This document shows positions 1 through 64,000 of a stretch of 64,000 bases of DNA, piece by piece. The stretch covers positions 6,331-70,330 of the forward strand of contig DAITOK010000005.1 in NCBI GenBank assembly GCA_036834125.1, read 5' to 3'. The position numbers and the translations under genes are program-made. The notes under the pieces were generated by a model. It had not been told where the DNA came from and did not search any database. It saw only the letters and a program-made list of their open reading frames with translations. Position 1 is the first letter of the stretch. Each line of letters begins with the position of its first letter. This DNA comes from Chloroflexota bacterium. GTDB taxonomy: Bacteria; Chloroflexota; Dehalococcoidia; GIF9; AB-539-J10.

Positions 1-703
1 CAAGATACATAAAATCCTGGGGAGTGCCATAGCGACTGGTAGGGGCAAAATAGCCGGTTATCTGGTAACCCCACGAGCCATAGAAGGGATGTTCCATTAT
101 CGGCAAAAACTCAACATGCGTGAAGCCCATTTGCTTTACATAATCAGTTAGCAAGGGGGCTAGCTCACGGTAGCTCAAGGGGCGATTTCCTTCCTCGGGC
201 ATCCTGCGCCACGAACCAAGATGCACTTCATAAATAGAAATAGGAGCATCAAGTGAATTATGAGTGCGTCTTTTCTCCATCCAAGCTTGGTCTTTCCAAT
301 GGTAATCAAAGTCCCAAACGATGGAAGCTGTTTTTGGGGGAGTTTCAGCATGAAACGCAAATGGGTCGGCTTTTTCCACGCAATAGCCATAATGATGGGA
401 TACTATGTAATACTTGTAAATTGTGCCTTTCCCAATGCCGGGAACAAACCCTTCCCAAATACCAGATTGCCCTTTTGGGCGAAGAGGATGACTTGATTTG
501 TCCCAACAATTAAAGTCACCTATAACAAAGACTTCTGTGGCATTGGGAGACCAGACAGCGAAGTAAGTCCCTGTCATGCCATCCACAGCCAAAGGGTGAG
601 CCCCGAGCTTCTCGTAAAGGCGGTAATGAGTTCCTTCATTGAACAGGAAAAGATCGTCGTCGCTCAGTAAGGTCACGTCATAGCGTATTGTTTTTGTGTT
701 CAT
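1..703 (-). CDS. glgB: 1,4-alpha-glucan branching enzyme GlgB (GH13), N-terminal 234 codons; 3' end lies beyond the window start
   Basis: Manual translation of the minus strand from ATG at 703: MNTKTIRYDVTLLSDDDLFLFNEGTHYRLYEKLGAHPLAVDG...IYEVHLGSWRR...GFTHVEFLPIMEHPFYGSWGYQITGYF, the classic GlgB N-terminal (CBM48) and start of the catalytic domain. No stop codon before position 1. The ORF track omits it because it runs off the window. Confidence 0.85.
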   Translation of the reverse strand, partial: MNTKTIRYDVTLLSDDDLFLFNEGTHYRLYEKLGAHPLAVDGMTGTYFAVWSPNATEVFVIGDFNCWDKSSHPLRPKGQSGIWEGFVPGIGKGTIYKYYIVSHHYGYCVEKADPFAFHAETPPKTASIVWDFDYHWKDQAWMEKRRTHNSLDAPISIYEVHLGSWRRMPEEGNRPLSYRELAPLLTDYVKQMGFTHVEFLPIMEHPFYGSWGYQITGYFAPTSRYGTPQDFMYL

Positions 704-741
704 CTATCTATAGAGCATGCTTGTTTCCTACCACACTTCGC

Positions 742-2172
742 CTAGCCCTTTTCCGACACGCGTTTTTGCGCTTGGAGATAGACCTCCTCATACTTTCGGG
801 CAGAAGCTTTCCAGGAGAAATCTAGCTTCATGTTGTCTCTGACCAACCTTTGCCATTGCTCCTTATGGTAAAATTTCTCCTCCGCTCTTTTTATCGCCGA
901 CAGCATTTCTGAAGCTGTGTAGTTGTGAAATACAAAGCCATTGCCGTTGCTCTCAGCTACATCCTTTACTGTATCAGCTAAGCCGCCAGTCCGTCGAACC
1001 ACAGGAACTGCACCATAGCGCATGGCGATCATCTGTCCCAGCCCGCAAGGTTCGAAACGCGAAGGCATCAGGAACATATCGCTGCCACCGTAGATCAGGC
1101 GAGCGGTTTGCTCATCGGTAGCAATAAATACTGAGATACGCCGGGGATACTTCAGCGCTGCCTCGGAAAGCAATCTATGATAATGCTCTCTCCCTTGACC
1201 AAGGATGACTAGCTGCGATTTGATTTCGGCGATGAATTGTTCTATAGCCTCAAGCACCAAATCAATTCCTTTTTGCTCCTCAAGACGGGAGACCATACCA
1301 ACCAAAGGTATATCAGGGTCTTGAGGTAATCCGCTCTTTTTTTGCAAGGCTAGTTTGTTGGCAACTTTTCTTTCTAGGCTGGTGGAATCATAGTTTCTCT
1401 CCAGATGGGGATCGGTAGCTGGATTGTACTCAGCGTAATCAATGCTGTTGAGTATGCCGTATAGCTCATTTCGCCGATAGTTTAGCAATTGCTCAAGTCC
1501 CCAACCGTGCTCTGGCGTGAGTATTTCTGCGGCATAAGTAGGGCTGACAGTGGTCAGAATGTCAGAAACAAGGATGCCCTGGCTGATGAAGTTCAATGGT
1601 GGCTGAGGAGCATCAGGAGGAATATGTTTTCGCCATAGGGAAGAAAGCCTCGAATCCTGGAAAAATTGCCAGTCAAACCAGCCTTGGTAAGCTAAGTTGT
1701 GGATGGTAAAAACACAGGGTGATTTTATGTTTGCTTCCTTCAACCATAAAGGGACTAAAGCTGTGTGCCAGTCGTGGCAATGGACAATGTCAGGGTGAAG
1801 ATTAAGATGGGAGATAATGGCTGAGATACTTAATGAGAAAAACAGGAAGCGTCTTAATTCATCCTGACTATAGATTTCTTCAGTTCCAAAATAGTTGTCG
1901 TTTTCTACTAGGTATACTGGTATCCTTTTCTTTAGCGTGGTCATTTTCAGAGTTACTTGCTCGCTATGCCCCATAAAGCGGATAATCCCGACGTTAGAAT
2001 CTTTTCCGGGGATGTCTTGGACGGGAATTCGTATGCTGCGGTATTTTGGTAGTATCAAACAAGGCTCGTGTCCTAAGCCTTGGAGTGATATGGCGAGGGA
2101 GCTTGTGACATCTGCCAATCCACCGACCTTGGCCAGGGGGTAAACCTCGGCCGCAACAAGTAGGATTTTCAT
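742..2172 (-). CDS. glgA: Glycogen synthase (ADP-glucose type, GT5)
   Basis: 476-aa ORF with ATG start. N-terminus MKILLVAAEVYPLAKVGGLADV with the KVGGL motif, and C-terminal GT-B core (RTGGLADTV). Confidence 0.92.
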   Translation of the reverse strand: MKILLVAAEVYPLAKVGGLADVTSSLAISLQGLGHEPCLILPKYRSIRIPVQDIPGKDSNVGIIRFMGHSEQVTLKMTTLKKRIPVYLVENDNYFGTEEIYSQDELRRFLFFSLSISAIISHLNLHPDIVHCHDWHTALVPLWLKEANIKSPCVFTIHNLAYQGWFDWQFFQDSRLSSLWRKHIPPDAPQPPLNFISQGILVSDILTTVSPTYAAEILTPEHGWGLEQLLNYRRNELYGILNSIDYAEYNPATDPHLERNYDSTSLERKVANKLALQKKSGLPQDPDIPLVGMVSRLEEQKGIDLVLEAIEQFIAEIKSQLVILGQGREHYHRLLSEAALKYPRRISVFIATDEQTARLIYGGSDMFLMPSRFEPCGLGQMIAMRYGAVPVVRRTGGLADTVKDVAESNGNGFVFHNYTASEMLSAIKRAEEKFYHKEQWQRLVRDNMKLDFSWKASARKYEEVYLQAQKRVSEKG

Positions 2173-2186
2173 TATCGAGATCGAGG

Positions 2187-3464
2187 TTAGGCTTTGAGAG
2201 CTTTCTCTCCTCTTACCACAGAACTACCACTGGGAATGGAGAGAGTGGAGAAATCACTCTCTTTTACCCAAGAATCAATCTTGCAGTTGTGTCCGACTCT
2301 CAGTCCCGGAGGTAATCTTGCCCCCTTGCCAATTACTGTGATGCCAGAATTCAAATGCTCAGGTTCGTCTTTGTTGGCAGTATAGTCGTCGCCACAACCA
2401 ATCCAGCAGCCTGGGCCAATGTAACACTCTTTATCAATGATAGAACGCTGCACAACAGCATCCCGGCCGATGACAGTATCGTGAAAGATTATGGAATCTA
2501 TCACGTGTGCTCCTTCTTCGACGTAGACGTGGGGGGAGAGCACGGAATTAAACACGTGACCGTTTACAATGCAGCCATTACTGACAAGGCTTCTCGAAAT
2601 CTGGGCATTCGGTCCCAGTTTTACTGGAGGCATGTCTAGGGAAAGCGTCCTAACTTCGGTCTCCGGGTCATAGAGATTGAATGGGGGCAGATCTACAATC
2701 AGGTCCATATGGGCTTGCCAATAGGCTTCGATTGTACCAACATCACGCCAGTAACCTTGATACTTGTAACCATAAATTTGGCGTTTGCCTATTGCATCTG
2801 GTATAACCTGGCTACCAAAGTCCTGTAGACCGCGACAGTGGGCATCTTCGAGAACGTTGAGCAGAACATCTCTGTTAAAGACATAAATGCCCATCGAGGC
2901 TAGATTGCTCTTGGGTTGAGGTGGCTTTTCCTCGAAGTCAATCACTTTACAGTTGTCATCCAGACTCACAATACCAAAGCGATGGGCTTCGTTCCAGGGC
3001 ACCTCAGTGACTCCAATAGTTATATCAGCTTTCTGTTGGCAATGAAACTTAATCATCTCTTCGTAACGCATGGTATAGACGTGGTCTCCTGAAAGAATGA
3101 GAATTTTATCAGCGCGGCTGTCCTCTATGAAACGCAGGTTGTGGTAAACAGCATCGGCAGTGCCCTTATACCAGTGCATCTCTCCGTTGGTGCTGACAAA
3201 AGGGTAAAGTAGAGTGATACCTCCGATAGTACGGTCTAGATCCCAGGGCCTACCCACGCCGATGTGGCGCGCCAGGGAGCGTGGATTGTATTGTGGTATA
3301 ACTGCTACTCTGGTGATGCCAGAGTTGACGCAGTTGCTCAGGGTAAAGTCAATGATACGGTACTTACCAGCGAAGGGGACTGCAGGCTTAGCACGCTCCT
3401 GTGCCAGCACACTCAGTCTTTTTCCTTCTCCGCCGGCGAGGATGACTGCCAATACTCTTTTCAT
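2187..3464 (-). CDS. glgC: Glucose-1-phosphate adenylyltransferase
   Basis: 425-aa ORF with ATG start. N-terminus [20 protein letters not shown] (nucleotidyltransferase GGxGxRL motif) and a C-terminal left-handed beta-helix. Confidence 0.9.
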
Positions 3465-3568
3465 CGGGACGTTGCCTTACCTAATCAACTTATAAATTTT
3501 GTGGGTAAGACTATTTTAACTATCAGTAGGCAACTTGTCTAATTGCAGCCGGTAATTGGCTTCTATTG

Positions 3569-5782
3569 CTAGCTCGATTTCCCTCTACTAGCTGCTGGTA
3601 TATACATTCGCTTGATATATTCCTTAAGCATCCGTCGGGTGCAGAATATGGGAGAAATTGAGGCTATTGCCTCTTTGACCATGCGCATCCAACCGCGAGG
3701 CACACCATCTCTATCCCGTTGGTAGTAAAGGGGTACAATTTCCTGCTCTAGGAGACGGTAAAGTGCCTCGGCATCCGAGCTATCTTCCTTCCCTGGGTCA
3801 TACGCTTCAATGTCGTCTCCGATAACCCAGCCATTCATGCCATTATAGCCTTCATACCACCAGCCATCTCTAACGCTGAGATGAAGGACACCGTTCACTG
3901 TTGCCTTCATACCACTGGTGCCACAAGCCTCTTGTAAGCGGCGAGGCGTGTTCAGCCATACGTCTACTCCTTGAACCAGATAACGAGCCATATGCATATC
4001 ATAATCTTCTACAAAGGCTATTCGGCCTTGGAATTCAGGCTGTGTACTCAGGGTATATACCTCATGGAGGAGTTGCTTTGAAGGAAAGTCGGCGGGATGA
4101 GACTTTCCGGCAAAGATGATTTGGACAGGCTGCCATCTATCGGTGACAATGCGCTTAAGACGTTCAACGTCGTGGAAAATCAATGCTGGTCGCTTATATT
4201 CAGTGAATCGGCGGACAAAACCGATAGTGAGAACATTGGGATTAAGTAGAGCACCCATAGCCAATATCTGCCTGGCTCGGCACTCACGTTCAGTAGCGCA
4301 TTGGCGTGCTCGCTCTATCATGGCACCGATAAGCTTGCGTTTAAGGGCCTGATGCACTTCCCAAAGCTCCTTGTCTGGGATTTTTAGTACAAGTTCCCGA
4401 AGGCTAGTATCATCGTACCTTTGGAATATATCCTGGCCTAGGTATTTCTCATAGATACGGCTCATCTCCGGAGCAACCCAAGTCGGCACATGAATCCCGT
4501 TAGTAATATGTGAGATGGGGACCTCCTCTTCTTTAAGTTTGGGCCAGAGTCCGTGCCACATCCTTCTCGTGATTTTTCCATGAATCTGGCTAACAGCGTT
4601 ACGATGGTCAGACATTCTTAAGGCAAATACAGTCATATTGAAGGCTTGGTCATATGTGCCACTTTGTCGTCCTAGCTCTAGAAATGTTTCTCGGTTTATG
4701 CCCATAGATTCCCAGTAGCTAGAAAGATATTTCTCGACAAGCGTGATAGGAAAGACATCGTGTCCGGCAGGGGTTGGCGTATGGGTAGTGAATACGGTGG
4801 TTGCTCTAACTCTGTGCAGAGCTTCGGTGAAGCTCGCGCCTTTTTCTATTTCTGTCCTGAGACGCTCCAGCATCATGAAGGCGCTGTGGCCTTCGTTGGC
4901 ATGCCACACAGAAGGATTGATGCCTAGTGTCTGTAAGACACGCACTCCGCCAACTCCTAGTACAATTTCTTGCTGGATACGCTGCTCCTGATCAGCGGTG
5001 TAGAGGCGAGCGCATAACTGTCTATCTTGAAAGCTGTTTCCCTCAACGTCGCAACAGAGAAGGTAGAGGTTGGTCCGCCCTACGCGTACTTGCCAGACAC
5101 CAATGTAGAAAGGTCTACCGCCCAGTTCCGTCTTAACTAACGGTCTGCACCACTTAGAGTGCGGAACTGGATTGATAGGAGTGATGGGCGCTTCATCGAA
5201 ATTTAATTGTTCATAAATTTCCTCTTGCCAGCCGTCAGCGGAAATATGTTGATGGAAGTATCCTTGGGGATACATGAAGCCAACACCGACCAGAGGCAGC
5301 CCCAAATCGCTCGCTTCTTTACAGACATCGCCCGCCAGGATGCCCAGACCGCCGGCATAGAGAGGGAGAGAGTTGTGTATGGCAAATTCCATAGAGAAGT
5401 AGGCAACAGGACCAGGCAAAGCCTCAGGGTATTTTGTAGCAAACCAAGTATTCTTTGCTTTAATGTCGGCGTCAAAATCTGCCATCACGGAATCGTACAA
5501 ACTAAGAAACGCAGGGTCTTTCGCCGCTGCTTCTAGCCTGTCAGGACTGATTTCGTGAAGCTCTTTGACCGGGTTGTGTCCCCCTAAGTGCCATAGTGGA
5601 TAATCCAGAGCCCGGAACAAAGCTCGGGCTTGAGGGTGCCAGCTCCACCACAGATTGTTAGCTAGTTCCTCTAACCTGTTTACGCGCTCAGGGAGCTTCA
5701 GTGGTGATGACATAGTACCATTGCCAGGCTTTTGTCTCAGATTTCCTTTGCTCGCTACGAAAGCATCGTCAACTTTTGTCAA
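3569..5782 (-). CDS. glgP: Alpha-glucan (glycogen/maltodextrin) phosphorylase, GT35, short ~715-aa form
   Basis: 737-aa ORF. Conserved GT35/PLP-enzyme blocks: EGHSAF, TNGIH, FTTHTP, GKSHPAD. The track start at 5782 is a TTG; the first ATG is at 5713 (MSSPLKLPERVNRLEELANNLWWSWHP), so the start is uncertain. Confidence 0.85.
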   Translation of the reverse strand: MTKVDDAFVASKGNLRQKPGNGTMSSPLKLPERVNRLEELANNLWWSWHPQARALFRALDYPLWHLGGHNPVKELHEISPDRLEAAAKDPAFLSLYDSVMADFDADIKAKNTWFATKYPEALPGPVAYFSMEFAIHNSLPLYAGGLGILAGDVCKEASDLGLPLVGVGFMYPQGYFHQHISADGWQEEIYEQLNFDEAPITPINPVPHSKWCRPLVKTELGGRPFYIGVWQVRVGRTNLYLLCCDVEGNSFQDRQLCARLYTADQEQRIQQEIVLGVGGVRVLQTLGINPSVWHANEGHSAFMMLERLRTEIEKGASFTEALHRVRATTVFTTHTPTPAGHDVFPITLVEKYLSSYWESMGINRETFLELGRQSGTYDQAFNMTVFALRMSDHRNAVSQIHGKITRRMWHGLWPKLKEEEVPISHITNGIHVPTWVAPEMSRIYEKYLGQDIFQRYDDTSLRELVLKIPDKELWEVHQALKRKLIGAMIERARQCATERECRARQILAMGALLNPNVLTIGFVRRFTEYKRPALIFHDVERLKRIVTDRWQPVQIIFAGKSHPADFPSKQLLHEVYTLSTQPEFQGRIAFVEDYDMHMARYLVQGVDVWLNTPRRLQEACGTSGMKATVNGVLHLSVRDGWWYEGYNGMNGWVIGDDIEAYDPGKEDSSDAEALYRLLEQEIVPLYYQRDRDGVPRGWMRMVKEAIASISPIFCTRRMLKEYIKRMYIPAASRGKSS

Positions 5783-5937
5783 TTGGTCGGTTATTATAAC
5801 AGAGCGTCGCCTGTTTTATCATACAGTCTGGGCACACGCGTGCCGATGAGCTCGAGGCAATAGAATGGCAATGCGCAATTCTGTTACGGGCAAACTCGCA
5901 ACATAATTTAGCGAAGAGAAGTTTTTTTGAGCTAGGC

Positions 5938-6246
5938 TTAGCTTAGAGCAACTTTTGTGATTTCTCTCGGTCTTCTCCAGCCCAGTGCTGCGAGGAGGTC
6001 TCCTACTGCGGTTTCCCCGTGTCCAGGGTGGCGAAGGGTGAGGTCGGGATTGACTCGATAATAGTTGCGTCTTCCCTGTCGTTTCTTGGTAATATAGCCA
6101 GCTTCTTGTAGGTCAGCAATTATCTTACGCGCTGTTCTTTCAGTAATGCCAATGGCGTTAGCTAGCTCTCGAGCAGTAATCCGAGGGTGTCGAGCAATGC
6201 AACTTAATACCAGAGCGTGGTTGGTAAGGAACATCCATTCTGGCAT
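5938..6246 (-). CDS. Small winged-helix HTH transcriptional regulator
   Basis: HTH segment ITARELANAIGITERTARKIIADLQEAGYITKKRQGRRNYYRV. ATG at 6246 (MPEWMFLT...) is preceded by GAGGTGG 5 nt upstream; the track start 6258 has no RBS. Confidence 0.6.
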   Translation of the reverse strand: MPEWMFLTNHALVLSCIARHPRITARELANAIGITERTARKIIADLQEAGYITKKRQGRRNYYRVNPDLTLRHPGHGETAVGDLLAALGWRRPREITKVALS

Positions 6247-6454
6247 ATTCCACCTCATTCTTTAGAAAAATTCGCAGATTCTTGGTAAAGGCCTTGACAA
6301 GAACATTCTGATAATGCAATATATTAATATATATGATGAAAATTTCATTAGTCAATTATCATGAATCAATCATGGTGATTAGGCATTCACGGTAATAATT
6401 TCCAAGAAATGCTGATAGGCTATGTTTAATTTTCGAAAAAGGAGGTGATCAAAA

Positions 6455-6538
6455 GTGGCGAAGAAAGCTGCCAAGGCGGCTAAAACCACAAAGACCACGA
6501 AGACCGCAAAGGCTAGCAAGACCGGCTGCAAGAAGTGA
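6455..6538 (+). CDS. 27-aa lysine-rich micro-protein (VAKKAAKAAKTTKTTKTAKASKTGCKK)
   Basis: GTG start 6 nt after a strong RBS GGAGGTGA (6441-6448). The ORF is followed 22 nt later by a perfect 13-bp stem terminator. Too short for the ORF track. Confidence 0.5.
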   Translation: MAKKAAKAAKTTKTTKTAKASKTGCKK

Positions 6539-6560
6539 ATTAGATGCAGCTAGGAATGTT

Positions 6561-6591
6561 AGGGGTGAGAGATAGTAAATCTCTCACCCCT
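6561..6591 (+). terminator. Rho-independent terminator hairpin (13-bp perfect stem AGGGGTGAGAGAT / ATCTCTCACCCCT, 5-nt loop)
   Basis: Inverted repeat read directly; A/T-rich tract downstream. It terminates the lysine-rich micro-ORF. Confidence 0.7.
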
Positions 6592-6684
6592 AATAAATTT
6601 AAAATTTTCCAGTTTTTTTCGTCTCTGCTTCAAAAAGTTTACAGTTTGGAGTCAGAAAGGGCCTAACAATACTGGTTTTAACTA

Positions 6685-6693
6685 TGAATTGCT
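6685..6693 (+). promoter_or_regulatory. Extended -10 promoter element (TGaTATAAT) upstream of the 6737 gene
   Basis: TGATATAAT lies 44 bp upstream of the ATG at 6737, within an AT-rich intergenic stretch. Confidence 0.4.
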
Positions 6694-6736
6694 ATGATAT
6701 AATTTAAATACAGTGTCAAGTAGGAGGTGTGTGAGC

Positions 6737-7048
6737 ATGGCTTGGTTTACCAAAATGAGTAAAGAAGAAGCAAGGAGGCTTTTAGGAGATGTCCCGAGCG
6801 ACAAGGTCTTCCGGTGTCACGATGGAAAGGTTATCAGGAATCTCAGAGAGCTTGAAAGAGCATTACATGAAATGAGTGATGAGACGTTCTATTATCATTC
6901 TGGTAAGGAAAGAAAAGACTTTAGCAACTGGCTTAGGGATGTGGTGGGTGATGAGAAGCTAGCTAACGAGCTTAGCAAGGCGAAATCTCGTGCTGAAGCC
7001 GGTCGAGCAGTAGCCAAAAAGATCTCCTTGCTTGAGAAGAAGATGTAG
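6737..7048 (+). CDS. Hypothetical 103-aa protein embedded in the glycogen cluster
   Basis: ATG at 6737 is preceded by AGGAGGTG. The protein begins MAWFTKMSKEEARRLLGDVPSDKVFRCHDGKVIRNLRELERALHEMSDETFYYHSGKERKDFSNWLRDVVGDEKL; no domain recognised. The track start 6713 is an upstream alternative. Confidence 0.6.
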   Translation: MAWFTKMSKEEARRLLGDVPSDKVFRCHDGKVIRNLRELERALHEMSDETFYYHSGKERKDFSNWLRDVVGDEKLANELSKAKSRAEAGRAVAKKISLLEKKM

Positions 7049-7120
7049 TGTAGGTAGGTTTGAGCTTTCTGCTAGCGGCTCGTCTTACTGAAGGAACTAG
7101 AAAGTTCACCGCTGTTAATC

Positions 7121-8416
7121 TTATTGTGTGAATAGTATGTCTTCCAGTTTGTTTCTGATATCCCGGGCATCTAGGGTACGCTGATAGCACTCGCGTTTTA
7201 GTTTTTCGCTTACTCCGCTCTTATTTATAGCCCGGTAGGCGTTAACTATTGTTCGTAGTTGCTCAAGCAGACCCATATAGATGAGGTTGATGTCCCACAT
7301 AGGGCGCTTGCTTGCCCACCACATTTGGCAGCTATGCTCAGCACGATCTAAAAGTCCCCGGGCTATAGCAGCAGAGCGACGGCTCTCGTCGTCGTCGGCA
7401 TACTCCAGCGCTTTGTTGACCAGTTCAATGCAGATGTTCAGATGTTCCCACTGCAGACGATGTACTTCGTTATTTCTGTCTTGCCAGAGTGGGTAATAGT
7501 TGCCAGCTTTTATGTCATGGACAGTGGTGCTCCAGGAAGAGGGCTTGGGCTCTATAGCTGGTCCTCTTGCGAAAAGACCGAGGAGTTCGCTTACAGTAAC
7601 CATGCGGATTTTGGCAGCAGCCTCGCCATTGGTCAGCAAAGAAGCATGTTGTCCGGCTAGCACTGTAGCTTGCTGGAGTTCAGAAACAGGTGCTGGCCAG
7701 GATTCAAGCTGTTGATAAACCTTGGCTAGAAATATCCTCTCCCAGCCTTGGATATGATGTCCGTAAGTTTCAGCATCCATAGCTGTGACTACATAGATGT
7801 TGTTCTTGTTGCCTTGCCACTGCTCCAGATGGGCGATGAATTCTTTCGCCTCTACATTGCGGAAACTTATCCTGTTGCTAAGTACATCATCTCGGAAAAA
7901 AACTGCTATCTTTTGACCGTCGCATTCTATCTGGTAAATGATATCTAGGGGCCACTCTGCCGGGCAGGCAATGCCACTGAGTATAATCCAGCGATAACCT
8001 GCTTCTACAACAGGTTTCAGAATATCTCGGCTGTAGCCCATCTCGGGGGGAAAGAAACCCTGGGGAGCATATACTTCGCCAAAAAAGTGGCGGTTAGTTT
8101 GTGTGTTGAGGTCTATTTGCCTTTTCATCTCCTGCCTAGGTATCAAGGGCAGAATAGGGTGATACTTACCCGTTGCCGTGAATTCAATCTGACCCTTATG
8201 GGCAAGATTTCTGAAGCCCTCAATAATATCCCTGTGTCCGCAGTCCATGAGCATATCGGTGAGCACGCCATTGAAATTGACGGTTACCCGAGCGTTGGGA
8301 TACTCTTCAAAGACTCGGAGCAAAGGTCGGTACGATTCGTCACAAATCTTTTTGAGTATTGAAGACGTCTGAGTTGGCGGCTGATAAAAATGCAATAGCT
8401 GAGCCCAGTAGATCAT
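7121..8416 (-). CDS. Glycoside hydrolase family 57 protein (alpha-amylase / branching-enzyme-like)
   Basis: 431-aa ORF; ATG with GGAGG RBS. N-terminus MIYWAQLLHFYQPPTQ carries the GH57 signature HFYQP, and the downstream catalytic region fits GH57. Confidence 0.85.
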   Translation of the reverse strand: MIYWAQLLHFYQPPTQTSSILKKICDESYRPLLRVFEEYPNARVTVNFNGVLTDMLMDCGHRDIIEGFRNLAHKGQIEFTATGKYHPILPLIPRQEMKRQIDLNTQTNRHFFGEVYAPQGFFPPEMGYSRDILKPVVEAGYRWIILSGIACPAEWPLDIIYQIECDGQKIAVFFRDDVLSNRISFRNVEAKEFIAHLEQWQGNKNNIYVVTAMDAETYGHHIQGWERIFLAKVYQQLESWPAPVSELQQATVLAGQHASLLTNGEAAAKIRMVTVSELLGLFARGPAIEPKPSSWSTTVHDIKAGNYYPLWQDRNNEVHRLQWEHLNICIELVNKALEYADDDESRRSAAIARGLLDRAEHSCQMWWASKRPMWDINLIYMGLLEQLRTIVNAYRAINKSGVSEKLKRECYQRTLDARDIRNKLEDILFTQ

Positions 8417-8599
8417 AGGAACCTCCGAGTGAAAGTGTTGTGCCGCTGATTCAAGGAAACTGACACCGACAAATCGGGACTATTGTAGCATATGACCTGG
8501 CTGCCATTGTAAGTTCTCCAATGTGTTTTATTCGGATCCCCCACCATGTTTGTGTTATGTCCCAAAGTGGTTGCGAACACGGATCAAAGACAAGACTCA

Positions 8600-8622
8600 C
8601 AGGCCCGATCTATCGGGGCCTG
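8600..8622 (-). terminator. GC-rich hairpin (CAGGCCC...GGGGCCTG) downstream of the decayed lipoprotein gene
   Basis: Inverted repeat read directly; T-rich tract on the minus strand after the stem. Confidence 0.4.
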
Positions 8623-8631
8623 TAAGTAAGC

Positions 8632-9390
8632 TTAACCATACCTCCGCCTGACGAGCGGAAGTAGGGGAAAGCTTAAATTTAGAGTCCAGTCACCGACATC
8701 GCACTGCCCCTCGTTGTTGCGCCCTACTGCAACTACAATGCCGTCTGATACAAGTCCTACTGTATGATATCCACCGGCAGCGACCATCGGTATGACTGCA
8801 AAGTTGGCGGTGACGGTTACATCCTCGCCGGGCATGGTGAAAATAGTTTCAGCTGCATTGGGGTCATCAAACTCACCAGCAGGCGCTGACCAACAAAATG
8901 GTAATCCTGTTAGGTGTTGCTTTTATGCTAACTAGTGCCCCTTCAGGGTAGGGACCGGCATTTGTTTGGTCGGTAGCTGTTCCACTGCCGGGGGAAACAC
9001 AGCCATGTTCAGCTTATAGGTTGGCGCTATCGCCTTGAACTGGGCAGTAATTTCATAGTTATCCTGCATATCAATGACGGTCTCGGGGTTGGTCACACCA
9101 TTTACGGGTGCGCCTAGCCACTTTTCAAATTCGTATCCTTGACTAGGACTGGCTGCCAGATTCACATCTGTACCTGCCGGAATGCTTGGTATGGTCTTCG
9201 TTTGACCTGGACCAACTACTGTTTCTTCCCCGTTGACCGTGACAATGGCCGAACCTCCCGGGTGCAGGAAATGGTGAGGTCATACGGAAGAGGCTCACCC
9301 GGACTGGGACATGGACTGGGGCTGGATTGACAGCCTGTCATCGCTACAATCAACACAGTTGCGATTAGGAAGGCGCTCACTCTTTTTCAT
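8632..9390 (-). pseudogene. Decayed lipoprotein gene: lipobox signal, InlB B-repeat (Listeria-Bacteroides repeat) and one RCC1-like repeat, broken by at least 3 frameshifts
   Basis: ATG at 9390 with GGAGGAG RBS gives MKKSER, then a stop after 31 aa. A +1 frame gives FLIATVLIVAMTGCQSSPSP (lipobox) and an InlB-type B-repeat start (PLPYDLTISCT...). Another frame (8932-9165) gives GYEFEKWLGAPVNGVTNPETVIDMQDNYEITAQFK, an InlB B-repeat. Another (8632-8835) gives GGYHTVGLVSDGIVVAVGRNNEGQCDV, a single RCC1 repeat. Confidence 0.65.
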
Positions 9391-9882
9391 GTATTGTCTC
9401 CTCCTTTCGTAGTTTTTCACATGCTTCACAAACCTCTAGAGATTTGCTCTCGCCAATATGTTCGAATATCCTCAGTCTTATTTATAGCACAACCTTATTC
9501 GGCGTTAATCACCCGCTGGTAATGGGAAAACTAGTTACGCTGTTTTCTACCATGCGTCATAGGAGTTGCTACCATGTAAACCTCGCTATTCTGCATGTAT
9601 GAGAATATAAGAGGAGTAGTGTTCTCCGCATGGTCACTGTCTAACGATGAACAAGTCTTACCAGCGCTTTTGGACATCAATCAAGGGACGGAAGTACCGG
9701 CTTTGTAGCGACGCGAAGTGAACAATTGGTGAGTTAAGTACTAGCCAGATAGTTAGCTGAAGGCCGGTCCGAACTACGGGTTCGATTCGAGTTAAACTTC
9801 GGATTTCGGGGCGCTTGCAGCAAGAAGCTGAATCTGGCGGGTGCTCATCACAGATAAGCCCAGCACATTGGCAAGTTTCAAG

Positions 9883-11556
9883 CTAACTTATTCTGCCAAA
9901 TTCCTTCTCCAGTTGATGGGAGCTTAAATGTATCATGGTCGGTCGTCCATGTGGACATGTCCGTGGCTGCTTGGTTTGCTCCAGTTGCTTCAATAGCTCT
10001 CGCATCTCTTCGTGACTTAGCTGCTGCCCGGCTCTGATAGCACCGTGGCATACCAATGATTGGGCTATCTTTTCTTCCCAGGGATTAAGACTTTCCTTGC
10101 TGGATAGGCTATCAAGTAGCAGAGTTATTATCTCGATGACGTTGGTGTTAGCGATCAGCGCTGGCACAGCGCGTATCAGACAGCTTCTATTCCCAAAGAG
10201 TTCAATTTCGAAGCCGAATTCGGCCAGGCGTTCTTGGCTAGCTTTCAGGGTCTCTTCCTCTCTGGGGCTAAGCTCTATAGTCGCTGGCTGGAGCAAGCCC
10301 TGGACTTCTACTTTCTTTTGTGACCACTGCGTCAAGATGCGGTCATAAAGTATGCGCTCATGGGCGGCGTGCTGGTCAATGAGATATAGTCCATCGGGTC
10401 CCTCAGCGATAATGTAAGTATTGGCTAGCTGTCCTAACACCCGCAGAACTGGCAGTTCTAAGATTGGTAACTGGGAAACAGCGAAAATTGGCTCGTTGTC
10501 CTTGATCAGTCGCGGACTTTGCCATGAATCTGAGTTGAGTGAAAAAGCTACCGTTTTGGAGCTAGCTACAGGCGCGACAACCAATGCTTCCTCTAGGGCT
10601 TTTTGGACATTTCTGAATACAACTTGTTCGTGGCAAAACTTTATCTGAGCCTTGGCGGGATGAATGTTCACGTCAAGCTCCTGAGGCGGTAAGGAGATAT
10701 CAAGTACCGTGACAGGATATTGACCATTCGTGAGTAAGCCATGGTAGGCTTCTTCGGTGGCTCGAGTCAGTAGGGGGCTGTGCACCCACCTGCGGTTGAC
10801 AAAGAAGCTGAGATAACTGCGATTGGAGCGGGTCAACGAAGGAGGACTGGTCAAGCCGACGATTTCGACTAAGCTATCCTTTTGCTCGACCTTCAGCATC
10901 CTTTGTGCTACCTCGGAACCGTATATTTCGCCGACTACGTCGCGTAAGTTACCGTTGCCGAATGTGCGCAGGTTATGGCGTCTATCAAGAATTAGGCTGA
11001 ACTTAACCTCAGGAAAAGCCAGTGCGTATTGGCTTACGAGGTGGGCGATGTGGCTATTCTCAGTGCTTGCCGACTTGAGAAATTTGAGCCGTGCTGGGAG
11101 GTAGCGGAACAAACGTCGCACAGTTACAGTGGTGCCTGAAGGTCGCGCTTGACTCTCCTTGCGAACTATCTCACCCTTTCTCAAATGCAGGTAGCTGCCT
11201 ACAGTTTCTGATGGTGTTCGGGTTATGATTTCCACTTCGGCAACGGCAGCAATGCTGGGTAGGGCTTCACCACGGAAACCCAGGCTTGATATTTTCTCCA
11301 ACTCTTCCAAACTGGAAATCTTGCTTGTGGCATGTCTATGAAAAGCCAGCTCCACCTCTGAGGCCGGAATGCCGGCTCCGTTATCACTCACCCTGATCAG
11401 CTCCACTCCGCCGCCTTGAGTTTCTACAACAATTTCGGTAGCTTCAGCATCCAAGGAGTTCTCGATAAGTTCCTTGACCACTGAGGCTGGCCTTTCCACC
11501 ACCTCGCCAGCGGCGATCTTGGAAATTAACTCAGGCGTTAAGACCTTAATAGGCAT
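9883..11556 (-). CDS. mutL: DNA mismatch repair protein MutL
   Basis: 557-aa ORF with ATG start. N-terminal GHKL ATPase motifs (PIKVLTPELISKIAAGEVVERPASVVKELIENSLDA, DNGAGI) and a C-terminal dimerisation domain. Confidence 0.92.
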   Translation of the reverse strand: MPIKVLTPELISKIAAGEVVERPASVVKELIENSLDAEATEIVVETQGGGVELIRVSDNGAGIPASEVELAFHRHATSKISSLEELEKISSLGFRGEALPSIAAVAEVEIITRTPSETVGSYLHLRKGEIVRKESQARPSGTTVTVRRLFRYLPARLKFLKSASTENSHIAHLVSQYALAFPEVKFSLILDRRHNLRTFGNGNLRDVVGEIYGSEVAQRMLKVEQKDSLVEIVGLTSPPSLTRSNRSYLSFFVNRRWVHSPLLTRATEEAYHGLLTNGQYPVTVLDISLPPQELDVNIHPAKAQIKFCHEQVVFRNVQKALEEALVVAPVASSKTVAFSLNSDSWQSPRLIKDNEPIFAVSQLPILELPVLRVLGQLANTYIIAEGPDGLYLIDQHAAHERILYDRILTQWSQKKVEVQGLLQPATIELSPREEETLKASQERLAEFGFEIELFGNRSCLIRAVPALIANTNVIEIITLLLDSLSSKESLNPWEEKIAQSLVCHGAIRAGQQLSHEEMRELLKQLEQTKQPRTCPHGRPTMIHLSSHQLEKEFGRIS

Positions 11557-11597
11557 TTGAAATCAAGTTTACACGGTTTCGTGTATCCTGTCAACTG

Positions 11598-13814
11598 TCA
11601 AGCAGGCAAATCGAGGAAGCCCTCGATTTTTTCCAAAGGTGCTAAGCTCGCCAGGAGTTTCTTAACCCCTATCCCTTCGAAAACTACTGTCACCTCTTGG
11701 TCATCCTTCACGGGTGTGGCGCTAACTACTATGCCTTGGCCGAATTTGCTGTGGCGGACACGGTCACCGACTCGTAGCACCGGAATGCTCGAATGTGGAG
11801 AGAGGAGCTGGGCGTCGCGACCGAAATCTTGACCAGCTACAGAAATGAAGCTTTCTTCCCAGAGCCCTTTCATGCATATCAGGTGGGCTGGGATATCCTG
11901 TAGGAAACGGGATGGCGGATTGGCTACGCTACCACCAAACAAACTGCGGCGGTAACTGCGCAGAAGGTATAATCGCTTCTTAGCTCTGGTTATGCCCACG
12001 TAGCAAAGACGGCGCTCTTCTTCCATTTCCTCAGGATCATCGAAAGCCTTCCTGTGAGGTAGTAACCCTTCTTCCAGTCCAACGATGAACACAGCGGGGA
12101 ATTCCAATCCTTTAGCCTGATGTAACGTGATCAAGGTTACAGCATCAGCTTTTTCATCCAGTTCGTCTATGTCTGATATCAAGCTGACTTTCTCCAGGAA
12201 TGAGGCTAAAGCTTCTTCAGGTTTGAGCTCATCATATTCGCTGGCAACATTGCGTAGCTCCATAATGTTTTCCCGCCGCTCTTCCCCATCCTCTTTGCTG
12301 TGAAGATATTCTTTGTAGCCGGTGTGCTCTACTATCTCATCCAGTAGTTGTGACAGGCATACCTGGTGGCTCTGGCAGGCGAGTCTACGCATAAGGTCAT
12401 CAAAAGCAGCTAGAGCCTGAATTGTGCGTGTAGAAAAGGGTTGCTTCGTCCCTGCAGAATCGGTACCAATAGTCATGTTGCTGGTTATGTGTTTCAAAGC
12501 CTCGTAGAAGGAAACGCTGTGTTCTTTTGCCCAGGATTGAAGCATGTCGAGCGTTTTTTGTCCGATGCCTCGCCCCGGCACGTTTATGATACGGGTGAGG
12601 CTGACGTTATCTTGCGGGTTATGGAGGAGCCTCAGATAGGCGATGATATCTTTGATCTCTTGCCTCTGATAGAAACGGGTGCCACCAACGAGTTTGTAAG
12701 GTATGCCATACCTTAAGAAAGTTTCCTCCAAGGCTCGTGATTGGGAGTTGACTCGATACATGATGGCGCAATCTTTGAAAGACATTTGCTCCTGATTGAT
12801 GAGCTTCTCAATCTCGTTGACCACGCACTGGGCTTCTTCCTCAGGGTTGTAACATTCGATGACGGAGACTGGGACACCATCTTCGTTTTCTGTCCAGAGC
12901 TTTTTGGGCTTGCGCAGCACATTAACCGAAATGACATGTGAAGCTACCTGGAGGATCGTTTTGGTGGACCGATAGTTTTGCTCCAGCAAAATCACTTTGG
13001 CTTCAGGGTAATCCTTCTCGAAGCTCAGGATATTCCGCAAGTCGGCAAATCTCCAGGAATAAATAGACTGGTCAGGGTCGCCGACCACGCAGAGATTCCG
13101 GTATTTTCCGGCTAACTGTTTCATCAGTTCATACTGGGCGATGTTGGTATCCTGGAATTCATCAACCAGGATGTGAACATATCTTGACTGGTATCTATTC
13201 AGGATTCTAGGGTGCTCGTGAAGCAACTGCACCGCTTTCATCAAAAGGTCGTCGAAGTCTACCGCCTGGCTTTGGCTGAGCATCTGTTGATAGCGTTGAT
13301 AAACTCTGTGAACTATCTCTTCGAAGTAGCTGCTGACACGCTGGGCATACTCTTGATAGCTGATCAAGCGGCTCTTGGCGGCACTGATGGCTGAACGCAG
13401 AGCTTGAGGAGCGTACTGCTTCGGGTCCAAGTTGAGTTCCTCTAGAACCTGTTTCAATAACCTGAGCTGGTCATCTTCATCGTAGATGACAAATCTGGGG
13501 CTGAGTCCAATGGCTTGACCGTCACGGCGAAGAATCCGGGCGCAAATGGCGTGGAATGTGCCCAAGGTCAATGTCTCTGCGGTTTGTCCCAGAAGTTGCT
13601 CGAGTCTCTCTTTCATCTCCTGAGCAGCTTTATTGGTGAAGGTAACAGCCATGATGTTATAGGGCTTAATGCCACAGACCTTAATCAGATAGGCGACTCG
13701 ATGGGTGATGACTCTGGTCTTGCCGCTGCCGGGTCCAGCCATGATGAGCACAGGACCATTGATAGCTTCTACAGCTTGTCTCTGAGCGGGATTAAGCGCG
13801 GCTAAGATGTCCAT
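11598..13814 (-). CDS. pcrA: ATP-dependent DNA helicase PcrA/UvrD (SF1)
   Basis: 738-aa ORF. Walker A GPGSGKT, the conserved SF1 helicase motifs, and a C-terminal Tudor/KOW-like tail. Confidence 0.92.
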   Translation of the reverse strand: MDILAALNPAQRQAVEAINGPVLIMAGPGSGKTRVITHRVAYLIKVCGIKPYNIMAVTFTNKAAQEMKERLEQLLGQTAETLTLGTFHAICARILRRDGQAIGLSPRFVIYDEDDQLRLLKQVLEELNLDPKQYAPQALRSAISAAKSRLISYQEYAQRVSSYFEEIVHRVYQRYQQMLSQSQAVDFDDLLMKAVQLLHEHPRILNRYQSRYVHILVDEFQDTNIAQYELMKQLAGKYRNLCVVGDPDQSIYSWRFADLRNILSFEKDYPEAKVILLEQNYRSTKTILQVASHVISVNVLRKPKKLWTENEDGVPVSVIECYNPEEEAQCVVNEIEKLINQEQMSFKDCAIMYRVNSQSRALEETFLRYGIPYKLVGGTRFYQRQEIKDIIAYLRLLHNPQDNVSLTRIINVPGRGIGQKTLDMLQSWAKEHSVSFYEALKHITSNMTIGTDSAGTKQPFSTRTIQALAAFDDLMRRLACQSHQVCLSQLLDEIVEHTGYKEYLHSKEDGEERRENIMELRNVASEYDELKPEEALASFLEKVSLISDIDELDEKADAVTLITLHQAKGLEFPAVFIVGLEEGLLPHRKAFDDPEEMEEERRLCYVGITRAKKRLYLLRSYRRSLFGGSVANPPSRFLQDIPAHLICMKGLWEESFISVAGQDFGRDAQLLSPHSSIPVLRVGDRVRHSKFGQGIVVSATPVKDDQEVTVVFEGIGVKKLLASLAPLEKIEGFLDLPA

Positions 13815-14101
13815 GCGGACTAGAGATTATTATAGCACCGGGGTGAGAAAGCCCAAAGGCGACAGAAGCTTAGCGGACAACACAGATTCAATCGGGCATT
13901 GTACGGCATAGATAACTAATAAAGAGCTTTCCGGGCAAATAGCCCGTCTGGCTTAACCAGCTCGAACGATGCTTGTGCGAATTGGCGATTGTGAGAGCGT
14001 GGCTCCGGGGAATATAATGCAGTAGAAACGTTGTGTTTGCCCGATGTCAGCGAGGCGGTGTCTTTGAGGGGTTCCTATGGCAGCAATCGAAGGAGGTCAT
14101 G

Positions 14102-15607
14102 ATGAGTGGATTCAAAGAATATGACAGGTATGATGGTCTTGGGCTAGCTGAGCTAGTGCGGAAGAGAGAAGTGAAGCCAAGCGAGCTAGTTGAAGAGGCA
14201 ATCAGTCGCATCGAGAGACTCAATCCACAGATCAACGCGGTAATACATAAAATGTATGAACAGGCTCGCAAAGCTGCTGAAGGAGAGTTGATGGATGGTC
14301 CTTTTAAAGGTGTACCCTTCCTGATGAAGGACATCCTCATGGCTTATTCTGGAGTTCCCCTGACCAATGGCAGTCGGTTTTTCAAGGACTTCGTACCAGA
14401 TCATGATAGCGAATTAGTCAAGCGGTTCAAGTCGGCTGGCGTCATCGTTGTGGGTAAGACTAATACGCCAGAGTTCGGACTCGTACCGATAACCGAGCCG
14501 AAGTTGTTTGGTGCGACTAACAACCCCTGGGATTTAGGTCGCACTCCGGGTGGTTCCAGTGGTGGGTCAGCGGCAGCCGTTGCCGCGCGAATGGTGCCTA
14601 TGGCACACGCCAGTGACGGTGGCGGCTCCATCCGAATACCGGCTTCTTGTTGTGGTGTATTTGGCTTGAAGCCAACTCGGGGTCGCAATCCCATGGGTCC
14701 TGATTTTGGCGAGGCATGGCGTGGCTTGGTGTGTGACCACGTAGTGACCCGCTCGGTTCGCGATAGCGCAGCCATGCTCGACGTTACGGCTGGACCGGAT
14801 GTAGGGGCTCCTTACTATGCGCCACCACCAGCTCGACCTTTCCTGTCTGAGGTCGGTGCTGATCCAGGCAAACTGCGCATAGCCTTTACCACAAAGCCTT
14901 TTCTGGCCGATAAAGTTCACCCAGACTGTGTTAAGGCTGTGGAGGTGGCGGCTCAACTATGTGACGAGCTTGGACATGAGGTGGTAGAGGCAACGCCGCC
15001 GATAGACGGCAAGGCTTTTGCTAAGGCTTTTCTGACCATAGTGTTTGTGGAAACCAGGGCTACGATTGAAGAGGCTGAGACGAGATTGAACCGCAAAGCT
15101 TCATTCAAGTATTTCGAACCTAGCACGTGGGCGGTTGGTTTACTGGGTAAGCAGTGTCGAGCAACTGAATTTTCCAAAGCTCTTAACGCGGCACAGCTTG
15201 CCGGACGGCAAATTGGGGAATTTTTCAAGAGTTACAATGTGTTGCTGACCCCGACACTGGGCATGCCTCCCGTGGCGAGAGGCGAGCTGCAGCCAAAAGG
15301 GCTGCGAGCTATGGCGATGAGGTTGCTGGGTAGTCTTAATGCCGGGGGATTGATCAGTGCTCTCAGCGACATAGACTCTCTGGCTGAGCATGTGTTCGGA
15401 TTCATACCTTATACCCCGGTGTTTAATGTTACTGGTCAGCCAGCTATGTCAGTGCCTCTGTGTTGGAATGAAGAGGGTCTGCCTATCGGCGTGCAATTCG
15501 TTGCCCGCTATGGTGATGAAGCTACTCTATTCCGTTTGGCTGGACAACTTGAGAGAGCCAAACCTTGGTGCGACCGTATTCCTCCAGTTTGCACCAAGAA
15601 CGGCTAA
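14102..15607 (+). CDS. Amidase-signature family amidase (GatA-like)
   Basis: AS signature [12 protein letters not shown] and catalytic-region motifs. The track start 14033 is GTG; ATG at 14102 lies 5 nt after AGGAGG. Confidence 0.85.
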
Positions 15608-15748
15608 ACAGAAAAGCTTTCCGAGAATACGAAAGCCCGAATATCAACTGTGCCGAGTAGTTAGAAAACCTTTTACTTGTTGTTCCTGCATCTGAAGATG
15701 GTCATAAGTTGAGATGGCTAAGCTTTGTTGCTATACTTGATTTCAGAG

Positions 15749-16447
15749 ATGGCTGATTGGGATACTTGTCAGAAGAAACTAGGAATATCTTTCCACAACC
15801 AATCTCTACTGGAACAAGCTTTTGTGCATTCATCGTATGTTAACGAAAATCCTAGTTTCGCACAACCTAGCAATGAGCGTCTGGAATTTCTGGGTGACGC
15901 CGTGCTTAACTTTGTCGTCGCTGAAAAATTGTATAAGGACTTTCCCAAATTATCTGAGGGAGAACTGACTGAGATTCGTGTCTCCCTCGTTTGCCGCAAT
16001 ACTTTAGCTGAGTTAGCTTCCTTGCTTAACCTCGGTGGCTGGCTTTTGCTGGGGCGAGGTGAGGAAGCGAACGGAGGCAGGGCGAATATGCGCAACTTAG
16101 CAAATGTCATGGAAGCGTTGATTGGTGCTCTATACTTAGACCAAGGGCTGGATAAGACTCGGAAGTTCGTCCTCAGACAACTCAAGCCGAAATTGGAAAA
16201 GATAAGAGCTGGGCAAACAATTCCTAATTATAAAGCCTTGGTGCAGGAATTCATCCAGGGGCAAAAGAAGTCAACGCCTGTTTATCGGCTAGTAGAAGTT
16301 ACTGGTCCTGACCACAACAAGCAATTTACCATCGAAATTTTGGTGGAAGGGGAGTCGCTGGGCAAAGGGACGGGAAAGAGCAAAAAAAATGCTGAAAACC
16401 AGGCTGCCAAAGCAGCTTGGGAAAAACTGAGGTGCAGCCATGGGTAG
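15749..16447 (+). CDS. rnc: Ribonuclease III
   Basis: RNase III signature ERLEFLGDAVL and a C-terminal dsRBD. The track start 15725 is TTG; the first ATG is at 15749 (MADWDTCQKK). Confidence 0.9.
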   Translation: MADWDTCQKKLGISFHNQSLLEQAFVHSSYVNENPSFAQPSNERLEFLGDAVLNFVVAEKLYKDFPKLSEGELTEIRVSLVCRNTLAELASLLNLGGWLLLGRGEEANGGRANMRNLANVMEALIGALYLDQGLDKTRKFVLRQLKPKLEKIRAGQTIPNYKALVQEFIQGQKKSTPVYRLVEVTGPDHNKQFTIEILVEGESLGKGTGKSKKNAENQAAKAAWEKLRCSHG

Positions 16448-16586
16448 ACGAGATTTTATACGGCGGGAGCCAAAGAAACCCAAGAAGGGGGCGCAGAAAA
16501 GCAAGCCCGTTTCAGAATTCGTGCCCCCGGTTGAAGTAGAGGTTGTCAAGAAGAAAAGAAAGCCCGCTGAGGAAGTCGAAGAATAA
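16440..16586 (+). CDS. Possible 48-aa lysine-rich basic ORF overlapping the rnc stop codon (MGRRDFIRREPKKPKKGAQKSKPVSEFVPPVEVEVVKKKRKPAEEVEE)
   Basis: ATG at 16440 overlaps the last rnc codons, giving a coupled arrangement. Low-complexity composition; no homology recognised. Confidence 0.25.
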   Translation: MGRRDFIRREPKKPKKGAQKSKPVSEFVPPVEVEVVKKKRKPAEEVEE

Positions 16587-16683
16587 AAACACTGGCAAAA
16601 GCTTGTAACTTTGAAAGACCCGATTTAGCTTAAAATCAAGTTTGCTCGGGTCACGAAAAGTGCTCAGGCTTCTGGATTGGTTT

Positions 16684-17625
16684 ATGTCATCAGCAGCTTA
16701 CCTGAAGCTTTACCATAGTGACAAGTTGAAGGAGCGGATAGAGATAGCTTTATCCTTGCTCGAAAGGTGCACTGTTTGCCCTCATAACTGTGGTGTCAAT
16801 CGTCTAGCTGGAGGGATTGGCAAGTGCCGTACATCTCGCCAAGCAATGGTATCCAGCTATGGACCACACTTCGGCGAAGAAACACCTTTGGTTGGCAGGC
16901 ATGGTTCAGGCACTATTTTTTTCACCCATTGCAATCTGAAATGCGTGTTCTGCCAGAATTACACCATTAGCCAGCTAGGCGAAGGGGAGAAGGTGAGTAA
17001 GGAAGAGCTGGCGTACATGATGATTTCTCTGCAAGCTCGTGGATGCCATAACATAAATTTGGTATCTCCAACCCACGTGGTTCCTCAAATTCTAGAGGCA
17101 CTAGAGCTAGCGGTGAAAGGTGGCTTGCATATCCCTCTGGTATACAACAGTGGTGGCTATGACTCTGTAGAGACTTTGAGGATACTCGACGGCATCGTTG
17201 ACATATACATGCCGGATATGAAGTACGATGATGAAGAGATTGCCAGGGAGCTATCGGGTATTGAAAACTATCCCAGGATAAACAAGGCGGCAGTTAAGGA
17301 AATGCATCGGCAAACAGGTGACTTAGAAATAGGCGAGGAAGGAGTAGCTCGACGAGGGGTTTTGGTGCGTCACTTGGTTTTACCAAATGGCTTGGCAGGA
17401 ACAAAAGGAATAGTTAATTTTTTGAGCAAGGAAATTTCTTCCAAGACCTATCTCAATATCATGGCTCAATACCACCCTTGCTATAAAGCTTTTCAAATTC
17501 CAAGTTTGGGGCGGCGGATATCGTCTGCTGAGTTCTATGAAGCCCTATCCTTAGCTCGGGCAGCGGGGCTCAGTCGGCTGGATAAAGTTCATCCTATAGA
17601 GCTTCTTCATATCTACTCAGAGTGA
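16684..17625 (+). CDS. Radical SAM protein, PflX-like (putative pyruvate formate-lyase-activating-type)
   Basis: N-terminal Cys cluster CTVCPHNCGVNRLAGGIGKC followed by the radical SAM CNLKCVFCQN (CxxxCxxC). The track start 16642 is TTG; ATG at 16684. Confidence 0.75.
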   Translation: MSSAAYLKLYHSDKLKERIEIALSLLERCTVCPHNCGVNRLAGGIGKCRTSRQAMVSSYGPHFGEETPLVGRHGSGTIFFTHCNLKCVFCQNYTISQLGEGEKVSKEELAYMMISLQARGCHNINLVSPTHVVPQILEALELAVKGGLHIPLVYNSGGYDSVETLRILDGIVDIYMPDMKYDDEEIARELSGIENYPRINKAAVKEMHRQTGDLEIGEEGVARRGVLVRHLVLPNGLAGTKGIVNFLSKEISSKTYLNIMAQYHPCYKAFQIPSLGRRISSAEFYEALSLARAAGLSRLDKVHPIELLHIYSE

Positions 17626-17640
17626 TTAAGTTCACCGAGA

Positions 17641-17952
17641 ATGACAGAGATGATACATAATAACGAAATAACCGACATGGCACATCTTTCTGCCATAGTT
17701 TATGGTCGTGTACAGGGTGTTAACTTTCGCTATTTTGTGGAAAACGTTGCCCGGAAGCTGGGTTTAAAGGGCTATGTTCGCAACCTTGCCAGTGGTGACG
17801 CTGTGGAAGTGCAAGCTGAAGGCAGTAAACTACAATTGGAGAAATTACTGGAACAACTTAGAATAGGTCCTCCCAGAGCTCGAGTGGAAAGAGTGGAAGT
17901 GCACTGGTCGGCTTATTCGGGGAAGTTCCACGATTTTAGCATAAGATACTAA
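17641..17952 (+). CDS. acyP: Acylphosphatase
   Basis: Signature VYGRVQGVNFRYFV and a GYVRNLASGDAVEV block. Possible alternative start at 17677 (MAHLSAIVYG...). Confidence 0.85.
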   Translation: MTEMIHNNEITDMAHLSAIVYGRVQGVNFRYFVENVARKLGLKGYVRNLASGDAVEVQAEGSKLQLEKLLEQLRIGPPRARVERVEVHWSAYSGKFHDFSIRY

Positions 17953-18064
17953 GAAAAAATTGGAAACACTAAATCCCAAATCCTAGGCAATCATCCTGAA
18001 ATTCTAACCTGGCGGCTTAAAAAGAATTTTGAATTTGCTGGGATTTGCTTAATCGGAAGCCGAC

Positions 18065-18805
18065 CTAGTCCTCGAGTTGGACCCTGCCCTCGTTGATCAG
18101 CTTTAGGTGCTCACCTTCAACGCCAGCTATTTGAGCAGCTTTAAAGTCAATTTCATACGGTTCGCCGATCAGTATTTTGCCGTAATCCTCTGTCCTGCCT
18201 TTCGTGGGGTTGTCTTTGTAGAAAAACTTCTGGCGGGCTTCAATAATCCCTAAATCGAAAGGCAAGGTGAAATACAGGTCGGCGAGGACCTTTTCAATGC
18301 CGAGCTCGTACAAGGCTGCCCAATTTGCGGCTCTGGCCTTTCTGTACTTGCTCACTGGCAGAAGGCTCAGGAGGTTTGCCACACTAAAGCGACCGGCGTG
18401 ACCGCAGACTTTGAAAGGGGTCACGCTGATCAAGAAGTCACTGCGTAGTACCACATTGGGTATCCAGAAGCTCTCCACTGCGTAAAATTCGGATAAAGGA
18501 TTCTGTACTTCTATAAAGATGGAATCCTTAATATCAAGCAAGAGGACATGATGAAACTCATATCCCAAAGCTTTGTAAATTGGGTAAATGGATTCCCCGG
18601 TAGGAGTGCTATCAGCAACTATGATGTCGGCATTACTGACTTTTCTAATGCCGTCAATAATAGTGCGCAGTAGGTCAGGACTAGTGGTTACCGGATATGG
18701 CAGAGGATAACCAGCACAAGGCTTGATGAGAACTCGTCTGGCCCAAGAAAGCTGCTTAGGCGGTATAAACACGAAGTTGGAATCTTTGACAATCATTGAC
18801 TTCAT
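18065..18805 (-). CDS. DUF362 domain protein
   Basis: The pattern VLIKPCAGYPLPYPVTTSPDLLRTIIDGIRKVSNADIIVADSTP matches the DUF362 N-terminal consensus. The track start 18892 is GTG and would overlap the upstream gene by 68 nt; the first ATG is at 18805. Confidence 0.55.
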   Translation of the reverse strand: MKSMIVKDSNFVFIPPKQLSWARRVLIKPCAGYPLPYPVTTSPDLLRTIIDGIRKVSNADIIVADSTPTGESIYPIYKALGYEFHHVLLLDIKDSIFIEVQNPLSEFYAVESFWIPNVVLRSDFLISVTPFKVCGHAGRFSVANLLSLLPVSKYRKARAANWAALYELGIEKVLADLYFTLPFDLGIIEARQKFFYKDNPTKGRTEDYGKILIGEPYEIDFKAAQIAGVEGEHLKLINEGRVQLED

Positions 18806-18824
18806 ACTAACAGTTGCATTTCCA

Positions 18825-19487
18825 TCACGGTTTAGTTCGAGATAGAGCCGGTTGCAATACCACGATTTCGGTGGCGTCCGGAAGTTTTTCACGTTCTAGC
18901 TCTATCTCGCTACCCGCTATTTTTCGGATATTTTTCTTGCCTTTAAGGAAATCCTCGACCCCGGCTATAGGATAATCGCAATCAGGTATCTTAAAATGCA
19001 TAGGGACGATTACTTTGGGCTTTAGTTGGTCGCATACTTGGCTGGCTGCAGATGCATCAATGGTGAAGAAGCCACCCACAGGCACAAGCAATATATCTAT
19101 AGCGCCAATTTCCTTGACTTGTCCGGAACTGAGCACATGCCCTAAGTCTCCTAGATGACACACTCTCATGCCATCCAGAGTGAAGCAAAAGATAGTGTTT
19201 GACCCTCTTTGTTGACCTTGGGAAGCATCGTGATAGGTGGCGACGCCCTGGAATGAGATGCCCTTAACACTCTTCGTGACGTTGCCCTTGACGACTTCAG
19301 GTTTCCCTTGTATGGCAGAGGCGTTATTGTGGTCAGAGTGATCATGGCTAACTAGCACCACGTCAGCCCCCTCCTTGATGGGAGCGTAGTTGATACCCCT
19401 TCCGACAGCATAGGGGTCAGTAATTACCTTTACCCCAGCCTTAGAAGTGATCAAGAAGCTAGCATGACCTAACCATTTTATTTTCAT
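18825..19487 (-). CDS. MBL-fold metal-dependent hydrolase (UPF0173 family)
   Basis: MKIKWLGHASFLITSKAGVKVITDPY...LVSHDHSDHNN, an HxHxDH metal-binding motif. Confidence 0.8.
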   Translation of the reverse strand: MKIKWLGHASFLITSKAGVKVITDPYAVGRGINYAPIKEGADVVLVSHDHSDHNNASAIQGKPEVVKGNVTKSVKGISFQGVATYHDASQGQQRGSNTIFCFTLDGMRVCHLGDLGHVLSSGQVKEIGAIDILLVPVGGFFTIDASAASQVCDQLKPKVIVPMHFKIPDCDYPIAGVEDFLKGKKNIRKIAGSEIELEREKLPDATEIVVLQPALSRTKP

Positions 19488-19496
19488 AGCAACCTC

Positions 19497-20999
19497 CTAA
19501 TTGCCTGCTTCATTTAATGCCAGTTCAATCAAAGTTCTTACTCCAACTCCAGTGGCTCCTTTCACCAAATAACCGCTATCTTTGCTGGCAAGGGCCGTGC
19601 CAGCTATATCAATGTGAACCCAGGGGGTACTATCAACAAATTCGGCTAGAAAAAGGGCGGCAGTGATTGCCCCGCCGTATCTGTTGCCCACATTCTTGAT
19701 ATTGGCGATTTCGCTCTTGATCTGTTCTTTATACTCTTCGGGCATGGGCATCTGCCACATTCTTTCACCGGTCTTCTGGGCGGCTTTTAGCACTTTGTTT
19801 ACTAGGTCCTGGTCGTTGCCGAAGAGTCCACTATAAAGGGTGCCAAGCGCCACTCGGCACGCGCCAGTCAAGGTAGCTAGGTCTATCAAGGGAGATAGAC
19901 CCTGTTTTACCGCGTAACACAGGGCATCAGCTAAGATAAGCCGTCCCTCGGCATCAGTGCTTATTACTTCTATAGTCTTGCCGTTCATCGCCTTCAATAC
20001 ATCTCCAGGCTTCAGGGCTGTGCCACTGGGCAAATTTTCAGTGGCTGGTACGACAGCTGTAACGTTGATTTTCGGCTTCAACTGGGCAATGCCCGCCAGC
20101 GCCATCATTGCAACAGCCGCGCCAGCCATATCACCTTTCATCTCCTCGAGCCCCTCAGACGGCTTGAGAGAAATGCCGCCCGAATCAAAAGTGATACCCT
20201 TGCCCAGAAGGCCTAGCGTTTTCCCCGATTTTTCGTCTCCTTTGTAACTGAGAACTATTAACTTCGGCGGTTGGTTGCTTCCTTTCGCTACGCCCAGAAG
20301 TGCTCCCATGCCCATCGCCTCCATATCTTGTCGGTCAAAGACCTTGAGCTCTAAGTCATATTTGCTGGCTATATCCTTTGCTATTTCAGCCATCTGAGTA
20401 GGTGTCATATAGTTAGCTGGCTCGTTAACCATGTCCCGAGCCAGGTTGGTAGCTGAGGCGACTATTTTGCCCTTGGCGACGGCTTCCTCCAAGGCAGAGA
20501 TGTCCTCTTTCTCTCTGACCACTATGAGCAATTCTTGGATGTCTTCGTACTCAGGCTTCTTATATTTGGTGAAGGTATATGAACCAAGGAGTCCACCCTC
20601 GACTATCGCTTCGGCGCAAATTTCAGGTGCCATACCAGCTGTGCCCGCACCATGAACTATGGTAGCTATCTTGCGGCAATTCAACTTGCGCAATGCACGA
20701 CAGAATTCCCCGGCTACACCACGGACTCTATCCAGATTGAAATCCTGGCGCTTACCAAGGCCGGCAACAGCCACGATCCTGGCAGGCAACTTTCCCAGCG
20801 TATGGATGATGCCGACTTCCCCAAATTTACCCTTGATCTCACCTTGACTGATGAGGGAGCTAATAGCTCCCTCCAGAGCTTTATCCGCGGCAGCAGTAGC
20901 GCCACCGGGTTGTCCTACCCCCTCAAAAAGGTTTACCACAATAGCGTCAGCCTCGGTCTGAACCACGTCTCCAACAATAACCTTAATCTCCATTGTCAA
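19497..20999 (-). CDS. pepA: Leucyl aminopeptidase (M17)
   Basis: M17 signature NTDAEGRL, present as ISTDAEGRLILADAL, plus catalytic-domain conservation. The track start is TTG; ATG at 20993. Confidence 0.9.
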   Translation of the reverse strand: MTMEIKVIVGDVVQTEADAIVVNLFEGVGQPGGATAAADKALEGAISSLISQGEIKGKFGEVGIIHTLGKLPARIVAVAGLGKRQDFNLDRVRGVAGEFCRALRKLNCRKIATIVHGAGTAGMAPEICAEAIVEGGLLGSYTFTKYKKPEYEDIQELLIVVREKEDISALEEAVAKGKIVASATNLARDMVNEPANYMTPTQMAEIAKDIASKYDLELKVFDRQDMEAMGMGALLGVAKGSNQPPKLIVLSYKGDEKSGKTLGLLGKGITFDSGGISLKPSEGLEEMKGDMAGAAVAMMALAGIAQLKPKINVTAVVPATENLPSGTALKPGDVLKAMNGKTIEVISTDAEGRLILADALCYAVKQGLSPLIDLATLTGACRVALGTLYSGLFGNDQDLVNKVLKAAQKTGERMWQMPMPEEYKEQIKSEIANIKNVGNRYGGAITAALFLAEFVDSTPWVHIDIAGTALASKDSGYLVKGATGVGVRTLIELALNEAGN

Positions 21000-21075
21000 C
21001 CCGAAGTGAATAAATTTTGAAACATTTATTTTACTCTATTTGACCGGGGAATTGAAGAGGCGTAAGGGGGTGTGC

Positions 21076-21660
21076 TTATCGCTTTACCGCTCGCACTATT
21101 TTATCAACTGCGGGGGCAATGGCCTGTGAGGTATCAACCACAAAATGATTACGAGAAATTTTCTCCCTGCGAGGCTTCATTTTATTATATACTTCCCAGC
21201 CGGCATCTGAGTCATACCGAGGCAGAGTCCCTTTTTCTCGGGCAAGAAGCCGTCGTTGTACCACCTCGGGGGGAGCCTCAACCCAGACTACGACAAGTTT
21301 TGCTCCGGCTCTTTCGGCAGCGCGGTACAGGTATTCTCGATGGCGTTCCAGCAAGTTTGTGGCGTCAAAAATGATAGGTATTCCCTTCTTCAAGAGCTCT
21401 TCGATGAGAACGTGGCAGGCGGAAAAGAGGCGCTTGTTTTCACTTTCTTTGTATTGAGGGGAGGGGAACAGGATTTTTCGCAAAGTATCGCTGGACAGGA
21501 TAACGAAAGGCAACCGTTCAGCCAACTTGCGACAGAAAAAGGATTTGCCTGTGCCAGGCAAACCGCTGACTATTATGAGAGGGGGTTCGACCTGGGGTTG
21601 AGGCAGAGCGTTGAGGCTTTGCCTCAGTTTCTGGACATCTTGTTCCAACGCGCCTACCAC
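21076..21660 (-). CDS. P-loop kinase-like protein (AAA_33-type)
   Basis: Walker A GLPGTGKS and a small kinase fold; GTG start. Confidence 0.6.
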   Translation of the reverse strand: MVGALEQDVQKLRQSLNALPQPQVEPPLIIVSGLPGTGKSFFCRKLAERLPFVILSSDTLRKILFPSPQYKESENKRLFSACHVLIEELLKKGIPIIFDATNLLERHREYLYRAAERAGAKLVVVWVEAPPEVVQRRLLAREKGTLPRYDSDAGWEVYNKMKPRREKISRNHFVVDTSQAIAPAVDKIVRAVKR

Positions 21661-21768
21661 AGTGGCAGAATTATCAGCATCGGTCAGCTTGGTGTCAAGT
21701 TCGTAGAATTGCGTCTCTCATGCTTGGGAAAGGAATCAGACCATAACCGTGTTCTTGAGCCTTTAAAT

Positions 21769-22836
21769 CTACGCAGCCACGCCAAATGTTCTAAGGAAGG
21801 CGTTGACGACCATGGGGTCAAACTGGGTACCGGAACAACGCTTGATCTCGTTTATAGCATCAGCGACAGACAACGCTGCCCTGTATGGTCGGTCAGAGAT
21901 CATAGCATCAAAGGCATCGGCGATAGCTATGATTCTCGCCCCCAGTGGTATATCGTTGCCTGCTACAAACTGAAGAAGTCCACTGCCATCATAGTGGTCG
22001 TGATGGTGCTCAATTATCCGGGTTATTTTCTCGCCAACTACCGGCCGCACAATGTCGGCGCCAACACGGGTGTGCGTCATAATGTGTTCATATTCCTCAG
22101 GTGTCAGCTTGGCTGGCTTATTCTGGATAAGTTGATCTATGGCGATCTTCCCAACATCGTGGAGCAAGCTTGCCCAGCGCAGGTCTTCCATATCTTGAAG
22201 CGATAAGCCAAGTTCCTTACCTATAGCCAACGCTATATCGGTGACACGGCGAGAATGTCCACCAGTATATTTGTCCTTGGCTTCGAGGGCAGATACCAAC
22301 GCCTCAATGGAACCGAGAAAAAGCTTTCTCAGCTCATTGGTCTGTTCTTCGATCTTCTCTTCCAGGTATGTCTGATACTCTCTGATCTCGAGCTGTAGCC
22401 GTCTTTTGTCGAGAGCCCTTTCTACAGCTAAAGAAACCTCGTCCATATTGAATGGCTTGGTGAGATAATCATCAGCTCCTCTTTTCAGGCACTCCACAGC
22501 AGTTTTCATGTCGGTAACTGCTGTAGCCATGATGACCGCTGTGTCAGGATAGGTTGACTTTATCTGTGGCAGAAGTTCGGTTCCTGGTCTGCCTGGCAGC
22601 TTGATGTCCAGAATAACCAGAGCAATGGGAACGGCTTGCAATTTATTTAAGGTTTGCTCAGCATCAGAAGCCTCCTCGCACTGATAGCCGTCGTCAGATA
22701 GTTTCCGGCACAGGATTTTCCTGATGGTAAGTTCATCGTCAACAATGAGCAGGGTTTCCCGCTGGCTGCCTCCGATCTTATCGTCCGCTAGAACATTCTC
22801 CGTCATTATTTCGACTCCTTTCCTGTTCAGTGTCAT
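21769..22836 (-). CDS. Two-component response regulator: REC domain plus HD-GYP-like HD phosphohydrolase domain with degenerate GYP (HHHDHYDGSGLL)
   Basis: REC: LLIVDDELTIRKIL...DIKLPGRPG. HD: HSRRVTDIAL...LLHDVGKIAI...HHHDHYDGSG. Its ATG overlaps the kinase TGA (ATGA), indicating translational coupling. Confidence 0.85.
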   Translation of the reverse strand: MTLNRKGVEIMTENVLADDKIGGSQRETLLIVDDELTIRKILCRKLSDDGYQCEEASDAEQTLNKLQAVPIALVILDIKLPGRPGTELLPQIKSTYPDTAVIMATAVTDMKTAVECLKRGADDYLTKPFNMDEVSLAVERALDKRRLQLEIREYQTYLEEKIEEQTNELRKLFLGSIEALVSALEAKDKYTGGHSRRVTDIALAIGKELGLSLQDMEDLRWASLLHDVGKIAIDQLIQNKPAKLTPEEYEHIMTHTRVGADIVRPVVGEKITRIIEHHHDHYDGSGLLQFVAGNDIPLGARIIAIADAFDAMISDRPYRAALSVADAINEIKRCSGTQFDPMVVNAFLRTFGVAA

Positions 22837-25800
22837 ATTCCGGTGATGGGTAGCTCAATAAAGAAAGTAGCTCCCCTGCCGGGCTCGCTCTCAGCGTATA
22901 TCTGCCCGCCATGCTCCGTGACTGTGCCATGGCAGATGCTCAGCCCTAGCCCCGTGCCCTTGCCTGGTTCCTTGGTTGTGAAGAACGGGTCGAATATGCA
23001 CCTCAAGTTTTCCGGCGGAATTCCTGGACCATCGTCAGCAAATGAAATCAGTACAGTGTTGTCTAGCTTCTTCGTGGTGATGGTTAAAGTTCCTCGTTTA
23101 TGCGCCTCGATCATAAAGTATTCAGCATTGATGATGATATTAAAGAAAACTTGCTGCATCTGGAAGGCGTCCGCCATCACTTCGGGAAGGTCAGGGGCAA
23201 GTTGTTTCACCACTTCAATATTGTTTGCTTTAAGTTCGTAGGCACGCAATTTAAGTGTGTCTTCGATAAGCTTATTAATCTGGCAGCGCTGTTTTATAGG
23301 CGTGTGCTTACGAGCAAATGTCAGGAGATTCTTCGTCACGTTGGCAGCCCGCTGAGCCTGCTCGTGGATGAGTTTCACATCCTCGCGGATATCGTCAGGT
23401 ATGTTCTTGTCCAGGAGCAACTGGGAGAAGCCAATAACGCTTGTTAGGGGGTTGTTAAGTTCATGGGCGGTGCCGGCAGCCAGTTCGCCCAGAGCGACTA
23501 GTCGGTCAGTCATCATCAGCCGCTCGCGCTGCCTCTTTTGCTCGGTGATGTCAACAAAAGAAACTAACCAGGCTAATCTACCCTCGTGGCTAATCTTCGA
23601 AGCCAAAGTGCTTATCCATATTTCTCTGCCATCCTTGGTCAGTGCCCGTACATCGTGGGCCTCTCTTGAGCTCCCTTCCATCAAAGTCTGCTTGGCAATC
23701 TGCAGAACCCTCTCCTTTTTGTCAGGACTGAGGAAGTCCAGCGGATTCACTTTGAGCGATTCTTCTGCAGAATTGAAGCCAAACATTCTCAGGGCGGCTT
23801 GATTAGCCATCAGCACCTTCATAGTTTCGGCATCCAGAACAACCGTGCCGGTGACCATGTTATCGAACAAAGTCCGATACTTTTCCTCGCTTGTTCGGAG
23901 TGCTTCCTCCACCTGCTTGCGCTTGGTGATGTCGGTGAAAGACAGTAACGCAGCGGGTCTGCCTTTGAATGTGATCCTCGCGCCTGTCACATTTACCCAT
24001 AGTTTTCTGCCGTCTCTGGTCAGTGCTTGAAGGTCAGTGCTCTCCCGCGTATTCTTTTCAAACACTTCCTTTACCAGAAGTTCGAAGTTTTTCTGTATAT
24101 CCTCGGGAGGAGAGAAGCTGAAGAGATTTATGCCGGCTTCTGGTGAGGTAAACCCGAACATCTTCAAAGCTGCTTGGTTAGCCATAAGTATCTCCATGGT
24201 TTCGGCATCCACAACAACTGCCCCAACAATGGAACTCTCGAATAAAGCTCTATATCTCTCCCTACTTTGTCGAAGTTTTTCTTCGGCTTGCCTACGCTCG
24301 GTGACATCGCGTCCCACGCCACGGAAGCCGATTATCTCTCCCTTCTCGTTTCGCACCAAGGAGACAGAGGTTTCGGCAAAGCCTTGCACACCGTCTTTGC
24401 GGATGGTTTTCCAGGAGAATCCTTTGTTAGGCATGCCAGTGCGGTATACTTCATTGAAAACCCGGAATACGTTTTCGATATCCTCCGGAGCTGTAAACCT
24501 TTTGTAACTCATGCCAATCAGTTCTTCTCTGGTGTATCCCAGGTCGCGGCATACCGAATCATTGACAAATGTCAGATGTCCACCTAGGTCAACCTCGAAG
24601 TAAGCATCTTCCATCTGTTCCAGTATGGTTCGGTATCTTTCCTCAGACCGCCGCAGTTTGTCTTCTGCCTCTTTGCGCTCGGTGATGTCAGTAAAACAGA
24701 TTAAACCTGCTAGCCTATCTTCATGGATAATCCTCGCACCAGTGGCGCTGAGCCAAATTGTTCTACCAGCTGTGGTTAATGCCTGAATCTCGTGAGTCGT
24801 ACGCAGGTCTTGTTCGAATACTTCCCTGTTGATAGTCTCCCTCACTCGCTCTCTGTCTTCTGGAGGAACGTAGTCAAGAAGATTTATTCCTAGGGCAAGA
24901 GCTTCCTCTGGAGAGCCAAACCCGAATATCTTGGCAGCAGCCTGATTAGCCATGACCACTCTCATGGTTTGAGCATCAATAACAAGCGTGCCGATAACCG
25001 AGCTATCGAACAAAGCTCGATACTTCTCTTCGCTCTGTCGCAGCGCCTCTTCTGCTCTCTTGCGCTCGGTGACATCACGTCCCACGCCACGGAAGCCGAT
25101 TATCTCTCCCTTCTCGTTTCGCAACAAGGAGACAGAGGTTTCGGTAAAGACTCGCACACCGTCTTTGCGGATGGTTTTCCAGGAGAATCCTTTATTAGGC
25201 ACGCCGGTGCGGTATACTTCATTGAAAACTTTAAACACAGTCCCGACATCCTCTTGGGCTGTAAAGTTGCTGTAATTCATGCCGATTAGCTCTTCTCTTG
25301 AGTACCCTAGGCTGCGGCACAGCACATCATTGACGAATGTGAGGTTGCCGGCTAGGTCAGTCTCGAAGTAACTGTCCTCCATCTGTTCCAGTATGGTTCG
25401 GTATTTCTCTTCAGAATCTCTTAACTTTTGTTCTGCTATCTTTTGCTCGGTGATATCGACAAATGAGATTAGGGCTGCTACCTTGCCGTCGTACATAATC
25501 CGCGCCCCTGTGGCATATATCCATATCTGTCTGCCGTCCTTTGTCACTGCCCGAATATCGTAAGGACGTCGTAAATCCCGCTCAAACAGGCTCTTCTCGA
25601 TGATATTGCGAATCGAATCCCTATCCTCAAGGGGAACGAAATCAAGCGGGTTTACTCCGATCGCCTCCGCTGGGGAGGCAAATCCAAACGTTGTAGCGGC
25701 GGCTCGGTTAGCCATGATTACTCTCATGGTTTCGCGATCCAGGACAAGCGTGCCGATGACGGCGCTCTCGAATAAAGCTCGGTACCGTTCTTCGCTTTGC

Positions 25801-27305
25801 CTCAGGGCTGCCTCTGCTTTCTTGCGCTCGGTGATGACGTTGAAAGAAACCAAAGCGGCCGGTTTGCCTTTGTACATAATCCTGGCGCTCGAAATGCTTA
25901 TCCATCCCGGTTGCCCATCTCTGCCTCTTACCCGAAGTTCGTGGGTTCGCCGCGAGTCCTGTTCAAACTCCTTCACGGCAACCTCAAGGACTTCCGCTCG
26001 GTCCTCAGGGAAAACAAAGTCCAGTGGATTTACACCAACGCCCTCTTCTGCAGAACCGAAGCCAGCCATTTCTCGAGCAGCTCGATTGCTCTTTACTGCT
26101 GTCATAGTTTCAACGTCTAAGACATACAGACCAACTGCTGCGCTGTCGAACAAAGTTTTATAGTTCTCCTCGCTTTGCCGTAACGCCTCCTCCACTCTCT
26201 TACGATCGGTGACGTTTCTGGCAATCTCGAGGCATGAGACAATTCTGCCGGCGGCGTCTCTGATAGGGCTAACTGTATTCTCCCAGTAGATAATTTCTCC
26301 TGAAGGCATGACTGTTCTTCTTTCGACAGTATGAGTCTTTCCGTCCTTGAACGCCTTTTCGACCGGACAGCCATCGCAAATTTTTTTTCGACCTTCGAAA
26401 ATTTGATAACATTTCTCGCCAAGATGTTCACCAAAGCGTTTCTTGGAGGGTTCGTTCTGATAGATAATGTTGTATTCTGTATCCACCATCACAAGCCCGT
26501 ATTCTATGGCACTTACTAATGATTGCAGCTTGTTCCTCTCGTTTTGTAGTGCCTCTTCTGCTTCCTTACGCTGGGTGATGTCCTTAGCTAAAACAGAGAT
26601 GCCACTCCGGGTTGGGTAGGCGTTTATTTCAAAGGTATAGTGTCTGCCGCCAATATCGAAGTCATTCACAAAAGTCTGGGGTTGTTGTGTTTTCAGTACG
26701 TTTCGGTATGTTTTGATCGCTCTTCTCAACCCAGGCGAGTCGGGGAAAACCTCATTGATGGATTTTCCAATAGCGTCCTCTGCCCGAATTCCGGTTAATA
26801 TTTCCGATGCCTTGTTCCAATATGTATATTTCAAGTCTTTGTCCATTGCGAAGAAGACATCGGTAATGCTGTTGGCGAGCTCCTTGTACCTCTCTTCGCT
26901 TTCTTTTAATGCGTCTTCCATCTGCTTGCGTTCGGTAATTTCCATATAATTTCCCAAGATTGCCCGCTTTCCTTGGTACTGAACTGATCTGACTGTCGCC
27001 ATCACCCAGATGATGCTGCCGTCTTTACGAATGACGCGAAATTGATAAGGCTTGGTGAGCTCTTTCTTCAACATCTTTAAGGTATTTTCTCTGACTGTCT
27101 CTCTGTCCTCGGGAAAGATAATCTCTAATGAATCCTTCCCCTCTAGTTCCTCTGCCGTGTAGCCGGTAGCCATTGAGAAATTGTGGTTGACGTAGCAAAA
27201 CTTGCCATCCTGCATGATGCAGAGACCCACTGGTGCTCCCTCGCCCAATATCCTGAATACTTCCTCTTCATCCCTTCGTTTGACCGCGGTTCTCGCTGGT
27301 TTCAT
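22833..27305 (-). CDS. Cytoplasmic multi-PAS (~10 PAS/PAC) sensor histidine kinase
   Basis: 1490 aa with no TM segment. Repeated linkers of the form ITERKxAEEALRQSEEKYRxLF between PAS units; one PAS carries CxxC. The C-terminus has HisKA (HELNNPLTSVIGFSQLL) and HATPase_c (DDGPGIP...GTGLGLSI). GGAGG RBS before the ATG at 27305. Confidence 0.9.
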   Translation of the reverse strand: MKPARTAVKRRDEEEVFRILGEGAPVGLCIMQDGKFCYVNHNFSMATGYTAEELEGKDSLEIIFPEDRETVRENTLKMLKKELTKPYQFRVIRKDGSIIWVMATVRSVQYQGKRAILGNYMEITERKQMEDALKESEERYKELANSITDVFFAMDKDLKYTYWNKASEILTGIRAEDAIGKSINEVFPDSPGLRRAIKTYRNVLKTQQPQTFVNDFDIGGRHYTFEINAYPTRSGISVLAKDITQRKEAEEALQNERNKLQSLVSAIEYGLVMVDTEYNIIYQNEPSKKRFGEHLGEKCYQIFEGRKKICDGCPVEKAFKDGKTHTVERRTVMPSGEIIYWENTVSPIRDAAGRIVSCLEIARNVTDRKRVEEALRQSEENYKTLFDSAAVGLYVLDVETMTAVKSNRAAREMAGFGSAEEGVGVNPLDFVFPEDRAEVLEVAVKEFEQDSRRTHELRVRGRDGQPGWISISSARIMYKGKPAALVSFNVITERKKAEAALRQSEERYRALFESAVIGTLVLDRETMRVIMANRAAATTFGFASPAEAIGVNPLDFVPLEDRDSIRNIIEKSLFERDLRRPYDIRAVTKDGRQIWIYATGARIMYDGKVAALISFVDITEQKIAEQKLRDSEEKYRTILEQMEDSYFETDLAGNLTFVNDVLCRSLGYSREELIGMNYSNFTAQEDVGTVFKVFNEVYRTGVPNKGFSWKTIRKDGVRVFTETSVSLLRNEKGEIIGFRGVGRDVTERKRAEEALRQSEEKYRALFDSSVIGTLVIDAQTMRVVMANQAAAKIFGFGSPEEALALGINLLDYVPPEDRERVRETINREVFEQDLRTTHEIQALTTAGRTIWLSATGARIIHEDRLAGLICFTDITERKEAEDKLRRSEERYRTILEQMEDAYFEVDLGGHLTFVNDSVCRDLGYTREELIGMSYKRFTAPEDIENVFRVFNEVYRTGMPNKGFSWKTIRKDGVQGFAETSVSLVRNEKGEIIGFRGVGRDVTERRQAEEKLRQSRERYRALFESSIVGAVVVDAETMEILMANQAALKMFGFTSPEAGINLFSFSPPEDIQKNFELLVKEVFEKNTRESTDLQALTRDGRKLWVNVTGARITFKGRPAALLSFTDITKRKQVEEALRTSEEKYRTLFDNMVTGTVVLDAETMKVLMANQAALRMFGFNSAEESLKVNPLDFLSPDKKERVLQIAKQTLMEGSSREAHDVRALTKDGREIWISTLASKISHEGRLAWLVSFVDITEQKRQRERLMMTDRLVALGELAAGTAHELNNPLTSVIGFSQLLLDKNIPDDIREDVKLIHEQAQRAANVTKNLLTFARKHTPIKQRCQINKLIEDTLKLRAYELKANNIEVVKQLAPDLPEVMADAFQMQQVFFNIIINAEYFMIEAHKRGTLTITTKKLDNTVLISFADDGPGIPPENLRCIFDPFFTTKEPGKGTGLGLSICHGTVTEHGGQIYAESEPGRGATFFIELPITGI
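24287..25838 (-). repeat. Intragenic tandem direct duplication, two ~775-bp units each encoding a PAS-PAS pair, within the histidine kinase
   Basis: Segments 24290-24440 and 25070-25215 are ~93% identical at the DNA level (GTGACATC[G/A]CGTCCCACGCCACGGAAGCCGATTATCTCTCCCTTCTCGTTTCGCA...). 24610-24680 and 25385-25460 are ~75% identical, with the same ~775-780 bp offset. The mirror-image antisense ORFs 24267-24587 and 24969-25289 in the track are a by-product. Unit boundaries are approximate. Confidence 0.8.
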
Positions 27306-27315
27306 GGCTACCTCC

Positions 27316-27534
27316 TCAGCTTTTCAACCTTACGGCGATAATATGGTTAGTCTTTGCTCTGATGCTCTCCAATTGCTCTTTGGTGAACAATCTCCAACCC
27401 CGCCAATCCCGATATTCGACGTCAGAAATTGTGCCCTCTTTTAACCATCTGAACAGGGTGTTTCTGCTGATACCCAGTATCCGACAGACTTCAGCGGTCC
27501 TGTAATAAGTTTGGTCGTTGATAATCACTGGCAT
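27316..27534 (-). CDS. Small HTH DNA-binding protein (MerR-superfamily / excisionase-type HTH_17), first gene of the kinase operon
   Basis: 72 aa. AEVCRILGISRNTLFRWLKEGTI is an excisionase/AlpA-type HTH. Its stop lies 10 nt before the kinase RBS. Confidence 0.7.
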   Translation of the reverse strand: MPVIINDQTYYRTAEVCRILGISRNTLFRWLKEGTISDVEYRDWRGWRLFTKEQLESIRAKTNHIIAVRLKS

Positions 27535-27566
27535 GTTTCTTGCCCAGCAAGTATATTTGGATATAC

Positions 27567-27580
27567 CATACTATAGTATG
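27567..27580. promoter_or_regulatory. Perfect 14-bp palindrome CATACTATAGTATG, a candidate operator overlapping the -10 region of the HTH-kinase-regulator operon
   Basis: Read directly. It lies 33-46 bp upstream of the HTH gene ATG (27534) and contains TATAGT on the transcribed strand. Confidence 0.45.
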
Positions 27581-27725
27581 AATCACACCTTAGTAAAGTT
27601 ACAATCACCCATTTGTACTATCTACCGTATTACTTTAGTCCTGGTAAGGTTAGTCCCTTCGGTGTGTTTTGGCAAGGAAAAGGGGTTACTTGGGTTAACT
27701 GGAGCTTCTGTAAGCGATTGCCGGA

Positions 27726-29717
27726 TTATTTTCTAGTTATGGGGGAGAATAGTTCTTCGTCTTTTCTCAATTCGATAATGCGGTCACGGATGAGGGCTGC
27801 CTTTTCAAACTCCAGATTCTTGGCTGCGGCTTTCATCTCTGATTCCAGTTGCTTGATGAGCCGGGTTATTTCCTCCTTGGACATAGGGGTAACTTTGTAA
27901 GGAACTCTGGTTTCGGCTACTACTTGAACTCGCTCTGTAATGTCCTTGATTGCCTTCTTGATTCCCTGAGGAGTTATGCCATGTTCTCTATTATAAGCTT
28001 CCTGAATCTGTCGGCGGCGTCTGGTCTCGTCTATCGCCTTCTGCATGGATTGAGTAATGGTGTCTGCGTACATGATGACATGAGCGTTAACATGTCGGGC
28101 AGCACGCCCCATGGTCTGAACTAGTGCCTCCTCTGACCTGAGATAGCCTTCCTTATCCGCATCGAGGATAGCTACCAGGCTCACTTCGGGCAAATCCAAC
28201 CCTTCCCGAAGGAGATTGATACCTACTACTACATCGTAAACGCCGAGACGAAGGTCACGAAGGATTTCTACTCGTTCCAACGTTTCTATCTCTGAATGCA
28301 AGTAGTGGGTCTTGATATCCATCTCCCTCAGGTAGTCGCTCAGCTCCTCAGCCATGCGCTTGGTGAGCGTGGTTACCAGACACCGCTCTCCCTTTGCTAT
28401 GCGGCTTTTTATTTGGTAAATAAGGTCATCAATTTGTCCCTTGGTTGGCTTGACCTCTACAGTCGGCTCCAGCAGACCGGTGGGGCGAATTAATTGCTCC
28501 ACTATTTGCTGGCTTCGCTCACGTTCATATGGCTTGGGTGTAGCTGAGACGTAGATAACTTGGTTGATACGCTGGTTGAACTCTTCAAAATTAAGCGGGC
28601 GGTTGTCCAGAGCCGAAGGGAGGCGGAAACCATAGTCAACTAGCGTCTGCTTTCGAGAAAGGTCACCGTGATACATGCCCCTAATCTGCGGTAGGGTCAT
28701 ATGTGATTCATCAATAAACATCAAGTAGTCGTCAGGGAAGTAATCCAGTAGAGTCCAGGGTGTGCTTCCCGGTGCCCGCCGCTGAAGATGCCGCGAGTAG
28801 TTTTCTATGCCAGTACAATACCCTACCTCTTGAAGCATTTCAATGTCATAATTCGTGCGTGCTTCAAGCCTCTGGGCTTCCAATAACTTTCCTTGGCTTC
28901 TTAATTCTTTCAGTCTTTCCTCCAGTTCGGCTTTGATATCCTCGATTGCTGCCATCAATTTTTCGTGGGAAGTAACGAAATGCTTGGCTGGGTAAATATC
29001 CGCCTGGTCAAGGCAGGACAATACCTCGCCAGTTAAAGGGTCAATCTCCACAATACGCTCAACTTCGTCGCCCCAGAACTCTATTCTCAGTGCGGTTTCT
29101 TCATACGCTGGGTGAATCTCCAGGGTATCTCCGCGAATGCGAAACTTACCCCTGCTAAAATCATAGTCGTTCCTTTCGTATTGCATATCCACCAAACGAC
29201 GGACCAATTTGTCTCGCTTGTACTGTTTGTTCTTTTCAACAGTCAAGGTAAAGCTCCGATATTCGTCAGGTGCACCTAAACTATAGATACATGAAACTGA
29301 AGCGACGATGATGACATCCCGGCGTGTGAACAAAGCCCTGGTAGCGGCGTGGCGTAGCTTGTCAATCTCCTCATTTATATCGGTTTCCTTCTCTATATAG
29401 AGGTCAAGACTAGGAACGTAAGCCTCTGGCTGATAATAGTCGTAGTAGCTGACAAAATACTCCACAGCATTTTCGGGGAAGAATTCCTTGAACTCGGTTG
29501 CTAGCTGAGCAGCCAGCGTCTTGTTGTGGCAAATAACTAAGGTTGGTCTTTGTACTCTCTCAATGACATTAGCCATAGTGAAGGTCTTACCACTGCCAGT
29601 GACTCCCAGCAGCGTCTGTTCCCGGTAACCTTTCTGTAACCCTTCAACTAACTTGTCAACCGCCTGGGGTTGGTCGCCGGTAAGTCGGAAATCCGAAACT
29701 ATCTTAAATTCAGGCAT
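27726..29717 (-). CDS. uvrB: Excinuclease ABC subunit B
   Basis: UvrB helicase motifs ([12 protein letters not shown]) and a C-terminal UvrB/UvrC interaction helix. ATG at 29717 ([10 protein letters not shown]); the track start 29741 is GTG. Confidence 0.92.
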
Positions 29718-29883
29718 CTGGTTTCCCCCACAACAGCCCACTGTTAAATATATAGGAATCGGCAGGATTTTGCATGGTCAGACGGATGCGGAATTGCCTG
29801 CAAGGTCGTATCCAACCTACCTTGTGCGAAGGAGCAATTCGTGATAGAATTTGACAGCAATACAAAGAAAGGAACTCAGTGAA

Positions 29884-30141
29884 ATGAAGTCTTACGATGA
29901 ACTTTCCAAGGAACAAGCAGCCAGGGAAGGCAGGCTGTTGTCTGACTTTTCGCAAGCGGAGTTAGAAAAGATGAGTGGCTTTGAAGCCGAGTTGGGGCAG
30001 CGACGGGACGAGATTCTGTTCAAGATTGCAACCGAAATAGAGGATTCGAAGAATGCTCTGGAGCAGGTTGAACAGCTTGCTCGAAGGCTTAAGAGACACT
30101 TAGAAAAGCTAACGCAGATACAGCAAATTCTGTCTAAATAG
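29884..30141 (+). CDS. Hypothetical coiled-coil protein (~85 aa)
   Basis: ATG at 29884 after AAAGGAA. MKSYDELSKEQAAREGRLLSDFSQAELEKMSGFEAELGQRRDEILFKIATEIEDSK...; no domain recognised. Confidence 0.45.
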   Translation: MKSYDELSKEQAAREGRLLSDFSQAELEKMSGFEAELGQRRDEILFKIATEIEDSKNALEQVEQLARRLKRHLEKLTQIQQILSK

Positions 30142-30172
30142 CTTGGAGTCGGGCGAAGTCCCTATACAGCCA

Positions 30173-31636
30173 ATGCAGCTTGAATCGCAAACATCTGTGA
30201 GGGTGCGCTTTGCCCCCAGCCCCACAGGATACCCTCACGTAGGAAATATTAGAACTGCTCTGTTTAACTGGCTCTTTGCCCGTCATCATGGCGGGAAATT
30301 TATTCTCCGGATCGAGGATACCGACGTTGCCCGCAAGGTAGAAGGTGCGGTTGAAGTAATACTCGATAGCTTGCGATGGCTGGGATTGGACTGGGATGAA
30401 GGACCCTATTTCCAGTCTCAACGGTTGCCTTTTTACCGCGAGGTTGCCGATAGATTGCTGGAGTCCGGACATGCCTATTTATGCTACTGCTCTCCAGAAC
30501 GATTGGAAGCAATGCGCCAAGAGCAAGCAAGGCGAAAGCAGCCACCAAAATATGACCGTCATTGTCGAAATTTAACGCCGCAGGAAAGGAGTCGGGTAGA
30601 GGCAACAGGTATCACTCCGGTGGTACGTTTCAAAACACCTCTTGACGGCGAAACTACTTTCTACGACCTGGTGTACGGATCGGTGATGTTCAGGCATGAT
30701 ACTCTAGACGACTTTGTGCTGCTCAAATCAGATGGTTATCCTACATACCACCTGGCTAATGTAGTGGATGACCATCTGATGGTTATTTCGCATGTCTTAA
30801 GAGCCGACGAGTGGCTCTCCAGTACCCCGCGACACATCCTGCTCTACCAGTCGCTGAACTGGCAACCTCCACAATTTGCCCATTTGCCTATGATTTTAGG
30901 GCCTGACCGTGCCAAATTATCCAAAAGACACGGTGCTACCAATATCCGGGAGTACCAAAAACAAGGATATCTCCCGGATGCGATAGTCAACTTCTTGGCT
31001 CTGTTGGGCTGGTCACTTGACGACAAAACTGAACTGTTGTCTCGGGAGGAACTGATAAAACACTTCTCTCTAGAAAGGGTTGGTAAGGCAGCAGCTATCT
31101 TTAATAAAGAGAAACTGGATTGGATGAACGGGGTTTACTTGCGCAAACTAAGCCTAGAAGAATTTGTCCAGCAAGCCATACTGTTTCTAGAGAGAGACTT
31201 GCCAGAATCGGTAAAACGCCCGTTAGATAAAAATTACGTTACCCAGGTTCTGGCATTGGTTCAGGAGCGGGCCAAAACATTGGCTGAGGTTCCTCAACTT
31301 ACTAGCTTTTTCTTTCTCGATGAGCTGCAATACGATACCAGGCTGCTTTTGAGTAAGAAACTAGATACCAAATTGGCTATTCAAGCTATTACTATGGCTT
31401 TGCCAAAGCTAGAGCAGGTAAAAACCTGGGATACTTCTACACTGGAAAGTATCCTGCGTCCTTTGGCTACAGAGCTAAGTTTAGGTACAGGGGAAATGTT
31501 TGGTTTGTTCAGGGTGGCTGTCACAGGGCGTCCTGCGGCACCGCCGTTGTTTCAGACGATGGCAGTATTAGGAAAAGAAAAATGTCTGAAACGAATCCGT
31601 GCAGCACTGCAGCTATTATCTTGTCGCCCTAACTAG
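30173..31636 (+). CDS. gltX: Glutamate--tRNA ligase
   Basis: VRVRFAPSPTGYPHVGNIRTALFNW (HIGH motif variant) and KLSKRHG (KMSKS-type motif). The track start 30143 is TTG; ATG at 30173. Confidence 0.9.
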   Translation: MQLESQTSVRVRFAPSPTGYPHVGNIRTALFNWLFARHHGGKFILRIEDTDVARKVEGAVEVILDSLRWLGLDWDEGPYFQSQRLPFYREVADRLLESGHAYLCYCSPERLEAMRQEQARRKQPPKYDRHCRNLTPQERSRVEATGITPVVRFKTPLDGETTFYDLVYGSVMFRHDTLDDFVLLKSDGYPTYHLANVVDDHLMVISHVLRADEWLSSTPRHILLYQSLNWQPPQFAHLPMILGPDRAKLSKRHGATNIREYQKQGYLPDAIVNFLALLGWSLDDKTELLSREELIKHFSLERVGKAAAIFNKEKLDWMNGVYLRKLSLEEFVQQAILFLERDLPESVKRPLDKNYVTQVLALVQERAKTLAEVPQLTSFFFLDELQYDTRLLLSKKLDTKLAIQAITMALPKLEQVKTWDTSTLESILRPLATELSLGTGEMFGLFRVAVTGRPAAPPLFQTMAVLGKEKCLKRIRAALQLLSCRPN

Positions 31637-31746
31637 AATCCCTACCTCTAGCCTTGTATAACAAGTACTTAATAGCCTTTGTCCTGTGCAGTGTTGCCAA
31701 ATAGCTGAAAAATTTGAAATATTTGCTGTAAAAGCCCCAAAAGGTA

Positions 31747-31775
31747 TTGACAAAGCTTTGCTATTGTAGTAACAA
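31747..31775 (+). promoter_or_regulatory. Sigma70-like promoter TTGACA-17-TAACAA upstream of the small zinc-ribbon gene
   Basis: Hexamers read directly, ~36 bp upstream of the RBS AAAGGAGGG. Confidence 0.4.
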
Positions 31776-31810
31776 TTTAAGTAAAGTAAAAGCAAAAGGA
31801 GGGCAGAATA

Positions 31811-31954
31811 ATGGCAACAGCTTATTGCATGAAGTGCAGGAAGAAGGTGAACATGGCAAATCCGCGCCGAGTTACGCTCAAGAACAAGAGACCGGCGACC
31901 CAGGGTGTTTGCCCTAGCTGTGGCACGAAGGTATTCAGAATAGAGAAAGCCTAA
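31811..31954 (+). CDS. 47-aa zinc-ribbon protein (CxxC...CxxC), DUF5679-like
   Basis: MATAYCMKCRKKVNMANPRRVTLKNKRPATQGVCPSCGTKVFRIEKA. RBS AAAGGAGGG with 8-nt spacing, own promoter and terminator. Too short for the ORF track. The DUF5679 family name is from memory. Confidence 0.65.
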   Translation: MATAYCMKCRKKVNMANPRRVTLKNKRPATQGVCPSCGTKVFRIEKA

Positions 31955-31988
31955 ATTCAGATAGCAGTAGGCGGGTGTAGTAGAGTAG

Positions 31989-32010
31989 GTCACGCACAGC
32001 GTGACTGTTT
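31989..32010 (+). terminator. Rho-independent terminator (GTCACGC-ACA-GCGTGAC then TGTTTT)
   Basis: Perfect 7-bp stem followed by a T tract, 35 nt after the zinc-ribbon gene stop. Confidence 0.6.
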
Positions 32011-32387
32011 TAATGCTTGTGTGAGTTTCACAAGCCAAACTGAATAGCAGCGGGGAAATTGAGTTTCCTGCCGCAAAAAGAGGGTTATTGTTACATTTAT
32101 TAGCCCTCCTTAGTTTGTATCCTACAGGTCACGAGTGACTTCGCAAAAGTTGTAAAATGCCTTGTGGGGAGCATTTGGATTATCCTGTAGTGGTACATAA
32201 CCAAGATTCCTGGTATCGAGAATTACCTAATTCAGTTAGTACGCTTTAAATCCTTGTCAGTCTCGTGGTCAAACCTTAATTCCTCTTTATGCTAGTTGCT
32301 GGTTTCAGTAGCAGAAAAGGGCTTTTAATTCACTTGGACTTAGGTTAAACTTTAAGACGATCTACTTGTACGAGGTTATTTAGAGAA

Positions 32388-34835
32388 ATGACTCCGAATT
32401 ATGATCCCCAGCAGATCGAAAAAAAATGGCAACAAAAATGGGCAGCAAATCGTATTTACGAGGTAACTGAAAGTAGCAAACGTCCGAAGTTCTACGCTCT
32501 GACCATGTTTCCTTACACCTCGGGTGACCTCCACGTAGGCCATTGGTATGCTATGGCGCCTTCAGATGTTTATGCCCGGTTTAAGAGGATGCAAGGCTAT
32601 AATGTGCTTCATCCCATGGGGTTTGACGCCTTTGGGTTGCCGGCGGAAAACGCTGCCATCAAGCGGGGGGTTCATCCTTATGAATGGACGATGAAGAATA
32701 TTGAGAATATGCGTCGGCAGCTTAAGAGTATAGGGGCAATATATGACTGGAATCGCGAGGTCATTACCTGCCTGCCAGAGTATTACAAGTGGACGCAATG
32801 GTTTTTTCTTAAACTGTATCATGCTGGTCTTGCTTATCGGGCTGAGGCGCCGGTTAACTGGTGTCCGAGGTGTCAGACAGTGTTGGCTAATGAACAAGTG
32901 GTTGGGGAAGGTGTTTGCGAGAGGTGTGGCACACCCGTAACCAAGAAAGAATTGAAGCAGTGGTTTTTCAGGATTACTAAGTATGCTGAAGAACTCCTGG
33001 ATCATAGTGGTCTCGATTGGCCCGAACGGATAAAGGTAATGCAGAAGAACTGGGTCGGTAAGAGCGAGGGTGCCGAAGTTTCATTCTGGCTGGAGCATGA
33101 GATTGATGGTCAGAAAGAGATAAAAGTATTTACCACCCGCCCGGATACTATTTTCGGGGTAACTTTTTTCCTTCTGGCTCCAGAACATCGTTTGGTTTCC
33201 AAATTAACTACCCCGGAACATAGAGCTAAAGTGGAAGAGTATATTGCTTGGTGTCGGCGGCAGACTGAATATGAGCGTGTGGCAGTGGGCAGGGAGAAAA
33301 CTGGAGTTTTTTTGGGTAGTTATGTTATCAATCCACTAAGTCGCGAACGAGTGCCTATCTGGATTACCGATTACGTATTGCCAACTTATGGCACAGGGGC
33401 AGTGATGGCAGTACCAGCCCATGATGAACGAGACTTCGAATTTGCTAAGAAGTTTAAACTACCCGTGCGAATAGTTATTGCTCCACCGGGTTGGGCAGGG
33501 GAAGAATTGTCACAAGCGTATTCTGGGCCAGGTACGATGGTGAATTCGGGAGAATTCAGTGGTCTGCCTAGCGAACGAGGATACGAGGCGATTTGTGATT
33601 TACTGGAGGAAAAAAGGTTGGGCAAGCGGACGGTGGTTTATCGGCTCAGGGACTGGCTGATCTCCAGACAAAGGTACTGGGGAGCACCCATTCCGATAAT
33701 CTATTGTGATAGATGCGGCGTAGTCCCTGTGCCTGAAAAAAATTTGCCTGTCCTTCTTCCTCCCGATGCCGAATTTAAACCCACTGGGGAATCTCCTCTG
33801 AAATATTGCCCAAGTTTCGTAAATACTACCTGCCCCAGATGCTCCGGTCCAGCACAAAGGGAAACTGATACTATGGATACATTCATGTGCTCCTCGTGGT
33901 ACTTCTTGAGGTATACCAGTCCCAGAACTGAAAGTGCTCCCTTCGATCCTGAAAAAGCCGAGTATTGGTTGCCTGTGGATCTGTATACTGGTGGTGCTGA
34001 GCATGCAGTTATGCATCTTTTCTATGCTCGTTTTTTCATCAAGGCGCTAAGAGACATAGGGCTGGTTGATTTTGATGAGCCGTTTACTCGGCTGTTCAAT
34101 CAAGGGACGATAATATATCGTGGCGATAAGATGAGCAAATCTAGAGGCAATGTGGTTGCTCCTGACGAGTATGTGGCTAAGTTAGGTGCTGATGCTGTCC
34201 GTGGGTATCTTATGTTTATTGGTCCTTGGGAGCTTGGTGGGGAATGGAGTGATAGAGGTATTGTCGGCATTAGCCGCTGGCTAAATCGGGTTTGGAGCTT
34301 AGTCACAACGGACTACATTAGCCGCATTGTCAAACCTGAAGCTGAGAAAGAACTCCTTCATTTAATTCATAGGACAATCAAAGAAGTGACCACTGATTTG
34401 GAAAAGTTCCGCTTCAACACGATGCTATCTTGTCTTATGGAGTTCAGCAACTATCTATCCAAGATTAAGGAAAGTAGAGTGGTTTCGGATTTTCTGTGGA
34501 AGGAAGCCATCAGGTATTTTTTGCTTCTACTTGCCCCCAGTGTGCCTCACCTTGCTGAGGAGTTGTGGAGCAAGATCGGGCAGCCCTATAGTATTCATAA
34601 CCAACCATGGCCTGGATATGATGAGGAACTGGCTAAGGAAGAAGAAGTTACCTTGGTCATTCAAGTAAATGGCAAACTTCGTGATAAAGTGCTTGTACCT
34701 GCTTCTATAAGTGAAGTTGAAGCTAAGGAATTGGCACTGGGTCGAGAACGAGTGAAATCTTATATTGATGGCAAGAAACTTATCAGAGTCGTCTATGTTC
34801 CTAAACGAGTAGTGAATATCGTGGTAGCGTCATGA
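32388..34835 (+). CDS. leuS: Leucine--tRNA ligase
   Basis: 815 aa. HIGH motif region (PYTSGDLHVGHWYAM), KMSKS (KMSKSRGN), and CP1 editing and anticodon-binding domains. Confidence 0.95.
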   Translation: MTPNYDPQQIEKKWQQKWAANRIYEVTESSKRPKFYALTMFPYTSGDLHVGHWYAMAPSDVYARFKRMQGYNVLHPMGFDAFGLPAENAAIKRGVHPYEWTMKNIENMRRQLKSIGAIYDWNREVITCLPEYYKWTQWFFLKLYHAGLAYRAEAPVNWCPRCQTVLANEQVVGEGVCERCGTPVTKKELKQWFFRITKYAEELLDHSGLDWPERIKVMQKNWVGKSEGAEVSFWLEHEIDGQKEIKVFTTRPDTIFGVTFFLLAPEHRLVSKLTTPEHRAKVEEYIAWCRRQTEYERVAVGREKTGVFLGSYVINPLSRERVPIWITDYVLPTYGTGAVMAVPAHDERDFEFAKKFKLPVRIVIAPPGWAGEELSQAYSGPGTMVNSGEFSGLPSERGYEAICDLLEEKRLGKRTVVYRLRDWLISRQRYWGAPIPIIYCDRCGVVPVPEKNLPVLLPPDAEFKPTGESPLKYCPSFVNTTCPRCSGPAQRETDTMDTFMCSSWYFLRYTSPRTESAPFDPEKAEYWLPVDLYTGGAEHAVMHLFYARFFIKALRDIGLVDFDEPFTRLFNQGTIIYRGDKMSKSRGNVVAPDEYVAKLGADAVRGYLMFIGPWELGGEWSDRGIVGISRWLNRVWSLVTTDYISRIVKPEAEKELLHLIHRTIKEVTTDLEKFRFNTMLSCLMEFSNYLSKIKESRVVSDFLWKEAIRYFLLLLAPSVPHLAEELWSKIGQPYSIHNQPWPGYDEELAKEEEVTLVIQVNGKLRDKVLVPASISEVEAKELALGRERVKSYIDGKKLIRVVYVPKRVVNIVVAS

Positions 34836-35653
34836 CGGAAGCAAAAGGAAGCAAAGACAAGATAAGGATAGTGTTTGTTGGTGGTGGGGCTATGGGGGAA
34901 GCCATGGTTAAGTGCCTTTTGGCTAAGAAGGTGGTGGAGTCACGGGAAATAGTGATTAGCGACATCAGTCCAATACGGCGTGAATTGATGAGCAAAGAGT
35001 ACAAAGTCAGCACTGTGGCTGATAATAGGAAGGCAGTGGCAAATGCTGACTTAATTGTTTTGGCGGTGAAGCCTCAGAATCTCTCTGAAGTAATGGCAGA
35101 AGTAAAAGGATTAGAGTCTCACCAATTAGTGCTGTCCATAGTAGCCGGTGCTACTCTGTCCAGTTTATGCCAAGGCTTACACCATTCCTCTGTGGTTCGA
35201 GCTATGCCCAATATGCCAGCACAGATTGGTGAGGGAATAACTATCTGGACAGCAACTGCTGAAACTACACAAAAGCAGAAAAGCTTAGCTCAGACTATAT
35301 TGGGTGCTCTAGGTACAGAAATTTATGTTGATGACGAAAAATATTTAACCATGGCCACAGCTTTAAGCGGCAGTGGACCAGCTTATGTGTTTCTCTTTAT
35401 CGAGGCACTGGTTGATGCTGGTGTCCACATTGGCTTGCCTCGAGATATGGCTCAGGAATTGGTAATACAAACTATACTTGGCTCTGTGCGCACTGTTGAA
35501 AAGACCGGTAAACATCCTGCCGATTTGAGGAACATGGTGACTTCGCCAGGCGGGACCACCACCGAAGCTCTTCTTCAATTAGAAAAAGGGAGATTTCGCT
35601 CACTTCTTCTTGAAGCTGTGGCTGCTGCTTACAAAAAGGCCAAACGGCTTTAG
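34832..35653 (+). CDS. proC: Pyrroline-5-carboxylate reductase
   Basis: Rossmann N-terminus IVFVGGGAMGEAM and the ProC dimerisation region. Its ATG overlaps the leuS TGA (ATGA). Confidence 0.88.
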   Translation: MTEAKGSKDKIRIVFVGGGAMGEAMVKCLLAKKVVESREIVISDISPIRRELMSKEYKVSTVADNRKAVANADLIVLAVKPQNLSEVMAEVKGLESHQLVLSIVAGATLSSLCQGLHHSSVVRAMPNMPAQIGEGITIWTATAETTQKQKSLAQTILGALGTEIYVDDEKYLTMATALSGSGPAYVFLFIEALVDAGVHIGLPRDMAQELVIQTILGSVRTVEKTGKHPADLRNMVTSPGGTTTEALLQLEKGRFRSLLLEAVAAAYKKAKRL

Positions 35654-35683
35654 AATTAGAGGGGAACAAGGTGTTACTAGAGA

Positions 35684-36679
35684 ATGGCAAATATTTCTCT
35701 ATTGCAAGGGATTAAGCTCACTGTAGGGATAGTAGGCAGATATATAACTAACCATCCTGTGGTAGTTTCTTACGAAGTAACATTTTCTTGCAACTGCAAT
35801 TGTCTTCACTGTGACCTTGGAGGGGTTATAAAGGATGAAAAGCAAATCAGCCCGGATGAATATAGAGTTTTAACTCAACGTCTTAAGCCGCTGGCAGCGC
35901 AGATTTCCGGTGGTGAACCACTTTTGCGTAAGGATATAACAGCCGTGGTTAAGGCTATTAAAGATGGTGGTGTGCAATATGCGATACTGGTTACCAATGG
36001 AGTGCTCTTGAACGAAAGCAATTACATACAATTGCGTGAGGCGGGGGTAAATCAGTTTTCCGTATCACTTGACTTTCCTGACGAGCGGCATGACGAGTTT
36101 CGGCAGCGGCCCGGTCTTTATAGACGCCTGGAGCAGACTTTACCGAGGTTAGTAAGGCTCGGTTTTCAGGATATTATCCTGAACACGGCTATCACTAAAG
36201 CCAATGTGCGAGAAATAGTGTCGTTGGCAAAGAAGGCTGCTGAATGGGGTGTGGATATATCCTATAGTGCCTATACTCCGATGCGAACAGGAAACAAAGA
36301 CTATTGCCTGAACAGCGGGGAGGACTTAGAGATTCTGCGTCAGGCTATTGACGAACTGATGGTATTAAGAAAGCAGGGTGTACCCCTAGTTAACCCAAGA
36401 CTTACGCTCCAAGATACTTTAAGATTCTTTGAACAAGGACAAATACCAAATTGCCAAGCTGGCATAAAATTTCTTGTAGTGATGCCCGACGGGACACTTG
36501 TTCCCTGTTCGCAGCACCGCACTGGATACGCTACTCGTAAGGAGATGGTGCAAGGATTTTCTCAAACTAACCGATGCGGTGATTGCTACGTCGCTATAAG
36601 ATCCTATAGTGAAATGTCATTCTTGAGCCACGTAAAGAATCTGCCCCGATATCTACGGCAAATGGTTTTTCACTGTTAA
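35684..36679 (+). CDS. Radical SAM protein with C-terminal SPASM/twitch-like Cys cluster
   Basis: CxxxCxxC in FSCNCNCLHCD; C-terminal Cys in NCQAG...PCSQ...RCGDCY. Confidence 0.7.
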   Translation: MANISLLQGIKLTVGIVGRYITNHPVVVSYEVTFSCNCNCLHCDLGGVIKDEKQISPDEYRVLTQRLKPLAAQISGGEPLLRKDITAVVKAIKDGGVQYAILVTNGVLLNESNYIQLREAGVNQFSVSLDFPDERHDEFRQRPGLYRRLEQTLPRLVRLGFQDIILNTAITKANVREIVSLAKKAAEWGVDISYSAYTPMRTGNKDYCLNSGEDLEILRQAIDELMVLRKQGVPLVNPRLTLQDTLRFFEQGQIPNCQAGIKFLVVMPDGTLVPCSQHRTGYATRKEMVQGFSQTNRCGDCYVAIRSYSEMSFLSHVKNLPRYLRQMVFHC

Positions 36680-36880
36680 TCATGGATATTCAATGGCCTA
36701 TTACTAGCGTTCAATCAAGTCGTTGGCGCAAGCTCAGTCGGATACTATACACGCGCAGCCTTGCTCAAGGCTGAGTGACTTTTGAATAATGCTAACCACC
36801 TTGTAATAGGCTGGGAATAACAACCTACTCCGAGCCACTAAAGGAATACTTCAAAGGTGCGGTTTTGATAAAACTGTGTC

Positions 36881-37147
36881 TTAACTGGTGGTTGGGGTCT
36901 TGCCGGGATATATCTTACGCCACTTGTTCAATAGTTGTTCCCGCGTTTCTTTGTGCTTGGGGTCGGGGACGCAGGCATCTACAGGACAAACCTCAACACA
37001 CTTCTGTTTGTCGAACCACCCCACGCACTCAGTGCATTTTTCAGGGTCAATGACATAGATGTCTTCCCCTTCCCGTATAGCCTCATTTTTGCATTCTGGT
37101 TCGCAGGCACCACAGCTAATACAGTCTTCAGTAATTTTGTAGGCCAT
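36881..37147 (-). CDS. 2x[4Fe-4S] ferredoxin
   Basis: [11 protein letters not shown] and CTECVGW...CVEVCP cluster motifs; strong RBS AGGAGG. Confidence 0.85.
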
Positions 37148-37159
37148 CTTTTAACCTCC

Positions 37160-37693
37160 TTAACTTTTGGGTGTTAATTTTACATTTTTGCTGGTACTAG
37201 AGGCAAGACCAGCGGGCACGGGAAACCTCTTTCTTAAAGCTGCAGCTACATGGTCAGGAACCATGCCATCCAGACATCCTCCTAGCTTAGCTACTTCCTT
37301 GATTAAAGATGAACTGAGGAATTGGTATTGAGAACTAGTCATCAAGCAAATTAGCTCAATGTCAGGAGCTAGCTTTCTGTTCATCAGCGCCATTTCAAAT
37401 TCCCGTTCGAAGTCAGAATTTGCCCTCAAGCCACGTATCATCACTTTTCCTCCTACTTGGTGTATAAAATCCACAGTCAGTCCTTTAAAAGCTTTAACGC
37501 GAACATTAGGCAGTCCAACTATTGCTTGTTTTACTAGCTTCACCCTTTGCTCCAGAGAAAAAAGCGGCTGTTTGCTAGGATTTTCATACACACCGACAAT
37601 TAGTTCATCAACCAACGCTGCAGCTCGTTCAATGATGTCCATGTGTCCGTAGGTAAGAGGGTCAAACGTTCCGGGATAAACTCCTACAAGCAT
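37160..37693 (-). CDS. coaD: Phosphopantetheine adenylyltransferase
   Basis: MLVGVYPGTFDPLTYGHMDII (T/HxGH motif); RBS AAAAGGAGG. Confidence 0.92.
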   Translation of the reverse strand: MLVGVYPGTFDPLTYGHMDIIERAAALVDELIVGVYENPSKQPLFSLEQRVKLVKQAIVGLPNVRVKAFKGLTVDFIHQVGGKVMIRGLRANSDFEREFEMALMNRKLAPDIELICLMTSSQYQFLSSSLIKEVAKLGGCLDGMVPDHVAAALRKRFPVPAGLASSTSKNVKLTPKS

Positions 37694-37695
37694 AG

Positions 37696-38244
37696 CTAAA
37701 CCTCCTTTTGATAAATGGAAACAAAAGTATCGCCGTAGCGGCGCTCTTTGATAAGACTAAGTCCATCATAGTGGGAGCTCAAGGGAAAGCGATTAGCGTG
37801 GCAAACTACGATCGTACAATTTCCCTTCAGTAATTTTGACTTAGCTAAATTTGTCAGTAAATCGTTTACACAAGGATTGGAGTAGGGTGGGTCTAAAAAG
37901 ATAATATCGTAACTTTTGTCAAGAAAGGTAAGTGCCCTGTTCACGCTGCAGCAGTAGATGTGTGCTCGATGCATGTCCCCTGTTTTTTCTAAGTTACTTT
38001 TGATAAGGTCGCAGCATTTTTTTCTCTGGTCAACAAAATCAACCCATTCTGCCCCCCGGCTGAGGGCTTCGATGCCTAGAGCACCAGTGCCAGCGTACAA
38101 ATCAAGAACATGTTGCCAGTTTGTAGTACTGGTCACCAAAAGCGAGAAAATGGCTTGTCTGACTACGTTGGTCGTGGGTCTTACAGAACGTTTTGGTAGA
38201 GTTTTTAGATGAGCTCCTTTTACTTTGCCCCCAGTAATCCGCAT
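37696..38244 (-). CDS. rsmD: 16S rRNA (guanine966-N2)-methyltransferase RsmD
   Basis: MRITGGKVKGAHL..., SAM motif VLDLYAGTGALGIEALSRGA, and catalytic DPPY in IFLDPPY. The track TTG start is at 38253; ATG at 38244. A 2-nt gap separates it from coaD. Confidence 0.88.
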   Translation of the reverse strand: MRITGGKVKGAHLKTLPKRSVRPTTNVVRQAIFSLLVTSTTNWQHVLDLYAGTGALGIEALSRGAEWVDFVDQRKKCCDLIKSNLEKTGDMHRAHIYCCSVNRALTFLDKSYDIIFLDPPYSNPCVNDLLTNLAKSKLLKGNCTIVVCHANRFPLSSHYDGLSLIKERRYGDTFVSIYQKEV

Positions 38245-38444
38245 TCTTATCAACCTTAAATGATACTCTTGCAGTGCTATAGTATATTATCATTCTATCG
38301 TTTAGTTCAAGCAAGCTAGGGTTTTATTGGCTTGCTAAAATCCGCAGCCGACTGTCACCTATGTACTCAGCCACCACAAGCAATTGACATTGTAGTTAAC
38401 CGATGCTATAGTAGAGAAAGTTAATATTTTGGTGAGGTGCTAGG

Positions 38445-38780
38445 ATGAATTATGGTCGTGAACTGCTAAAGGGAAATACTGATTCTTTGCTGCTTAGCAT
38501 AATTAGTCATGAGCCAACTTATGGCTATCAAATCGTAAAAGAACTACAGAAAAGGAGCAACGGGTATTTTCATTTCAAAGAAGGCACTCTTTATCCTGCC
38601 CTGCATCGTTTAGAGCGAGAAAATCTTATTGTGGGTAAATGGCAGGTACTTCCTAATGGACAGCAAAGACGTTACTACTATATAACTGAAAAAGGGCAGC
38701 AAGTCCTGACTAAAAGATTAGCTACATGGCAACATTTTTCTGAAGCAGTTAAAGCAGTTTTACAGCCAGAAACACCTTGA
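38445..38780 (+). CDS. PadR-family transcriptional regulator
   Basis: PadR winged-helix: LLLSIISHEPTYGYQIVKELQKRSNGYFHFKEGTLYPALHRLERENLI. Confidence 0.88.
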   Translation: MNYGRELLKGNTDSLLLSIISHEPTYGYQIVKELQKRSNGYFHFKEGTLYPALHRLERENLIVGKWQVLPNGQQRRYYYITEKGQQVLTKRLATWQHFSEAVKAVLQPETP

Positions 38781-38787
38781 GATTAAA

Positions 38788-39681
38788 ATGGCGAGTCATA
38801 TAAGTCATTATTTAAACAAATTTAAAGATTGCCTCGAGATTGACCAAACTATAAAGGATGGCGTCGCTGAAGAGCTTCACACACATCTTGAAGAAAAAAT
38901 TCAGGAACTAGAAGAAAAAGGACTAAGTAAGGAAGAGGCAAGCAAAATAGCAGTACAATCCTTGGGCTCTCCGGAACTAATCGCCGAACAAATCTATGAG
39001 ACACATGCTCAAGGTAGTTGGAAAGAAGCCGTTTTCAGCGCCTTACCTCACCTTCTAGTTGCTTTACTCTTCACATCCTATTACTGGCAAAATGTTATCT
39101 ATGCGTCAATCGTACTGGCACTAACAGTTGGGATGGCAATTTATGGTTGGCAGCGAGGTAAGCCGATATGGTTTTTCCCGTGGTTGGGGTATTATTTGAT
39201 GCCGGTGGTGGTTAGTGGTATATTGTTGCTTTCGCTTCCTTATGGTTGGGGCTGGATAGTAGCACTTATTTATATCCCACTGGTTTTGTTCGTCTTTATC
39301 CACATAATGAAACAAACTGCTAGGCGTGATTGGCTATATGTCTCACTCATGCTCGCCCCTATGCTTGTGACATTCACTTGGTTTTCATCATTGGGCAGAG
39401 GAGATGAGCTTTTAGCCAGCGATTGGGTAACTAGGCTACAAACAAATGCCTTGTGGATTGTTATTAGCTTTATTGCTTTGGCTGGAGCCACTATCGCTTT
39501 CATTCGCGTCAAAGCGCGTAGATATAAGATTATTAGTTTGGTAATCCCCCCGCTTGTGATTTTATTTGCGGTGATCACAGCAAGCCGAGGCGATATTTGC
39601 TCTTGGGCTTGGCTACTGCTGCTCTTTTCTTTGTCCGGCTTTGCTCTGCCCTTGTGGATGCAAGCCCGGGCATATCAGTAA
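38788..39681 (+). CDS. Polytopic membrane protein with N-terminal soluble helical domain (DUF1700/HAAS-like), the usual partner of PadR
   Basis: N-terminal ~75 soluble residues (MASHISHYLNKFKDCLEIDQTIKDGVAEELHTHLEEKIQELEEKGLS...), then about 6 hydrophobic segments. Confidence 0.6.
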   Translation: MASHISHYLNKFKDCLEIDQTIKDGVAEELHTHLEEKIQELEEKGLSKEEASKIAVQSLGSPELIAEQIYETHAQGSWKEAVFSALPHLLVALLFTSYYWQNVIYASIVLALTVGMAIYGWQRGKPIWFFPWLGYYLMPVVVSGILLLSLPYGWGWIVALIYIPLVLFVFIHIMKQTARRDWLYVSLMLAPMLVTFTWFSSLGRGDELLASDWVTRLQTNALWIVISFIALAGATIAFIRVKARRYKIISLVIPPLVILFAVITASRGDICSWAWLLLLFSLSGFALPLWMQARAYQ

Positions 39682-39722
39682 TCGTTACCTAAAAGAGCTA
39701 GAAATCCCAAAATAGCCCCAGA

Positions 39723-40775
39723 TTAGTCGTGTTTCTGCGCCCACAAACTAGGTTGGGACTGACGGGCATCCGATGTTCTGGGTGCTCGGTTGTAAGGCAA
39801 TCCGAGGTGCTCATAAGCAAGTCTGGCTGCTACTCTGCCGCGTGGTGTCCGTTCCAGAAAACCTAATTGAAGAAGATAAGGTTCGTAGACATCCATGATA
39901 GTGTCGGCATCCTCATTAATAGAAGCTGCGATAGTTTCTAAACCAACAGGACCGCCATCAAATTTGTCAATTATTGTATGCAGCACTTTATGATCTATAT
40001 CATCCAAACCTACGGAGTCTATCTCTAGCTTAGAAAGCCCTTTCAATGCTACTTCTTTAGTGATCACCCCGTCTGCCATAACCTCAGCATAATCTCGCAC
40101 CCTCTTTAAGAGCCGGTTAGCCACTCGAGGTGTGCCTCTGGCACGTTGCGCGATTAAAGTCAGTCCTTCCCTATCCGCTTTCACCCCGAGAATGGTCGCT
40201 GATCTCTCCAGAATTGCCAAAATTGCAGCTTGGTCGTAGAAGTCCAAGTGATATACTGCACCGAATCTATCACGGATAGGAGGGCTCAATAAAGCAAAGC
40301 GAGTAGTAGCCCCAATTAAGGTGAATCTGGGTAAACTTAGCCGTAAACTTCTAGCAGCTGGACCCTTCCCTAAAAACACATCAAAAGCGAAATCCTCCAT
40401 TGCCGGATAGAGTTTTTCCTCTACTGTGTGGTTAAGCCTATGTATCTCGTCAATAAAAAGGACATCCCCTTGGCGTAGATTGGTAAGAATAGCTGCCAGG
40501 TCTCCAGCACGCTCTATCGCTGGTCCGGAAGTAATCTTAATATCAACTCCCATCTCGGCAGCAATAATGTAGGCAAGAGTAGTCTTGCCTAAACCTGGGG
40601 CACCGTAAAGCATTATGTGGTCTAAAGGCTCACCTCTTTTTTTGGCAGCAGCGATAGCTATTTTTAGATTATCTTTGCTTTTTTCTTGACCTATGAATTC
40701 ACTGAGACGTCTGGGGCGCAGGTTTTGTTCAATGGAGGTATCCTCGGGTGTTACTTTACCTGAGACAAGCCGCAT
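39723..40775 (-). CDS. ruvB: Holliday junction branch-migration ATPase RuvB
   Basis: Walker [12 protein letters not shown], the RuvB AAA+ core and a C-terminal winged helix. It lies 32 nt downstream of rpoC. Confidence 0.93.
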
Positions 40776-40807
40776 CGCTAACCTTTGCTCGATTTAATGA
40801 GGGAAAT

Positions 40808-43800
40808 TTACTGGTTCTCTAATTCTAAGTTCGTAGTCTCCCCGCTCTCAAGGCTTAACCTTTGCAATTTTTCTCCCTCCTCAGGACTTGGAGCAAGAAC
40901 CCGGGACGGAATGAGCTTACCGAGGATAACATTTTCCTTGAGCCCGCGAAGCTTATCTAGCTTGCCTTTGATAGCAGCATCAACAAGAACACGACCGGTT
41001 TCTTGGAAGGAAGCGGCAGCTAACCAACTATCCTTACTTAAACTGGCTCTGGTTATTCCGAGGAGCGCAGCTTGAGCTGTCGCTGGTTCACCTCCTTCAG
41101 CCAGTACCTTGGCGTTTATATCCTCATAATCGAACCGATTGACTAGCTCTCCAGGCAAGAGCTTCGTGTCTCCCGAAGAAATAATCCTCACGTTGCCTAG
41201 CATCTGCCGGACAATGACAGCAATATGCTTATCGTGTATGGTCACTCCTTGCGCTCGATATACCTTTTGAATTTCATCAATTAAGTACTGTTGGACTACG
41301 TCCTTGCCCATAATACGCAAGATGTCGTGAGGGTCAATAGGACCTCTCGTAAGCCTGTCGCCCGCCTTGACTTTGTCACCTGAGCGAACCAGCAAATAGG
41401 CACCGTAAGGGACGCTATATTCTCTCTCTTCCCTTTCTTCATATTTGACATAGACACGTTTGCCTTCGATTATAACTTGACCACCTACTCTAGCTACTAC
41501 AGCTTGAGATTGTTCCGCTGCACCGGAAGTAGAAACTGGCAATTTTTCTTCTGTCTTCTCTGGTAGAGAAAATAGGGTGTCACCAGCATCCACTACCTGT
41601 CCATCAACTACAGCTAGCTTTGCTTTCCGCGGAATTTGGTATTCATCGAGGTAAGATTCAAAGCTAATGACTTTGATTATGCTCTCCCCGTCGGTATGAG
41701 TTACTTCAACAGTACCATCAATCTCAGAGATGATGGCGCTGCCACTCGGCGTTCTGGCTTCGAAAAGCTCTTCTACGCGGGGCAGACCAGTAGTAATATC
41801 AACACCGACAACACCACCGGTATGGAAAGTACGTAGTGTAAGCTGGGTTCCAGGCTCGCCGATGCTTTGAGCAGCGATAACTCCCACAGCGGTGCCCAAT
41901 TTTACCGGTTGTTTCTTACCTAGGTCTCTGCCATAACACTTCTGGCAAATGCCAAGTCGAGAACGGCAGGTAAGAGGTGACCTCATATATACCCGGGTAA
42001 TTCCAGCCTCAACAATTTGTTTGACCTTTTCTTCATTAATCTCTTCATCTCGCTGGACAATGATGGCATTTGTGTGGGGATCAACAATATCGGTAGCTGC
42101 TAAATAGCCAGTAATCCGTTCTTCAAACGGGGGCAGAGAGCTATCAATGGTTTCTCGAGATATCCAAACTCCTTCATGAGTGCCACAATCCGGTTCATTT
42201 ATGATGACGTCTTGGGCAATATCCACCAGTCGTCTGGTAAGGTAACCACTATCTGATGTCCTCAGTGCGGTATCAGCTAATCCTTTGCGAGCACCATGTG
42301 TGGAGATGAAGTACTCCATTGGTGATAATCCATCGCGGAGGCTAGACTTGATGGGGAAGTCTATTATCCTGCCTGCGGGATCTTGCATCAATCCACGTAT
42401 GCCTGTCATCTGAGTAATTTGAGAAATGTTTCCTTTGGCACCAGACGTTGCCATCATGTAGATGCTACCGTAAGGATCCAACGAACGAGATACATCTTTG
42501 GTGATCTTGTCTGTAGTCTCTGCCCAGACCTGAACGACTTTCTCGTATTTTTCATCCTCAGTAATCAAGCCGTGGTTGAACTGCTCCTCAACAAGACTAA
42601 GCTGCTCATCAGCCTCCTTAAGAAGCTTAACCCTGTTGGGCGGCTCTTCTATATCGTTCATAGCTATGGAAATGCCGGATTTTGTAGCATAATCGAATCC
42701 CAATTGCTTGAGTCTATCTAGGACGCCGGCTGCACCTTCGTTACCCAGCACACGGATGCAGTCAGCTATTAGCGCTCTTAAGGATGACTTATCTGCCACT
42801 TTGTTGAAAAAACGAAGCTCCGGCGGTAAAGCCTCGTTGAACAATATTCTGCCCACCGTAGTGGTTATCCTGCCACCGTCCGAGCGAAGTGAAGGCTCTC
42901 GCACCACAATTTCAGCATTAAGTTCCACAATGCCTAATTCGTAAGCTAGTTTGGCTTCATCGAAACTGGCAAAGTATCTACCCTCTCCTTTGGCTCCCGG
43001 TTTAGAAACGGTGAGATAATAGCATCCTAAGACTATGTCCAAGGTCGGTGCTGTTACCGGCTCACCACAACTTGGCAGCAGCATGTTGTAAACACTGAGC
43101 ATATGTTCCCGAGCTTCCTTTACGGCAGTTCTAGATAGTGGTACGTGAACTGCCATCTGGTCACCATCGAAGTCGGCATTAAAGGCAGTGCATACCAATG
43201 GGTGAATCTGGAAGGCATCGCCATCAATTAACACAGGTTCAAAGGCTTGGATGCTCAGCCGATGTAATGTTGGGGCACGGTTTAACAATACAGGGCGCTC
43301 CTTGACCACTTCATACAGTGCGTCCCACACTTCTGGGCTACCTCTTTCTACCAATCGGCGGGCGCTCTTTAAGTTATTGGCATACCCGTTCTTCATTAGC
43401 TTGTGTACAACCATGGGTTTGAATAATTCTAAGGCAACATAGCGTGGCAAACCACACTGGTGAAGTTTGAGTCTGGGACCGACAACAATGACGGAGCGAC
43501 CACTGTAGTCAACTCGCTTACCAAGAAGGTTTTGGCGAAACCGACCCTGTTTGCCTTTCAGTATATCCGCTAGGGATTTCAAGGCATGCTTATCACCAGT
43601 AGTAACTGCGCGCCCTCTCCGTCCGTTATCAATAAGAGCATCAACAGCCTCCTGTAGCATGCGTTTCTCATTTCGGATAATTATTTCTGGAGCACCTAAC
43701 TTCATGAGACGGCGGAGTCGGTTGTTGCGGTTGATAACCCTGCGATAAAGATCGTTGAGGTCGCTGATGACAAAGCGACCACCATCCAGTTGCACAATAG

Positions 43801-44731
43801 GACGAAGAGACGGTGGCAGTACAGGCAGCACGGTCAATACCATCCATTCAGGCTTATTCCCACTGAGCTTGAAAGCTTCAACTAATTGAAGACGTTGGCT
43901 CAGTCTTTTGTGATATCCCCCTGATGTGCCACGGATTTGCTCACGAAGCTGTTGGTGTAAAGCATCAATGTCAAGTTGTTTCAATATCTGTAAAATAGCT
44001 TCAGCACCCATGCCAGCTTCAAAAATAGCACCATGCCTTTCCTTGAGTTTCCTGTATTCTTCCTCGTTGAGCAATCTTAGCGGTCGAAGATTTTCTAACT
44101 CTGTAATGCTTGCCTTTAGTTCTTCTTCGAGTTTTGCTTTCTTTTCTGTAAATTTGGCCTGGATCTGGTCTGCTTCTTTCATCTTGAGTTCTTCCTCCAG
44201 ACCTTGAGTTTCCAGTTGCTCCATTTTCTTATCCAAACGTTCCTCTTGTTCGACGAGTTTTCGGCTCATTTCCTCTTCAAGGTGACGAAGTTTCTTTTCT
44301 CTGGCCTCTTCATCCACAGAGATAACAATGTAGCGAGCAAAATAGATGACACTCTCTAAGTCTCGTGGGGAAAGATCCAAGAGTAGCCCCAGTCGGCTGG
44401 GCACTAGTTTGACAAACCATATATGAGTTACTGGCGCGGCTAATTCTATATGTCCCATGCGTTCCCGACGAACGCTGGAATGAGCTACCTCAACACCGCA
44501 TTTATCGCAGGTAACTCCTTTATACCTCGCCTTCTTATATTTGCCACAATGGCATTCAAAGTCCTTGACAGGTCCAAAAATCTTTTCGCAGAATAAACCG
44601 TCTCTTTCTGGCTTCAGAGTGCGGTAGTTGATTGTCTCGGCTTTAGTAACCTCGCCGTGAGACCAGCTTCTGATTTGTTCCGGCGAAGCTAGACTTATTC
44701 GAATGCCATTAATGCCATCAAATTGTGACAT
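40808..44731 (-). CDS. rpoC: DNA-directed RNA polymerase subunit beta'
   Basis: Zinc-binding [22 protein letters not shown] and the catalytic NADFDGDQM motif. ATG at 44731 ([11 protein letters not shown]) with GAGGAGG RBS; it overlaps the rpoB stop by 14 nt. Confidence 0.95.
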
Positions 44732-47700
44732 TTTCCTCCTCACTAAGTAGCTCAACAGCAAAACCTAAGCTACGTAGCTCCATGAACAAAACCTTGGTGG
44801 ACTCTGGAATGCCTAGTTGTTGAATATCTTCGCCTTTGACAAGTGATTCGTAGGCTTTAGCTCGTCCCATTACATCGTCTGACTTGATTGTCAGCATCTC
44901 TTGAAGTGTATGAGCTGCGCCGTGTGCTTCCAACGCCCAAACCTCCATTTCACCGAACCTCTGACCGCCAAACTGCGCCTTCCCTCCCAAGGGTTGCTGG
45001 GTGATTAGTGAGTAGGGACCAGTGGAACGAGCATGTACCTTATCACCGACAAGGTGAATTAGCTTCATCATGTAGATACAGCCTACAGTTATGGGCTTGT
45101 CAAATAACTCGCCAGTTCGCCCGTCTCGAAGTTCTACCTTGCCGAAAATCGGCGGATAGAGCTTGCGTTCCTTATAAACTTTTTGTGCTATCTGTTCCAA
45201 CTTCTGGTCGCTGAGAGTTCTAAGTTGATGGTTGTCACCTATGCCTAGTTCTTCAAGCCATATACACAAAGAGGCTTTTCTAGCTGCACCTACGTATCTG
45301 TCATCCATTACTTCTTGGGCATCAAAGCCATATTGAGCAAGCCAGTCCTCAACCTTTTTCTGGTCAATTATGGCATCTCTAGGATTCTCAGGACTGAAAC
45401 TAACAGCATTGGCTTTCCACACGATCCAAGCTTTAGCTAACGCATCCTCAATGGTCAGAGCATCAGCGCCATCGAAAATGGGATTAATAGCTTTAAATCC
45501 TAGCACTTGAGCTGCCCAACCTAAATGGGCTTCCAAAACCTGCCCAATATTCATACGAGAAGGAACACCAAGAGGATTAAGAATAATGTCTACAGGCGTG
45601 CCATCTGGCAAAAGCGGCATGTCTTCCTCGGGCAATATAATAGAGATAACACCCTTGTTGCCATGTCTCCCGGACATTTTGTCACCTACGGAAATTTTGC
45701 GCTTTTGAGCTACCCATACCTGTACAAGTTTGTTCACCCCTGCTGGCAACTCGTCATGGTTTTCACGAGAAAAGACTTTAGTCCTGATCACCCTTCCCCA
45801 CTCTCCGGACGGAATTCTAAGGGAACTATCTTTTACCTCCCGTGTCTTCTCGCCAAAAATAGCCCGCAGCAACTTTTCTTCCGCTGAAGGTTCGGTTTCA
45901 CCTTTAGGAGTAATCTTCCCAACCAGAATGTCATTGGGCTTTACTTCAGCTCCAATACGTATGATCCCCATTTCATCAAGGTTAGAAAGACTCTCCTCGC
46001 TAACGTTGGGTATATCCCTGGTTATCTCTTCAGGACCAAGCTTAGTGTCGCGCTCTTCTATCTCATATTTTTCAATGTGAACAGACGTATAGACATCATC
46101 TTTAACTAGCCGTCTGCTGATAACAATGGCGTCCTCAAAGTTATACCCTTCCCAGCTCATAAAAGCGCAGATGATATTCTGTCCTAAAGCAAGGTGTCCA
46201 TTATCTACGGAAAAACTGTCTACTAGCACCTGCCCCTTCTGAACTCTGTCGCCTTTGTTTACGATTGGTCGCTGATTGATACATGTCCCTTGGTTAGTCC
46301 TGGCGAATTTGGTCAAATTGAATTTGTGCTCTTCACCTTTTTCTGTTTTGATTACAATTTGTGAACTGGTTGCTGAAGTGACCACACCATCGTCAGGGGC
46401 AAATATCACTTGCCCACTATATTTAGCCACTTCTTTTTCCATACCTGTGGCTACCAAGGGACATTCGGGACGTAATAATGGCACTGCCTGTCTTTGCATA
46501 TTGCAACCCATTAAAGCTCGGTTAGCATCATCATGCTCCAGGAACGGGATAAGACAAGCCGCCGCACTAAATAGCTGTTTTGGTGAGACATCAATAAAGT
46601 TGACCTTGTCTACTGACTCCTTAAAGTACCTGTCACCTTTCTTGGCCTCAACTTTGGCATCAATAAACTCGTTTCTTTCATTGAGAAGGGCATTAGCTTG
46701 GGCAATAGCATACTGACCTTCTTCGTCAGCTGTCATGTACACGATTTGGTCAGAAACAAATGGCATTACTTTGATATTTCGGGCTGGAAGAGAAGCTAGC
46801 TTCTGTGCGAGTTTTTTGGTGACTACTGTGCCACTCTCGGCTATTACTTCGCCTTCATTATCTATTACATCTTCCTTAAGGGTTCTTCCTGTCAGTTCCT
46901 TTACAGTATTGCGAACCTCGTGAATGACTCTGCGATACGGTGTCTCTATAAACCCATATTCGTTCACGGAGGCATAAGTAGCTAAGGAGCCGATAAGCCC
47001 AATATTTGGACCCTCGGGTGTTTCTATTGGACAAACTCTGCCATAGTGGGAATGATGGACATCGCGGACTTCGAATCCAGCCTGTTTTCTCGAGAGACCA
47101 CCGGGCCCCATGGCGGAAAGACGACGCTTGTGAGTTAACTCGGCTAGTGGATTGGTCTGGTCCATGAATTGTGAGAGTTGCGACCGTCCGAAGAACTCTC
47201 TTATAGCCACTGCTATAGGGCGAATATTTATCAACGCCACAGGAGTCGCTGCCTCGGGGTCCAGGATACTCATCCGCTCTTTAATGGCTCTCTCCAACCT
47301 TAACAAGCCAACGCGAAGTTGCTTCTGTATCAGAAACCCCACAGCTTGGGCTCTTCGATTGCCCAGATGATCAATATCGTCAGAGGCTTCTTTACCCAGG
47401 TTAACTGCGATAATACGGCGGACTATCTGCACCAGGTCTTCGGGAGTTAACCCTGTGTAGTTGCCCGGCACATTTAGTCCTAGCTTTTTGTTAAGCTTGT
47501 AACGACCGACTTTGCCCAGGCTGTAGCGGCGTGGGTTGAACAGGAAATTATTCAGTAAAGCCTGGGCGCTACTAAGACTAGCTGGTTCACCAGAAGACAG
47601 TTTTCTATAAATATCAAATAAGGCATCAGCCTTGTTTTTAATCAATGGGTCTCGTTCTATTGTTGAGCGGATAAAAGCGTGCTCAGGCGAGTTATCTATG

Positions 47701-48323
47701 TCTTGGAACAGGGAAAGCAAGGTTTCGTCGCTCTCAAAACCTATGGCACGCAATAAAGTGGTAACTGGTATCTTTCGTTTGCCACTAACCTTGACTGAAA
47801 TTACATCCCGATTAGAGGTATCAAAATCCAGCCAAGCACCGTGTTCAGCAACAAGCTTGGCAAAACACAACTCCCTTCCACTTGAAGAGTCTCTTTCTAA
47901 CGTGAAATAGACGCCTGGAAAACGAGTCAGCTGATTGACCACTACCCGCTCTACACCGGAAATAATAAAGGTACCAGCATCTGTCATTAAAGGAAAATCG
48001 CTGAAGTACAATTCTTGTTGCTTGATCTCCCCTGTCTCTTTGACCAGTAGCTGTGCAGTAACGTAGATGGGGGAAGAGTAAGTCAAGCCTCGCTCAAGGC
48101 ATTCAGAAATAGAGTACAACGGCTCTCGAAACTCGTAATCAATGAAGCGTAGCTCCATTCGTGTGTTGGTATAGTCTTGAATCGGTGAGATTTCGTCGAA
48201 TAGCTCGCGCAGTCCTTCCTCTTGAAACCAACGGAAGGAATCGAGCTGAACTCGAATAAGGTCGGGTATTTCTAAAGTCTCAGGGGATCTAGCAAAAGAC
48301 TTTACTGAGTTATATTGAAGCAT
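44718..48323 (-). CDS. rpoB: DNA-directed RNA polymerase subunit beta
   Basis: 1201 aa. Conserved rif-cluster and catalytic regions (NMQRQAVPL-type block present as [17 protein letters not shown]). Confidence 0.95.
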
Positions 48324-48915
48324 AGAATAAACGAACCTGCTTACTCTTCAAAGCAATGTCTCGAAGATAGCTAACTAAGAAATTGTGATATGACAAGATC
48401 CAAAGAAAGCAATAGCATATACAAACTAATAAGTTTAACACCCTATTTTTATTTTGTCAACTTTTCTCGGGCTTGTGGCAAAAATTTTTGCGGGAAATTA
48501 CTGCCATATTGCGAATAGCCGCTTTATATGCCTTGTTTCCATGTTTACCAATCCTGGTTGGAAGAGACTCGCTTCGGTTGCTCTGGTAAATTCCACTTGG
48601 TAAAATACGCCCTTAGAAAAACGTATTGCTGTGCAGAGGCTTATCATTTTATCCTAAGTCTTTTTGTCAGGCAAGTTGAGCAAATAAGGTGTGCTGTCCG
48701 AAAACTTGGCTTTTTTGATATGTTAGTGGCGCCTATTATAGCTAGGGGTGAATATTTGCAGACGCTTTTGCCAAAATCTACTTATGTCGGGAGTTAGCAA
48801 AAATTTTTCACAAGGTCGGCTGGAAGCGAGGAAATTACATCCAGTAATGTCAAGGACGGGGTAAAAATGGCTGAGAACAGAAAGAAACTTGTGACCTAAT
48901 GTCACTAGGAATCGT

Positions 48916-49227
48916 ATGGGTGCTTTCGAAAATTTTATTGAAGAATTGAAAAAGACGGAGGCTATACAGGCTCTGTTGCAGAGCTTGGAGAGAGAGCCAG
49001 CTAAGCAACTAGCTGCTATTTGCCGTGAGTATGAGGCAACAAATAAAGCAGTCCCTGACCACCATCTCAATCTGGCTGGGTATTTCGGCGAAGTGATGTT
49101 GCGGGCGCTGGTGGGGGCAAATCTAGTTACTAAGGAGCGCGAAGACAGGTTTGCTCTTTACGGCTACAAGCCCACTGAGAAGGGGCTTAATTATTACAAG
49201 GCTATGTTAGCCGAAAAGAAAATATAG
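48916..49227 (+). CDS. Hypothetical 103-aa protein
   Basis: ATG start. MGAFENFIEELKKTEAIQALLQSLEREPAKQLAAICREYEATNK...; no domain recognised. The inverted repeat GTGACCTAATGTCAC lies 11 bp upstream. Confidence 0.45.
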   Translation: MGAFENFIEELKKTEAIQALLQSLEREPAKQLAAICREYEATNKAVPDHHLNLAGYFGEVMLRALVGANLVTKEREDRFALYGYKPTEKGLNYYKAMLAEKKI

Positions 49228-49300
49228 ATCCGTCCGATGGCTGGTCACTGAATTAACAGCGAGTCTCTAAAAGGTCTTGTAGTTTTTCTGGGTTGACTCA

Positions 49301-50077
49301 GTGCATAAGCTAATTGATACTCATACGCACCTCGACGAATTGGAAAATCTTGATTCGAGGCTAGAAGAAGCCCGGAAAGTCGGCGTGATTGGCATAGTGG
49401 CTGTGGGTTCAAATCGCCAATCTAATATAAAAACATTGGAAATAGCGCAGAAATATCACCAGTTTGTCTATCCAGCTTTAGGCTTCCATCCCTGGGAACT
49501 CGGTGACTTAGATGCTCCTGAGATAGACAACAATTTCCGGTTCATCGAGGAGAACATTGCTTCAGCAGTGGCTATCGGTGAGGTAGGTTTGGACTATGAC
49601 AAGCGAGTCCTGAAAAGAGCATCCAAGGGATTGCAGCAAGAAGTTTTTCGTCAGCTCGTGAATGTTGCAAAGAAATATAGCAAACCGGTTATCGTCCACA
49701 GCCGATATGCCTGGAAGGACGCACTCGAGCTGGTCAAAAGCGCTCGTGTCAACAAAGCTGTGTTTCACTGGTTTACTGGTTTTTCCAGTGTTTTAGAGGA
49801 TATAATTAATAGCGGCTATTTTGTTTCAGCCACGCCTGCTGCTGAGTATCATGAAGAACATAGGCGGGCGGTCAAGGAAGTGCCTTTGGAGAGATTGCTT
49901 CTGGAGACAGATTGCCCGGTAACATATGGCAGGGCAGAACGTTATGAATCTCAGCCTGCTGATGTCTTGCGGTCTATGAAAGCCGTGGCTCGACTCAAAG
50001 GAGTTGCTGAAGCAAGAGTGGCAGAGCAGACGATGAAGAATGCCATTGACCTCTTTTCTTTGAATGTAGCAATTTAA
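49301..50077 (+). CDS. tatD: TatD-family metal-dependent hydrolase/DNase
   Basis: HKLIDTHTHLDE N-terminal metal-binding motif and TIM-barrel hydrolase blocks; GTG start. Confidence 0.88.
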   Translation: MHKLIDTHTHLDELENLDSRLEEARKVGVIGIVAVGSNRQSNIKTLEIAQKYHQFVYPALGFHPWELGDLDAPEIDNNFRFIEENIASAVAIGEVGLDYDKRVLKRASKGLQQEVFRQLVNVAKKYSKPVIVHSRYAWKDALELVKSARVNKAVFHWFTGFSSVLEDIINSGYFVSATPAAEYHEEHRRAVKEVPLERLLLETDCPVTYGRAERYESQPADVLRSMKAVARLKGVAEARVAEQTMKNAIDLFSLNVAI

Positions 50078-50093
50078 GCAAGGAGGAAAGCAA

Positions 50094-50420
50094 ATGATAC
50101 AACCAATAACAGGGGAGGATAACTTCAACAAGCTTATTCTGCAGTCCAAGTTGCCAGTCATGGTGGATTTCTGGGCTAAGTGGTGTGGTCCGTGCCTGGC
50201 TACTGCTCCTATCCTGGAGGAGTTGGCAAAGGAATATACGGGCAAGATAGACTTTGTCAAAGTGGATGTGGACGAGAATGGTCCGTTGGCTGCCAAGTAC
50301 GGCATCGCCTCCATCCCCACGATGATTATATTTAAGGGTGGTCAACCTGTTCAGCAAGTTATTGGTTACAGACCAAAGAAAGAACTCAAGAAAGTTCTAG
50401 ACGGAGTTCTAGGTCAGTAG
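50094..50420 (+). CDS. trxA: Thioredoxin
   Basis: Active site WAKWCGPC; RBS AAGGAGG. Confidence 0.95.
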   Translation: MIQPITGEDNFNKLILQSKLPVMVDFWAKWCGPCLATAPILEELAKEYTGKIDFVKVDVDENGPLAAKYGIASIPTMIIFKGGQPVQQVIGYRPKKELKKVLDGVLGQ

Positions 50421-50530
50421 GTTATCTGCTGATTCCGCCTACAAAAAGCTTGCAACTTTTCCTGGCTACCCACAAGTGCTAAACGTAGTTGTCCGAGCGG
50501 GAAAAGGTGGTTTGATTTCTCCAGGTCTGT

Positions 50531-51025
50531 TTAGCTCGTGGTAAAAAACTCACGGATGGAATCGAATTCTGCAGGCAAAAGAGCCAGCAACAACGGGAAT
50601 TCCTGCACTAGGAACCTAGCTATTGCCGATTGACTGATGACACTGACCGAGCCTGGGTAATACTTCAATACAATAGCGAGAAAGGCAGCGCAGAACAGGG
50701 CTCCCACAGCGATACCGAAGACAAACCCCAGAAGCCTATCGAGCCAGCCAAGTGCCGCGAAATGTACTGCCTTAGCCACGAGCCAACCGACCACGCCAGC
50801 GACAATGAGAGTAGCTATTACAATAATGGCATATGCAGCTATCTTAGCCCAGGTGGCACCACTGGTAGAGAGCAGTGCTGCCAGCGGCTCATAATAGCAC
50901 CCTGCTAGAATTATGCCAATTATTAACCCGGCGATGCCGAACGCTGTCCGAATAATTCCTTGTCGCAAGCCACCAAAGCCCAACACCACTGCCACAATTA
51001 TTATGACTATATCCAACCAATTCAT
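50531..51025 (-). CDS. cvpA: CvpA-family membrane protein
   Basis: MNWLDIVIIIVAVVLGFGGLRQGIIRTAFGIAGLIIGIILAG with 4 TM helices. Confidence 0.75.
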   Translation of the reverse strand: MNWLDIVIIIVAVVLGFGGLRQGIIRTAFGIAGLIIGIILAGCYYEPLAALLSTSGATWAKIAAYAIIVIATLIVAGVVGWLVAKAVHFAALGWLDRLLGFVFGIAVGALFCAAFLAIVLKYYPGSVSVISQSAIARFLVQEFPLLLALLPAEFDSIREFFTTS

Positions 51026-51036
51026 TGCTTGCCTCT

Positions 51037-51381
51037 CTAGTTCTTTAGTTTGTTCCAGACCCTTGAAATCTTTAGTTTAAGGTCAGGTAAATCCTCTTTA
51101 ATAATCAGCCAGACTCTTTTTAAATTGGCACCAAAGTATTCATGAGTGAGAATATCTCTCATTCCGGCGATCTTTTTCCAAGGTATGTCGGCATATTGAC
51201 CTTTAAAATTTTCATCCATCTTTTTGGCTGCTTCGCCGATGATTTCGAGCCTTCTCAGAACTGCATCTTGAACCCGGCGTGTCTTGTAAAATTTCTCTTC
51301 TGTGAGTGCCTGCATGTATTCCTCTATCGCTTAAATGCTTTCTAGCATGTCCTTTACATACAACCTCATATCCCGTTTCAT
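51037..51381 (-). pseudogene. hepT: HepT-family (DUF86/HEPN) toxin gene with an in-frame TAA at codon 17
   Basis: From ATG 51381: MKRDMRLYVKDMLESI-TAA (51333-51331)-AIEEYMQALTEEKF...RDILTHEY. The last block is an Rx4-6H HEPN motif. The stop sits where K/E/Q is expected in the ILEAIxKIEEY consensus. The track reports only the re-start ORF 51037-51315. Confidence 0.7.
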
Positions 51382-51670
51382 AGGATGACCACTTCTTCGT
51401 TCAGTATCCTCTCCCTGATGAGCGGTTTAATTGTGCTGTATTCCACCAAATCAATACTTTTGCCCAACGCCTCCTCGAGCTCAATCTTTAAAGCGGCAAA
51501 ATCAAGCAGACTCAGGTCGTTGTTGATTTCTACCAAAATATCTATATCACTATCAGCTGTAGCCTCACCTTTCGTAACTGAGCCAAAAGGGCGGCTCTCT
51601 CGACACCATGCCGTTTGAGTATGGGAATAGCTTTGTTTTTTATTTCGTGTATTTGCTTCTGCGAAATCAT
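51378..51670 (-). pseudogene. mnt: MNT (minimal nucleotidyltransferase) antitoxin gene with a -1 frameshift in an A4/T4 run (51585-51588)
   Basis: From ATG 51670 (GAGG RBS): MISQKQIHEIKNKAIPILKRHGVERAAL, then a stop in that frame after 14 more codons. The adjacent frame continues GSVTKGEATADSDIDILVEINNDLSLLDFAALKIELEEALGKSIDLVEYSTIKPLIRERILNEEVVIL-TGA. That is the GS...DxD NTase motif, and the TGA overlaps the HepT ATG (ATGA). Confidence 0.7.
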
Positions 51671-51758
51671 TTACCGCCTCGAACGAAAAATTGCCTATAG
51701 GACGCCCTGACTGCTATTTCCTTCTAACATTTTGTATTTCATGCTCTTGTTATAGCAC

Positions 51759-53114
51759 TTATCCTTCGCCGCATTCAAGTTTATAGTCGCAGTAGGAGCA
51801 CATCCAGGAAGGGCATTTGGGAAGCTGGGAAGCCGCTTCGGCTTTTGCCAGAAGGTCAAGCCTGCGCAGGGCTTCGTCCTTAATGTCGCCGAGTTTTCTG
51901 AAGATCACATCGTAGACCATCAGCTTGGCATCTTCCCTGGGGACATTGACATAATATACAACGAGTCTGCCCTGATTGTGATTGGTCAGAGCACAATCAA
52001 ACGCCAGTCGCAGGAAATAATGAGGGAAGGCTCTGGGCAAGCGTTCTCTCTCGACAAGCGAGGAGAACTTGGGGTTGCGCAGGATGGTGGGCGAATTCTG
52101 CCAGACCTGCACCAAATCGGACAGTGGCAAATGCCGCACAGGAATCCTCTGCACACCACCAGGGGCATCATAATGCAACGAATCGTGGAGGGCGTCCTGG
52201 AAACCTCGCTCCTCCAGAGAACGGAGATACTCCTGTTTTTCTTCGCGGATTTCATCCGCGGGACCCGTTCTTCCCAGCTCCAGTCGCTCAAAATAGGCTT
52301 TGCGGGGGAAGACGATATCATTGATGCCAAATAGTGGAGAGGGCTGAGCCTCAGCTATCTTGCCGAGCAGTTGCTGGCAGGTCTTGCTATCAAGGTAAAT
52401 CTCCCCGGCCAGATCGGCTATTTCATGTAAAGCTGGCACCGTTGTGGTGGCGCAGTCGCATACTTGTGAGTAATCACACTGCCTGCCAAACCAGGGGCAA
52501 GCTGGCAGATTGCTCGGGTCGTTGGCGACTAGCGCCTGTACCAGGAGGTCTCGCCTCCGCCGCATTTCTTTACGGATTGCTTCTAAATCGGGAAAGCTAA
52601 TATGGTAGACAACCAGTGGTGGAGTGGAAGAGAGTTGCTCAGAAGCGCGCTGATAGATGATGATTTCCCCCTCGTGGCAATTGACCATGGCACAATACAT
52701 ACCCAGTTGCTCAACATAAACTGGTCGGTACTGAAGCAGGTCCTTATCACCCAGGGGTGTCGAGGTGGTCTTAACCTCTACCGGGATCTTCTCATAAATA
52801 TCAATTTTGCCTACGATGCCCTCGACTTCCACAAACTGCTCCAGGTATTCCTCGCTGGATACTGCCGAGCCGAATGTCTTGTGAAAGCCTTCGCCCGCCC
52901 ACATGAGCTGCCGTTTCTCTAGAGGTGGCGTGATTTCAGGATACTTCCTCTTGAAGTAAGCCTGCTTGAGATTGAGCAAGTCAGTTACTGAGATGCGGTA
53001 AGGCGGTCGGCGCGTTTTCAGGCTGTGCATCAAGGCGTCTTTCACTGAGCGGTTAGCTTCGATTCGGGAAACATAAGCTGAGATGTCAAACTCTGCCATG
53101 GGTGTCTGTCTCAT
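51759..53114 (-). CDS. Tandem Cas4/RecB-family PD-(D/E)xK nuclease with Fe-S Cys clusters
   Basis: N-half: Cas4-like N-terminus ISVTDLLNLKQAYFKRKY; GKIDIYEKIPVEVKTT (D...ExK); YVEQLGMY (QxxxY); CPWFGRQCDYSQVCDC. C-half: degenerate core plus CPSWMCSYCDYKLEC. ATG 53114 overlaps the TGA of the upstream DUF763 gene (ATGA). Confidence 0.6.
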   Translation of the reverse strand: MRQTPMAEFDISAYVSRIEANRSVKDALMHSLKTRRPPYRISVTDLLNLKQAYFKRKYPEITPPLEKRQLMWAGEGFHKTFGSAVSSEEYLEQFVEVEGIVGKIDIYEKIPVEVKTTSTPLGDKDLLQYRPVYVEQLGMYCAMVNCHEGEIIIYQRASEQLSSTPPLVVYHISFPDLEAIRKEMRRRRDLLVQALVANDPSNLPACPWFGRQCDYSQVCDCATTTVPALHEIADLAGEIYLDSKTCQQLLGKIAEAQPSPLFGINDIVFPRKAYFERLELGRTGPADEIREEKQEYLRSLEERGFQDALHDSLHYDAPGGVQRIPVRHLPLSDLVQVWQNSPTILRNPKFSSLVERERLPRAFPHYFLRLAFDCALTNHNQGRLVVYYVNVPREDAKLMVYDVIFRKLGDIKDEALRRLDLLAKAEAASQLPKCPSWMCSYCDYKLECGEG

Positions 53115-54196
53115 TGCCACGCCCTCAATCGTCTGAAGGCTTCGAGCTTTTCCTTATCGCCAATTTTGGTTTTCTCCAGTGCCTGCGCCAGGAACTGGAT
53201 GCTGCTGTCGTAGGTCTTCCTGTCCACAGGGTAGGGATACCCATCCTTGCCGCCGTGGGCAAAGCTGTAGCTCGCAGGGTCACGAAGGCTGACCGGTGTG
53301 TCATAAATGAGTTCAGAAATGAGGCTCAGGGCTCGCAAGGTTTTTGGTCCTACACCCTCCAGGGCGAGCAAAGATTCAAAGTTCTCAGGCTTGCGCTCGT
53401 AGGTGGTGACGAAAATCTTGCTCAGCCTGTCGGGATGAATATCTTCCAGGCTGATATGAGCCCGCCGGGGCAAGTTTAGGGTCTTGAGCTTACTTAACTC
53501 GTTGACGATTTTCTCGGGCTTCTCCTCGCTGGCAATACGGGTGATGACATCCCTGGCTTGGGCGCTCTCCGAAGCTACCAGATTCAATGCCTCACCTCTA
53601 GCCTGTGTGCAGATAGCTGCCTCTGGCTCGCAGACGAAGTCCGTGACACTCTCTCCCAGCCAGTGGTAGCGCCGGGCATAGCGGTTGCTCTCGTTCATAC
53701 CCTGCTGGACCACTGCCCAGTAGCCATCTTTAGTGAAGAAGAAGCTGTGGTGATAGAGCTGGTAGCCATCCTGAAGGGCGGAATTATCCACCTTGGCGGA
53801 CATCCGACTAGCATAGACTAGCGATGAAGGATTTATCTTGAGCAAGTGCCCGGCATTCTCTATCTCCTGAGGCGTTTTTCGAGAGGTTTTGCCTTTGCCA
53901 CCCGCCACAAACAAGCCCAGCTCCTTTTCCAGCCCTCGGAGTCCCTCTTTCAGTGCTCCACAGACGGTGGTGGTCACGCCGCTCGAATGCCAGTCATAGC
54001 CTAAAACGCAACCGAAAGCCTGAAACCAGTAGGGGTCGGATAGCCGCCTCAGCATCTCCTGGACGCCAAATTCCATCATGGTGGCGATGGCGATCTCCCG
54101 GGCAAGCTGGCACATCCGCCCGAATAGCCACGGTGGCACCTTGCCATAATGCAGAGGCAGATTAGCAACCCCCGTCCTCTGTCCTGAGCTAGCCAT
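53111..54196 (-). CDS. DUF763-like protein with helix-hairpin-helix motif
   Basis: LLALEGVGPKTLRALSLISELIY (HhH), plus HGGKDGYPYPVDRKTYD, which I recall as DUF763-type. First ATG at 54196; the track TTG start is at 54274. Confidence 0.5.
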   Translation of the reverse strand: MASSGQRTGVANLPLHYGKVPPWLFGRMCQLAREIAIATMMEFGVQEMLRRLSDPYWFQAFGCVLGYDWHSSGVTTTVCGALKEGLRGLEKELGLFVAGGKGKTSRKTPQEIENAGHLLKINPSSLVYASRMSAKVDNSALQDGYQLYHHSFFFTKDGYWAVVQQGMNESNRYARRYHWLGESVTDFVCEPEAAICTQARGEALNLVASESAQARDVITRIASEEKPEKIVNELSKLKTLNLPRRAHISLEDIHPDRLSKIFVTTYERKPENFESLLALEGVGPKTLRALSLISELIYDTPVSLRDPASYSFAHGGKDGYPYPVDRKTYDSSIQFLAQALEKTKIGDKEKLEAFRRLRAWQ

Positions 54197-54297
54197 CTTG
54201 TATCTCGGTGTATTATACACCAGCGTTTGCCCTAATAAGCATGGCAGTTTTGACAGTAGCTGCCTAAAACCCAAATTTCGTGTATACTAGAACTAAA

Positions 54298-55965
54298 ATG
54301 TCATCAGGTAGTGGAATCTCTGGACAAGACCTGCGCGTGAGTAGTGTAACCGAATTCATTAGGCGGAAGGAAGCGGTTTGTTGCCCGATATGCCGTGCAC
54401 TTATTAGGAACAACTTGGGTCAGCATATTCGTGATACTCACGGAGAAGAAGACTATAGACAAGCCATACTGAGAGCGAAAGAGTGTGGAGTGTCTGACTC
54501 GGAGATTGGTTCACTGTTCGGAGTCGCCTTCAAGCAACTGGAGAAGATCATTACCGACGCATACGGTGTTAACGTCTCGGCTCTCGAGAAACCTAAGGCC
54601 GTGAAGTTCTGGACCCCCGAGAACTTTGTAGAGGAGACCACAAGTGTATGGAGTTTTAAACAGAGGGGAAATTGGGCTACTCATAGTGGGAGATATAGAG
54701 GGAACTGGTCACCGTATATCCCGCGCAACGTGATACTGAAATATTCGCGGCCCGGCGATGTTGTGCTGGACTACTTTGTTGGGGGAGGGACGACAGCGGT
54801 TGAGGCAAAGTTACTGGGTCGGCAATGCATAGCGAGTGATATTAATCCCGCGTGCATTCGCCTGACTCTGGAAAACCTAGATTTCCAGCCGCCAAACGTT
54901 TTGTTCAGAGAGTTTCCCATCTATGAGCCGAAAGTCTTTGTGGCGGATGCACGGAATTTATCTCACATATCTGATAACAGCATTGACCTAATTTGTGCGC
55001 ACCCGCCGTATGCCAGCATAATAAATTATAGCTCCGGGGTTGAAGGCGATTTGTCGAACCTAAGAGTAGACGACTTCCTGAAAGAGATGAAAAAGGTAGC
55101 AAAAGAGAGCTATAGAGTTCTTAAACCTGGAGGAAAGTGTGCAATACTCATCGGGGATACGAGGCAGCGAAAGCACGTTGTTCCCATAGGCTTTCAGACG
55201 ATCAACGTCTTTCTGGAATCAAGATTCAAATTAAAGGAATTGGTAATTAAACGGCAGCATAATTGTAAGACCACCGGGTTTTGGTATGCCAAGAGCATAA
55301 GAAATAACTTCCTCCTTCTCGCTCACGAGTATCTACCGATTTTTGAAAAGCCGAGGCCTTCGCAGCCGCCGTTGCTGGCAAGGGAGGAAATGCTCCGTTA
55401 CGGTGAAGTTTCATCGGAATTAAAGAAACTTTCCCTCAAGAGGAAACTCCCGGAGTTGGAGACCACGACGGTATGGCTTTTGCCCGACGACGACTTTGAA
55501 AAACGCCTAAACAAGAATGTAGTTGACAGGTATTCAGGTGGGCGCGGGTACTTGACTGTGGATTTTGTTTCTCACTCCCGGAGCGAAGGACGTTTCCATG
55601 AACGACAGGGACAAAAGAGCAGAGGCTTACTATTTATTAAATCATCATTCTTGGCTGATAGTCCTTCGCGTCTAGATGTTGAATCCTACCTAGAGAAAAT
55701 ACAAACAGTCATAAAGCAGGAATTGTCTGGAATAAACAAAGGCGGTTTTCTTGTAATCCAAGCGCAGGATGTAAGGTTAAACGGATATATAGAGCCCGTT
55801 GCCAAGAAGATAGTCGATTCAATTGCTTTTGATGACTTGTGGTTAAAGGAGATCGTAGTTGTAACCCAAGGTCAGAAACAACGGGATTCTACGAAAGACA
55901 TGCCGTCAACCGAAGGCTTGAGCATAACACATCAGTATCTCGTTATTTATGAAAAAGTGTTGTAG
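54298..55965 (+). CDS. Atypical SAM-dependent amino-methyltransferase (PF01555-like blocks in gamma-type order) with N-terminal zinc finger and 230-aa C-terminal extension
   Basis: Zinc finger CCPICRALIRNNLGQHIRDTHG. Motif X/I block HSGRYRGNWSPYIPRNVILKYSRPGDVVLDYFVGGGTTAVEAKLLGRQCIASDINP. Motif IV is DLICAHPPY, not D/N/S-PPY. Then RVLKPGGKCAILIGD. ATG at 54298; the track GTG start is at 54280. Confidence 0.65.
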   Translation: MSSGSGISGQDLRVSSVTEFIRRKEAVCCPICRALIRNNLGQHIRDTHGEEDYRQAILRAKECGVSDSEIGSLFGVAFKQLEKIITDAYGVNVSALEKPKAVKFWTPENFVEETTSVWSFKQRGNWATHSGRYRGNWSPYIPRNVILKYSRPGDVVLDYFVGGGTTAVEAKLLGRQCIASDINPACIRLTLENLDFQPPNVLFREFPIYEPKVFVADARNLSHISDNSIDLICAHPPYASIINYSSGVEGDLSNLRVDDFLKEMKKVAKESYRVLKPGGKCAILIGDTRQRKHVVPIGFQTINVFLESRFKLKELVIKRQHNCKTTGFWYAKSIRNNFLLLAHEYLPIFEKPRPSQPPLLAREEMLRYGEVSSELKKLSLKRKLPELETTTVWLLPDDDFEKRLNKNVVDRYSGGRGYLTVDFVSHSRSEGRFHERQGQKSRGLLFIKSSFLADSPSRLDVESYLEKIQTVIKQELSGINKGGFLVIQAQDVRLNGYIEPVAKKIVDSIAFDDLWLKEIVVVTQGQKQRDSTKDMPSTEGLSITHQYLVIYEKVL

Positions 55966-56037
55966 GAGAACAGGAGGTACGAAACTGACGATGCATAGAG
56001 CGCAAGCAAGAGAAAGCAAAGAGGGGTGGTATATAAG

Positions 56038-56175
56038 ATGCCCATATGTAAAGCACGACTGTGCCTGGATGAATGTCCCGTTCCAGGCGGAATGGGCAAT
56101 AACATAGAAACGTGCTGTGAATGTGGTGCGGATATACAGGTTCAACCAATTCGCAGTGACCGAGGAATGAAATAA
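56038..56175 (+). CDS. 45-aa Cys-rich micro-protein (6 Cys), coupled to the downstream gene
   Basis: MPICKARLCLDECPVPGGMGNNIETCCECGADIQVQPIRSDRGMK. Its TAA overlaps the next ATG (TAATG). Not in the ORF track because it is under 60 aa. Confidence 0.4.
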   Translation: MPICKARLCLDECPVPGGMGNNIETCCECGADIQVQPIRSDRGMK

Positions 56176-56744
56176 TGTTTGAAATAGGAGATAAATGGCG
56201 GGGGAAGGTGATCTTTGACCGGGTAACCTTATCGAATGGATGGGTGATACTGAAAACGGAAAACCACAAAAGTGCAAGGGACTTCAAAGTCCGAACCGTA
56301 ACATCGCTGCAACCGGTGCACTCGTACACACCGAAGCATGCCCACTTTGCGATCGATTTCTATGGTAAGGTGTGTTTCAACGAGGCAAAAGCACTGAGTG
56401 TTCTGGAAGCCATTGTTGATGTTTGGCATAATGCAAAGGTAGAGCAAGTGTTAAGGACATATGAAAGTTCAACGCAAGGACCGCCAGGCTACAGTTTGGA
56501 GTACATCCTGTACGCACTAAACTGGATACTTGAGCAAGAGGATATTAATTTCAAGGGGCGTCCCGGCGGGAAGCAGCGGGAGTTAGACGAGAGATGCAGG
56601 AAGCAGAATATTGTTGTTCCGCCAGAAAGGTTGGGCAGCCAACTGGCCATTTCGCTGTTCTGTGATATAGCGAGTGGAACACACCCAGTGCAAGCTCTCC
56701 TGAATGCGAACCTAGACGTGCTACCGCGCCGCCGAACGCGGTAG
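56175..56744 (+). CDS. Hypothetical 189-aa protein
   Basis: ATG start; no domain recognised (MFEIGDKWRGKVIFDRVTLSNGWVILKTENHKSARDFKVRTV...). Confidence 0.5.
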   Translation: MFEIGDKWRGKVIFDRVTLSNGWVILKTENHKSARDFKVRTVTSLQPVHSYTPKHAHFAIDFYGKVCFNEAKALSVLEAIVDVWHNAKVEQVLRTYESSTQGPPGYSLEYILYALNWILEQEDINFKGRPGGKQRELDERCRKQNIVVPPERLGSQLAISLFCDIASGTHPVQALLNANLDVLPRRRTR

Positions 56745-56797
56745 TCTCCTCCTCTGCGTGTACACTCAGTCTTTGGTTGCTTCAGTACGGGTCGTAA

Positions 56798-57514
56798 ATG
56801 AAAGCGGTAGAAGTTAAGGAGCTGGTCAAGGATTACGGGCGCTTCAGGGCGATAAAGGGGATTTCGTTTGAGGTGAATGGGGGGGAGGTGTTTGGGCTCA
56901 TTGGTCCTAACGGGGCGGGGAAGACGACGGTGTTGAGGACTGTGGCTACGCTGCTTCAGATAACATCCGGTTCGATAACCGTCTTTGGCTATGAGCTGCC
57001 TAAGGATGCCGGCGAGGTGAGGAAGATAATAAGTTATCTGCCGGAGGAAGCAGGCGCCTACAAGAATCTCACGGGCATTGAGTATCTGAATTTTATGGCT
57101 AAATTCTTTGGCGAGGGAGAGAAATTCCAGAGTATGGTGAAAAGAGGGGTGGAAATAGCAAATCTCGGCGAGCGCATAAACGACAAAGTTGATACGTATA
57201 GTAAAGGGATGATACGGCGTTTACTGGTGGGTAGAGCTTTGATGACAAACCCCAAGCTGGCGATATTGGATGAGCCGACCTCGGGACTGGACGTGGTGAA
57301 TGCTCAGGAAGTAAGGAGGATAATAAGCAGGTCAGTCGAAGCTGGAGTAACCGTGTTGCTATCTTCCCATAATATGCTGGAGGTGGAGCTTTTGTGTCAG
57401 CGTATAGCCTTGATTAACGATGGAAAGATAGTCGTCGGCGGGACGGTTGAGGAGCTCAAGCAAAAGTATGAGGCTCGAAACATAGAAGAGGTTTTCGTCA
57501 AATCCGTAAGATGA
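56798..57514 (+). CDS. ABC transporter ATP-binding protein (ABC-2 type)
   Basis: Walker A GPNGAGKTT, signature-like YSKGMIRRL, Walker B ILDEPTSGLD, and an H-loop. Confidence 0.9.
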   Translation: MKAVEVKELVKDYGRFRAIKGISFEVNGGEVFGLIGPNGAGKTTVLRTVATLLQITSGSITVFGYELPKDAGEVRKIISYLPEEAGAYKNLTGIEYLNFMAKFFGEGEKFQSMVKRGVEIANLGERINDKVDTYSKGMIRRLLVGRALMTNPKLAILDEPTSGLDVVNAQEVRRIISRSVEAGVTVLLSSHNMLEVELLCQRIALINDGKIVVGGTVEELKQKYEARNIEEVFVKSVR

Positions 57515-58803
57515 TTGGCAATATAGTAAAGAAGGAATTCAAGGAGTTATTCACTATAGCAACCCTGGTCCCGATAATAGTTATCGCCTTCGTATTTGGA
57601 TATGTGGGGCAGACGATTGGCAATGTCGGGGAAGCTGTAAAGGGGAAACCAGTCATAGGGGTTGTAGATTTGGATGGCGGTGAATTCTCAGAAGTTGCTA
57701 TGAGCACTATTACACAGGCGGCGAAGATTATCTATGATGGGAATGATGCCAAAGAGGGCTTGGATGAAGTGAGGGAGAAGAATGGTGTTGCGCTTCTGGT
57801 GGTACGGGAAGATTTCAGTCAGAAGATTGAGGCTGGTCAGCCAGGGGAAATAGAAGTTTACTGGGTAATGAGAGGGGCAGGGATGATGGATTCCATCTCG
57901 TCAGCGGCATTGGAGATGCTTCTCGCCGGCGTGAATCTGGCGATATCCCGTACATTAATAGAGCAGGGTGGTTCAGCTGACCCGATTCTGGTCTTGAATC
58001 CGACGACAAGAGTCGAAACCACATTCTTCAAAGGAAAGGCGATTGAGGGGCTTTCGCCAAGTGCAGTGGCAAATATGCTTATGTCGCAATCTATCGTCAT
58101 TCCCATTGTGGTGATGATGCTCATAATCCTGTCCGGGACTTCCGTGATTTCTTCTATGGGACTGGAGAAAGAAAACAAAACACTGGAGACTCTACTAACC
58201 TTGCCGGTAAGGCGTAGAGATATAGTCATTGGCAAGATAGTGGGTAGCGCTTTGGTGGGAATGATACTGGCGGCTATATATATGGTTGGGTTCTCACGCT
58301 ATATGAGGTCGTTCCAAGCATCCGATATAAATCTGGCGGATTTCGGGTTGAATTTGGACGCAGCGGATTATTTGCTGGTCGGGATTTCCTTATTCGTAGC
58401 TCTTTTAGCCGGGCTTTCGCTGTGTATAGTCCTGGGAACATTTGCTAAGAATTACCGAAGCGCGCAGACAATGGTTTTTCCGATAACCCTTTTGGCTCTG
58501 ATCTCCACGTTTGCCACCATGTTTAAAGATTTCGACACTGTTCCAGTGGCATTAAGGGTGCTGGTATTTGCCATACCATTTTCCCATCCTATGATGGCTA
58601 TGCGGGCTCTGATGCTGGATAATTACGCGCTGGTAATCGGCGGCGTTGCCTACACCGCCATTTTTACGATGGTGATGGTGGTGCTGGCGGTGCGCATCTT
58701 TAGTTCGGACAGGTTGCTGACGGGGACTGTGCGGAGAATGGTGGCTGTGGGGAAGCTGGTGTGGGGCTCCGGCGGTGGTAAATCAAACGGCAGACCTTGT
58801 TGA
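57511..58803 (+). CDS. ABC-2 family transporter permease (N-terminal TM, large external loop, 5 C-terminal TM)
   Basis: Hydrophobicity pattern; ATG overlaps the ATPase stop (ATGA). Confidence 0.75.
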   Translation: MIGNIVKKEFKELFTIATLVPIIVIAFVFGYVGQTIGNVGEAVKGKPVIGVVDLDGGEFSEVAMSTITQAAKIIYDGNDAKEGLDEVREKNGVALLVVREDFSQKIEAGQPGEIEVYWVMRGAGMMDSISSAALEMLLAGVNLAISRTLIEQGGSADPILVLNPTTRVETTFFKGKAIEGLSPSAVANMLMSQSIVIPIVVMMLIILSGTSVISSMGLEKENKTLETLLTLPVRRRDIVIGKIVGSALVGMILAAIYMVGFSRYMRSFQASDINLADFGLNLDAADYLLVGISLFVALLAGLSLCIVLGTFAKNYRSAQTMVFPITLLALISTFATMFKDFDTVPVALRVLVFAIPFSHPMMAMRALMLDNYALVIGGVAYTAIFTMVMVVLAVRIFSSDRLLTGTVRRMVAVGKLVWGSGGGKSNGRPC

Positions 58804-58831
58804 CCGCTAAGAGCGTTTGGGTTAGTTCTGC

Positions 58832-59866
58832 ATGATAACCATAGATGGCGGGGCGAAGTCGGGGAGTGGAACCATAGTCCGCTATTCGGTGGCGCTGGCG
58901 AGCCTGCTGGGCAAGGCAATAAGGATTGAGAATATCAGGGCAAAAAGGGATAATCCGGGCTTAAGGGCTCAGCATCTCAAGGTTGTACAGGCTTGTCAAG
59001 AGCTATGCCGGGCAGCGGTGGAAAATGCTGTGGTGGGTTCTAAAGAAATCACCTACACACCCAGGGAAAGATTCAGAGGTGGGGAGTATAGCTGGGACAT
59101 AGGGACGGCAGGCTCAACAACCATGATGGCTCAGACGCTTCTGCCACTGGCGTGCTTTGCGCAAAAGCCTTCTAAGTTCAGACTGGAAGGCGGGCTGTTT
59201 CAGGATTTTGCACCATCGGCTTACCATATGAAATTCGTCCTATTGCCTTTGTTAAGGCGAATGGGTGTTCAGGCAGAAGTTGACATAATTCGTCCTGGCT
59301 ATGTGCCCAGAGGCGGAGGCATCATAGAGCTCAGAGTCGAGCCCGCGAGCAAATTGCGGCCGTTGAATCTCACCGAACAAGGAGAGTTCTTGAGCATCAA
59401 AGGCATAGCCCTTGCCTCGCATTTGAAAGAGAAGAGGGTGAGTCAGAGGATGTCTGCGGAGTGCCGCAAAGTATTGGGCTCGCACGGCTATAAGGCACAA
59501 ATTCAGGAAATTGAGGATGAAACTTCTCTCCAAGAAGGTGCCGCACTGGCAATATATGCTGAGACAGACACTGGCGGTTGCATAGGCTCAGATAGAGCTG
59601 GTAGGCCGGGCAGAAGCTCGGAATCCATAGGTAGATATGTGGCGGAGAGGTTTGTAGAGGATGTCGAGACTGGGGCAGCAGTGGATCGCTATGTCGCTGA
59701 CCAGCTTGTGCTTTATGCCGCCTTGGCTGACGGGGTAACCAGGTATTCAATCCCATGCATTACCGAGCATGTGGAAACAAACCTTTGGCTGGTCGAGGAA
59801 CTTCTCGGCGCTAAGGCAAAGATTGAAGGCGATATTGTGGAGATACATGGTATTGGGTTTACTTGA
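58832..59866 (+). CDS. rtcA: RNA 3'-terminal phosphate cyclase
   Basis: MITIDGGAKSGSGTIVRYSVALASLLGKAIRIENIRAKRDNPGLRAQHLK matches the RtcA N-terminus; RtcA-like length. Confidence 0.85.
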   Translation: MITIDGGAKSGSGTIVRYSVALASLLGKAIRIENIRAKRDNPGLRAQHLKVVQACQELCRAAVENAVVGSKEITYTPRERFRGGEYSWDIGTAGSTTMMAQTLLPLACFAQKPSKFRLEGGLFQDFAPSAYHMKFVLLPLLRRMGVQAEVDIIRPGYVPRGGGIIELRVEPASKLRPLNLTEQGEFLSIKGIALASHLKEKRVSQRMSAECRKVLGSHGYKAQIQEIEDETSLQEGAALAIYAETDTGGCIGSDRAGRPGRSSESIGRYVAERFVEDVETGAAVDRYVADQLVLYAALADGVTRYSIPCITEHVETNLWLVEELLGAKAKIEGDIVEIHGIGFT

Positions 59867-59936
59867 ATTGAAGGTGACAAGAGATTTGGCAGGGAGACTG
59901 GATTTTGCCAAAATAGTGTGATTTTTGTGTAGGTAA

Positions 59937-60761
59937 ATGCAGGATTTAATCAAACAGGCAGCCAGGGATTTGGCAGAAAGCAAGTATGCTATCGCTCTGA
60001 CCGGGGCGGGAATATCCACAGAATCTGGCATACCTGATTTCCGGGGACCCAAGGGCATCTGGACTACAAATAAAGAAGCTGAGGCTAAGGCGTATCAAAG
60101 ATATTCGTTGTTCCTGAACAACCCCAAAGCATACTGGGAGGAACTGGTGGAATTGCACGGGGTGTACGGGGCATTTCGGGAGCATATCATGCAAGCGAAG
60201 CCCAATCCAGGTCACCATGCCCTGGCTGACCTTGAGGCTCTTGGGCTACTGAAGTGCGTAATTACGCAGAATATTGATGGCTTACATAAGAAGGCAGGAA
60301 ACAGGAGGGTCTTAGAATACCATGGAAGCGTCTACGCTGTGAGGTGCATTTCCTGTGGCTCAAGGTTTGCCTGGCAGGAGGTTTCACTGGATGAGCTTCC
60401 GCCTCGTTGCAAGTGCGGTTCTCTCTTGAAAGATGATGTGGTTCACTTTACAGAGCCAATACCCACAGATGTGATGCAAGAATCAGAACAAGAAGCCTTG
60501 AAATGTGACCTGATGCTGATTTGTGGCACGTCAGCGGTAGTTTATCCTTTTGCTAATCTGCCGAGAATGGCAAGATATCGCACCAGCAGATTAATAGCGG
60601 GTTTGGAGATAGTAGGATACAGATCGAAAGTCAAGATAATAGAGGTGAATGCTGACCCGACGCCGCTGACACAAGAAGGAGTCTCGGATTATCTAATTCA
60701 AGGCAAGACAGGCGAGATATTGCCCAGGATAGTTGAGGAAGTGAAAAAACACCTGGGTTAG
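59937..60761 (+). CDS. cobB: NAD-dependent protein deacylase, Sir2 family
   Basis: GAGISTESGIPDFRG, QNIDGLH, and a Zn-binding CxxC...CxC. Confidence 0.9.
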   Translation: MQDLIKQAARDLAESKYAIALTGAGISTESGIPDFRGPKGIWTTNKEAEAKAYQRYSLFLNNPKAYWEELVELHGVYGAFREHIMQAKPNPGHHALADLEALGLLKCVITQNIDGLHKKAGNRRVLEYHGSVYAVRCISCGSRFAWQEVSLDELPPRCKCGSLLKDDVVHFTEPIPTDVMQESEQEALKCDLMLICGTSAVVYPFANLPRMARYRTSRLIAGLEIVGYRSKVKIIEVNADPTPLTQEGVSDYLIQGKTGEILPRIVEEVKKHLG

Positions 60762-61483
60762 CTGCCGAGCTCTCCACATTCATAAAGAACAAGAGTGACG
60801 GCAACCAGAGCCGCTGTTTCAGCCCGTAAGACACGTTTGCCGAGCGTTACTGGTATTATGCCTCTGCTACGGGCAAACTCAACTTCCTGAGCAGAGAATC
60901 CCCCTTCAGGACCGATGAAGATATTTATGGTGGTGGCATTTCGTTCTCGAAGGACATTCTTCAACCCGAGCTCACTTTCCTCTTCCCAGGGAAGCATAGA
61001 GAGACCGAAGGCTGAGTCACAGGCTTTCTCAAACGGTAATAACGGCTCCAAAAGTGGCAGCTTGCCACGCTGCGACTGTTCGGCTGCTTCAGTGATGATA
61101 GTTTGCCAGCGGCTCATGCGCGTCTTGCCGATGTCTCGAGAAACGCATCGTTCACAAAGCATGGGAGTAAAGCTGGCGACGCCAACCTCAGTGCATTTTT
61201 GCAGGACGAATTCGAACTTACTGCCTTTGAGAAGAGCTTGATAGAGATGAACCTGGACCTTCGGTTCGTTCGGGCAAAAGGAACAGTCAATGATTTCTCC
61301 TCTCACCATGTTCTTATCCACGCTGCTAAGCTTGATCTGGTATTGGAAGCCAGTGTTATCAAGGACAATGAGGCTCTGTCCCGGCTTTGCCCTGAGCACG
61401 TTGTGAATTTGGAGAGCTTGCTTGCCCTTGATACAAACCTTGTCCCCCTCTATTCGCTCCTGAGGGATGAAAAAGCGGTGCAT
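60758..61483 (-). CDS. rsmE: 16S rRNA (uracil1498-N3)-methyltransferase RsmE
   Basis: MHRFFIPQERIEGDKVCIKGKQALQIHNVLR (PUA-like N-terminus) and a SPOUT C-terminal domain. Confidence 0.85.
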   Translation of the reverse strand: MHRFFIPQERIEGDKVCIKGKQALQIHNVLRAKPGQSLIVLDNTGFQYQIKLSSVDKNMVRGEIIDCSFCPNEPKVQVHLYQALLKGSKFEFVLQKCTEVGVASFTPMLCERCVSRDIGKTRMSRWQTIITEAAEQSQRGKLPLLEPLLPFEKACDSAFGLSMLPWEEESELGLKNVLRERNATTINIFIGPEGGFSAQEVEFARSRGIIPVTLGKRVLRAETAALVAVTLVLYECGELGS

Positions 61484-61513
61484 GCTATGAGATTAACCCA
61501 AAGGGTTTCCTGT

Positions 61514-63040
61514 TTACATGACTCTCTTGAGCCTGGGGTTGGGAGTGATGCCAGGCATTCTGCCTCTTTTGGCGATCGGTTTGCCATTTACTTCGTGGAG
61601 GTCAGCGGTGAAGTCAATAGGTTTGGCGTCGCTGATATAGCTGCCCACGGCGAAGATATCCACAGGTGCCCCTTCGCCTATGAAATATTTGATTCGTTCC
61701 GGGTCAAGCCCACCGCTGACCACTATCTTCACATCCTTGAATCCCTCCAGATCCAGCCAGGCTCGGATTTCCTTGACCAGCTCAGCAGTAACCCGACCTC
61801 TTTCCGACGGGGTGTCTAACCGTACACCCTGCAGTTTTCCTTGCATAGCTTTAGCTACGGTGATACTTTCTCGAACCTCGTCTTCGAAGGTGTCTACCAG
61901 AACGATGCGCGGGACTTCGGGAGGCATATGTTTGTCAAAGGCTAAGCTAGCTTTTACGGTGTTGCCCAGGATAATGATAAGGGCATGGGGGATGGTGCCG
62001 GTGGGTTTGATGCCAGCAAGCTTGGCACCGGCAGTGGTGGCGCAGCCGACACAGCCTCCTACTATAGCGGAGTATTCCATGATGCCCGCTACAGAAGGAT
62101 GGACATGGCGCGCTCCGAAGCTGATGATGGGAATCCCACGCGCAGCTTCGACACATTCCCGAGCGGCAGTAGCCCAGCCACTGCAGTGAGAAAGCATGCC
62201 CAGGTAAGCTGTTTCATAGGTGCCATAGCTTTGATAGGGGGCTGTTATGCGCATAACAACTTCTTTCTTGTCGAAAGATTCGCCTTCAGATAATGCCCAG
62301 ACCTCACGGTTGTTCTCGGGCAGGACTTTGGCGAGCAGGGCTTTGACTTCTTCGATGCCACAAAGAATACCGTCCCGGCGCGGGAATACCTCCATAGTAG
62401 CTACGGGGTTGACGCCTTCTCTCTTCAGTATTTCCACCGTGCGGACGAAATATATATCAGCGGTTTCTCCGCTTAGCCAGGGCTCAGGAATTTCAAAGCG
62501 AGGTGAAGGGACCTCGATTACAGGCTTAATAAGCTTGGCGCCCAGCACCTTCTCCATATGTTCCAGGGCGAAGAAATGGGCTTTTTCGTCGAAGGAAGCA
62601 ACGCAACCAACAGGCACCTCGACATCATAACCTCTAGCTCGCGCATCGGCTACTGTGTGGAGCACACAGATGTCGGTGCATACGCCGCACATGACCAATG
62701 TCTCAGGCTTTAGCGCCTTCAGTTTCCTTTCCAGAGGCGTGTCATGAAAACCGCTGAAGGTTTTCTTGGGTACGACTTCACCGGGATACTGAGAAAGCTC
62801 CGGTATGATTTCAGCTTCAGAAGTCCCTTGAATGCAGTGACGAGGAAACATTTTGAATTCAGGGTCATCGGGCGTGTGCTGGTCGCACACATAAAAAATC
62901 CTACTTCCCGATCTTGTTTCTTGTGCCAACAGTTTTTGGATGTTAGGGATAATGCTCCGAGCTCGCGCACCACAGTAAAGAGGATAACCTTCCTCCAGAA
63001 ACCCCCGAAGCATATCAATGACCAGCACTACTCTAGCCAT
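61514..63040 (-). CDS. Bifunctional fusion: N-terminal nicotinamidase/isochorismatase-fold (PncA-like) plus C-terminal nicotinate phosphoribosyltransferase (PncB, short type)
   Basis: N-terminus VVLVIDMLRGF...YVCDQHTPDDPEF...CGVCTDICV (Asp/Lys/Cys cysteine hydrolase). The C-terminal ~330 aa has an NAPRTase-like barrel (GARHVHPSVAGIMEYSAIVGGCVGCATTAG...VRLDTPSERG...VSGGLD). Confidence 0.75.
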   Translation of the reverse strand: MARVVLVIDMLRGFLEEGYPLYCGARARSIIPNIQKLLAQETRSGSRIFYVCDQHTPDDPEFKMFPRHCIQGTSEAEIIPELSQYPGEVVPKKTFSGFHDTPLERKLKALKPETLVMCGVCTDICVLHTVADARARGYDVEVPVGCVASFDEKAHFFALEHMEKVLGAKLIKPVIEVPSPRFEIPEPWLSGETADIYFVRTVEILKREGVNPVATMEVFPRRDGILCGIEEVKALLAKVLPENNREVWALSEGESFDKKEVVMRITAPYQSYGTYETAYLGMLSHCSGWATAARECVEAARGIPIISFGARHVHPSVAGIMEYSAIVGGCVGCATTAGAKLAGIKPTGTIPHALIIILGNTVKASLAFDKHMPPEVPRIVLVDTFEDEVRESITVAKAMQGKLQGVRLDTPSERGRVTAELVKEIRAWLDLEGFKDVKIVVSGGLDPERIKYFIGEGAPVDIFAVGSYISDAKPIDFTADLHEVNGKPIAKRGRMPGITPNPRLKRVM

Positions 63041-63049
63041 CTGTTACCA

Positions 63050-63364
63050 CTAATCAGGTTCAAGGCTGTAGCTTTTCTGCAAAAAGGCGATGTAATCGTC
63101 TAGCAAAAAAGCTGCTTTGTTGCTATCTCCTTTCCGCAAAACTTCTAAAATATTCTGGAGCATTCGCAATTCTGTGTCTAGCTGAGGCACAAGATTACAG
63201 ATGTTGCCGCAACAAGAACTCCACTCCGCTCTGGCTAGATGCGATTCCTTTGCCCGTATCATGTTTTCCAAGGCAACAACACATTCTGACTTTTTCCTGG
63301 AATCAGCCATCTTATCTCTGAGGGAAATAAGGCTGTTCATAGCTTCTTTGCTAATCATAAACAT
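63050..63364 (-). CDS. Hypothetical ~104-aa protein with CCGNIC motif
   Basis: ATG at 63364 is 7 nt after AGGAG; no domain recognised with confidence. Confidence 0.4.
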   Translation of the reverse strand: MFMISKEAMNSLISLRDKMADSRKKSECVVALENMIRAKESHLARAEWSSCCGNICNLVPQLDTELRMLQNILEVLRKGDSNKAAFLLDDYIAFLQKSYSLEPD

Positions 63365-63469
63365 TTCTTGCTCCTGCAGGAAGAACCTTAGTTGTAACAC
63401 CTACATTTTAGACGAATAGCAAACGGTTGAAGTCCGAAGTTCATGGCTTCGGGTCTTGTATTGTCAGCC

Positions 63470-64000
63470 TTAGTGTCGGAAGTGGCGGACACCAGTAAAC
63501 ACCATGGCCACATTGTATTTGTCAGCTAATGCAATTACCTCTTTATCTCTGACCGAACCACCTGGCTGAATGATGGCGGTAACTCCATGTCTTATAGCCA
63601 GTTCCGGTCCGTCGGGGAACGGGAAGAAGGCATCTGAAGCAAGAACAGCGCCTTTGGCTCGCTCGCCAGCCCGTTTCAAAGCTATCTCAACGCTCACCAC
63701 CCGGCTGGGCTGTCCAGCGCCCATTCCCACCAAGGACTTGTCCCTGGCGATAACTATGGCGTTAGATTTTATAGCTTTGACTGCCTTCCAAGCAAATAAG
63801 AGGTCAGCGAGCTCAACTTCGCTAGGCGGGCGTTTGGTTACAATCCGAGGTTTGAATTCCGATTCGGTCATAGCGTCCGGAACTTGGGCTAGGAAACCGC
63901 CTCGTACCTGACGAAAATCGAGGCGGGATTCGGACAAAGAAGAACGGTAAGGAGCTGCCTTAATCAGACGCAGACTTTCTTTTCGCCCCAGCAGTTGAAC
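63470..64000 (-). CDS. purH: Bifunctional purine biosynthesis protein PurH, C-terminal part; N-terminus beyond the window end
   Basis: C-terminal PurH blocks AVLASDAFFPFPDGPE, TAIIQPGGSVRD, and MVFTGVRHFRH at the stop. The reading frame stays open to position 64000. Confidence 0.85.
   Translation of the reverse strand, partial: VQLLGRKESLRLIKAAPYRSSLSESRLDFRQVRGGFLAQVPDAMTESEFKPRIVTKRPPSEVELADLLFAWKAVKAIKSNAIVIARDKSLVGMGAGQPSRVVSVEIALKRAGERAKGAVLASDAFFPFPDGPELAIRHGVTAIIQPGGSVRDKEVIALADKYNVAMVFTGVRHFRH

Follow-up and report, generated by a model that had tools for sequence, protein, structure and literature searches.

A toxin-antitoxin module of type VII (HepT/MntA), probably recently pseudogenised, upstream of cvpA in an uncultured Dehalococcoidia bacterium

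In the window, i.e. the whole 64,000-nt stretch of DNA that was analysed, the remnants of a HepT toxin gene and of an MNT (MntA) antitoxin gene lay side by side on the minus strand, between a gene of the PD-(D/E)XK nuclease family and cvpA. The features of the locus are given below in window coordinates, L numbers denoting the loci and contigs used for comparison.

50531..51025, minus strand: cvpA (Colicin V production family; PF02674, E = 1.7e-27, and synteny), directly downstream of the module and co-oriented with it
51037..51039, minus strand: TAG at HepT codon 115, the position of a CGG, TTG or TGG in orthologues
51037..51315, minus strand: residual 92-aa ORF starting at HepT Met23, called as a gene in public assemblies
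51037..51381, minus strand: pseudogene of the HepT toxin, with 114 codons before the TAG
51136..51159, minus strand: RX4HXY motif of HepT (R75 DILT H80 E Y82), comprising the RNase active site and the tyrosine
51331..51333, minus strand: premature TAA at HepT codon 17, a G>T change where orthologues have GAA (Glu)
51378..51381, minus strand: ATGA joining the MNT stop (TGA) and the HepT start (ATG), a translational coupling signal conserved in L003, L008 and L085
51378..51670, minus strand: pseudogene of the MNT/MntA antitoxin, which a 1-nt deficit splits into a 42-aa ORF and a 52-aa ORF and which would have 97 codons after repair
51540..51584, minus strand: GSX10DXD nucleotidyltransferase motif of MNT (G30 S31 x10 D42 I D44), which is read in the frame that follows the shift
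51582..51591, minus strand: frameshift site, GCC CTTTT GGC, where orthologues have GCG ATT TTT GGC; the exact base lost is not assignable
51671..51758, minus strand: spacer of 88 nt between the PD-(D/E)XK gene and MNT, ~51 nt shorter than in L008 and L085
51759..53120, minus strand: PD-(D/E)XK nuclease-family gene (PF12705, E = 3.8e-07), forming the upstream edge of a variable slot

The HepT remnant read MKRDMRLYVKDMLESI, the TAA, then AIEEYMQALTEEKF...RDILTHEYFG...NKLKN and the TAG (51039..51037). Past this TAG, the ancestral HepT frame continued in the window with AGA GGC AAG CAA TGA to 51022, its stop overlapping the cvpA ATG. Syntenic orthologues encoded a HepT five codons longer, with R-G-(E/K)-Q at its end and a TGA lying over the cvpA ATG. 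The codon-115 TAG was common to the window and L004, and translational coupling between HepT and cvpA is predicted to be broken here as well.

MNT starts with the ATG at 51670, from which translation of the minus strand gave MISQKQIHEIKNKAIPILKRHGVERAAL in the first frame. The remainder of the protein, FGSVTKGEATADSDIDILVE...EEVVIL and a stop, reads one base back from the start frame, which is also the frame of the homologous MNT continuation FGSVTKGEATADSDIDILVEINNDLSLLDFAALKIELEEALGKSIDLVEYSTIKPLIRERILNEEVVIL and its stop. The two frames join at GCC GCC-CTTTT-GGC, where the T4 of the minus strand corresponds to A4 at 51585-51588 on the plus strand, and the gene is one base short at CCCTTTTGG. 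The mntA frameshift thus precedes its catalytic motif. Repair of the frame takes a one-base insertion in the DNA, for which the equivalent at the ribosome is a -1 slip, not a +1 slip. The 88-nt spacer had none of the upstream copy of the cvpA-5' direct repeat found in L008 and L085, and a search of it for promoter-like or terminator-like sites found none.

Once repaired, both proteins matched the expected Pfam families, which rules out a chance resemblance: MNT matched PF18765 (E = 4.5e-17) and PF01909 (E = 2.3e-15), and HepT matched PF01934, 'Ribonuclease HepT-like' (E = 6.7e-29; 3.6e-25 for the 92-aa ORF alone). Against the PDB, MNT matched 1WOT (E = 3.5e-16, residues 13-94). A phmmer search of the PDB with the single repaired HepT gave no match at E<=1e-3, and a profile of 16 HepT sequences matched the Shewanella oneidensis HepT entries 5YEP_B, 6M6U and 6M6W, LRNIAVHDY of 5YEP_B being the counterpart of the RX4HXY region in the alignment. 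The AlphaFold model of P0001, the closest intact HepT homologue (83% identical), had a pLDDT of 87.7 and helices at residues 5-23, 28-31, 35-54, 57-62, 68-75 and 87-115, so that the TAA at codon 17 falls within predicted helix 1 (residues 5-23). In a Foldseek search of the PDB with this model, the top 22 matches were all HepT toxins of solved HepT/MntA systems (TM 0.57-0.70). No HepT or MNT paralogue was found elsewhere within the 64 kb; a second intact HepT/MntA pair is possible elsewhere in the genome, of which one contig was viewed.

The HepT/MntA pair is defined by GSX10DXD in the antitoxin and RX4HXY in the toxin (Yao et al. 2020, PMC7641770), and both motifs were exact in the remnants. 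The features of a Class I type VII module (PF01934 + PF01909) were present, namely a HEPN domain with RX4HXY, a minimal nucleotidyltransferase with GSX10DXD, and adjacent genes in one operon with the antitoxin first (ATGA, and the same order in orthologues), and neither protein had an uninterrupted frame. By these sequence criteria, the module would belong to type VII HepT/MntA by descent, but as a pseudogene.

An earlier note, made from the sequence of the window, had described a HepT/MNT module there with both catalytic motifs and the ATGA coupling retained and with a TAA at HepT codon 17. The Pfam matches, the PDB profile and 1WOT matches and the fold search with the orthologue bear out the identity, and the R75-x4-H80-x-Y82 and G30 S31 x10 D42 I D44 motifs, the ATGA (51381..51378) and the TAA (51333..51331) were all found where they had been placed. 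Its coordinates were likewise all correct, except that what it took for the end of HepT at 51037 is an additional TAG lesion, which it had overlooked. The +1 shift that it proposed in the A4 run holds for a one-base insertion repairing the DNA but not for the ribosome, which would need to slip by -1.

Intact copies of the module were found in six orthologous loci (L003, L008 and L085-L088; L008 is JACAEN010000020.1, a Chloroflexota MAG of the GTDB genomes), in the order DUF763, PD-(D/E)XK, MNT (97 aa), HepT (119 aa), cvpA, thioredoxin and tatD. In L003, HepT (4168-4527) overlaps cvpA (4524-5012). In L043, MNT-HepT also lies directly upstream of cvpA, with the MNT match starting from residue 7 and the PD-(D/E)XK side outside the view. 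The HepT remnant was 78-83% identical to the intact syntenic orthologues and the MNT remnant 73-79%; among intact relatives of 113-119 aa, HepT identity reached 83%, identity of MNT to intact relatives of 97 aa was 74-79%, and a search of 5.8 billion protein clusters gave no intact HepT closer than that. Alignment to intact homologues, the check that had been proposed with the earlier description, placed the orthologues in frame, with GAA (Glu) at HepT codon 17 against TAA in the window and GCA GCG ATT TTT GGC (AAIFGS) at the MNT site against GCC GCC CTTTT GGC. As the orthologous HepT stop lies over the cvpA ATG, the ancestral unit would have been a triple translationally coupled string of mntA, ATGA, hepT, (A/G)TGA and cvpA.

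The relatives identified by cvpA were all Dehalococcoidia, Dehalococcoidales or Chloroflexota MAGs among the matches listed, the best cvpA match being 74% among the 80 GTDB species-representative loci listed, which do not include the species of the window. Going by the labels of these cvpA relatives alone, the host is an uncultured Dehalococcoidia bacterium. In another part of the window (8416-9883), 1.5 kb carried no long ORF and may be another broken gene; its short ORFs, of 67 and 77 aa on the minus strand, by eye resemble pieces of surface proteins with repeat domains.

Three contigs from other assemblies were compared with the window: L001 (ENA ERZ27245459, a k141 contig of 75.9 kb), L002 (ENA ERZ1744544, a SPAdes NODE of 13 kb) and L004 (JGI 3300010288, 12.6 kb). 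In an alignment of 757 nt that took in the TAA and the T4, L001 and L002 showed 100% identity with the window, and L004 shared the TAA and the T4 run, its position 1 corresponding to window 51588, exactly at the T4. At other positions, 8 (L001), 18 (L002) and 2 (L004) differences from the window were counted (99.8-99.97% identity), so these contigs are not copies of it. With an identity of at least 99.8%, the four assemblies are close to clonal, and lesions described as fixed are fixed in the sampled population, not in a diverse species. The 92-aa residual ORF was recorded in NCBI, JGI, ENA and Logan assemblies. Two exact-pattern scans of the metagenome_contigs collection for T5 or GAA alleles, one anchored upstream of the T-run and one across codon 17, gave no match; as they did not retrieve even the known JGI contig, that collection did not contain these contigs.

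Two side observations concern these contigs. L004 may end at the T4 run by chance, or because strain variation immediately before it made the assembly graph branch. Almost all differences of L001 and L002 from the window lay in a ~85-nt patch of the DUF763 gene (minus strand; difference positions at window 53271-53354 and 54131-54143), many of them 3 nt apart, as if a diverged allele had contributed a short tract by recombination.

Because identical lesions recurred in separate samples, they are not sequencing or assembly errors, and we give practically no credence to genes that are intact in the organism and broken only in the data. Some platforms do make single-base homopolymer errors, and a contig that stops right at the T4 might point to a local assembly problem; but the window, L001 and L002, which are identical across both lesions, were obtained from different samples with different assemblers (k141_, NODE_), L004 adds a further TAA and T4, and the contigs vary from the window elsewhere. 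Moreover, short-read data are not error-prone at a 4-nt run, and a G>T substitution is no homopolymer artefact. The claim that both genes are inactivated was upheld, the TAA being present in all three other assemblies and the frameshift in both of those that span its site, and the A5 run with a sense codon at 51331-51333, by which the earlier note would have recognised intact genes, did not appear in the other assemblies. That note had also left room for programmed frameshifting or phase variation at the homopolymer. MntA would then be made by -1 frameshifting or transcriptional slippage at the T4, and HepT by readthrough of the TAA, yielding a switchable module; a -1 slip after CTT would give AAL-FGS, matching the family consensus, and the ATGA coupling is unbroken. 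Against this, the zero-frame C CTT TTG does not fit the X XXY YYZ pattern of a slippery heptamer, and the 111 nt from 11 nt upstream to ~95 nt downstream of the site folded with an MFE of -26.3 kcal/mol (z = -0.65), a value equalled or bettered by 50 of 200 shuffles, which leaves no stimulatory downstream RNA structure. A 4-nt run is far shorter than the lengths known to slip, and instead of a long variable tract as in phase variation, its length was invariant in the window, L001 and L002, with T4 in L004 as well. MNT was in frame in the six orthologous loci and in the closest database homologues aligned, and every HepT orthologue had GAA at codon 17. Reassignment of the stop is contradicted by the ordinary use of TAA in the window, where it terminates 13 of 34 long ORFs, more than any other stop, and no Rfam family or tRNA was found in the window. 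Since each of the two partners has been hit independently of the other, we regard programmed expression as very unlikely.

The comparison with intact genes pointed to a short time since inactivation. Pairwise dN/dS between the window and intact orthologues was 0.12-0.21 for MNT and 0.06-0.09 for HepT, compared to 0.13-0.23 and 0.08-0.12, respectively, between intact orthologues. At columns conserved in at least 90% of homologues, the HepT remnant deviated in 3 of 52 and the MNT remnant in 2 of 47; 29 of 117 HepT homologues and 51 of 118 MNT homologues deviated at least as much, and the remnants were thus no outliers. Neither measure (dN/dS or conserved-site deviations) gave a relaxed-selection signal, both having values like those of intact genes, which means that nearly all of the divergence arose under purifying selection and that inactivation was recent. 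The missing signal is best read as the mark of recent inactivation and not as evidence of function, and it supports the recent decay that had been proposed from the intact ATGA. Over 6.5 kb, the window and L004 differed only at 51048 and 51051, both of them nonsynonymous positions at the hepT 3' end, where the window has NKLKN and L004 has NEIKN, the latter agreeing with the EEIK of orthologues at both residues. Such changes have the expected look of drift after inactivation, and the adjacent pair may be a single event.

Part of the module could nevertheless have stayed in use, either through expression of the 92-aa HepT from Met23 or because the dead module is kept for the transcription or translation signals of cvpA. 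A plausible Shine-Dalgarno sequence, GAGG, lies at 51321-51324, 5 nt upstream of the Met23 ATG, the 92-aa ORF keeps RX4HXY, and gene callers predict it. For cvpA, there were no terminator-like sites between the PD-(D/E)XK gene and cvpA, the deletion relics of four relatives described below (L011, L014, L007 and L015) all retain the last ~30 nt of the module as a cvpA leader, and the relic junction of L014 fits a sigma-70 pattern (TTGAGC-16-TATGAT; L014:3947-3974) 27 nt before cvpA. This promoter match is however weak, with 2 found against 1.0 expected, the GAGG is merely conserved coding sequence for IEEY, and both post-inactivation changes in the 92-aa ORF are nonsynonymous. The 92-aa product would also be without helix 1 (residues 5-23) of the helical bundle and without an antitoxin; it is presumably inactive, since selection should act against an active RNase that lacks its antitoxin. 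Partial function is improbable.

The stretch that separates the PD-(D/E)XK gene from cvpA varies among the about 35 related genomes that retain both. The slot is absent in more distant relatives, in which the PD-(D/E)XK stop overlaps the cvpA start (L017, L019, L024, L026, L038). In four others, a slot of 91-98 nt looks empty, and is an MNT-HepT deletion relic whose alignment scored above all 200 shuffles (L011:3909-4001, L014:3908-4001, L007:3902-4001, L015:946-1038). These short relics comprise the last ~18 codons of MNT (KTIRPLIKERILSEQVVIL followed by two stops), the ATGA, and the HepT tail KIKDWRGEQ with its stop running into cvpA. Three further slots (L035, L016, L036) look like more eroded relics by translation alone, their alignment scores not exceeding those of shuffles. 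With intact copies and relics occupying one position, HepT/MntA would be ancestral to a sub-clade and repeatedly eroded in it, the window representing the earliest stage seen. The same slot also housed other genes: a HicA toxin (E = 1.2e-18), its small partner lying upstream, and an MNT C-terminal relic in L023 (3329-4004), an MNT N-terminal relic beside radical-SAM and PNPOx-like genes in L032 (2280-3997), and other cassettes in L010, L022, L009, L013, L030, L029 and L031, with ABM, metallo-beta-lactamase-fold, AMP-binding or GNAT genes among the contents of other genomes. Gene turnover appears to have a local hotspot in this slot.

Direct repeats of 60-65 nt flank the intact MNT-HepT in L008 (3261-3320 and 3976-4035) and L085 (4907-4971 and 5622-5686). 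They are 87% and 80% identical, respectively, lie 715 nt apart, and correspond to the cvpA leader and its first ~11 codons, a configuration that looks like an insertion footprint. In L003 (2933-2994), an ABM gene and a methyltransferase gene have between them 14 nt copied from the cvpA start, directly next to a 48-nt copy of the PD-(D/E)XK 3' end (73% identical), an arrangement which suggests that cassettes were added through junction duplication, by a circular fragment with a single crossover or by tandem duplication. A search for junction duplications in the other genomes returned only L008, L085 and L003. The direct repeats of L008 and L085 and the abutting junction copies of L003 are the grounds for a wider reading, in which the gap between PD-(D/E)XK and cvpA is a cassette-capture hotspot of a Dehalococcoidia clade, with junction-duplicating entry, and in which the remnant is partly kept as a cvpA expression leader; we consider this rather unlikely. 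If it were true, HepT/MntA, HicA-type pairs and ABM, PNPOx, radical-SAM and GNAT genes would be the cassettes, and the window an early snapshot of slot turnover.

Overall, the locus is best explained, with a probability of about 0.9, as a recently pseudogenised chromosomal type VII HepT/MntA (HEPN/MNT) module in an uncultured Dehalococcoidia bacterium, the lesions inactivating the module doubly, arguably triply, in a case of ordinary toxin-antitoxin decay. In intact systems elsewhere, HepT is an RX4H RNase that cleaves mRNA, and MntA uses its GSX10DXD site to oligo-AMPylate the RX4HXY tyrosine of HepT, which neutralises the toxin. Starting from an ancestral module between the PD-(D/E)XK nuclease gene and cvpA, a G>T change turned hepT codon 17 into TAA, the loss of one base at CTTTT(T)GG frameshifted mntA ahead of its catalytic motif, and hepT codon 115 became TAG. 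The toxin lesion presumably came first or together with that of the antitoxin, because loss of the antitoxin alone should be harmful. As a result, neither a functional toxin nor a functional antitoxin would be made. The remnant probably persists because the time since inactivation has been too short for its deletion, and its 3' end would bear the ribosome-binding site of cvpA.

As a family of toxin-antitoxin systems, HepT/MntA ranks with the most abundant, and pseudogenes of toxin-antitoxin systems are common. The value of the locus is modest: it offers a dated example of a loss pathway, in which each partner was hit by a point lesion and the remaining sequence still looks selected, and in sister lineages the same chromosomal position is taken by intact copies and by deletion relics. 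In practice, the public 92-aa 'HepT-like' gene call should be flagged as a pseudogene fragment.

Among the closest known systems is HepT/MntA of S. oneidensis (SO_3166/SO_3165; PDB 5YEP, 6M6U, 6M6W, 7BXO), the prototype of type VII (PMC7641770). Here as there, mntA lies upstream of hepT, the pair is PF01909/PF01934 'Class I', and GSX10DXD and RX4HXY are exact; the fold of the 83%-identical orthologue also resembles that of S. oneidensis HepT (TM 0.64-0.66). Unlike in S. oneidensis, both window genes are disrupted, the module is coupled to and within a cvpA operon, and the proteins have 97 and 114-119 aa compared to a HepT chain of ~139 aa, with ~18% identity to solved HepT. The closest solved relative of the MNT remnant is PDB 1WOT, a 'putative minimal nucleotidyltransferase' of the same length class (98 aa), which differs in being intact, from another organism and in an entry that names no partner toxin. 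The same HEPN fold (TM 0.6-0.7) occurs in the HEPN/MNT entries 7AE2, 7AE6, 7AE8 and 7AE9 (mono- and di-AMPylated HEPN toxin with MNT), a system from Aphanizomenon flos-aquae (Songailiene et al. 2020). Neutralisation by AMPylation would be expected, by analogy, to be alike in the two; identity is 12-15%, and the genes of that system are intact and experimentally characterised. Close counterparts are also the loci L008, L085-L088 and L003, which like the window carry the module between the PD-(D/E)XK gene and cvpA, but in frame, with GAA at codon 17 and a 119-aa HepT overlapping the cvpA start, and of which L008 and L085 retain the 60-65-nt direct repeat that was lost in the window.

Follow-up and report, generated by a model that had tools for sequence, protein, structure and literature searches.

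A tandem-duplicated Cas4-like nuclease encoded beside a DUF763 gene in one clade of Dehalococcoidia

Two neighboring genes on the minus strand of a contig from a Chloroflexota bacterium raise the question of whether they form a functional DNA-processing module or are neighbors by descent, and of what kind of enzyme the downstream gene encodes. The window analyzed here is a stretch of 64,000 nucleotides (GenBank assembly GCA_036834125.1, contig DAITOK010000005.1, positions 6,331 to 70,330), and all coordinates are given within it. An earlier note on this DNA had described the pair as a DUF763-like helix-hairpin-helix (HhH) protein, translationally coupled to a tandem-duplicated nuclease of the Cas4/RecB family. 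Both open reading frames are present on the minus strand as claimed: a DUF763 gene at 53111..54196 (361 aa, start ATG at 54196, stop TGA at 53113-53111) and the tandem Cas4-like nuclease gene at 51759..53114 (451 aa when read from the ATG at 53114, stop at 51761-51759). We favor, at a probability of about 0.62, the explanation that the nuclease is a stand-alone tandem Cas4-like housekeeping enzyme and that DUF763 is a separate gene which simply lies upstream of it in one Dehalococcoidia clade.

The assignment of the downstream protein to the Cas4/RecB-like PD-(D/E)xK nucleases was borne out by profile matches, an AF2 model and fold searches. The PDDEXK_1 family (PF12705) matched residues 101-222 with 30.7 bits against a gathering score of 22, an alignment that spans the C-terminal half of the Pfam model only, and PHROG 1706 ("CRISPR/Cas system associated") matched residues 49-220 of the N-terminal half (N-half) with E=1.3e-12. 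A profile of the nuclease family found the Cas4 chains 4r5q (E=0.0013) and 4ic1 (E=0.007) in the PDB; these matches are weak, and the catalytic motifs align in them. The PD-(D/E)xK fold had been put forward in advance as a point on which structure prediction could overturn the proposal, and this fold was found in the AF2 model of the nuclease (pLDDT 87.4, pTM 0.82). The best Foldseek match of the model in the PDB was Cas4 SSO0001 (4ic1; E=8.6e-6, probability 1.00, TM on target 0.57), followed by MGME1, lambda exonuclease and RecE, with RecBCD chains appearing as weak matches (E>0.1). In BFVD, the best matches were Cas4-like nucleases of archaeal viruses, with TM of ~0.5-0.64 on the target. The nuclease family comprises 390 representatives at 50% identity, and its members occur in metagenome-assembled genomes (MAGs) of Dehalococcoidia and Thermoplasmata and also in other Methanobacteriota, Armatimonadota and SAR202.

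The suggestion that the nuclease is a tandem duplication with an intact N-half and a degenerate C-terminal half (C-half) was confirmed by BLASTP, hhalign and residue conservation. The N-half PD-(D/E)xK domain covers residues 40-225 (52440..52997, minus strand), and the C-half, a degenerate copy of the same domain, covers residues 263-451 (51762..52328, minus strand). The two halves match each other by BLASTP at E=2e-12 and by profile-profile hhalign at a probability of 99.9 (E=2.1e-35 over 204 columns), and the secondary-structure pattern of the AF2 model occurs twice. Conservation was scored in a set of 56 diverse members of the nuclease family. In all 56, the N-half retains H78 (52881-52883), E92 (52839-52841), D105 (52800-52802), E113 (52776-52778), K115 (52770-52772), Q136 (52707-52709) and Y140 (52695-52697), all encoded on the minus strand, and its catalytic residues are intact. 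The C-half counterparts of these residues are replaced, for example ExK by LxR and the Y of QxxxY by R. On this residue pattern, the N-half is predicted to be catalytically competent and the C-half to be non-catalytic. Mean pairwise identity is 0.39 in the N-half, 0.32 in the C-half and 0.16 in the linker between them; the C-half, better conserved than the linker, thus remains constrained. There are also single-domain relatives of 218-232 aa, and a search for a split form of the protein found no separate C-half-like gene 3' of them. One such relative is encoded on a virus-like contig that also carries ribonucleotide reductase and SprT-like genes. We place the window protein in a small and so far undescribed family of stand-alone Cas4-like nucleases, predicted to be pseudo-dimeric, in which the whole domain is duplicated in tandem.

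Both halves were also said to keep a cysteine cluster, and conservation across the 56 members confirms this. The N-half cluster, CPWFGRQCDYSQVCDC (52452..52499, minus strand; translation checked), contains C206, C213, C219 and C221 with the spacing C-x6-C-x5-C-x-C. C206 is conserved in 98% of members and the other three in 100%, while C141 (52692-52694, minus strand), a possible alternative ligand of the N-half, is conserved in 91%. The C-half cluster, CPSWMCSYCDYKLEC (51771..51815, minus strand), contains C434, C439, C442 and C448, and a further cysteine, C374, is encoded at 51993-51995 on the same strand. C434, C442 and C448 are found in 100% of members, and C374 and/or C450 is also present in 54 of the 56, giving at least four cysteines. 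The C-half spacing can be read as C-x4-C-x2-C-x5-C or as C-x7-C-x5-C-x-C, the former being the spacing found in the tail of the single-domain relatives (LPxC-x4-C-x2-C-x5-C). Each four-cysteine site probably holds a metal center, either an Fe-S cluster or Zn, and Zn could take the place of Fe-S at these sites.

In Cas4, four cysteines, one near the N terminus and three in a C-terminal CX2CX5C motif, form an Fe-S "iron staple" (PMC5704561, PMC12094033). The N-terminus of the nuclease had been called Cas4-type, a description that holds for the helix and fails for the ligand. The helix motif VTDLL.PR.AY aligns with Cas4 VTDLVRCPRR, but the Cas4 "RCPRR" falls on "LKQAY / PRrAY", and the N-terminal helix of the nuclease contains no cysteine. 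All of the conserved cysteines are C141 and those of the C-terminal clusters. Because the N-terminal cysteine is absent, the four-cysteine arrangement differs from the "1 N-terminal + CX2CX5C" pattern of Cas4 and AddB.

The nearest solved structures and profiles of the nuclease are those of Cas4, as would be expected of a bona fide Cas4 serving CRISPR spacer acquisition with cas1-cas2 encoded elsewhere in the genome. We consider this extremely unlikely: the nuclease scores 17.8 bits against the Cas4 equivalog TIGR00372, which has a cut-off of 65, the N-terminal cysteine of the "iron staple" (PMC12094033) is missing, and a term search of a survey of Cas4 proteins (PMC5704561) returned no mention of duplication, so that the tandem architecture is undescribed there. 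A scan of the 64-kb window detected no tandem-repeat array, and the annotated related loci showed no cas genes; Rfam and tRNA scans of the window returned nothing. The view that a stand-alone Cas4-like enzyme outside CRISPR loci would be unusual was overstated, as Solo-Cas4 proteins are common and have already been described (PMC5704561, PMC12501428).

The identity of the upstream protein is clear at the family level. PF05559 matches it over its full length (profile positions 1-319 of 319) at 455.2 bits (cut-off 35.5, E=1.6e-136), confirming the DUF763 call. A 100% identical protein is present in NCBI, relatives at 82-88% identity share its start methionine, and its identity to members from rhizobia, Legionella and haloarchaea is 43-51%. 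Invariant segments include DWHSSG, VVQQGMN, ARRYHW and AHGGKDG. Its description as an HhH protein is only partly sustained. The HhH-like motif at residues 269-289 (LLALEGVGPKTLRA; 53330..53392, minus strand) scores 18.8 bits against Pfam HHH (PF00633), below the 24-bit cut-off (E=0.0014), but the G-x-G hairpin at G281/G283 is invariant in 58 sequences and is flanked in the predicted structure by helices at 273-277 and 284-296. This prediction is of moderate quality (pLDDT 74), with values below 50 in the AHGGKDG segment and at the conserved N-terminus. A Foldseek search of the PDB turned up no convincing fold match for DUF763 (best E=0.78), and neither its sequence nor its family profile found a solved relative among PDB chains. 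A literature search for DUF763, PF05559 and COG1415 found nothing beyond a 2005 domain census. DUF763 has thousands of database homologues; it is widely conserved and especially widespread in archaea.

The case for coupling the two genes had rested on the ATGA at 53114-53111, in which a nuclease start codon overlaps the DUF763 stop and which was taken to imply stoichiometric co-expression and so a functional module. The letters are present, but this upstream ATG is peculiar to the window genome. Alignment of the junction (53097..53114, minus strand) with six relatives revealed that a synonymous change of CAG to CAA in the last DUF763 codon creates the overlapping ATG. The relatives have CAG followed by TGA, TAA or TAG, a purine-rich spacer of 11-19 nt, and then an ATG or GTG that aligns to the ATG at 53099 in the window. 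This conserved start (53099-53097, minus strand) lies 11 nt past the DUF763 stop and yields a protein of 446 aa, and it is the called start of the identical nuclease protein in the database. From this alignment, the ATGA overlap appears to be an accident of one genome. The argument from stoichiometric co-expression to a module is not supported.

The wider set of junctions is mixed. Eight relatives share with the window a tight DUF763-nuclease junction, and the spacer of these relatives carries a Shine-Dalgarno-like AAGGGG or AAGAGG. Most relatives in the clade have a spacer of ~60-260 nt before the nuclease, with 90-260 nt in 22 of the 32 related loci that bear DUF763. A TATAAT-like box ~10-15 nt 5' of the nuclease start is usual in these long spacers, and a formal promoter scan of the spacers gave one full -35/-10 match. 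In the window, a perfect TATAAT hexamer resembling a -10 element can be read at 54212..54217 (minus strand), 15 nt 5' of the DUF763 start codon. It went unscored in the consensus scan because its -35 hexamer is poor, and it is a candidate promoter element of DUF763 that we infer from the letters alone.

The distribution of the pairing bears on whether the two proteins act as a genuine two-gene module for DNA repair or end processing, restricted to one lineage of Dehalococcoidia, in which the HhH-bearing DUF763 protein would bind DNA or a lesion and the nuclease would cut or resect, with co-transcription at least where the genes lie 11-19 nt apart. Nuclease loci were gathered by a genome scan with a 12-sequence alignment. 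DUF763 and the nuclease are adjacent on the same strand in ~30 of ~45 informative loci of one Dehalococcoidia clade and on three more contigs reached from the DUF763 side. The junction between them is seldom broken, with a gap of at most 260 nt in 30 of 32 loci and more than 500 nt in two, whereas insertions are frequent on either flank, with gaps exceeding 500 nt in 6 of 12 loci on the ABC side and 27 of 42 on the CvpA side. This fits some selection for keeping both genes together. The two genes also have the highest GC3 in the neighborhood (0.67 and 0.59 versus 0.43-0.59 for their neighbors), which may reflect a shared history. Together with the tight, Shine-Dalgarno-bearing junctions, these observations favor a module, as do weak hints of a repair association of DUF763 elsewhere: on a Rhodopseudomonas plasmid, AlkB overlaps DUF763 by 1 nt, and in a nanohaloarchaeon, its surroundings include MGMT-like, dCTP deaminase and TatD genes.

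Against such a module, DUF763 is missing or reduced to a remnant of 34-144 aa in ~12 of the ~45 informative clade loci (L013, L015, L016, L017, L021, L029, L031, L033, L034, L037, L041 and L054), in all of which the nuclease is intact, and the TATAAT-like box before the nuclease in most loci points the same way. DUF763 was found within 6 kb of none of 22 distant nuclease loci, drawn from Thermoplasmata, other Methanobacteriota, Armatimonadota, SAR202 and a distant Dehalococcoidia member, and no nuclease gene lies beside DUF763 in the loci examined from seven non-Dehalococcoidia organisms, covering Rhizobiaceae, Rhodopseudomonas, Legionella, haloarchaea and nanohaloarchaea. The concern that the pairing might be unique to this genome is not literally borne out, because the pairing is shared across one Dehalococcoidia clade; it is, at the same time, unique to that syntenic lineage. 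A block of ABC transporter, DUF763, nuclease, CvpA, thioredoxin and TatD is syntenic in tens of Dehalococcoidia MAGs, and the adjacency of DUF763 and the nuclease reaches no further than this block-wide synteny. A two-gene module is possible but doubtful; DUF763 looks like an unrelated or loosely linked neighbor. It is unlikely that DUF763 was recruited as a DNA-recognition or lesion-processing partner of a pseudo-dimeric nuclease with two metal clusters, giving a new two-component DNA repair pathway in Dehalococcoidia. That proposal draws on the archaeal spread of DUF763, its missing fold match and its invariant, enzyme-like set of motifs. If it were true, the adjacency would be the first functional handle on DUF763. 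As matters stand, the locus is a weak, lineage-specific clue to DUF763 and by itself makes the question of its function no more testable.

The surroundings of the pair were also considered as a possible anti-phage or restriction-modification island. Divergent from DUF763 and abutting its promoter region is an N6/N4 DNA methyltransferase gene (54280-55965) with a strong match to type II methyltransferase models (PADLOC PDLC03376, E=3.3e-94), and beyond it lies a 189-aa ORF (56175-56744); a degenerate MNT-HepT toxin-antitoxin sits on the other side of the pair, and insertion sites on both flanks are variable. This could suggest a defense island in which the pair would act together with the methyltransferase and the 189-aa ORF, but among ~50 loci the methyltransferase recurs beside DUF763 just once more (L056, 59% identity), and this single recurrence marks it as a variable insertion rather than a partner; the restriction-modification reading was rejected on this point. 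The 189-aa ORF has no family match and no homologue in any related locus, PADLOC-DB 2.0 gave no match for DUF763 and no strong match for the nuclease (weak Cas4/DruK matches only, E~1e-3), and the pair shows the conservation and synteny of core genes. A defense island is very unlikely.

Also encoded around the pair are RtcA, an ABC transporter and the block members CvpA, thioredoxin and TatD. In Thermoplasmata, the nuclease is surrounded by metabolic genes, namely a FAD-dependent flavoprotein of the L-aspartate oxidase/succinate dehydrogenase type, an acyl-CoA dehydrogenase, an acetyltransferase and PRPP synthase, and a search of the called-gene tables there for a conserved operon partner returned only these metabolic neighbors. 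A housekeeping neighborhood is no proof of a housekeeping function.

We therefore return to the stand-alone housekeeping nuclease. Its N-terminal copy would be the metal-dependent catalytic unit, built on H, E, D, ExK and QxxxY. The C-terminal copy would have lost catalysis and been retained under selection, most likely as a fixed structural partner forming an intramolecular pseudo-dimer, and by analogy with the inactive nuclease-like domains of RecC it would aid DNA binding or threading. In each copy, a C-terminal four-cysteine site would act as a structural staple, probably Fe-S or possibly Zn. The gene appears to be vertically inherited in a housekeeping neighborhood, and the most likely task of the enzyme is the trimming of DNA ends, flaps or single-stranded DNA during repair or recombination, rather than a part in CRISPR adaptation or a dedicated defense system. 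DUF763, with its HhH-like motif, would be a separate gene that lies upstream by chance. Since the nuclease family is common to Dehalococcoidia and Thermoplasmata MAGs, it may be an unrecognized housekeeping repair nuclease in these uncultured groups. Should the proposed working of the tandem architecture hold, the protein would be a compact, single-chain pair of an active and an inactivated nuclease; it would also show that C-terminal cysteines alone suffice to rebuild a metal "staple" of the Cas4 type, which would inform the evolution and oligomerization of Cas4-like enzymes.

Set against known systems, the nuclease is a modestly new version of a known enzyme type. It was compared with Cas4 and solo-Cas4 (COG1468, DUF83), including SSO0001 (PDB 4ic1), Pcal_0546 (PDB 4r5q) and the M. 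mazei Solo-Cas4. Its nearest structural and profile match is Cas4, and the two have in common a RecB-like PD-(D/E)xK core bearing the H/E, D, ExK and QxxxY motifs, a cysteine-rich tail at the C terminus and, at the N terminus, the helix motif VTDLL.PR..Y. Like solo-Cas4, it lies outside CRISPR loci with apparent vertical inheritance (PMC5704561). Characterized Cas4 and solo-Cas4 proteins are single-domain enzymes that form homo-oligomers (PMC12501428), whereas the window protein has two tandem domains, one of them predicted to be inactive; it also differs from Cas4 in the location of its ligands, all of them C-terminal, and in its low equivalog score. The viral Cas4-like nucleases (PHROG 1706; C287 of Sulfolobus virus Ragged Hills; those of lipothrixvirus and rudivirus) resemble the N-half, but they have a single domain, while the window gene is duplicated and sits in a syntenic chromosomal setting. 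The DUF763 protein is a typical member of its family (PF05559/COG1415), its sole difference being the lineage-specific place beside the nuclease.

In RecBCD and AddAB, an inactive nuclease-like domain is paired with an active RecB-family nuclease, and an Fe-S cluster is structural in AddB (the "iron staple", PMC12094033). The likeness of the tandem nuclease to RecC and AddB would be one of principle only, combining an active with an inactivated PD-(D/E)xK domain and probably using Fe-S as a structural element. The tandem nuclease differs from them in having no helicase domains, in carrying both nuclease domains within one chain of 450 aa, and in its cysteine topology.

The interval under study, part of a Dehalococcoidia MAG, holds two ORFs, both on the minus strand, whose products are identical or near-identical to proteins labelled Dehalococcoidia in NCBI. 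The downstream ORF (51759-53114, or from 53099 at the conserved start) encodes a nuclease with an above-threshold PDDEXK_1 match at residues 101-222, numbered in the 451-aa protein read from the ATG at 53114. An exhaustive HMMER search over 1.84 billion cluster representatives recovered a small family in which 390 representatives reach E<=0.001 and 85 of these reach E<=1e-30; most members are ~440-470 aa long and align with the query from end to end. The two halves of the protein (residues 40-225 and 263-451) are homologous over their full length by BLASTP (E=2e-12) and by hhalign of the half-alignments (probability 99.9, E=2.1e-35, 204 columns). The residues H78, E92, D105, E113, K115, Q136 and Y140 do not vary across 56 aligned diverse members; the C-half has substitutions at its catalytic positions, with ExK replaced by LxR and the Y of QxxxY by R. 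Mean pairwise identity is 0.39 in the N-half, 0.32 in the C-half and 0.16 in the linker, placing the C-half clearly above the linker. Cysteines are conserved in both halves: C213, C219 and C221 (100%), C206 (98%) and C141 (91%) in the first, and C434, C442 and C448 (100%) in the second, joined by C374 and/or C450 in 54 of the 56 members.

The AF2 model of the nuclease, built with the family alignment, is confident (pLDDT 87.4, pTM 0.82) and contains a helix-helix-three-strand-helix-two-strand-helix topology twice. Cas4 SSO0001 (4ic1) was the top Foldseek match in the PDB (E=8.6e-6), followed by MGME1, lambda exonuclease and RecE, and a sequence search with the family profile also hit the Cas4 chains 4r5q and 4ic1, bringing the motifs into register. 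PHROG 1706 ("CRISPR/Cas system associated") matched at E=1.3e-12, and the best viral structure matches are Cas4-like nucleases from archaeal viruses. The earlier note's structural reading, a Cas4-like fold with an active N-half, a degenerate C-half and Cys clusters, is thus borne out except at the N-terminus, where the Cas4-like helix is present but without its Cys.

Single-domain relatives of 218-232 aa end in the tail LPxC-x4-C-x2-C-x5-C, the exact Cys spacing of the C-half in the window, and are not followed by a separate C-half-like gene. One of them, of 232 aa, lies on a virus-like metagenome contig (SRR33154765_5487, locus L104, 3717-4699), adjoining a SprT-like gene and near genes for ribonucleotide reductase and a DUF1599 protein as well as many small unannotated ORFs.

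The upstream ORF (53111-54196) encodes a 361-aa protein that matches PF05559 over the entire profile (455 bits, E=1.6e-136); its identity to DUF763 proteins elsewhere in bacteria and archaea is 43-51%. Its description as an HhH protein holds in part: the Pfam HhH match is below threshold (18.8 versus 24 bits), but the G-x-G hairpin is invariant across 58 sequences and flanked by helices in the AF2 model. That model is moderate (pLDDT 74) and had no Foldseek match in the PDB (best E=0.78); sequence searches found no solved relative, and a literature search found no functional study of the family. Residues 1-18 and 306-324 (54143-54196 and 53225-53281) are disordered in the model, with pLDDT <50, and rank among the most conserved of the family, carrying the motifs G.A.LPLH.G (N-terminal) and DPA..S.AHGGKDG.P.PV. 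Loops that stay disordered until they meet a ligand, a cofactor or a partner would be expected to show this pattern.

The letters ATGA do occur at the junction of the two genes, and stoichiometric coupling through this overlap had been proposed. In an alignment of the window with six relatives with a tight junction, the ATG of ATGA stems from a synonymous CAG to CAA change in the Gln codon that ends DUF763. In the relatives, CAG is followed by the stop, a purine-rich spacer of 11-19 nt and then an ATG or GTG aligned to the window ATG at 53099, and in L005, L007 and L019 the overlapping GTG equivalent does not share the nuclease reading frame. Gene callers likewise start the identical protein at the Met of 53099, giving 446 aa. 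Given this conserved and called start, the gap in the window is 11 nt, which is close enough for co-transcription, but the case for stoichiometric coupling is built on an accident.

A GTDB scan with a 12-sequence profile, one genome per species, yielded 80 loci, in which the window proteins were placed by tblastn. Among loci of the Dehalococcoidia clade, where the nuclease is 65-82% identical, ~30 of the ~45 with enough upstream sequence have DUF763 upstream in the same orientation, within the syntenic block ABC transporter - DUF763 - nuclease - CvpA - thioredoxin - TatD; three more contigs found from the DUF763 side also carry the pair. Of the 32 loci with DUF763, 8 have a gap of <=23 nt, 22 one of 90-260 nt and 2 one of 0.8-3.6 kb. 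In the longer spacers, a TATAAT-like box usually sits ~10-15 nt upstream of the nuclease start; a formal promoter scan scored the L026 spacer (TTGACC-18-TAATAT) and gave no score at a second locus, L025. The nuclease is intact in eight loci that are missing DUF763 (L015, L016, L017, L029, L031, L034, L041 and L054) and directly downstream of DUF763 remnants of 34-144 aa in four more (L013, L021, L033 and L037). At L040, a full-length DUF763 (2788-3867) lies 2.1 kb upstream and an apparent second partial match (~5873) adjoins the nuclease. In several MAG contigs, tblastn matched DUF763 or the nuclease as two overlapping pieces: L006 (4902-5983), L060 (4787-5870 and 6084-7323) and L059 (6001-7328). 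Such matches could be assembly-error frameshifts or genuine pseudogenes.

Two Chloroflexota loci with nucleases 54-59% identical have no DUF763 in the available upstream sequence, and none lies within 6 kb of the nuclease in 22 more distant loci (Thermoplasmata, other Methanobacteriota, Armatimonadota, SAR202 and one distant Dehalococcoidia member), where called-gene tables list metabolic neighbours. At no DUF763 locus examined outside Dehalococcoidia is there a nuclease neighbour; the gene occurs alone in Sinorhizobium, Rhizobium, Legionella, Haladaptatus, a nanohaloarchaeon and a second haloarchaeal contig. The evidence does not establish the two-gene system that had been proposed. On the favoured reading, the nuclease would be a pseudo-dimeric Cas4-like enzyme that acts autonomously and is inherited vertically, and DUF763 would be its lineage-specific neighbour. 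A real but clade-restricted functional link is less probable, though it keeps some weight because the junction is rarely interrupted (gaps >500 nt in 2 of 32 loci, versus 6 of 12 and 27 of 42 on the flanks) and both genes have the highest local GC3.

GC3 is 0.669 for DUF763 and 0.593 for the nuclease, compared with 0.43-0.59 for twelve neighbours, and their GC is likewise the highest in the neighbourhood (window GC, 0.477). The nuclease is 43-44% identical to some archaeal homologues (L061/L062) and 33-34% to those of other Chloroflexota (L066/L069). Elevated GC and GC3 together with closer archaeal homologues suggest a past inter-domain transfer.

Outside Dehalococcoidia, the sole tight gene linkage of DUF763 seen is on Rhodopseudomonas sp. 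BAL398 plasmid pBAL398.3 (L001, 5387-7257), where the end of alkB (alpha-ketoglutarate-dependent dioxygenase) overlaps its start by 1 nt, a possible hint of DNA alkylation repair. Sporadic repair-gene neighbours (AlkB, MGMT-like, TatD) are likewise hints only.

The flanks of the pair (51316-51758 and 54197-56797; related loci L004-L060) are insertion hot spots in the clade. The nuclease-to-CvpA distance ranges over 41-4996 nt (>500 nt in 27 of 42) and the ABC-to-DUF763 distance over 112-2444 nt, with differing contents: metallo-beta-lactamase-fold and Exo_endo_phos genes at L094, HepT at L026 and in the window. The window HepT belongs to a degenerate MNT-HepT toxin-antitoxin (51037-51670, minus strand) that lies between the nuclease and cvpA; this HepT is just 92 aa (profile positions 14-119 of 120), with a 79% identical copy in the equivalent position of L026 (5968-6243), and the upstream nucleotidyltransferase antitoxin is apparently two short ORFs (51542-51670 and 51378-51536). 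The space that separates the ABC transporter from DUF763, which is variable, holds a plus-strand N6/N4 DNA methyltransferase (54280-55965, 561 aa; PADLOC type II MTase, E=3.3e-94), with a Zn-finger-like N-terminus and ~200 C-terminal aa lacking assignment, followed by a plus-strand 189-aa ORF with no family match (56175-56744). The two may form a small RM cassette, or the MTase may be an orphan. It is unlikely that the pair itself belongs to a defence or RM system: only one related locus (L056, 59% identity) shares the divergent methyltransferase, none has the 189-aa ORF, and PADLOC has no match for DUF763 and an unconvincing one for the nuclease.

With respect to CRISPR-associated Cas4, the nuclease falls short of the Cas4 equivalog model (17.8 versus 65 bits), and no tandem-repeat array was found in the window. 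In Cas4, AddB and ACE proteins, an N-terminal Cys is the fourth "iron staple" ligand (PMC12094033, PMC5704561); in contrast, the window nuclease lacks that Cys in its helix, and its candidate Cys ligands are all C-terminal. Stand-alone Cas4-family nucleases are already well known (PMC5704561, PMC12501428), but this tandem of one active and one inactive copy whose Cys ligands are all C-terminal, common to Dehalococcoidia and Thermoplasmata, appears to be undescribed.
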